Both the position numbers and the translations under genes were made by a program. From positions 1 through 33,216 of the forward strand of contig JBQTGV010000099.1 of NCBI GenBank assembly GCA_052390515.1: 33,216 nt of DNA, written 5' to 3'. Shown here in pieces: positions 1-33,216 of the stretch; within the stretch, counting starts at the first letter, position 1, and every line of letters begins with the position of its first letter. The notes beneath the pieces are model-generated. The model was not told the DNA's origin. It searched no databases and worked only from the letters and a program-made list of their open reading frames with translations. This DNA is from Candidatus Eiseniibacteriota bacterium. GTDB lineage: Bacteria > ARS69.

Positions 1-2
1 AC

Positions 3-947
3 GCCGCTGTCGGTCACCTCGAAGAAGACGTAGTCCCCGCTCGGCACGACTTCGCCCGTGCACGTGTCTTGCAGGTCGCCGTCCGTGCAGCGCACCGTCC
101 CGGTGCGCAGGCGGATGGTGCCGCCGCGATCCTGCAAAGCGTCCGACGCGTTGGTGATCAGGTTCATCACCACCTGCCGGATCTGCGCGACGTCCGCCTC
201 GATCTCCGGAAGCCCGACGCCAGGCTCGTACACCAGCGAGGCCTTCTTGCTGATGGAGGCGCCGAGCAGCTCGCGCAGCTCGTCCACCACGTCGTTCAGC
301 TGCACGGCCCCCACCACGAAGTGTCCGCGCCCGGAGTAGGCCAGCATCTGGCGGCAGAGCTCCGCAGCCCGACGCGCGGCGATGCGGATCATCTCCAGCG
401 AGCGCTCGCCGCCGGAGCCCGGTGCCAGATCCCGCTTCACGAGGTCGGCGTTCGCCAGGATGCCCACCAGCAGGTTGTTGAAGTCGTGGGCGATACCGCC
501 GGCCAGCACACCGAGGCTCTCCAGCTTCTGCGCGTGCTGCATCTGCGCCTCGATCCGGCGGCGCGTCTCCTCCGCCTGACGCAAGGCGGTGATGTCGGTG
601 GCCACGCCGAGCACCCGCCGCGCGATGCCGTCCTCGTCGACCAGCGGGCGCTTGATGGTCTGCAGGTAGCGCACGTTGCCCTTCGCGTCGGTGATGACCT
701 CCTCGGGGATGAACTTCTCCTGCAGCGTGTCCATCACCTCGAGGTCGTCGCGGCGGAACCACTCGACTTCCTCGGGATTGTCGTTGAAGTCCGCGTCGGT
801 CTTCCCGATGAGATCCTCGACCGTCGTTCCGTACACCTCCGCGACCGACTCGTTGACCAGCGTGAACCGGCCCTCGCGGTCCTTCACGAAGATGAAGTGC
901 GGATTGATGTCGATGATCTGCCGGAGGAAATCCGGGCGGCCTTCCAT
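3..947 (-). CDS. PAS-domain sensor histidine kinase, CckA-like (3' end runs off the window)
   Basis: Hand-translated, not in the ORF track: MEGRPDFLRQIIDINPHFIFVKDREGRFTLVN (PAS)...LGVATDIT (PAC)...QKLESLGVLAGGIAHDFNNLL (H-box)...QVVMNLITNASDA (N-box). GGAG upstream of ATG 947. Confidence 0.92.
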   Translation of the reverse strand, partial: MEGRPDFLRQIIDINPHFIFVKDREGRFTLVNESVAEVYGTTVEDLIGKTDADFNDNPEEVEWFRRDDLEVMDTLQEKFIPEEVITDAKGNVRYLQTIKRPLVDEDGIARRVLGVATDITALRQAEETRRRIEAQMQHAQKLESLGVLAGGIAHDFNNLLVGILANADLVKRDLAPGSGGERSLEMIRIAARRAAELCRQMLAYSGRGHFVVGAVQLNDVVDELRELLGASISKKASLVYEPGVGLPEIEADVAQIRQVVMNLITNASDALQDRGGTIRLRTGTVRCTDGDLQDTCTGEVVPSGDYVFFEVTDSG

Positions 948-1049
948 GGCGAACTCCGAGGGCACGAAGCTCCGGGCCGACGTTGCAGCGCGAGGAGCGG
1001 GCGACCGACGGGGGAGTTCGGACCCGAACCGCAGGGATCGAGTCCGCCC

Positions 1050-1078
1050 AGTCTAGCGCGTCGCGGGCAGCGAATCGA
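1050..1078 (-). promoter_or_regulatory. Possible sigma70 promoter for the kinase
   Basis: TCGATT-N17-TAGACT on the minus strand. Confidence 0.35.
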
Positions 1079-1081
1079 CGG

Positions 1082-2191
1082 CTATCCTCGCGCGGTCTGC
1101 CCGATCCGGAGAGCCTCCTCCATCAGATCGATGGTGGCGCCCACCGGCAGCCCCACCACGTTGGACCAGTCTCCCCGGATTCCCTCGACGAGCAGCGCGC
1201 CGCGGCCCTGGATGGCGTAGGCACCGGCCTTGTCCATGGGCTCGCCGGTGGCCACGTAACGGCGGATCTCCTCCGCGCCGAGGGGTACGAACGTGACGTG
1301 GGTGGAGACGACTCGCCCGTGGAAGCGGCTTGCGCCGGGGGCCGCGACGCAGACCCCGGTGTGCACGACGTGCTCCGTCCCGGAGAGCTCGGTCAGCATG
1401 CGGACCGCCTCCCCCGTGCTCCGGGGCTTGCCGTACACCCGCTCGCCCAGGACGACGATGGTGTCCGCGGCGATGACGAGCGCGTCCTTCCGCTTCGCCG
1501 CCGCGGCCCGCGCCTTCCGCTCGGCCAGCACCCGGGCCTGCTCTTTGGGGTCGGCCGGAAGGTCCGCTTCCTCGTCCACGTCGGTCGGCTCCACGTCGAA
1601 GCGCAGCCCGAGCTCCTCGAGCAGCGCGCGCCGTCGCGGGGACGCCGAGGCCAGAACGACGGGAATCTGGAGGAGTGGTGAATCCGATCCCACGATCCCC
1701 TGCCGCGCGCCCACGGGTGAGCCCCCCGCACCTCCCGGCGCTCGCCGAAGGTCCTCGGAGTCGAGCAGGATGGTGACCGGACCGTCGTTCACCAGATCGA
1801 CGTGCATGTGCGCTCCGAAGCGGCCGGTGGCCACGACCAGCCCCACCTCCCGCAGCCGCCGCTCGAGTGCATCGAGCAGCGGAACGGCTTCCTCCGAAGC
1901 GGCGGCCTTCTCGAACGACGGGCGGCGCCCCTTGCGAGAGTCCGCGTACAGCGTGAACTGCGAGACGAGGAGCACGCCGCCGCCGGCCTCGACCACCGAC
2001 CGGTTCATGCGGCCCTCCTCGTCGGGGAAGATGCGCAGCCCGGCGATCTTGTCGGCGATCCACTCGGCGTCGGCCGGGGAATCCCCGCGGCGCACGCCGG
2101 CCAGCACGAGCAGGCCAGGGCCGACCGAGCCGACCGCTTCGCCGTCCACCGCGACTGACGCGCTCGACACGCGCTGCAGCAGCGCCCGCAT
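1082..2191 (-). CDS. dtd-maf: Fused D-aminoacyl-tRNA deacylase (DTD1) + Maf/YhdE-type nucleoside triphosphate pyrophosphatase
   Basis: N-terminal [30 protein letters not shown] (Dtd). C-terminal [32 protein letters not shown] (Maf). One frame, no stop. ATG overlaps the upstream TGA (ATGA). Confidence 0.93.
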
Positions 2192-3246
2192 CAGTCGGCG
2201 ATCCTCGCCCAGGCCAGCCCGTCGGGACCGCCCCCGGTCGGGATCATGCGGGCGACGCTCCACGTGGCGATTTCCACGACGGCGACGCGGGCGAGACCTC
2301 GGCTCGCCACGTAGGCGAAGGTCCCCTCGGGATCGGTGAGCACACCGATCGGCCGGGCTCCCTCCCGCAGGGCCCGCTCCACCAGCGGGCGAATCTCCTC
2401 GATGGGCCGCTCCTTCCAGTCGTCCTCGTGCAGGTGCGCATCCGCCAGCGCCACGCGCGCGTCGAGCGCACGCTTCTCCGCGTCGATCACCGCGAGATCG
2501 CTGGACAGCAGGCAGGAGGCGAGCGCCATGGTCCCGTCCGGAACGAAGGCGAGTCGGATCGGCTGCAGGCCGCACTCGATCGTGGCGAGCACCGCGAGCG
2601 TCGAGGCGTCCACGACGCGCACCACGTGCTCCTCGTTGCTGCCGACCCAGATCTCTCGCCCGCCCGGACGCACCGCGAGAGCTTCGCTTCCGGCTCCGGT
2701 CGCGACGGACTTCGGCGCCCCGGCCGGGCCGCCCAGCTCGAGGACGACGAGCTTGCCGGATCCGATCGCGGTGGCGAAGGCGCGCTTCCCGTCAGCGGAC
2801 ACCTCGACCATGTGGACGTCGGCTTGCACGTCGTGCTCGCCGACGATCTTCCCGGTCTCGACGTCCACCTCCAGGAGCTTGCGGCTCGTCTCGGAGGTCA
2901 CCAGCACACGGCGCCCGTCGAGCCAGCGGATACCGTGAGGACGCCGGTGGGGGGCGAGGTCGATCGTGCGCAGCGCCTTGCCCTGCACCACGTCGAGCAC
3001 CGTGAGCGTGCTTCCCGGCACCTCCCTGCCGTAGTTCCCCGCCACCGCCCTTCGCCCGTCGGGAGAGACCGCCACCTCGTGAGGGGCGTCCCCCAGCGGG
3101 ATCTCGGCGCGCCGCGTCCCCGATGCGGGATCGATCAGCCACGCGGAGTCGTCGTCCTTGTTCAGCACGATCAGGGTGTCGGAGGCCTTCGCTGCGGCGA
3201 CCGAGAGGCCGATTCCCGCGAGAGCCGCGAGCCAGGTACGAGTCAT
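2191..3246 (-). CDS. Exported YncE/YVTN-type beta-propeller protein
   Basis: Signal peptide [21 protein letters not shown]. Blade repeats [43 protein letters not shown] overlap with upstream gene. Confidence 0.85.
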
Positions 3247-4019
3247 CGTGGCAAGCTCCATTCTCCTGTGTCCAGCGCGAGGATCTCGCTCCGGAAGATG
3301 GTCTCGGCGCGCTCACGGAACGCCGCGAGCTCCGTCAGCGTGCGCGGCAGGACGAGCAGCCGGATCTCGGCGCCGAGGTCCGCCGGAAGATCCCGGTCGA
3401 GATAGCGAAGGCCGAAGTCGTAGCGGTCCGGGCAGTGCCGCATGCGCAGCAACTCGACGAGCGGCCGGATGGTGAACGCCTGGAAGCGCTGCACCGCATC
3501 CGGCACGTCCTCGCGGCGCACGGCCTTCGTGGTCAGGTTCTGGAACAGGAAGAAGGTCTGGCGCAGCTCGACGAGACGTCGCGCCATCTTCGCCGCATGT
3601 GCCGCGCGATCGAACGGCGCGGGCTTGACGATGGCGGCACGGTCGAAGAGCACGAGCGCGTCCCCGTGCCGCTCCGGTTCGAGCAGGCGGTCGCCGTTGC
3701 TGCCCAGGAGGACCACGACGTCCATGAAGTGACAGGGATCCGCGTCCCGGAGCTGGAGGAACTCCTGCGCGTGTCCGTGCCAGGTCGGCTCGGGGAGCCT
3801 CCAGCTGTAGGCCACGGGCGAGAGCCGCGTCAGCGCCGTGCGCAACGCGACGAACGCATCCTCCTTGCGATCGTCGTCGACGACCAGCATGAGGTCGATG
3901 TCCGACCAGTCGTCGGTGCGTCCGGAAGCGTCGCTTCCGCCGAGCCACGCCGCCTGCGCCCAGGGGAGCGGCTCGAGCTCCGCGACGACCGCGTCGATGA
4001 TCTGCCGGCGCTTCAGCAA
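3243..4019 (-). CDS. Pol-beta superfamily nucleotidyltransferase with helical C-terminal domain
   Basis: WLGGSDASGRTDDWSDIDL matches hG[GS]x..DxD; third Asp probably in FMDVV. TTG start with GAGGT SD. Confidence 0.82.
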   Translation of the reverse strand: MLKRRQIIDAVVAELEPLPWAQAAWLGGSDASGRTDDWSDIDLMLVVDDDRKEDAFVALRTALTRLSPVAYSWRLPEPTWHGHAQEFLQLRDADPCHFMDVVVLLGSNGDRLLEPERHGDALVLFDRAAIVKPAPFDRAAHAAKMARRLVELRQTFFLFQNLTTKAVRREDVPDAVQRFQAFTIRPLVELLRMRHCPDRYDFGLRYLDRDLPADLGAEIRLLVLPRTLTELAAFRERAETIFRSEILALDTGEWSLPR

Positions 4020-4029
4020 GTCGGGGACC

Positions 4030-4797
4030 TCACTTCCGGCCGATGAACGCCCAGTGACGCGAGCGGTCGCCGCGGCGGTGCGAGAACAGCTCGCCGGGAT
4101 AGGCGAAGGTGTCGAGGGAGAAGTCGATGAGGTTGTCGCGCGGAACCCGGGCGCTCGCGGCCTGCGCCAGAGCGCAGGAGGGCAGGTCGAGGCGGACCTT
4201 GCCGTGCGACGCGTCGCCGCTCGGAACCGCGAAGGTCTCCGGGAAGAGGCCGGCTACCTCCGGTCCCACCTCGTAGCTCGGGCCGCGGATGGCCGGTCCG
4301 GTGGCGACCAGCAGGTCGCCGGTCTTGACGTCCAGCTCCTCGACCAGCACGCGGACCACGTTCTTCACGATGCCCGCGGCGAGGCCTCGCCAGCCGGCGT
4401 GTGCGAGACCGACCGCCGGACCGGCCGCGTCGGCGAAGAACACCGGCACGCAGTCCGCGACCGTGACCGCGAGCGCGACACCGCTCTCCGCGGACACGAG
4501 CCCGTCCCACTTGCCCTCCGGGAGCCTTCCGTCGGCGCCGACCACCGCGACGTCGGACCCGTGGGCGAGCGCCGGCGCCACGATCCTCCCCGGGTCCAGC
4601 TCCACCGCCTCGAGCAGCCGCCTGCGGCGCTCGCGCACCTCGCCCGGGTCGTCGCCGGTGGACAGGGAGAAGTTGCCCAGGCTCGCGTGGGTGACGCCGT
4701 GGACCACGTCGGGTACCAAGCCGAGCGCGGGCGCCCGGTACCACAGCGCCTCGCCGCGCGCGACGAGGCGTGCCGCGGAGCCCAGCGCGCCGGTCAC
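4030..4797 (-). CDS. pgeF: PgeF/YfiH laccase-domain protein (peptidoglycan editing factor / purine nucleoside phosphorylase)
   Basis: AHGSDV, DGLVS, VTVADCVPV, LAHAGWRG, GPAI..YEVG, FSHRR. GTG start overlaps the rel stop (GTGA). Confidence 0.92.
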   Translation of the reverse strand: MTGALGSAARLVARGEALWYRAPALGLVPDVVHGVTHASLGNFSLSTGDDPGEVRERRRRLLEAVELDPGRIVAPALAHGSDVAVVGADGRLPEGKWDGLVSAESGVALAVTVADCVPVFFADAAGPAVGLAHAGWRGLAAGIVKNVVRVLVEELDVKTGDLLVATGPAIRGPSYEVGPEVAGLFPETFAVPSGDASHGKVRLDLPSCALAQAASARVPRDNLIDFSLDTFAYPGELFSHRRGDRSRHWAFIGRK

Positions 4798-7013
4798 GTC
4801 CCCTGGGCCGGCAACCCGGGTGCGGCCCCTCCGCCGTCGGCGTGGTCCACGCGCCGCACGTCGTCGACGCCCTTGACCCGGCGCATCACCTTCACCACCC
4901 GGCGCAGGTGCGGCAGATCCTCGACCTCGACCAGGAACGTCCCCACCGCACGCGGCCCGTCCTGCTCCATGCTCGCGGAGAGGATGTTGGTGTCGAGGCC
5001 GCTGATCGCGGAGGACACGTCGGCCAGCAGACCCTTGCGCTGCTCCCCCACCACCAGGAGCTTCACGCGGAACCTCTCGTCCGGCGCGACGTCCCAGCTC
5101 ACTTCGATGCGCCGTTCCAGCTCCACCGTCGGCGGCAGCGTGTTCGGACAGTCGGAGCGATGCACGGAGATGCCGCGCCCCCGCGTCACGATGCCGACGA
5201 TGCTCTCTCCCGGCAGCGGTTGGCAACACTGGGCGAAGTGCAGCATCACGTTCGATTCGCCCTGCACCTTGACCCCGCCGTCCTTCTTCCGCGTGAAGGT
5301 CAGGATGCGGCGGATGGTCGAGGGCTCTTCCTTCTCCTCCAGGTCCGGGAACAGCTTGCGGATGACGTGCAGCGCGGAGTAGTCGCCCTGACCGACGGTC
5401 TGCTGCAGCTTCTCGACCGAATCGAAGCCGAGCCCCTTCACCGCGTCGTCGTCGAGGACGGCGTCCAGGTCCACTCGCTGGCGCCGCGCCTCGCGGGCCA
5501 GCATCTCCCGTCCGAGCGCCATGGAGTGGTCCATCGTCTCGTGCCGGTGCCAGCGGCGGATCTTGCTGCGCGCTCCCGCCGTGGCCACCATCTTGAGCCA
5601 GTCCTGGCTCGGCTTGGCGCTCGGCGAGGTGATGATGTCCACCGTGTCGCCGCTCTCCAGGCGGTAGCGCAGTGGGACGATCCGCTCGTTGACGCGGGCG
5701 CCGACGCAGTGGTCCCCGATCTCGGTGTGGATCAGGTAGGCGAAGTCGATCGGCGTCGATCCCTTGGGAAGCACCTTGAGATCGCCCTTCGGAGTGAAGA
5801 CGAAGACCTCCTGCTGGAAGAGGTCGGACTTCAGCAGATCGAAGAACTCCTCGGCGTTCTGGTCGGCCTGCTCCTTCACCAGCTCGCCGAGCCACGGGAA
5901 GCTGCCCACCAGATCGGTGAAGTGCGTCTTGCCTTCCTTGTACTTCCAGTGCGCGGCGATGCCGAACTCCGCTTCGCCGTGCATCTCCGGGGTGCGGATC
6001 TGGAACTCCACCCACACCCGCTCCGGCCCGATCACCGTGGTGTGCAGCGAGCGGTAGTGGTTCGACTTGGGCGAAGCGATGTAGTCCTTGACCCGTTCCG
6101 GCACCGGCTTCCACAGCGAGTGGATGATCCCCAGCGTCTCGTAGCAGTCCCGCGGCGTGGGCACGACGACGCGCACGGCCATCAGGTCGTGGATGTCCTC
6201 GAAGCGGCGCTGGCGCGTCGTCATCTTCATCCAGATGCTGTAGAAGTGCTTCGCGCGAGCCTGCACCTCCGCCTCGATCCCCTCCGCGGCGAGCATTTCC
6301 GCCAGGGGATCCGTGAGCTGGCGGAGGAACATCTCCCGCTGGCCCTTCTTCATCGCCACCTTCTCGACCAGGTCCAGGTACGCCTCCGGCTCGAGGTGCT
6401 TGAGCGCGAGGTCCTCGAGCTCCCACTTGATCGTGGCGATGCCGAAGCGGTGAGCGAGCGGCGCGTAGATCTCCAGCGTCTCCCGCGCGATCCGCTCCCG
6501 TCGATCCCGCGACAGGAAGTGCAGCGTCCTCATGTTGTGCACGCGGTCGGCCAGCTTGATGAGCACGACGCGCAGGTCCTTGGCGATGGCCAGCAGCATC
6601 TTCCGCCAGTTCTCGGCGTGATGCTCCTCGGCGCTGCGGAACTCGTAGCCGCCGATCTTGGACACTCCATCCACGATCTCGGCGACGTGCTCGCCGAACT
6701 CGGTGCGCATCCGCTCGACGCCCACCTCGGTGTCCTCGATCACGTCGTGCAGGAGACCGGCGACGATCGTGGTGGTGTCCAGATGCAGCTCGGCGAGGAT
6801 GATGGCCACCGCCAGGCAGTGCTCCACGTACGGCGCTCCTGAGAACCGCACTTGGCCGAGGTGGTGCTCCTTCGAGAACTCGTAGGCCTTCTGGATGAGC
6901 ACGAGGTCGTAGCGATCCCGCTCGTGAAGGGAGCGGAGCAGGTCCTCGTACGTGTACCGGCGCTCGGGCGGCGGCGAAGCGCCCTCGAGCTCGCGCACGC
7001 GACGGGCGGTCAC
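4794..7013 (-). CDS. rel: Bifunctional (p)ppGpp synthetase/hydrolase Rel (long RSH)
   Basis: LLHDVIED (intact HD), IKLADRVHNMRT, RAKHFYSI, YRSLHT, EFQIRT, AAHWKYK, TGS (FTPKG..TPIDFAY), CCQPLPG..HRSDC, C-terminal ACT. GTGA overlap with recJ. Confidence 0.96.
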   Translation of the reverse strand: MTARRVRELEGASPPPERRYTYEDLLRSLHERDRYDLVLIQKAYEFSKEHHLGQVRFSGAPYVEHCLAVAIILAELHLDTTTIVAGLLHDVIEDTEVGVERMRTEFGEHVAEIVDGVSKIGGYEFRSAEEHHAENWRKMLLAIAKDLRVVLIKLADRVHNMRTLHFLSRDRRERIARETLEIYAPLAHRFGIATIKWELEDLALKHLEPEAYLDLVEKVAMKKGQREMFLRQLTDPLAEMLAAEGIEAEVQARAKHFYSIWMKMTTRQRRFEDIHDLMAVRVVVPTPRDCYETLGIIHSLWKPVPERVKDYIASPKSNHYRSLHTTVIGPERVWVEFQIRTPEMHGEAEFGIAAHWKYKEGKTHFTDLVGSFPWLGELVKEQADQNAEEFFDLLKSDLFQQEVFVFTPKGDLKVLPKGSTPIDFAYLIHTEIGDHCVGARVNERIVPLRYRLESGDTVDIITSPSAKPSQDWLKMVATAGARSKIRRWHRHETMDHSMALGREMLAREARRQRVDLDAVLDDDAVKGLGFDSVEKLQQTVGQGDYSALHVIRKLFPDLEEKEEPSTIRRILTFTRKKDGGVKVQGESNVMLHFAQCCQPLPGESIVGIVTRGRGISVHRSDCPNTLPPTVELERRIEVSWDVAPDERFRVKLLVVGEQRKGLLADVSSAISGLDTNILSASMEQDGPRAVGTFLVEVEDLPHLRRVVKVMRRVKGVDDVRRVDHADGGGAAPGLPAQGT

Positions 7014-8719
7014 GACACCGTCTCCCGCACGTCGATGAGCTGCAGCTGTTCGGAACGTCGGTCGTTCCACTCGTTGATGGTGACGTGGCCGACGATGTCC
7101 AGCGGCCCGGTCAGTGCGTCGGCGTCGATCCGATCGCCGAGGTCGAAGCCGATGCAGTCCAGCGGCGGTCCGCCGTTGCGCTTGATCGAGAGCTTCAGGT
7201 GCCCGCGACCCACCACGCGGGCGGGTCCGGTGGTGGCGGCGCCGCGCAGTAGGAAGGTCGGTCGGGGATTGCCGAATCCGAACGGCGCCAGCCGTTCGAG
7301 ATCGGTGGCGAGACCGATGTCGATCTCGCGCGGGTCGATCTCGCCGTCGATGCGCAGCCGCGGGCGGCGGTTGTCGTCGGTCAGCCGCCGCGAGCAGCCG
7401 GCGGCGAAGCGTTCGCGAAACTCCGGGATCCGGCCGCGATCGATGGTCAGGCCCGCGGCCATCTCGTGTCCGCCGTACTGCACGAGCAGGTCGCGGCACT
7501 CGTCCAGGATGGAGCACACGTCCACGCCGGGGATGGAGCGGAGCGATCCGCGGCCGACGTCGCCCTCCATGGCGATCAGCGCCGCGGGCCGGTGGTAGCG
7601 GTCGACCAGACGCGCGGTGGCTATCCCGATCACGCCCGGATGCCAGCCGTTCGACGCGAGCACGATTCCGTCGGGGTCTTCGCCGGCGGTCCCGTTGGCG
7701 ATGGCGGTGAGCGCCTGCTCCAGGGTGGTGGCGCTGAACTCCTGGCGGCGGCGGTTCTCCTCGTCGAGCTGCCGCGCCAGCTTGTTCGCGCGGCCGGTGT
7801 CCTCCGTCGTCAGCAGGTGGACCGCGTCCGCCGAGTCCTCCAGCCTCCCCGCCGCGTTGATGCGCGGTCCCAGCAGGTAGCCGATGTGCCAGGCCTCGAT
7901 GCGGCCCTCGATTCCGGAGGCCTGTGCCAGCGCCATGATCCCGACCTTCTCGCGGCGGTTCATCACTTCCAGTCCTTCGTGCACGAGAGCGCGGTTCTCC
8001 CCGTCCAGCGGCACCACGTCGGCGATGGTCCCGAACGCCACGAGATCCAGATCCCGGGAGAGGTCGAGCTCGTGCTCCAGCTCGTCGACGATTCCGCGCA
8101 GCAGCTGGAAGACCACGCCCACGCCGGCGAGCCGCTTGTCCGGGTACTCGCAGCCGAGCTGCTTCGGATCGACGACGGCGGTGGCGGGGGGAAGCGAAGG
8201 CCCCGGCGAGTGATGATCGGTCACGATCGTCTCGATCCCCAGCTCCGCGAGGCGGGCCACCTCGTCGACCGAGCGGATGCCGCAGTCCACGGTGACGACC
8301 ACCGCCGGCTTCCGCTCCGTGAGCTCCGGGATGATCTTCATGGACAGTCCGTAACCGTGCACGAGGCGCTTGGGCATCAGGAAGTCGACGTTCGCGCCGA
8401 GCTGACGGAGAGCGCGCACAGCGAGCGAGGTGCCCGTCACCCCGTCGACGTCGAAGTCCCCGAAGATGAGGATCCTCTCGTTCCGCGAGAGCGCGCGGAG
8501 CAGCCGGTCCACGGCGACATCCGCCCCGCGCAGGCGCCGCGGCGGCGAGAGCTGATCGATGGACGGATTCAGGAACCGGCGCGCCTCGGCGGGATCGGAC
8601 TTGCCTCGCCCGACGAGCACCCGCGCGACGACGGCAGGCACACCCAGCTCGGCAACGAGGCGCGCGACCTCCTTCGCCTCGACCGGCGCCGGTTCGATCC
8701 AGTTCTTGCGACGCACCAC
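7010..8719 (-). CDS. recJ: Single-stranded-DNA-specific exonuclease RecJ
   Basis: GDFDVDG, TVDCG, TDHH, GTIADVVPL, PRINAAGR, GSLRS, GGHEMAAG, PFGFGNP. Confidence 0.97.
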   Translation of the reverse strand: MVRRKNWIEPAPVEAKEVARLVAELGVPAVVARVLVGRGKSDPAEARRFLNPSIDQLSPPRRLRGADVAVDRLLRALSRNERILIFGDFDVDGVTGTSLAVRALRQLGANVDFLMPKRLVHGYGLSMKIIPELTERKPAVVVTVDCGIRSVDEVARLAELGIETIVTDHHSPGPSLPPATAVVDPKQLGCEYPDKRLAGVGVVFQLLRGIVDELEHELDLSRDLDLVAFGTIADVVPLDGENRALVHEGLEVMNRREKVGIMALAQASGIEGRIEAWHIGYLLGPRINAAGRLEDSADAVHLLTTEDTGRANKLARQLDEENRRRQEFSATTLEQALTAIANGTAGEDPDGIVLASNGWHPGVIGIATARLVDRYHRPAALIAMEGDVGRGSLRSIPGVDVCSILDECRDLLVQYGGHEMAAGLTIDRGRIPEFRERFAAGCSRRLTDDNRRPRLRIDGEIDPREIDIGLATDLERLAPFGFGNPRPTFLLRGAATTGPARVVGRGHLKLSIKRNGGPPLDCIGFDLGDRIDADALTGPLDIVGHVTINEWNDRRSEQLQLIDVRETVS

Positions 8720-8747
8720 GGTCTCCCCGGGGGCGGTTGTTTCGAAG

Positions 8748-9110
<363 letters not shown>

Positions 9111-9186
9111 TCTTCACTGCCTTCCTATTAAGTAACAGTTTCCGGAGGGTGCAGCCAGCGCGAACCCGGGCCGGGCCGAGGTGGGG

Positions 9187-9215
9187 TTGAGACCTCGACC
9201 CTCCGCGGATACTCT
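9187..9215 (+). promoter_or_regulatory. Putative sigma70 promoter of the tricorn protease gene
   Basis: TTGAGA-N17-TACTCT, about 30 nt upstream of the GGAGG-preceded ATG. Confidence 0.55.
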
Positions 9216-9246
9216 CCCGGCAGCCCATCGACCCCCCGGAGGCTCC

Positions 9247-12200
9247 ATGGTTCCCTCGACGCGTCGCCTGTCGCTGCTCGCCGTCCTCGCCGCTCTCTGC
9301 CGGCAAGGCATTCCCTCGCCCGCCCTCGCCGATCCGGGGTACCTGCGCTACCCGGACATCCACGGCGACCGGATCGTCTTCTGCGCCGAGGGCGACCTGT
9401 GGACGGCGCCGGCTTCCGGGGGAACCGCCCGGCGGTTGACCTCGCATCCGGGCGTCGAGTACTTCCCGCGCTTCTCGCCCGACGGCGGGGCGATCGCCTT
9501 CACCGGCGAGTACGACGGCAACACGGACGCGTTCGTGATGCCGGCGGAAGGGGGCGAGCCCCGCCGCCTCACCTGGCATCCCTACGCCGACGAGGTGCTG
9601 GGGTGGACGCTCGACGGGAAGGAAGTGCTCTTCCGCAGCCGCCGCGACACCCCCCACGGCGACTGGCAGATCTACTCGGTGTCGGCCGCCGGCGGAGACC
9701 CGCGGGTCCTGCCCATCGGGCGTGCCAGCCGGGTCGCCGTGGATCCCGAGTCCGGGGTATGGGCCCTGAACCGAACCGACCGCGAGCGCGCCACGTGGAA
9801 GCGCTACCGAGGGGGCACGAACGCCGACATCTGGGTCGGCCATCCGGACCGGGCCGACTTCGCGAACGTCACGTCGTTCTCCGGCCACGACATGATGCCC
9901 ATGTGGCAAGGCGGGCGGATCTGGTTCGCGAGCGATGAGGGGGGCACGCTCGAGCTGTGGTCCATGAGACCGGACGGATCCGACCGCACGCGCCACACCG
10001 ATCACGGTGACTGGGATCTGCGATACCCTGAGATGGGCGACCGCGGTCGGATCGTGTACATGATCGCCGGCGACGTCGGCCTCTACGACATCGTCGCGGG
10101 AACGGACACACGCGTCGCCATCGACATCCCCAGCGAGCGCTCGCTCACCCGGCAGCGTTACCCCGACGCCGAGAAGTACGTGACCGGATTCGATCTCTCG
10201 CCCCACGGCGAGCGGCTCGCCGTCGTCGCGCGCGGCGAGATCTTTTCCGTGCCCGTCGAAGAGGGAGTGACTCTCGCGGTGACGTCAGGCAGCGGCGCCC
10301 GCGAGCGGGGCGCGAGCTTCGATGCGGACGGCGAGCGCGTCTTCTTCGTCAGCGACGCCTCGGGCGAAGAGGACATCCGCTCATTGGACGCCTGGGGTCG
10401 CGGCCGTCCCGAGGTGGTCAAGGCGGCCGGCGAGGCCGGCTGGCACTTCGCCCCGGCACCTTCCCCGGACGGCAAGTGGATCGCCTACGCCGACCAGACG
10501 CACACGCTCCACGTCGTTCCGGCGAAGGGCGGACGTCCCGTCGCGGTGGACCGGTCCGAGCAGGAGGAGATCCGCGAGTACGTCTGGAGCCCGGATGGGC
10601 GCTTCCTCGCGTACACCAAGTCTCCGCGAACCTCGTTCTACTCCATCTACGTCTGGGACTCGCGGGACCGCTCCGTGCACCGCGTCACCGGGGACGAGAC
10701 GATCGACGTCTCGCCGGCGTGGGATCCGGACGGACGCTGGCTCGCGTTCCTGAGCGCGCGGACGGTGAACCCCGTCCTCGACCCCTCCTGGCGGGAGTTC
10801 AACAACGTCGACGTGCTGAGCACGAAGCCGTACTTGGTGCTGCTGCGGGACGACGAGAAGGACCCGTTCGAGAAGAGAGAGGGACTGCCCGGCGAGGAAG
10901 GCGACAAGTCGGACTCGAAGAAGGACAAGAAGAAGGGCGAGAAGGAGGATGACGGCGAGGGCGAGGACGAGGGCAAGGAGAAGAAGAAGGCCGAGCCCGT
11001 CGAGATCGACTGGGAAGGCCTCTCCCGCCGCGTCGTCGAGGTCCCGGTGGATGCCGGCATCCTCTCCGGCCTCTCGGCGACGTCCTCCCACCTCTACTGG
11101 GTTTCCCGTCCCGTGCAGGGCATCGCCTCGGACGACGACTCCCCCTCCGGCAAGCTGGTGATGTTCGACATCGAGGAGGAGGAAGAGGAGACGGTCGCCG
11201 AGGGCGTGTCCGCGTACGAGGTGGAGGCCGGGGCCGAGAAGATCGCGTTCCAGAAGGAACGCGGAAAGCTGTTCGTCATCGATGCGGGCGAGGAAGCCCC
11301 CGAGGACCTGGACGAGCACGCGGTCTCGCTCGGCGACGTGGTCATCGATCTCGACCCGCGCGAGGAGTGGCGGCAGATGTTCCTCGAGGGCTGGCGGCAC
11401 ATGCGCGACTTCGTGTGGACCGCGGATCTCGCCGGGGTGGACTGGGTGCGGGTGCGGGACCAGTACCTGACGCTCCTGCCGCGTCTCGCCATCCGCGACG
11501 ATCTGCGGGACTTGATGGGCGAGGTGATCGGCGAACTGGCCACGTCGCACACCTACGTGTACGGCGGCGATCCCGGCGTGGACCGGAAGCGCGTCCCCAC
11601 CGGCCTGCTGGGCGGGAGGCTCTCGCGCGAAGGAGACGCCTACCGCATCGACAAGATCTACCGCGGCGACGTCGCCGACCTCGACCGGGGTCCGCTGGAC
11701 GCTCCGGACGTGACCGTGCGCGAGGGCGAGTACATCGTCGCCGTGAATCACCGGCCGTTCGAGCCGGGAGTGCCGCTGGAGGCGGCGCTCGAGAACCTGG
11801 CCGACCGCCGCGTGGTGCTCACCGTGGCGAAGTCCGCGGACGGCGGGGGCTCCCGCGACGTGATGGTGACTCCCGTGGCGAGCGAGGAGAGGCTGATCTA
11901 CATCGACTGGGTGCGGGCGAACCGCGAGAAGGTGGCTGCCGCGACCGGTGGACGAATGGGTTACATCCACCTTCCCGACATGGGCAGCTCCGGCCTCACC
12001 GAGTTCAACCGCTGGTTCTATCCGCAGACGGACAGGGAAGGCATGGTCGTCGACTGCCGTTGGAACGGCGGCGGCTACGTCTCGCAGCTCATTCTGGAAC
12101 GGCTCCGCCGCACGGTGGTGAGCTTCGACCGCTCGCGCGGCGGCGGGGTCTACACGTATCCGTACCGCACGCTGAACGGGCCGTTCGTGGTGCTCACCAA

Positions 12201-12588
12201 CGAGCAGGCCGGCTCCGACGGGGACATCTTCCCGTACGCGGTGCAGTACCTGGGCCTCGCTCCGATCATCGGGCAGCGCTCCTGGGGAGGCGTCATCGGC
12301 ATCCGCGACGATAAGCGGCTGGTCGACGAGGGGCACCTGACGCAGCCGGAGTACGCGTGGTGGGATCCCAAGCGCGGCTGGGCCATGGAGAACTACGGGG
12401 TCGATCCGGACATCGAGGTCGTGGAGTACCCGCACGACGACGCGCGCGGCATCGACGCGCAGCTCGACCGCGGCGTCGAGGAAGTGCTGAGGATGCTCGC
12501 GGAGAACCCGCCGCCGAAGCCCACCTTCGAAGGCGAGATCCCGGACAAGAGCCGCGAGGGATTCCGGCGGAGGGATCTCGGGCGGTAG
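9247..12588 (+). CDS. Exported tricorn-like protease (peptidase S41)
   Basis: Signal peptide, then YLRYPDIHGDRIVF, PD40 propeller repeats, TSHTY (His), PDZ-like region, GYIHLPDM, WNGGG, AGSDGD (Ser), ENYGVDPD. GGAGG SD before ATG 9247. Confidence 0.96.
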   Translation: MVPSTRRLSLLAVLAALCRQGIPSPALADPGYLRYPDIHGDRIVFCAEGDLWTAPASGGTARRLTSHPGVEYFPRFSPDGGAIAFTGEYDGNTDAFVMPAEGGEPRRLTWHPYADEVLGWTLDGKEVLFRSRRDTPHGDWQIYSVSAAGGDPRVLPIGRASRVAVDPESGVWALNRTDRERATWKRYRGGTNADIWVGHPDRADFANVTSFSGHDMMPMWQGGRIWFASDEGGTLELWSMRPDGSDRTRHTDHGDWDLRYPEMGDRGRIVYMIAGDVGLYDIVAGTDTRVAIDIPSERSLTRQRYPDAEKYVTGFDLSPHGERLAVVARGEIFSVPVEEGVTLAVTSGSGARERGASFDADGERVFFVSDASGEEDIRSLDAWGRGRPEVVKAAGEAGWHFAPAPSPDGKWIAYADQTHTLHVVPAKGGRPVAVDRSEQEEIREYVWSPDGRFLAYTKSPRTSFYSIYVWDSRDRSVHRVTGDETIDVSPAWDPDGRWLAFLSARTVNPVLDPSWREFNNVDVLSTKPYLVLLRDDEKDPFEKREGLPGEEGDKSDSKKDKKKGEKEDDGEGEDEGKEKKKAEPVEIDWEGLSRRVVEVPVDAGILSGLSATSSHLYWVSRPVQGIASDDDSPSGKLVMFDIEEEEEETVAEGVSAYEVEAGAEKIAFQKERGKLFVIDAGEEAPEDLDEHAVSLGDVVIDLDPREEWRQMFLEGWRHMRDFVWTADLAGVDWVRVRDQYLTLLPRLAIRDDLRDLMGEVIGELATSHTYVYGGDPGVDRKRVPTGLLGGRLSREGDAYRIDKIYRGDVADLDRGPLDAPDVTVREGEYIVAVNHRPFEPGVPLEAALENLADRRVVLTVAKSADGGGSRDVMVTPVASEERLIYIDWVRANREKVAAATGGRMGYIHLPDMGSSGLTEFNRWFYPQTDREGMVVDCRWNGGGYVSQLILERLRRTVVSFDRSRGGGVYTYPYRTLNGPFVVLTNEQAGSDGDIFPYAVQYLGLAPIIGQRSWGGVIGIRDDKRLVDEGHLTQPEYAWWDPKRGWAMENYGVDPDIEVVEYPHDDARGIDAQLDRGVEEVLRMLAENPPPKPTFEGEIPDKSREGFRRRDLGR

Positions 12589-12625
12589 TACGGAGCGTCA
12601 GCGGCGCGGCGTGGTCCCGGCGCGT

Positions 12626-13057
12626 TCAGGAACCGCCGTCCAGCGCCTCGTTCGCCAGGCGGTCGGCTTCGCCGTTCTCCTCGCGGGGGACGTGGCGCAC
12701 GCGGAAGCGGCGGAAGCCGCGGATCACTTCATCGAGCCGCCGCTTGAGCTGCTGCAGAGCCGGCTGCCGGACGCGGTACTGGCCGCCGAGCTGCTTCACG
12801 ATGAGCTCGGAGTCCATGCGCAGCTCGAGCTCGGTGAGGCCCAGCTCTCGCGCCTTCTCCAGCGCGGCGATGGCGCCGCGGTACTCCGCCACGTTGTTCG
12901 TCGCGCGGCCGATGCGCTCGCCGCCGGCGAAGAGCTCCGATCCGTCGGCGGCGACGATGCGGATCCCGTAGGCGGCCGGTCCCGGATTCCCGCGGGAAGC
13001 CCCGTCGGAGTAGGCGACGGCGGAGCCGCGGCCCGCTCCGTCCGCCTCAGAACCCAA
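12626..13057 (-). CDS. rnhA: Ribonuclease HI family protein (stand-alone)
   Basis: SDGASRGNPG, TNNVAEY, MDSELIV, HVPREENGEADRLAN. TTG start overlaps the zinc-ribbon gene end. Confidence 0.92.
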   Translation of the reverse strand: MGSEADGAGRGSAVAYSDGASRGNPGPAAYGIRIVAADGSELFAGGERIGRATNNVAEYRGAIAALEKARELGLTELELRMDSELIVKQLGGQYRVRQPALQQLKRRLDEVIRGFRRFRVRHVPREENGEADRLANEALDGGS

Positions 13058-13778
13058 CCTGTTCCTCTTCCTGGGGAACCCAGACCTGGATGCGGCCGCA
13101 CTGTTCGCAGAGGAGCATCTTGGCGCCCTGCTTGATCTCCTGCAGCCGCTGCGGCGGGTGGGTGAACCCGCAGCCCCCGCACGCGCCGCGCTTCACCACT
13201 CCGACGAAGGGGGGACGCCCGCGCCGGCGCAGCCGCCGGTAGTACGCGATCACCGGACCGGGGATCTTCTCGACCAGCGGAGCCTGGAGCACAGCCGCCT
13301 CGTCATGGATTCGCTTGAGCTCCGCGGTCCTGGCGTCGAGTGCCGCCCGCTGCTCGCCGGCCACGCGCTCCGTCTCGGCCAGCGCGCTCTCCGTCTCGGG
13401 CAGCCTGAGCTTGGCCTCCTCCAGCCGTTCGATCCACTTGAGCCCCGACTCCTCCAGCGCGTCGGCCCGGTCCTTGAGCGCATCCATCTCGTGATTGAAG
13501 GCCTCGTACTCCACCTGGTTGCGCACTCCCATCTGCTGGGTCTGGAGCTTTTTGAAGCGCTCGTTGTTGGTCACCAGCTCCAGCTCGAAGTGGCGGTGTT
13601 GGCTCTGCGCCTGCGCGAGCTCCGCCGCCACGCGGTCCCTGGCGGCGCGCGCCAGGTTCACCGGGCCCTCGATGTCCGCGATCTGCCGCGCGAGGGTCTC
13701 GTTGTGGCGCTCGTACTCGATGAGCTTGAGGTCGAGCCCCTGCAGTTCGAGCAGAGCCTGGATCTCCTCGGCGGTCAC
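13047..13778 (-). CDS. Coiled-coil + C4 zinc-ribbon protein (DUF164 / CT398-like)
   Basis: LLELQGLD start, long coiled coil, CGGC...CEQCGRI. GGAGG SD before GTG. Confidence 0.9.
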   Translation of the reverse strand: MTAEEIQALLELQGLDLKLIEYERHNETLARQIADIEGPVNLARAARDRVAAELAQAQSQHRHFELELVTNNERFKKLQTQQMGVRNQVEYEAFNHEMDALKDRADALEESGLKWIERLEEAKLRLPETESALAETERVAGEQRAALDARTAELKRIHDEAAVLQAPLVEKIPGPVIAYYRRLRRRGRPPFVGVVKRGACGGCGFTHPPQRLQEIKQGAKMLLCEQCGRIQVWVPQEEEQVGF

Positions 13779-13804
13779 GTCGCCTCCTCGCGTGCTCGGC
13801 GGGC

Positions 13805-13838
13805 AACAAAAACGGGTCCGCCCGCCTCGGCGCACCCG
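13805..13838 (-). terminator. Intrinsic terminator-like hairpin after the tRNA pair
   Basis: CGGGT-G-CGCC...GGCG-G-ACCCG followed by TTTTTGTT on the minus strand. Confidence 0.55.
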
Positions 13839-13915
13839 AAGGTCCCGGCTCGGGACGAAGGATGTCGCGTGGCGAGTGCGGAAGCCGTGGGTGTTCGCTC
13901 CTTCGTCGGGCGGGA

Positions 13916-13993
13916 TGGTGGGCGATACTGGACTTGAACCAGTGACCTCCCGCGTGTGAGGCGGGCGCTCTGGACCAACTGAGCTAATCGCCC
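13916..13993 (-). tRNA. tRNA-Val (CAC)
   Basis: Full cloverleaf GGGCGAT...ATCGCCC-ACCA; anticodon arm CCCGC-CTCACAC-GCGGG; T-loop TTCAAGT; CCA encoded. Confidence 0.97.
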
Positions 13994-14009
13994 TCGTCCC
14001 GCCAGCCTC

Positions 14010-14086
14010 TGGTGGGCCCACTTGGACTCGAACCAAGGACCGACCGGTTATGAGCCGGCTGCTCTAACCGCCTGAGCTATGGGCCC
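14010..14086 (-). tRNA. tRNA with CAT anticodon, probably tRNA-Ile2
   Basis: GGGCCCA...TGGGCCC-ACCA; anticodon arm GCCGG-CTCATAA-CCGGT. G1-C72 pair and no GGG/CCC anticodon stem, so not initiator. Confidence 0.93.
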
Positions 14087-14112
14087 GGTTTGTCGCAGCC
14101 AGTCGAACCGGG

Positions 14113-14142
14113 ATTGTTATCACGCGCTCCCGGGACGGTCAA
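14113..14142 (-). promoter_or_regulatory. Putative sigma70 promoter of the tRNA pair
   Basis: TTGACC-N17/18-(T)AACAAT, about 26 nt upstream of tRNA-Ile2. Confidence 0.6.
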
Positions 14143-14194
14143 GGCCGGCGGCGCGGCCTTGACACGCAAGCGCTTGGCCCCCCTCATCTTCCCC

Positions 14195-15028
14195 ATGATC
14201 GACTACCTCGACGGTACGGTCGACTTCGACGATCCGCGCGTCGTCTCGGCGTTCGACGAGGCCACTCTGTGGTCCTCCCGATTCGGGACGCTGCTGCTCG
14301 ACCATCTGCCGATGGCGGGCGGCCGGCGCATCCTGGACCTCGGCTGCGGCACCGGGTTTCCGCTCTTCGAGCTGGCGAACCGCCACGGCCGCTCGTGCCG
14401 ACTGGTCGGCGTGGACGTCTGGGGGGCGGCGCTGCGGCGGGCGGCGGCGAAGCGCGAGGCGTACGGACTGAGCCGCGTCGCGCTGGTCCGCGGCGACGGC
14501 GCGCGTCTTCCCTTCGCCGACCGTGCGTTCGACGTCGTCGTCTCCAACCTCGGCGTGAACAACTTCGCCGATCCCGCCCCCGCCGTCGGCGAGTGCGCAC
14601 GCGTGTCGAAGCGGGGCGCCGTCTTCGCGCTGACGACGAACCCGCGCGGCTGCATGGCCGAGCTCTACGACTCGTTTCGGGAGACGCTGAGGGCCGCGGG
14701 GTCCGCCGCGCTGATCGCCGCGCTGGACGGGCAGGAAGCGCATCGCCTGGTGCTCCCCGACCTTCGCAGGATGCTGGAGAGCGCCGGCTTCGCGCTCGAG
14801 CGCGTCGTCGAGGACGAGCTTCGAATCCGCGCGGTCGACGGCGGTGCCTTCCTGCGCCACACGCTCATCCGCTTCGGGTTCCTGGACGGCTGGCGCGGCG
14901 TCGTGCCGGCGGAACGGCAGCAGGCGGTCTTCGCGGCGCTGGAGGCGAAGCTCGACGAGCGAGCGCGCACGGACGGCGAGCTCACGTTCCACGTCCCGAT
15001 GCTGTACTTGGAAGCGCGCCGGACCTGA
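14195..15028 (+). CDS. Class I SAM-dependent methyltransferase
   Basis: ILDLGCGTG, VGVDVW, GDGARLPFADRAFDVVVSN. Confidence 0.9.
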   Translation: MIDYLDGTVDFDDPRVVSAFDEATLWSSRFGTLLLDHLPMAGGRRILDLGCGTGFPLFELANRHGRSCRLVGVDVWGAALRRAAAKREAYGLSRVALVRGDGARLPFADRAFDVVVSNLGVNNFADPAPAVGECARVSKRGAVFALTTNPRGCMAELYDSFRETLRAAGSAALIAALDGQEAHRLVLPDLRRMLESAGFALERVVEDELRIRAVDGGAFLRHTLIRFGFLDGWRGVVPAERQQAVFAALEAKLDERARTDGELTFHVPMLYLEARRT

Positions 15029-15104
15029 TCCGCCCCGAAGATGCGCGGACGCTTCACCGACCACGATTCGCGCCGGCACCGTAGCTTGGGCGAAGGGGGG
15101 ACGC

Positions 15105-15629
15105 ATGCGTTTCGATCTTCTCCGAGCCGTGGAGATCCTGGAACGGACCCCGGGCGTGCTTCGCGCGCTCCTCGACGGACTCTCCGACGACTGGACCCTG
15201 GCGAAGGAGCCGCCGGACGCGTGGAGCCCCTTCGACGTGGTCGGCCACCTGATCCACGGCGAGGAGACGGACTGGATTCCCCGCGCGCGGATCATTCTGA
15301 CCGACGGGGAGCGGCGGACGTTCGAGCCGTTCGACCGTTTCGCGCAGCTCGAGAAGTCGAAGGGGAAGTCGATGGCGGCGCTGCTCGACGAGTTCGCCGC
15401 GGCGCGGCGGCGAAGCCTCGATGCACTGCAGGCGATGAGCCTCGGGCCGCGGGATCTGGAGAGAACCGGGCGCCATCCCGAGTTCGGCGTCGTGACGCTG
15501 GCTCAGCACCTGGCGACGTGGACGGTCTCTGACTTGGCGCACACGCGGCAGATCACGCGGACGATGGCGAAGCAGTGGGCCGACGAGATCGGGCCGTGGC
15601 GGGCATACATGCGGGTGGTGTCGGAATGA
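15105..15629 (+). CDS. DinB family protein
   Basis: WSPFDVVGHL, FEPFDR, HPEFGVVTL, WTVSDLAH. GGGGGA SD. Confidence 0.88.
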   Translation: MRFDLLRAVEILERTPGVLRALLDGLSDDWTLAKEPPDAWSPFDVVGHLIHGEETDWIPRARIILTDGERRTFEPFDRFAQLEKSKGKSMAALLDEFAAARRRSLDALQAMSLGPRDLERTGRHPEFGVVTLAQHLATWTVSDLAHTRQITRTMAKQWADEIGPWRAYMRVVSE

Positions 15630-15635
15630 CGGGGG

Positions 15636-16592
15636 CTACCAGGGCAGCCTGTCCAGATCCACGTTTCCGCCGGAGAGGATGACGCCGACCTTCGCCATCC
15701 CCGGCAGCCCGCGCATCTCCTCCGACAGCGCCGCCGCCACCGCGACCGCCGAGCTCGGCTCGATGAGCAGCTTCGCGCGCTCCCAGGAGAGTCGCATCGC
15801 CTGCACGATCTCCTCCTCGCCGACGGTGACGACGCGCTCGACTTGGTCCCGCACGAACGGCCAGGTCAGCTCGCCGAGGCTGGTGCGCAGCCCGTCGGCG
15901 ATCGTCCGCGGATCGGTCTGCATCACGCGCGCGCCCTGCGCCTTGGAGCGCGCCGCGTCGTCCGCCCCCTTCGGCTCCGCCGCGAAGATCTTCGCCCCCG
16001 GACGCAGCGCGCCCACCGTGATGCACGTGCCGGAGACGAGCCCGCCGCCGCCCACCGGCGCGATCACCGCATCGAGATCAGGCACCTCTTCCAGCAGCTC
16101 GAGCGCCGCCGTCCCCTGCCCGGCGATCACGTCGGGGTGATCGTAGGGCGCGATCATCGTGCCGCCGGTCTCGGCAAGCACGCGCGCCGCGGTGGATTCC
16201 CGCGCCGGCAGCGTCGACTCGCACAGGACGACGCGCGCGCCGTAGCCTTCGACGGCGCGGAGCTTGGGCACGGCGGAGTTCTCCGGCATGACGATGTGCG
16301 CGGGGATGCCGCGGAGCTTCGCCGCCAGCGCCAGCGCCTGCGCGTGGTTTCCGGAGCTGTGCGTCACCACGCCGCGAACGGCGACGTCCTCGGCGAGACG
16401 GCTCACCGCGTTGAAGGCGCCGCGGAACTTGAACGCGCCGACTCTCTGCAGGTGTTCGCACTTGAAGAAGAGGCGGCGGCCGGCCAGTCGGTCCAGCGTG
16501 GAGCAGGTCATCACCGGCGTGCGGTGAGCGATTCCGGCCAGCCGTGCGGCGGCGTCGCGGATGTCGGCGAAGGTCAAAACGGTGGGCGGCAT
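15636..16592 (-). CDS. PLP fold-type II serine racemase / Ser-Thr dehydratase-like enzyme
   Basis: FFKCE, GAFKFRGA (PLP Lys), THSSGNH, AGQGT, PVGGGG, EPKGADD, TIADGL, IEPSS, LSGGNVD. Confidence 0.93.
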   Translation of the reverse strand: MPPTVLTFADIRDAAARLAGIAHRTPVMTCSTLDRLAGRRLFFKCEHLQRVGAFKFRGAFNAVSRLAEDVAVRGVVTHSSGNHAQALALAAKLRGIPAHIVMPENSAVPKLRAVEGYGARVVLCESTLPARESTAARVLAETGGTMIAPYDHPDVIAGQGTAALELLEEVPDLDAVIAPVGGGGLVSGTCITVGALRPGAKIFAAEPKGADDAARSKAQGARVMQTDPRTIADGLRTSLGELTWPFVRDQVERVVTVGEEEIVQAMRLSWERAKLLIEPSSAVAVAAALSEEMRGLPGMAKVGVILSGGNVDLDRLPW

Positions 16593-16598
16593 GCCGGC

Positions 16599-16631
16599 AG
16601 GATAGGCGAAACCGGCAACGTTGGGTAAGGT
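16599..16631. promoter_or_regulatory. Overlapping divergent -10 elements, each 6 nt from an ATG
   Basis: Minus TATCCT-GCCGGC-ATG(16592); plus TAAGGT-GCGCCC-ATG(16638). Confidence 0.55.
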
Positions 16632-16637
16632 GCGCCC

Positions 16638-17291
16638 ATGTCTCGCGCCGCCCGCGCCGCCGCGTGGATCTTCGGCTTCGGCTCCCCCGTCGCCCTCGCC
16701 TCCTCCGCGGCCTCGCAAGACTTCACCGTCTATGCGAGCGCCGGCCCCACCTTCCCGCAGAACCCGCCGGAGTTTACCGACTTCTGGAAAACCGGCCCGA
16801 GCCTCGGCGTCGGCTTCGGCACGCGCGTGTCGGAGATCTGGGAGATCGTCGGCTCCTTGCAGTGGCAGCGCTTTCCCGCGGACGAGAGCGCGCAGATCGA
16901 CGACTTGCTGCTGCAGGGCCCCGGGGGAGAGATACTCCCGATCCGGTCCCTCGACGGGCGCGACGCGACGTCGCTCGCGCTCATGGCCGAGGCACGCTTC
17001 CCCGTTCCGACGGAGAGCGGCCGGATTCTCCCGCACCTGACGTTCGGGTGGGGCTTCCTCGAGGTGCGTACCTCCGACGCCACCGCCACCGCGGACGTTC
17101 CCGGCTTCGAGCCGGTCACCATCCTGGGCGACACCGACGGTGCGTTCGGCGTCGTGGTCGGTGCCGGCGTCGAGCTGCCCGTCTCGCGCGGGACGCGCCT
17201 GCTGCTGGACTCGATCTACACGGTCGGATTCACCGACGGCGCGAGCACGCAGTACCTGCCGCTGCGAGTCGGAGTCGGCTTCGCGCTCTGA
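16638..17291 (+). CDS. Outer-membrane beta-barrel protein (small, OmpA/OmpW-like)
   Basis: Signal-like N-terminus, alternating amphipathic strands (GPSLGVGFG, PHLTFGWG, GVVVGAGVE), C-terminal YLPLRVGVGFAL. Confidence 0.7.
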   Translation: MSRAARAAAWIFGFGSPVALASSAASQDFTVYASAGPTFPQNPPEFTDFWKTGPSLGVGFGTRVSEIWEIVGSLQWQRFPADESAQIDDLLLQGPGGEILPIRSLDGRDATSLALMAEARFPVPTESGRILPHLTFGWGFLEVRTSDATATADVPGFEPVTILGDTDGAFGVVVGAGVELPVSRGTRLLLDSIYTVGFTDGASTQYLPLRVGVGFAL

Positions 17292-17300
17292 GCGGCCGGC

Positions 17301-18530
17301 TCAGCGCGGCAGTTCACCCGCGACCGGCAGGATCCGCCGATCACCACCGGTCGGCCGAATGACCGCGGCCGCCACCACCGCGCACGCGAGAGTCACCGAC
17401 GCGGCCACGAGGAAGACTCCGCGCACGCCGACGAGGTTCGCGAGCCACCCGCCGACGACGGGTCCCACGAAGAAGCCGAGGATGTTCGCGGAGTTGGCGT
17501 AGCCGGTCACGCCGCCGCGTGCTCCCTCCGGCGCCGCCCGGCTGATCATGGAGATCAGCACCGGCGCAACGCCCGTCACGGCGAACCCGAGCAGCGCGCG
17601 CACGGCCAGCATCGAGCCGACCGACGCCACCGCCGTGTGCAGCGCCAGCGCCGCCGTCGTCAGCACGAGCCCGGTGATCAGCACGCGCTTGAGACCGACC
17701 CTCCCCGCGATGGTCCCCAGGAACGGCGAGGCGATGAGCGTGCACCCGGCCACGACCGCGAAGCCGATGCCGGTCACCGCCTTCGCGTCCGCCTCGCCCA
17801 CCAGATCCTCGATGTACAGCGGGAAGATGGGCATGACCATGGTCACGCCCGCCATCGCCACGAGAAGCCCGGGCATGGCGATGCGCAGGCGCGGCTCCGC
17901 GAGGATCCAGCGGAGGTTCCCCGCCGCCGACGCGGACTTCGCCTCGGGCGTGCGCGGAGGATCGGTGAGGAACGCGTACACGATGACGGCGGCGACCGCG
18001 TTGATGACCGCGGTCAGCAGAAAGAGCTCGCGGAAGGTGAACAGCGCCGCGAGCACGCCGCCGACGGCCGGACCGACCAGGCGCCCGGCGGACGCCGAAG
18101 CGGCGAGCTTGCCGATGGCGTCGGGCAGCTTCTCCGGCGGCGTCGAGGCCGCGGTGATGGCCAGCGCCGCGGGGATGAACCCGGTCACCGCACCCTGAAC
18201 GAGGCGGACGACCCAGAACTCGAGCGGTGAGCGCACGAACACGAGCACGAAGTTCATCACGGCGAGGCCGATGATGGCGCGGACCACCATGCGCTTGTGC
18301 CCGTGCCGATCGCCCAGCCATCCCCACACCGGCGAGAGCAGCGCCGCCGCCAGGAAGGGACCGGAGAAGATGAGACCGGACCAGCGCTCCACCGCGGCGC
18401 GATCGGTCACACCGAGCTCCCGCACGAAGAACGGGATCAGCGGGATGACGATCCCCATGGCCGTGACGGCGAGGAGCTGACCCACGGAAAGGACGACCAG
18501 GTTCCGCTTCCAGGGCTCCGCCCCGGTCAC
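17301..18530 (-). CDS. MFS transporter (DHA1/MdtG-like)
   Basis: WKRNL, PLIPFFV, SPVWGWLGDRHGHK (motif A), GPAVGG, about 12 hydrophobic segments. GTGA overlap with upstream gene. Confidence 0.93.
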   Translation of the reverse strand: MTGAEPWKRNLVVLSVGQLLAVTAMGIVIPLIPFFVRELGVTDRAAVERWSGLIFSGPFLAAALLSPVWGWLGDRHGHKRMVVRAIIGLAVMNFVLVFVRSPLEFWVVRLVQGAVTGFIPAALAITAASTPPEKLPDAIGKLAASASAGRLVGPAVGGVLAALFTFRELFLLTAVINAVAAVIVYAFLTDPPRTPEAKSASAAGNLRWILAEPRLRIAMPGLLVAMAGVTMVMPIFPLYIEDLVGEADAKAVTGIGFAVVAGCTLIASPFLGTIAGRVGLKRVLITGLVLTTAALALHTAVASVGSMLAVRALLGFAVTGVAPVLISMISRAAPEGARGGVTGYANSANILGFFVGPVVGGWLANLVGVRGVFLVAASVTLACAVVAAAVIRPTGGDRRILPVAGELPR

Positions 18531-20890
18531 TCGGATCCCCGCGCGCGCGAGCCCTCGCGGCCGAAGTACACCGGATTCGTGAACGCGAGCGGTTGGTCGT
18601 CGGCGCTCCACACCTCGGCGCGCGCCGCCCGGGCCTCCCCCGCGGACATTCCCTCGGTGAGAACCGCGTCTCCGGAGACACCGGTCCACTCGCGCCGCAC
18701 GCGACCGTCGACCACGAGCTTCACCGTGCGGTCCTCGCCGATCCCGGCGAGACGGATCCGCGCGGTCCGCGGCCCGGATCCCCCGACCATGCCTCCCATC
18801 GGCGTTCCGCCGACGTCGAGCTGCACGCGCCCGCGGAACGAGACCGGATCCCCGAAGAACGCGCGCCCCTCCCGCAGGGCGCGGAGCAGTGCATCGCGGT
18901 CGTCGGCCGGCGCTTCGAGCCATGTGGCGAAGTTGTTCTCCCACGGCGCCCACTGGTTGTAGTGCGAATCGTTGACGCCGAGCGCGGTCACGACGATGCC
19001 GCCGGCCGTGGCGCGGTCCCACACGTCGAAGTAATCCGCGAGATTCCACTTCGCGCGGCGCCGGTAGCCCACTTCGAGGGCGTCCACGCCGGCGAGCCCG
19101 GCATCGATGGCGGCCTGGAACTGATCCGGCCCGAGACCCGAGAACATCGTGGCCCCGAGCGGATGGCACCACGACACGAGCCCCGAGGCGCGGTGCACCA
19201 CCTCCACGAGCTCCTCGGCGTCACCGAGCGCGGTCACGGAGTCCGCCGCCGCGGCGCGCTCGAAGTCGCGCATGACGAGGGACCAGTCGCCGCCGTAGCG
19301 GGTGAGGTGGGGCCGCGAGTACGAGATCTCCCCGCCGATCTCGTGGCGCAGGTTCGGGTACAGCTCGGTCCACTCCTGCTGCACGCGGATCAGCTCGACG
19401 CCGCAACGGCGGTGCGTGAAGGCGAGATCGTCGACAAACACCTCGGCAGACCCGGCGGCGCGAAGGTCGAGCCAGATGCCGATCAGGTTCGCGTCGGCAC
19501 CGTTCGCCCAGGCAGCCTCGGCGTCCTTCGTCACGGCCAAGCGAAGCGTCACCCATCCGCCGGTCGGAACCGTCATGGGCACGACCGGCGCCCAGTCCTT
19601 CGCGTCGTTCTCCGCCGGAGGCGTGCCCTCCCAGCGCACCGCGTACTCCAGGCTGCGCGCTTCGCCCGGATGACGCGAGAGCTCGAAGCCGACGGTCAGC
19701 ACGTCGCCGGGGTCGAGGGAACGCGCCAGCACGCGCAGCTCCACCGCAACGCCGGAGGCGAGCGCGTAGGTGAAGCGCTTCCGCTCCGCTTCGAGACGCG
19801 CGCGGGCCTGGCCCCCGTCCGCTCCGGTCACGAGCCGCAGCGCCCGTTCCCCTCCCGCGACCTCGTTCCCCTGCAGCTCGGCCGCGCAGTCCGTGCCGCG
19901 CCCCGCGAGATCCGCGGTCACGGCTTCGCTCGCCTCGAACCCGATGCTCTGCAGGTGGTCGCGGCAGGTCACCCGCCAGTCGTGCTCCGACCACCACACG
20001 AGATCGTAGCCGGAGAGCGCAGCGTGCCAGGCCTGCCAGTCGAAGGAGCCGGAGCCCTCGCTGAAGCAGCTGTGCACGTGCAGGCCCGCGAGCGTCCACC
20101 TCTCGCGGTCCGTGTGCCACGCGGCCACGTTGTTACCCTCGCGCGCCTCCTCCAGCGCGTCGTCCGGATCGACCCAGACGACGGCTTCGCCCGGGTCTCC
20201 TCCGCCGAACGCGACGCTCACCGTGTCGCGGGCTCCGGCTGCGAGCGCCGCGAGCGGAACGCGCTGCCGGCTCGCCATCGGGCGTTCCAGGCAGTCGAGA
20301 ACAAGCGTGGCGCTGCCCCGCGTATCGCCTGTGGACGTCGAGACCTCGAGAGCCAGGCGCCGCCCTTCCGGCACGACGAACACCTGAGCGGTGGGGGGCC
20401 GGCCGCGCATCACCGGAACCCGCAACGTGAATGCCGTGCCACGGGTCGGGACGTCCAGATCCCACGAGGCCGCGGTGCCGCCCGACTCCACGCGCACGCC
20501 TTCCGGCGCGGGGTCGAGCGTCATCCCCTGGGTGCCGGAAAGCTCGATGCGCCCGCGACCTCGCGTCGTGTCCGGACCGCTGCCCAGGTGCACCGTCAGC
20601 GCCACGGCGTCCGCTCCGCTCGGCTCCTGGTCGACCCACAGCCCTTCGACGCCGCACAGCGGTCTGTAGTGGCTCGACGTGCCGGTCGGCCCGCCGAGGA
20701 GCGGCCGGTCGGAGACGAGGATCTCCGTCGGCGGCGACGCGTCGTCGCCGAGGTTCTCCACCACGATTGCCAAGGAATCACCGTGCAGCGCGAAACCGTC
20801 GCGGCGCACGGCGAGGTCCGGAACCGCGTGAGCGGCTCCGGAAGCGGCCGCCGCCACGCCCAGGAGGGCGACCGGCAGCGAGCGTCTCAA
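18527..20890 (-). CDS. Exported PHP-superfamily (CehA/McbA-like) metallohydrolase with CARDB-like domain
   Basis: Signal peptide; PDLAV..VENLG and VDPDDALEEAREGNN (CARDB-like); LHVHS..SEG, SEHD, GEIS, CHP, LEV, NDSH, TNPVY (PHP). TTG start overlapping the rmlC stop; GTG 20899 is an alternative. Confidence 0.78.
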   Translation of the reverse strand: MRRSLPVALLGVAAAASGAAHAVPDLAVRRDGFALHGDSLAIVVENLGDDASPPTEILVSDRPLLGGPTGTSSHYRPLCGVEGLWVDQEPSGADAVALTVHLGSGPDTTRGRGRIELSGTQGMTLDPAPEGVRVESGGTAASWDLDVPTRGTAFTLRVPVMRGRPPTAQVFVVPEGRRLALEVSTSTGDTRGSATLVLDCLERPMASRQRVPLAALAAGARDTVSVAFGGGDPGEAVVWVDPDDALEEAREGNNVAAWHTDRERWTLAGLHVHSCFSEGSGSFDWQAWHAALSGYDLVWWSEHDWRVTCRDHLQSIGFEASEAVTADLAGRGTDCAAELQGNEVAGGERALRLVTGADGGQARARLEAERKRFTYALASGVAVELRVLARSLDPGDVLTVGFELSRHPGEARSLEYAVRWEGTPPAENDAKDWAPVVPMTVPTGGWVTLRLAVTKDAEAAWANGADANLIGIWLDLRAAGSAEVFVDDLAFTHRRCGVELIRVQQEWTELYPNLRHEIGGEISYSRPHLTRYGGDWSLVMRDFERAAAADSVTALGDAEELVEVVHRASGLVSWCHPLGATMFSGLGPDQFQAAIDAGLAGVDALEVGYRRRAKWNLADYFDVWDRATAGGIVVTALGVNDSHYNQWAPWENNFATWLEAPADDRDALLRALREGRAFFGDPVSFRGRVQLDVGGTPMGGMVGGSGPRTARIRLAGIGEDRTVKLVVDGRVRREWTGVSGDAVLTEGMSAGEARAARAEVWSADDQPLAFTNPVYFGREGSRARGSE

Positions 20891-21503
20891 GGAAACCACG
20901 GACCTGGATACTCGCCGAAGGAGGGATGGTTCCGGTCGCGGTCGGAGAGAACGGGGGACTTCACCGGCCAGGCGATGCCGAGCTCCGGGCTGTCCCAGGC
21001 GATGCCGCGCTCCAGCGCTCCGTCGTGATACGAGCCGCAGCGATACACCACGTCGGCCGTCTCCGACGTGACGCAGAACCCGTGCGCGAATCCCGCCGGG
21101 ATCCACAGCTGCCGGTGCTGCACGTCGTCCAGGTCGAACGAGCGCCACTGACCGAAGGTCGGGGATGAGCGGCGAAGGTCCACGGCGACGTCCCAGATCG
21201 AGCCGCGCGCGCAACGCACCAGCTTGGACTGCCCCGGCGGGATCTGGAAGTGCAGCGCCCGGATGATCCCCCGTCCGGACCGCGAGTGATTGTCCTGCAC
21301 GAGGTCGGCGTCGATCCCCGCCCCCTCGAGCACGCTCCTGCGGCTCGTCTCCAGGAAGAAGCCGCGCTCGTCGGCGAAGACGCGCGGCTCGAGCAGCAGC
21401 ACGCCCGGCAGATCGGTCTCGTGCACGCGCGCGGAGCCGACCTCGCGGGTGCGGAGGGTCCTCCCCGGGCCGCCGCGCGCAGCGGCGCTCCACGACGCCG
21501 CCA

Positions 21504-21504
<1 letters not shown>
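20887..21504 (-). CDS. rfbC: dTDP-4-dehydrorhamnose 3,5-epimerase
   Basis: FADERGFFLE, QDNHSRS, RALHFQ, KLVRC, DVAVDLR, GFAHGF, LSDRD. Start uncertain; GTG 21504 overlaps the rpoD TAG. Confidence 0.93.
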
Positions 21505-23237
<1,733 letters not shown>

Positions 23238-23261
23238 CGGACTGCCCACCTCCGGGGTGTT

Positions 23262-25106
23262 CTATCGTTCCTCGCCGATCTTCCTGGGCGCGCGAAGCGC
23301 CTCGATTCCCCTCGCCAGCTCCCCGCGACGCCGTACCAGCTCCCGCACCCGACCGGCGTCCCCGCGGGCGTTGGCTTTGCGGATCTCTTGCATCAACTGC
23401 TGCTGCTCTCGCTCGAGCTGCCGCCGCTCCATCCCGGTGCGGCAGTCATCCACCTGGCGCGTCACGCCGACGGCGAACTCGTTGGACACGGCCAGCTCCC
23501 CGAGGAACGCATACGCACGCTCGTCCTGCTCGAACGCGGCCAGCAATCCGTTCACGTCGAGCTTCCCCGCGGCCGAGATCTCCGCGGCCCTGGAGACGAT
23601 CCGCGCCGTCACCGGGTGCTCGAAGTCCTCCGCGCGGAAGCGCTCGAGCAGCGCCCGCGCGTCGCTCGAATCCTGCAGCAGCAGCGCGATGAACGTGCGC
23701 TCCAGCGCCGGCGGCCGCTTCGTCTCGTCGGCCTCGGCGAAGACCTTCGCGGCCGGCTGCGGCGGCGGCTCTGGCTTCGGCTGCGGCGTCTCCCGCGCGG
23801 ACTCCCGCGCGCGCAGCGCTGAGCCCCGCTCCGCAAGCTCGGCGAGCTGGCGGTCCAGGACGTCGCCCGGCAGGCTCGTGCGCAACGCCAGATCCTCCAC
23901 GTACACGCGCCGGCGAAGCGGGTCGGCCACCGAGGCGAGCGCCTCCAGCGCCCGGCGAACGGCCCGCTCCCGCGAGGCGCCGCCCTCGTACACCTCGTCG
24001 CCGAGCAGTACGTCGAGCGCGGGTCGGGCGGCTTCGAGCGCGCGCGCCAGCTCCTCCGGTCCGGAGGCACGCAGCAAGCTGTCCGGATCCTGGCCGGCGG
24101 GCAAGAGCGCGACCTGCACGTCCAGCCCGGCGCCCAGCAGCGGGCCGATGCTCGCCGAAGCGGCCTTGCGACCCGCTTCGTCGCCGTCGAACAGCACGGT
24201 GACGCGGTCCACGTTCCGCGCGAGCGCCTTCGCGTGCTCTTCGGTGAAGGCCGTGCCGAGCGAGGCGAGCGCGTTCCTGTGCCCGGCCTGCGCCAGGGCG
24301 AGCACGTCGGTGTAGCCTTCCACGAGGAGGGCGGCGCGGCTTTCCCGCAGCGCGTCCTTGGCCTGCGGCAGCCCGTACAGGAGCTTCCTCTTGCGGAAGA
24401 GCGGCGTCTCCGGCGAGTTGAGGTACTTCGGCTCGCCTTCGCCGAGGATCCTCCCGCCGAACCCGACCACCTTGGACGTGATCGACTCGATCGGGAACAT
24501 GAGCCGGCCGCGGAACCGATCGTAGCTGCCCGTGCCGGACTCGCGGCGGATGGTGAGTCCGGAGCGCTCCAGCGCCGAGGGGCGAACGCCCTCGCGGCGC
24601 GCGGCGGTGATCAAGCGGTCCCACGCGTCCGGCGTGGCGCCGAGGCGGTACTCCTGCACGGTGGCGTCGGAGATGCCGCGCCTCGCCAGCTCCTGGCGCG
24701 CCGCGCGCCCCTCGTCGGTACCCAGCACCTGCCGGAAGAGTCGCAGCGCCAGCGCGTGGGCCTGATACAGCTCGTCCAGCTCGTCCTGGCCTCCGGGTCC
24801 GCTCGACTCGTACCGCGAGAGATCGATGCCGGCGCGCCCTGCGAGCGTGCGCAGCGCCTCGGGGAAGCTCAGGCGGTCGTGCTCCATCAGGAACTTGAAC
24901 GCGTCGCCGGTCACGCCGCAACCGAAGCAGTGGTAGATCTGCCGGTCGGAGTTGACGTTGAAGGAGGGCGTCTTCTCCTGGTGAAAAGGGCACAGCCCGA
25001 GGTGGTTCCGCCCGGAGCGCTTCAGGTTCACATAGGAACCGATGAGCTCCACCAGGTCGGTCCGCTCGCGGATCTCGGCGATCACGCTCTCGGGAAGCTT
25101 CGCCAA
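23262..25106 (-). CDS. dnaG: DNA primase
   Basis: CPFHQEKTPSF..CFGC, DRFRGRLMFPI, KYLNSPET, VEGYTDV, FDGDEAG, DPD. GAGGAG SD before TTG. Confidence 0.98.
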   Translation of the reverse strand: MAKLPESVIAEIRERTDLVELIGSYVNLKRSGRNHLGLCPFHQEKTPSFNVNSDRQIYHCFGCGVTGDAFKFLMEHDRLSFPEALRTLAGRAGIDLSRYESSGPGGQDELDELYQAHALALRLFRQVLGTDEGRAARQELARRGISDATVQEYRLGATPDAWDRLITAARREGVRPSALERSGLTIRRESGTGSYDRFRGRLMFPIESITSKVVGFGGRILGEGEPKYLNSPETPLFRKRKLLYGLPQAKDALRESRAALLVEGYTDVLALAQAGHRNALASLGTAFTEEHAKALARNVDRVTVLFDGDEAGRKAASASIGPLLGAGLDVQVALLPAGQDPDSLLRASGPEELARALEAARPALDVLLGDEVYEGGASRERAVRRALEALASVADPLRRRVYVEDLALRTSLPGDVLDRQLAELAERGSALRARESARETPQPKPEPPPQPAAKVFAEADETKRPPALERTFIALLLQDSSDARALLERFRAEDFEHPVTARIVSRAAEISAAGKLDVNGLLAAFEQDERAYAFLGELAVSNEFAVGVTRQVDDCRTGMERRQLEREQQQLMQEIRKANARGDAGRVRELVRRRGELARGIEALRAPRKIGEER

Positions 25107-25124
25107 CGTCTCCTCGTTCCTTCG

Positions 25125-27497
25125 CTACTTCAAGACGGCGATGGTCACGCCGGTCCCGCCCTCGCCGGGCTCTCCGGCGCGGAACTCGCGGACGCGCGAG
25201 TCCTTCTCGAGCTGCTCGGACACCGCGGCGCGAAGCGCGCCCGTGCCCTTGCCGTGGATGATCCGCAGCCAGGTGCCGCCGGACACGACCAGTCCGTCGA
25301 GCGCCCGGTCCACCTCGTCGACGGCCTCGTCCACCGTGCGCCCGCGCAGATCGATCTCGATGCGCGCGTTCCCCTCCGGACGTCCGGTCGCCACCGGCTG
25401 CCGGCGCGCGTTCCGCTCGGCGGGAGGCGTGCTACGGATCTCCAGCGACGCGACCGGTACCTCGACGCGCAGCGAGCCGACGGCCACGGCCACCTTTCCG
25501 TTCGATCCGGGAGCGCCGAGCGCCGTCCCCTTCCAGCCCATGGCAGGAATGACGACCGGCGTCCCCTCGCTCACGTCCTCCGCGCGCGCCGGCCGCACCG
25601 GCTCGCGCGCGGCCCGATCCTCTCCGGCGATCTCGCGGCGCAGCTCGTTCCCCATCTCTCCGAGCCGGGTGCGCGCCCGCCCTGCCGCGCGGCCGCCCCT
25701 GCCGTCCTCCTTCACCGCGCCGAGCAGCTCACCGAGCTCCGCCTTGGCGCGCTCGACGAGCCTCTTCGCCTCCTCCATCGCCTCGCGCCGGATCCGGGTG
25801 CGCTCCTCGCCCAGGCTCTCGAGCTTCTCGTCGGCCTTCGCGGCGAGCACCCGCGCCGCGGCGCTCTCGCGTTCCAGCTCGGCGGTGCGCTCGTCCAGCA
25901 CGCGGCGCCGCTCCTGCAGGTCGTGCAGCAGCCCCTCGACGCGCTCCGCCGCGGAGCCGACGTGGCGCCGCGCCTCCTCGACGAGCCGCTCGGGGAAACC
26001 GAGCCGCCTCGCCACCGCGAGCGCCTCCGACGATCCCGGCACTCCCTGCAGGAACCCGTACGTCGGCGACAGGCTCTCGCGGTCGAACTCGAGAGACGCG
26101 TTCTCCATTCCCTCGCTCTCGTGGGCGAAGACCTTCAGCGAGCCGTAATGCGTCGTGACGATGGTCAGAGCGCCCTTGCGGGTCAGCTCCGCCAGGATGG
26201 CCTTACCCAGCGCCGCGCCTTCCTCCGGATCCGTGCCCACGCCCAGCTCGTCGAGCAGCACGAGCGTCCGCGCGTCGGCCTCGCGCAGCACTTCGTTGAC
26301 GTGCGCCATGTGCGAGGAGAAGGTCGAGAGGCTGGCCTCGATGGACTGCTCGTCACCGATGTCGGCGAAGACGTCGCGGAAGACGGGAAGCGCCGTGCCC
26401 TCGGCGGCGGGTAGATGCAGGCCGGCCTGGTTCAGCAGCGCGAACAGTCCGACGGTCTTGAGCGCGACGGTCTTGCCGCCGGTGTTCGGTCCGGTGATCA
26501 CCAGCGCCCCGGGCCGCTCGCCCCCGATGGCGAGATCCAGCGGCACGAGCGCGCGGCCCTCCGCGGCGATCGCCGCCTCCAGCAGCGGATGCCGCCCGCG
26601 CCGCACGACGAGCGAGCCGTCCGTGGAGCGCAGCGCGGGCACGCCGTTCACGTCCCGCGACCAGCGGCCGGCGGCATAGAAGGCGTCCAGCTCGGCGAGC
26701 GTCTCCTCGTTCCTGCGGAGCGCGGCAAGTGCGGCGCGGATGCGCGCGGTGAGCTCGCCCAGGATGCGGCGGACCTCCTCCTCTTCAGCACTGCGGAGCT
26801 CGGCGAGCTCGTTGTTCGCCGGCACGACGGAGGACGGCTCGAGGTAGACGGACGCTCCGCTGCTCGACTGGCCGTGCACGACACCGCGGAGATCGCCGAC
26901 TCGATCCCGCCGGACCTGGACCACGTAGCGGTCGTTTCGCAAGGTGACCAGCGCCTCTGAGTCGGCGCCGATGCCGCGCGCCAGCCGGCGAAGCTGCTCG
27001 AGGAGCCGGTCCCGGACCCGCTCCTTCTCGCGGCGGATGCGGCGCAGCTCGGGGGTGGCGGCGTCGAGCACTTCCCCGCCCTCGGCGAGCCGGCGCTCGA
27101 TCTCGGCGCGAAGCTCTCCCTGCGGGTCGAGGTCCTGCGCCAGCCGGGCGATGCCCGGTACCGTCTCGCGGCGCTCGTGCAGGAACCCCTTGAGGCGGAC
27201 GACCACGGCGAGGGACTTCGCCACGTCGAAGATCTTCGCCCCGGGCAGGATGGATCCCTCGGGCTCGGCCTCGTCGAGCGTCCCGGCGAGGTCGGGCAGA
27301 CCGTGGATCGGGAGATCCGACTCCTCGAGGATCCTGCGGATCTCGGAGGCGGCCTGGAGCCGGCGCTGCACCTCTCCGGCGTCGGCCGTCGGAGCGAGGG
27401 CCAGCAGCCTGCGCGCGCCGGCGGCCGAGGCGGCGCGGGCGGCCAGGAGCTCTCGGAGCTTGCCGAGCTCCAGGACCTCGAGCGAGTGCTGGTTCAA
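25125..27497 (-). CDS. mutS2: MutS2 family protein with Smr domain
   Basis: ITGPNTGGKT, DIGDEQSI..SLSTFSSH, LLDELG.GTDP.EG, TTHY, IDLRG, IIHGKGTG. Confidence 0.97.
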   Translation of the reverse strand: MNQHSLEVLELGKLRELLAARAASAAGARRLLALAPTADAGEVQRRLQAASEIRRILEESDLPIHGLPDLAGTLDEAEPEGSILPGAKIFDVAKSLAVVVRLKGFLHERRETVPGIARLAQDLDPQGELRAEIERRLAEGGEVLDAATPELRRIRREKERVRDRLLEQLRRLARGIGADSEALVTLRNDRYVVQVRRDRVGDLRGVVHGQSSSGASVYLEPSSVVPANNELAELRSAEEEEVRRILGELTARIRAALAALRRNEETLAELDAFYAAGRWSRDVNGVPALRSTDGSLVVRRGRHPLLEAAIAAEGRALVPLDLAIGGERPGALVITGPNTGGKTVALKTVGLFALLNQAGLHLPAAEGTALPVFRDVFADIGDEQSIEASLSTFSSHMAHVNEVLREADARTLVLLDELGVGTDPEEGAALGKAILAELTRKGALTIVTTHYGSLKVFAHESEGMENASLEFDRESLSPTYGFLQGVPGSSEALAVARRLGFPERLVEEARRHVGSAAERVEGLLHDLQERRRVLDERTAELERESAAARVLAAKADEKLESLGEERTRIRREAMEEAKRLVERAKAELGELLGAVKEDGRGGRAAGRARTRLGEMGNELRREIAGEDRAAREPVRPARAEDVSEGTPVVIPAMGWKGTALGAPGSNGKVAVAVGSLRVEVPVASLEIRSTPPAERNARRQPVATGRPEGNARIEIDLRGRTVDEAVDEVDRALDGLVVSGGTWLRIIHGKGTGALRAAVSEQLEKDSRVREFRAGEPGEGGTGVTIAVLK

Positions 27498-27632
27498 GGG
27501 CCCCCCGGGGACGGGTGCTCACGGCGCGACACCGACACCGCGCAGGCCGCCCTGGCCCCGCGGTTGGAACTAACTGCATGTACCGTAGCGACTTGGAGAG
27601 TCGTTGGCCGGCGTCACCGCTCGATCCTTGAC

Positions 27633-27661
27633 AAGATGGCGAGCCGCGGTTCCGCTGTCAA
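27633..27661 (-). promoter_or_regulatory. Putative sigma70 promoter of the mutS2-dnaG-rpoD unit
   Basis: TTGACA-N17-CATCTT on the minus strand. Confidence 0.65.
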
Positions 27662-27691
27662 GCCCCCCCGGCCCGCAGCGACCGCTGTTCC

Positions 27692-27720
27692 TTGACGCTG
27701 CCCCGGACGGAATCTAGTGT
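27692..27720 (+). promoter_or_regulatory. Putative sigma70 promoter of the Rrf2 gene
   Basis: TTGACG-N17-TAGTGT. Confidence 0.6.
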
Positions 27721-27763
27721 CGTTCCCGGCCCCCGAGACTCACGCCATCCCCGAGCGAGGCCC

Positions 27764-28195
27764 ATGCTGTTCACGACCGTCTGCGAATACGCGATCCGCG
27801 CACTGACCCATCTCGCGGTGTACGGTGCCGACCGACCGGTGCAAGTGAAGGACATCGCGGAGGCCGAGGACATCCCTCGCCACTTCCTGGCGAAGATCCT
27901 GAACCGCCTCACCTACAAGGGGCTCGTCCGCGCGACACGCGGTCCCGGAGGCGGCTTCCGGCTGACGCGGCCGTCCGACGAGATCCTGGTGAAGGACGTG
28001 GTGGAGTCCATCGACGGCTTCGAGGCGATCCGCCGCCAGTGCGTGCTCGGGCTGGACGAGTGCAGCGACGCGCAGCCCTGCCCCATGCACGACTCGTGGT
28101 CCGCCTTCCGCGAGCGATTCCTCGGGACCGTCGGCGGGCTTTCCCTCGCTCAGCTGGGCGAGACGCTGGAGAGGAAGCGCGGCGCTCAGACGTGA
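27764..28195 (+). CDS. Rrf2 family transcriptional regulator, probably Fe-S binding
   Basis: EYAIRAL, FLAKIL, RGPGGGF, CVLGLDECSDAQPCPMH (three Cys plus His). GAGG SD. Confidence 0.93.
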   Translation: MLFTTVCEYAIRALTHLAVYGADRPVQVKDIAEAEDIPRHFLAKILNRLTYKGLVRATRGPGGGFRLTRPSDEILVKDVVESIDGFEAIRRQCVLGLDECSDAQPCPMHDSWSAFRERFLGTVGGLSLAQLGETLERKRGAQT

Positions 28196-28275
28196 GGCGC
28201 GGCCCGGCGTGGCCGCGTTCCGGACGAAAGACCATCGACGGCCTCGCGTCGTGAACGCTTCTTCCGAGACGGACC

Positions 28276-28617
28276 CTACCCCGGCGGCCAGCCGAGCGGC
28301 CGCCCGCCCAGCACGTGCAGGTGCAGATGGCCCACCGTCTGCCCGCCGTCCGCGCCGCGGTTCACCACGACGCGGTAGCCGCCGGACAGGCCGAGCTTCG
28401 CCGCCACCGCCTTCGCCACGAGCAGCAGGTGACCGAGCAACGCCTCGTGCTCGGGCTTCGCCCGGTCCAGGTCGTCGAGGTGCTCGCGGGGAATGACCAG
28501 GGCGTGCACGGGTGCCTGCGGCGAGATGTCGTGGAACGCCACGGCCAGCGGATCCTCCATCACGCGACGCGCCGGGATCCGACCCTCGACGATCTCGCAG
28601 AAGAGACAGCGGGACAT
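28276..28617 (-). CDS. hinT: Histidine triad nucleotide-binding protein
   Basis: CLFC, DISPQAPVH, GQTVGHLHLHVLGGR..WPPG. Confidence 0.95.
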   Translation of the reverse strand: MSRCLFCEIVEGRIPARRVMEDPLAVAFHDISPQAPVHALVIPREHLDDLDRAKPEHEALLGHLLLVAKAVAAKLGLSGGYRVVVNRGADGGQTVGHLHLHVLGGRPLGWPPG

Positions 28618-28622
28618 GGCGG

Positions 28623-29363
28623 CTATCTCCGGGGTTCGGGGTTCTCGGCCATGGACGCGAGCGCCAGCGTCACCGCGACGATCGCGGCGGTCTCGGTGCG
28701 AAGCCGCGTCGGACCGAGCGAGACGGAAACGGCGCCGGCCCGGACGCCCTCCTCCAGCTCCTCGTCGGTGAAGCCGCCTTCCGGGCCCACGAAGATCGTG
28801 ATCGGCCGGCGCGACGTGGACTCGATGACGGACGAGACGGATGCGGCGGTGAGGGCGGGATGGGCGAAGAGCATCGCGCCGCGCGCCGCCTCGGCGAGTG
28901 CCTCGGCCAGAGTGCACACCGGCGCGATCTCCGGCAGATGCACGCGTCCCGACTGCGCCACCGCCGCGCGCGCGACGCGCCTCCAGCGGTCGATCCGTTC
29001 CGAGTCGTCGCGCCCTTTCACCACCGACCGCGCGGCCACCAGCGGAACGATCCGGCCGACGCCGCACTCCACGGTCTTCTCCACCGCGACCTCCATCCGC
29101 CCGCCCCTCGGAGGCGCGATCGCCAGGACGAGATCCCGCTCCGCGCCCGGGGCGCGCTCGCTCTGCTGCACGACGCCCGCTTCGAGAACGTGGCGATCGA
29201 CGCGCTCGGCCTGCAGCAGGAACTCGTGGCCGGCACCGTCGGTGGCGAGGAACCGTTCGCCGCGCTCGACGCGCAGCACGTCGGCGAGGTGATGCCGCTC
29301 GCTGCCGGACACGACCGCGCGCGTCCCCGAGAAGCACTCCGGCGAGAGGAAGACGCGGTCCAC
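28623..29363 (-). CDS. rsmE: 16S rRNA m3U1498 methyltransferase
   Basis: HHLADVLR, EKTVECGV, AVAQSGR, VGPEGGF, LGPTRLRTETAA. Confidence 0.95.
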   Translation of the reverse strand: MDRVFLSPECFSGTRAVVSGSERHHLADVLRVERGERFLATDGAGHEFLLQAERVDRHVLEAGVVQQSERAPGAERDLVLAIAPPRGGRMEVAVEKTVECGVGRIVPLVAARSVVKGRDDSERIDRWRRVARAAVAQSGRVHLPEIAPVCTLAEALAEAARGAMLFAHPALTAASVSSVIESTSRRPITIFVGPEGGFTDEELEEGVRAGAVSVSLGPTRLRTETAAIVAVTLALASMAENPEPRR

Positions 29364-29382
29364 GGCGCGGAAGCCGCCGGCC

Positions 29383-29781
29383 TCAGAACCGGAACGTGGC
29401 GAGGCGCACGCGCGCACCCGGATGATGCGGGTCGGGCTCCACGCCCGGGAAAGCCAGCACCCACTCGCCCGGCCCGCGCTCCAGGAACGCCCGCGGCGAC
29501 GGCCGCGTCGACACGTGATAGAGCCCGTAGCCGAAGCCGAAGAAGGTACCCGCCACGAAGCCCCACTTGACCGGTTCGCCGTCATCGCCCTCGTCGACCA
29601 GCGAGACGGCGAGCCCCAGCAGGGCTCCGGCGCCGCCGCCGTACATCGTCGACTTGAACACCGCCGCCATCGGGTTCGCGTCGCCTTCGCGATGCTCGAC
29701 GATCTGCGCGGGAGCTTCGGCGGCGCAGAGCAGAACCGCGGCGAGGACCGCGGCCGACCCGCGAGAGAGACAGGTGAGCAT
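29383..29781 (-). CDS. Small exported/membrane hypothetical protein with glycine-rich segments
   Basis: GGAGG SD, signal peptide (..AEAPA), GGGAGALLGLA and GFVAGTFFGFGYG, C-terminal FRF; fills the dnaJ-rsmE gap. Confidence 0.75.
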   Translation of the reverse strand: MLTCLSRGSAAVLAAVLLCAAEAPAQIVEHREGDANPMAAVFKSTMYGGGAGALLGLAVSLVDEGDDGEPVKWGFVAGTFFGFGYGLYHVSTRPSPRAFLERGPGEWVLAFPGVEPDPHHPGARVRLATFRF

Positions 29782-29814
29782 GTCCGCCTCCGGCGGAGGG
29801 GAGGATCGCCGTCG

Positions 29815-29843
29815 AATCTAGGAGTCGACGCGCGGGGCGTCAA
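29815..29843 (-). promoter_or_regulatory. Putative internal sigma70 promoter downstream of dnaJ
   Basis: TTGACG-N17-TAGATT on the minus strand. Confidence 0.6.
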
Positions 29844-29850
29844 CGCCTCG

Positions 29851-31002
29851 CTACCGGAAGGCGTCGCGGATGCGCTCGAACACGCCCTTGCCCGGCTCCG
29901 GCGTGGCGCTCTGCACCTCGGCGAACTTTTCCAAGAGCAGCTTCTCGTCGCGGGAGAGCTTCGTCGGGGTCCACACCCGCACGCGGACCAGTTGATCGCC
30001 CCGATTGGCGGAGCGGACGTGCGGGATCCCCTGTCCGCGCAGGCGGAAGACTTTGTGGGACTGCGTGCCCGCGGGGATGTCGATGCGTGCCGAGCCGTTC
30101 AGCGTCGGCACCTCGATCTTGCCGCCGAGTGCCGCTGCGGTGAACGAAACCGGGACGTCGCAGACGATGTCGTCGCCGTGGCGCTCGAACAGCTCGTGGG
30201 GCTTCTCCTCGATCAGGACGATCAGGTCCCCCGGTGGTCCGCCCTGCGGGCCCGCATCGCCCTTTCCGGGGATGGGGATGTAGTTCCCGGTGGCCACGCC
30301 CGCGGGAACGTCCACCGAGATCGTCTCCGCGACTTCCGCGCGGCCGTCTCCCCCGCACGCCTGGCATGGGTCGGCCACGATCTGTCCGCGGCCGTGACAC
30401 GCGCCGCACGGCATGACCGTCACCATCTGGCCGAGGAAAGACCGTTGCACGCGCTGCACCTGCCCCGCCCCGCCGCACTCGCGGCAGGTCACCGTGGTAC
30501 CGGACCTCGCCCCGGTGCCGCTGCACGTCGAACACTTCCCGCGGCGCTTGAGCCGGATCTTCTTCGTGGCGCCCGAGGCCACCTCTTCGAGCGTCAGCTT
30601 GAGATGCACCTGCAGGTTCCGGCCTTGCCGGGCGGACGCTCGCCCAGCGCTTCCTCCCCCGAATCCGAAGCCGCCGCCGAAGAGGTCCTCGAACCCGCCG
30701 AAGTCCCGCATGAAGGCGCGAAGCGCGTCGGACAGATCGAACCCGGCGGCGCCGGGTCCGCCGGCACCCGCGAAGGCGCCGTCGACGCCGGCGTGACCGA
30801 ACTGATCGTAGCGCTTCCGCTTCTCGTCGTCGTGGAGCACCTCGTACGCCGCGGTGGCCTCCTTGAACTTCTCCTCCGCCTCGGCGTTGCCGGGGTTGCG
30901 GTCCGGGTGATGCTCGAGCGCCTTCTTGCGATAGGCCTTCTTGATGTCGTCGGCGGTGGCGCTGCGCTCCACCCCGAGGACCTCGTAGTAGTCGCGTGGC
31001 AT
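29851..31002 (-). CDS. dnaJ: Chaperone DnaJ
   Basis: [13 protein letters not shown] region, four CxxCxGxG repeats. Confidence 0.98.
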
Positions 31003-31008
31003 CGTCGT

Positions 31009-31569
31009 CTACTCCTCGGGTGCCCTGGCGACGACGACCCGCGCGGGGCGGAGCACCTTCTCGCCCATGAGGTAGCCGGCCTGCAGCTCCTGGACGACGG
31101 TGTTCGGCGCCGCGTCGGCCGACGGCGCGGTGGAAAGCGCCTCGTGCACCGCCGGATCGAAGGGGGCGCCCACGGACTCGATCCGCGAGACCCCGTGGCG
31201 CTGGAGCAGATCGCGCAGGCCGCGCGCTACGATGCCCAGGCCATCCAGGAACGGCGTGGGGGCGTCGTCTCCCGCGAGCGCCAGAGCGCGGTCGAAGTCG
31301 TCGGCGAAGATCAGGAGCTCGGCGAGCACTCCGGCCGCACCCGTAGCCGCCGCCTCGCGCCGCTCGCGCTCGCTGCGCTTGCGGTAGTTGTCGAACTCGG
31401 CGAGCGTGCGGAGCGCCCGGTCACCCGCCGCCGCCGCCTCGGAGCGCGCGGTTTCGAGCGCCTGCTCGAGCTCGGCGATCTTCGCCCTGGCCTCGGCGAT
31501 CTTCGCCCGCGACTTCCTCGGCCCATGAGACTTCGGATCGCTCACGTCGCTCACACCGCCCTGGGACAT
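31009..31569 (-). CDS. grpE: Nucleotide exchange factor GrpE
   Basis: AEFDNYRKR, DDFDRAL, FDPAVHEA, GY..VLRPARVVV. GAGGAG SD. Confidence 0.96.
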   Translation of the reverse strand: MSQGGVSDVSDPKSHGPRKSRAKIAEARAKIAELEQALETARSEAAAAGDRALRTLAEFDNYRKRSERERREAAATGAAGVLAELLIFADDFDRALALAGDDAPTPFLDGLGIVARGLRDLLQRHGVSRIESVGAPFDPAVHEALSTAPSADAAPNTVVQELQAGYLMGEKVLRPARVVVARAPEE

Positions 31570-31579
31570 TCCGCGCTCC

Positions 31580-32629
31580 TCAGTTCCGGACCAGCACACG
31601 CCCCACGGCGCGCGCCACGTAGTCGACGAGCGAGACGATGCGCTCGTAGGGCATGCGCGTCGGGCCGATCACGCCGACCGACCCGCCGAACTCGCCGAAG
31701 CGATAGGAAACGGCCACCACGCTGCAGTTCCGAAGCTCCGGCACGGGATTCTCGTCGCCGATCGTGATGCACACGTTGCGGCGGTGACGCGTGGGCTCGA
31801 AGAGCCCGTGCAGCACCTCTCGCTCCTCCAGCGCGCGGAAGATGCCGCGCAGGCGGTCGCGGTCCTCGAACTCGGGCTGAGCGAGGATGTTCTGCGCGCC
31901 CCACAAGTGGAAGTGGTCCTTCAGCTCTCCGTTGCGCAGCTCTTCCGCGCCCTGGTAGACCGCCGCCGCCAGCGCGAGCCCGCGCACTCGCACCCGCGTC
32001 CCTTCGTCGTCCCGCAGCGCGATCACCTCCGCGAGCGTGCGTCCCCGCGCCAGCGGGTTCAGCGTCTGCAGCGCGTCGCGGAGGTCGTCGGAGCGGATCT
32101 CCCGGTCCGACCCGACGACGACGGTGCGCTCCAGACCGGAGGACATGCGGAAGACGACGAGCAGGCAGCGCGTGTCGACCTGGGAGAGCTCGATCCGCTC
32201 AAGCACGCTCTTGTCGTAGCGGGGCGAGAGCACGACGGAGAGCTGCTCCGACAGCTGGCCGAGGACGACGCACGCCTGATCCAGCAGGGCCTCGAGGCTG
32301 CCGAAGCTCGCCGGGCCGAGGGCGTCATCGACGGCGCGTACGTGGCGCTTGCCGACGGCCGGAAGGTGCATCAGCTCGTCCACGAAGAAGCGGTAGCCGG
32401 CGTTGGTGGGGAGGCGGCCCCCGGAGGTGTGCCGATGGGTGAGCAGCCCCTTCTCCTCGAGGTCCATCATGCAGTTGCGGATCGAGGCCGGGGACAGCCC
32501 CAGGCCCGACGAGCGCGCCACCCAGCGGGAGCCGACCGCGGAGGCGGTCGTCACGTAGCCGCGGACCACGGTGGAGAGCACAGAGCGCTCGCGAGGGGAG
32601 ACGTCCTGGATCTGGGTGGTGCGGGGCAT
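31580..32629 (-). CDS. hrcA: Heat-inducible transcription repressor HrcA
   Basis: SPASIRNCMMDLE, HTSGGRLPT..GYRFFVD, ILAQPEF, GVIGPTRMPY. Confidence 0.96.
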   Translation of the reverse strand: MPRTTQIQDVSPRERSVLSTVVRGYVTTASAVGSRWVARSSGLGLSPASIRNCMMDLEEKGLLTHRHTSGGRLPTNAGYRFFVDELMHLPAVGKRHVRAVDDALGPASFGSLEALLDQACVVLGQLSEQLSVVLSPRYDKSVLERIELSQVDTRCLLVVFRMSSGLERTVVVGSDREIRSDDLRDALQTLNPLARGRTLAEVIALRDDEGTRVRVRGLALAAAVYQGAEELRNGELKDHFHLWGAQNILAQPEFEDRDRLRGIFRALEEREVLHGLFEPTRHRRNVCITIGDENPVPELRNCSVVAVSYRFGEFGGSVGVIGPTRMPYERIVSLVDYVARAVGRVLVRN

Positions 32630-32646
32630 CGTCGGCGGCCTCGGGT

Positions 32647-32674
32647 TTGGCACTCTTGGGGTGATGAGTGCCAG
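32647..32674. promoter_or_regulatory. CIRCE-like operator with 10-nt spacer
   Basis: TTGGCACTC-TTGGGGTGAT-GAGTGCCAG between the hrcA promoter and start codon. Confidence 0.88.
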
Positions 32675-32681
32675 TCGCGGC

Positions 32682-32710
32682 AAGATAGGGAGACCCCCCT
32701 CCCGAGTCAA
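32682..32710 (-). promoter_or_regulatory. sigma70 promoter of the hrcA operon
   Basis: TTGACT-N17-TATCTT immediately upstream of the CIRCE. Confidence 0.75.
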
Positions 32711-32774
32711 GGGCTCTCAAGGCGCGTCCCGCCGGGGCCGATCCTCGGGCCGCACCCTGCCTCGGAGCGGACAC

Positions 32775-33119
32775 TTGGACATCCTGGACCCGGCCCTGCT
32801 GCTCGAGAACCTGGACGGCGACCGAGAACTCCTCGCCGAGATCATCTGGCTCTTCCTGGAGAGCAGCCGTGACCTGCACGGCGCGCTTCGCCAAGCGGTC
32901 TCCCGCGGCGACACCGACGCCGTGCACCGGTCCGCGCACCAGCTGAAGGGCGCGCTCGCGAACGTGGGAGCCCAGGCCGCTACGCACGCCGCCCAGCAGC
33001 TCGAGACGCTGGGGCGGCGGCGCAGCATGGCCGGTCTCGAGGACGCGCTGTTCGCCCTGGAGCACGAGCTCGGGCGGCTGAAGCCCGCGCTGGAAGAGCT
33101 GGTCCGCTCAGACACCTAG
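32775..33119 (+). CDS. Stand-alone Hpt (histidine phosphotransfer) protein
   Basis: LDGDRELLAEI..F, AHQLKGALANVGA, AQQLE. GGAG SD before TTG. Confidence 0.9.
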   Translation: MDILDPALLLENLDGDRELLAEIIWLFLESSRDLHGALRQAVSRGDTDAVHRSAHQLKGALANVGAQAATHAAQQLETLGRRRSMAGLEDALFALEHELGRLKPALEELVRSDT

Positions 33120-33216
33120 TGTTCCGTCTCGAAAGAAATGATCCGATGGCCGAGCGTCGTAGCCGCCGTGTCCGGAGCCACGGACGGCGGAGGCCGGCGG
33201 CCACGAAGCGAGCGAG

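Follow-up and report, generated by a model that had tools for sequence, protein, structure and literature searches.

Two enzymes that usually occur as separate proteins appear to be encoded by a single reading frame in the stretch of DNA analysed here, and the locus raises the question of whether such a frame is genuine and what would hold its two halves together. The window (the whole 33,216-nt stretch, contig JBQTGV010000099.1 of a Candidatus Eiseniibacteriota bacterium) carries the frame on the minus strand. D-aminoacyl-tRNA deacylase (DTD), to which the first half belongs by similarity, clears tRNA of D-amino acids and of glycine wrongly loaded onto tRNA-Ala. It is an obligate homodimer with cross-subunit active sites, and its chirality check is the Gly-cisPro motif. 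The second half resembles the Maf nucleoside-triphosphate pyrophosphatases.

A single frame carries complete DTD and Maf domains

Translation of positions 2191..1082 (minus strand) yielded an uninterrupted frame of 369 codons without internal stop (Table 1), which bears out the single open reading frame of the original prediction. The ATG of the frame (2191..2189) shares one base with the TGA of the upstream gene (2193..2191). Homologues begin at the same MRALLQRV, and the start is therefore sound; by this comparison we regard ATG 2191 as confirmed. Both domains had been described as complete, and the profile searches agree. The Pfam family Tyr_Deacylase (PF02580) matches aa 2-144 with profile positions 1-144 of 144 (E 4.6e-54; 183.1 bits, cut-off 25), and Maf (PF02545) matches aa 178-359 with positions 2-186 of 187 (E 4.6e-61; 206.2 bits, cut-off 27). 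The NCBIfam models TIGR00256 (dtd, 172.5 bits) and TIGR00172 (maf, 165.4 bits) likewise score above their cut-offs of 101.5 and 117.15, respectively, while none of the species-level equivalog models of NCBIfam reached its cut-off for the fused protein. When the whole genome, which is 95% complete, was searched with both Pfam families, the fused gene was the sole dtd match and the sole Maf match, so both functions must come from it.

Table 1. Features of the dtd-maf locus and of the gene string upstream of it (window positions).
Feature	Position	Strand	Remarks
Whole fused dtd-maf gene	1082..2191	-	369 codons + TGA stop at 1082-1084
DTD (D-aminoacyl-tRNA deacylase) domain	1757..2191	-	aa 1-145; SQFTL 77-81, NDGPVT 135-140
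Linker	1664..1756	-	aa 146-176, 31 residues
Linker parts			short helix, aa 146-150; predicted disordered, aa 152-161 (nt 1709-1738); semi-conserved Maf N-terminal extension, aa ~162-176, with SPL at 172-174
In-frame GTG, codon 160	1712..1714	-	start codon of the deposited 210-aa Maf-only call
Maf nucleoside-triphosphate pyrophosphatase domain, YhdE type by its motifs	1085..1663	-	aa 177-369
TGATG, overlap of the upstream propeller-gene stop and the dtd-maf ATG	2189..2193	-	one base shared
YNCE-like beta-propeller, 356 aa	2191..3261	-	PF21783, E 3.3e-13; directly upstream of dtd-maf
258-aa ORF	3243..4019	-	no Pfam family; between pgeF and dtd-maf
pgeF/YfiH-like (Cu-oxidase_4)	4030..4821	-	PF02578, E 3.6e-51; start approximate
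rel, RelA/SpoT homologue (HD, RelA_SpoT, TGS, ACT)	4794..7001	-	Pfam; start approximate
recJ (DHH, DHHA1, RecJ_OB)	7010..8719	-	Pfam; head of the same-strand gene string

Both halves retain their catalytic residues

The DTD half gives gap-free alignments with the E. coli DTD structure 1jke (aa 1-143, E 4.8e-39) and with that of Aquifex aeolicus, 2dbo (aa 1-147, E 1.4e-38). It has the core length of these stand-alone bacterial enzymes and the same SQFTL and NxGPVT (the Gly-cisPro pair), which we take to be the DTD motifs. Whereas the stand-alone proteins stop at ~145 residues, the fused chain runs on past the last strand into the linker and a second enzyme. Human DTD1, a protein of 209 aa (2okv), aligns to aa 1-158 of the fused protein, which indicates that the DTD fold tolerates a C-terminal extension. 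We aligned 85 fused proteins (see below) and counted the residues kept at each functional position. Q6, R7, Q78, F79, T80, L81, M129, N135, G137, P138, V139 and T140 are kept in all 85, and S77 in 79 of them. An AlphaFold2 model of the fused protein gives the DTD half a pLDDT of 88-98 by 10-residue block.

The Maf half matches B. subtilis Maf (BSU28050; 1ex2, 4heb) over the full domain with an E-value of about 1e-37, and E. coli YhdE (4p0e), also over the full domain, with one of about 1e-32. In the study by Tchigvintsev et al. (2013; PMC3899018) the Maf signature is given as S-R-E-K-D-K, and the two subfamilies are told apart by the motifs R-T-Q (YhdE) and W-Q-E (YceF). We mapped these residues through an ungapped alignment to B. 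subtilis Maf 1ex2. The signature falls on S184, R187, E207, K226, D243 and K255 and the YhdE motif on R186, T244 and Q328, and all nine are present, as they are in B. subtilis Maf and E. coli YhdE. S184, R186, R187, D243, T244, K255 and Q328 are kept in 85/85 fused proteins and K226 in 84/85. E207, which corresponds to the catalytic Glu, is retained in 73/85, in a variable and poorly aligned stretch where the alignment may be at fault; that E207 rather than D206 is the catalytic Glu is our assumption from E. coli numbering. All motifs named in the original prediction were located, namely SQFTL (77-81), NDGPVT (135-140), SPRR (184-187), ADT (242-244) and AIQG (326-329), and its assignment of the Maf half to the YhdE (dTTP/UTP) type from the residues R, T and Q matches the published subfamily motif (PMC3899018) at R186, T244 and Q328. 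By its sequence the Maf half is of the YhdE type. It differs from stand-alone YhdE-type Maf in having an N-terminal extension of ~15 residues and in sitting behind a DTD.

Maf proteins of the YhdE type hydrolyse dTTP, UTP and CTP to the monophosphate and pyrophosphate and prefer m5UTP, pseudo-UTP and m5CTP, and their role has been debated between a delay of cell division and nucleotide house-cleaning (PMC3899018). Covalent joining of a YhdE-like Maf to a second enzyme is described there for human ASMTL and related eukaryotic Maf fusions, and the structure of human ASMTL (2p5x) matches the Maf half with an E-value of 2.5e-31. In ASMTL, Maf is N-terminal and its partner is methyltransferase-like, whereas in the fused protein Maf is C-terminal and its partner is a tRNA deacylase. 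Among described Maf fusions ASMTL is the nearest.

Every sequence-level feature that defines membership of DTD and of YhdE-type Maf was found in the fused protein. Neither half is decaying, and both look active as judged from their residues. A bifunctional DTD-Maf protein, as originally proposed, would thus be the straightforward reading of two complete halves with their catalytic signatures.

The two domains are joined by a variable linker

The AlphaFold2 model has a mean pLDDT of 90.9 and a pTM of 0.56, and residues 152-161 fall below a pLDDT of 50. The model thus describes two domains predicted to be well folded and to lack a fixed mutual orientation. Among the 85 fused proteins the linker measures 18-75 aa (median 35), with A, G, R, S and P abundant. 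Its C-terminal part is semi-conserved with the consensus R.RLL...SPL...P, and in the split relatives G001 and G011 this part is the N-terminus of the separate Maf. As the SPL stretch starts the separate Maf in G001 and G011, the linker is a variable DTD tail followed by the N-terminal extension of Maf itself.

The fusion defines a lineage

We searched the protein clusters of a 5.8-billion-protein collection, restricted to lengths of 202-646 residues. Both Pfam domains are carried by 92 of the 120 best clusters, which show 39-93% identity and lengths of 275-414 aa. JGI automatic annotation names many of these clusters 'MAF protein/D-tyrosyl-tRNA(Tyr) deacylase'. Within the group of the window, which consists of 12 genomes of one family, the frame is uninterrupted in seven (G000, G003, G005, G006, G007, G009 and G010); a look at related genomes, recommended in the original prediction, thus recovered the same open fusion frame. 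Its statement that DTD and Maf are normally separate proteins also held: among 1.84 billion representatives there were 24,320 matches (E <= 1e-10), and both domains are spanned by five of the best 150, in addition to one truncated form. Relatives bear the NCBI labels 'Gemmatimonadetes bacterium' (67% identity) and 'Candidatus Eisenbacteria bacterium' (P0075, 45% identity), and for the fused groups further away the label of P0075 is the sole taxonomic evidence. The fusion is not unique to the source genome and defines a whole lineage.

The original prediction knew of no characterised fusion of this kind. No published description of a DTD-Maf fusion was found in the literature searched, which covers few subscription journals, though the JGI annotation names both halves. 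The architecture appears to be uncharacterised in papers but visible in databases, and to be built from two known enzymes.

The fused gene resembles an operon of neighbouring relatives

We then compared the fused gene with the phylum of genome G012, whose members carry NCBI titles of Gemmatimonadota. In 58 of 71 sampled genomes (57 of 70 when the unpublished G073 is set aside) maf comes directly after dtd and has its strand. The other 13 comprise seven with 259-1361 nt between the genes, one with 13.8 kb on the same contig, one with the genes on different contigs, two with only one of the domains and two without a match. An uninterrupted fusion was found in none of 301 sampled genomes of this phylum (0/297 without the unpublished G113, G173, G073 and G198). 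Nine of the 301 gave a single full-length match, and all nine have an in-frame stop between the halves. The junctions of the split pairs are either ATGA-type overlaps or an in-frame stop, or a stop with a short gap. In four MAGs titled Gemmatimonadota/Gemmatimonadaceae, dtd and maf are separate with stop and start overlapping or nearly abutting. A contig profile search with the fused alignment gave, among the matches listed, four loci with both genes, all of them Gemmatimonadota-titled and all split. None of 76 stand-alone dtd or maf loci of other phyla, among the matches listed, showed dtd-maf adjacency within about 6 kb, and the nearest other-phylum case among them is a Latescibacterota MAG in which dtd and maf are 3.5 kb apart.

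The Gemmatimonadota-titled operon consists of orthologous genes in the order and on the strand of the fused gene. It gives two polypeptides, of which the DTD ends in ...LER/LDR and the Maf starts on its own. The halves are thus in one frame here and adjacent but separate in relatives, the pattern of an operon-derived fusion of the Rosetta-stone type. From these sequences we read the fusion as having arisen by loss of the stop codon between neighbouring dtd and maf genes.

We built a maximum-likelihood tree (quick search, SH-aLRT) in which each row is a DTD segment concatenated with a Maf segment; 85 rows are fused and 16 split, and P0097, P0100 and nine duplicates within clusters were excluded. 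The root was a single Latescibacterota pair on a long branch and is weak. A group with a support of 93 unites 83 fused rows with the split relatives G001 and G011. Outside it lie 13 split pairs of G012's phylum and one fused pair (P0083, P0088) on a long branch. The tree needs four changes between the fused and the split state, three of which are forced by well-supported branches; because the search behind the fused rows was restricted by length, split relatives within fused clades are under-sampled and both the number and the direction of the changes are uncertain. In G011 codon 157 is an in-frame TAG, with an ATG 9 codons later, and this split form lies inside a fused clade (SH-aLRT 98); it has the look of a secondary fission. 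In G004 the linker is frameshifted and the Maf frame lacks a start codon; most probably this is a fused gene that carries a lesion or was misassembled. The state appears labile: three or more fusions or fissions are required by the tree, and since the join has changed this often, split and fused genes seem close to equivalent.

The locus lies downstream of rel and pgeF

The genes from position 8719 down to 3 all lie on the minus strand in the order recJ, rel, pgeF/YfiH-like, 258-aa ORF, YNCE-like propeller, dtd-maf and PAS histidine kinase. No match to the propeller gene or to the 258-aa ORF was found in the related loci examined. In loci L004-L009 and L012 pgeF is directly upstream of dtd, and where the flank extends far enough rel comes before pgeF, giving the order rel, pgeF, dtd in L004, L007, L008, L009 and L012. 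Because pgeF ends just before dtd in the related loci, the 258-aa ORF and the propeller gene represent an insertion in the source genome.

Of 59 dtd loci from other phyla, 9 have rel as the immediate upstream gene, mostly in Bacillota. This count fits the relA-dtd arrangement that we presume for Bacillus. For a recJ-relA-dtd arrangement no useful paper was found in the literature searched. Bacillus maf, as we assume, adjoins the mre/min cell-shape genes, unlike the fused maf, which sits behind rel-pgeF-dtd.

Independent enzymes or a coupled module

The sequences show the open frame, the completeness of both domains, the conservation of their residues, the phyletic pattern and the origin from an operon. 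We think it probable that the fused protein consists of two house-cleaning enzymes that work independently on a flexible tether and is a genuine bifunctional enzyme created by gene fusion. The neighbours dtd and maf would have been translationally coupled, and loss of the intervening stop would have placed them on one chain. The N-terminal half would act as a standard bacterial DTD that frees tRNAs from D-amino acids, and the C-terminal half as a standard YhdE-type Maf that destroys dTTP, UTP and modified pyrimidine NTPs, each keeping its own active site on either side of a flexible linker of ~30 residues. We infer both activities, their independence and the reason for their linkage from the sequences. 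The DTD and Maf reactions have no substrate or product in common. Given this, the floppy linker and the interconversion of split and fused forms, joint and equal expression would be the simplest benefit of the join, and selection appears to favour such expression, here behind rel, a gene of the stringent response, and pgeF, an editing gene.

The alternative that DTD and Maf form a coupled module rather than independent enzymes is unlikely, in either of two versions. In the first, the obligate DTD dimer would hold two Maf domains together and thereby set the activity of Maf. The second would have Maf clear m5U and pseudouridine nucleotides from tRNAs degraded under the stress that makes DTD necessary, so that the true role of Maf in these bacteria would be tied to tRNA quality control. 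In favour of coupling, maf adjoins dtd in 58/71 genomes of one phylum and is fused to it in a neighbouring lineage, against 0/76 of the loci listed elsewhere, and adjacency was always kept through the three or more fusion or fission changes. The position of the operon behind rel points the same way, as do the preference of YhdE-type Maf for m5UTP and pseudo-UTP, abundant RNA modifications (PMC3899018), and the reported link between YhdE catalysis and dimerisation (PMC4529217). Coupling is opposed by the linker, whose length and sequence vary and for which disorder is predicted, by the pTM of the model, which suggests no fixed interdomain arrangement, and by the split forms, which persist and re-arise; nor is there a shared substrate or product through which the enzymes could be coupled. 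A complex prediction of the DTD-domain dimer with one Maf domain, made without controls, had a score of 0.00 and a mark of 0.32 and adds weight to neither reading.

Phylum-wide pairing together with repeated fusion is more linkage than chance co-expression usually gives, which speaks against full independence and leaves room for coupling.

The frame is continuous and the deposited gene call is short

The deposited gene call (P0024) is a 210-aa Maf of 100% identity that starts at the GTG of codon 160. If this start were used, translation would restart in the linker and free Maf would be made alongside or instead of the fusion. Such a second product is very improbable. A GAGG does lie upstream of the GTG, and the relative G011 is truly split, with its own ATG following the in-frame TAG. 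The GAGG-GTG spacer is, however, 16 nt long, codon 160 is Ala in the relatives of 93% and 88% identity, and no position-conserved in-frame start with a Shine-Dalgarno-like motif was seen across seven fused loci. A Maf-only product would in addition deprive the genome of any translated dtd, yet conservation of the DTD half is perfect. An internal translation start as a conserved feature was ruled out by codon 160 of the relatives and by the seven fused loci. Because of the Ala in close relatives, the 16-nt spacing and the lack of a conserved internal start in the loci compared, the deposited start at GTG 160 is probably a mis-call.

Continuity of the frame was also assessed with sequences from outside the assembly. 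Proteins of 369 aa with 93% and 88% identity (P0002 and P0003) come from other contigs. A contig of run X2, from another study, spans 1549-2113 with 0 gaps, and one of run X3, again from another study, spans 1011-2198 with 3 gaps, the listed insertions lying behind 1041 and 1042 (3 letters in total) and hence outside the ORF. Both cross the linker without an indel, and the stop or indel there that would have spoken against the fusion was not seen. Run X1 matches perfectly across the stretch and, since the DNA may itself derive from this run, was not counted as independent evidence. No RNA source was listed for the stretch. That the fusion is an artefact of a stop or indel lost in assembly, or that one half is a decaying remnant, is hardly credible: errors or lesions of this kind do occur, as in the linker of G004, and X1, the sole run with the full stretch, is not independent, but the same open architecture is found in seven independent genomes and in 92/120 of the best database clusters, the contigs of two other studies cross the linker intact, both halves keep their catalytic residues in 85/85 fused proteins except for K226 (84/85) and E207 (73/85), and a second dtd or maf was not found in the genome. 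The candidate of a pseudoenzyme or decaying half was ruled out by residue conservation across the 85 fused proteins.

Implications for Maf and for DTD surveys

With the deposited 210-aa Maf call, the source genome would be scored as being without dtd, and similar mis-calls could distort surveys of DTD. A further suggestion, quite unlikely in our estimate, is that the dtd-maf linkage reflects a real partnership, in which YhdE-type Maf would serve in tRNA quality control by removing m5U and pseudouridine nucleotides from tRNA turnover in the stringent response, when D-aminoacyl-tRNAs build up, and the DTD dimer might scaffold Maf. If true, this would place Maf, the cellular role of which is unsettled, in a defined physiological setting. 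The folds of DTD and of Maf are themselves well understood. A Maf joined to a tRNA-proofreading enzyme, beside a phylum in which the two are near-constant neighbours, is a hint on the process that Maf serves, and a direct comparison of fused forms, split forms and single-site mutants offers a simple experimental handle. The main value of the fusion may thus lie in a lead on the physiological role of Maf, together with a correction to the annotation of the source genome.

Probable interrupted fusion frames in relatives

The related genome G011 looks like a former fusion that has secondarily been split again, as it is placed within a fused clade in the tree of concatenated DTD and Maf segments. 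In its dtd/maf locus (L009), the in-frame stop codon is followed by a purine-rich stretch and then by an ATG 9 codons on. A different arrangement is seen in G004 (L011/L014), where the linker contains a one-base offset between the dtd and maf frames. Past this offset the dtd frame stays open without meeting a stop, and the Maf frame lacks a start codon. This is probably a fused gene carrying either an assembly indel or a lesion.

Coordinates of features at and around dtd-maf
Feature	Coordinates	Strand	Remark
dtd/maf locus of G011 (L009)	1501-2640		codon 157 of the fused frame is an in-frame TAG
YNCE-like beta-propeller gene and 258-aa ORF	window 2191-4019	-	between pgeF and dtd-maf
Deposited gene call P0024	window 1082-1714	-	Maf only, 210 aa, internal GTG start

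Gene neighbourhood

The beta-propeller gene and the 258-aa ORF, which has no Pfam family in a Pfam search, look like an insertion into a rel-pgeF-dtd-maf string, because the end of pgeF directly precedes dtd in the kin loci L004-L009 and L012. A looser version of the rel/dtd/maf neighbourhood is found in another phylum, in a Latescibacterota MAG (L056, CP070763.1). There dtd is immediately preceded by rel, and maf lies 3.5 kb beyond dtd on the same strand.

Other possible fusions and the deposited annotation

Among the best database clusters, the 293-aa protein P0112, encoded on a 394-kb contig, combines a PF01171 segment (ATP_bind_3, a tRNA-modifying PP-loop family) with an entire DTD domain. 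This could be either one more case of DTD fused to a tRNA-related partner or the result of a wrongly called start. Five proteins among the representatives listed in the exhaustive search (P0137, P0150, P0181, P0239 and P0271; 475-760 aa) carry a C-terminal Maf domain behind other sequence, and fusion of Maf to other partners may be fairly common. As the deposited call for the window contig covers Maf only, the genome as annotated would seem to be without dtd.
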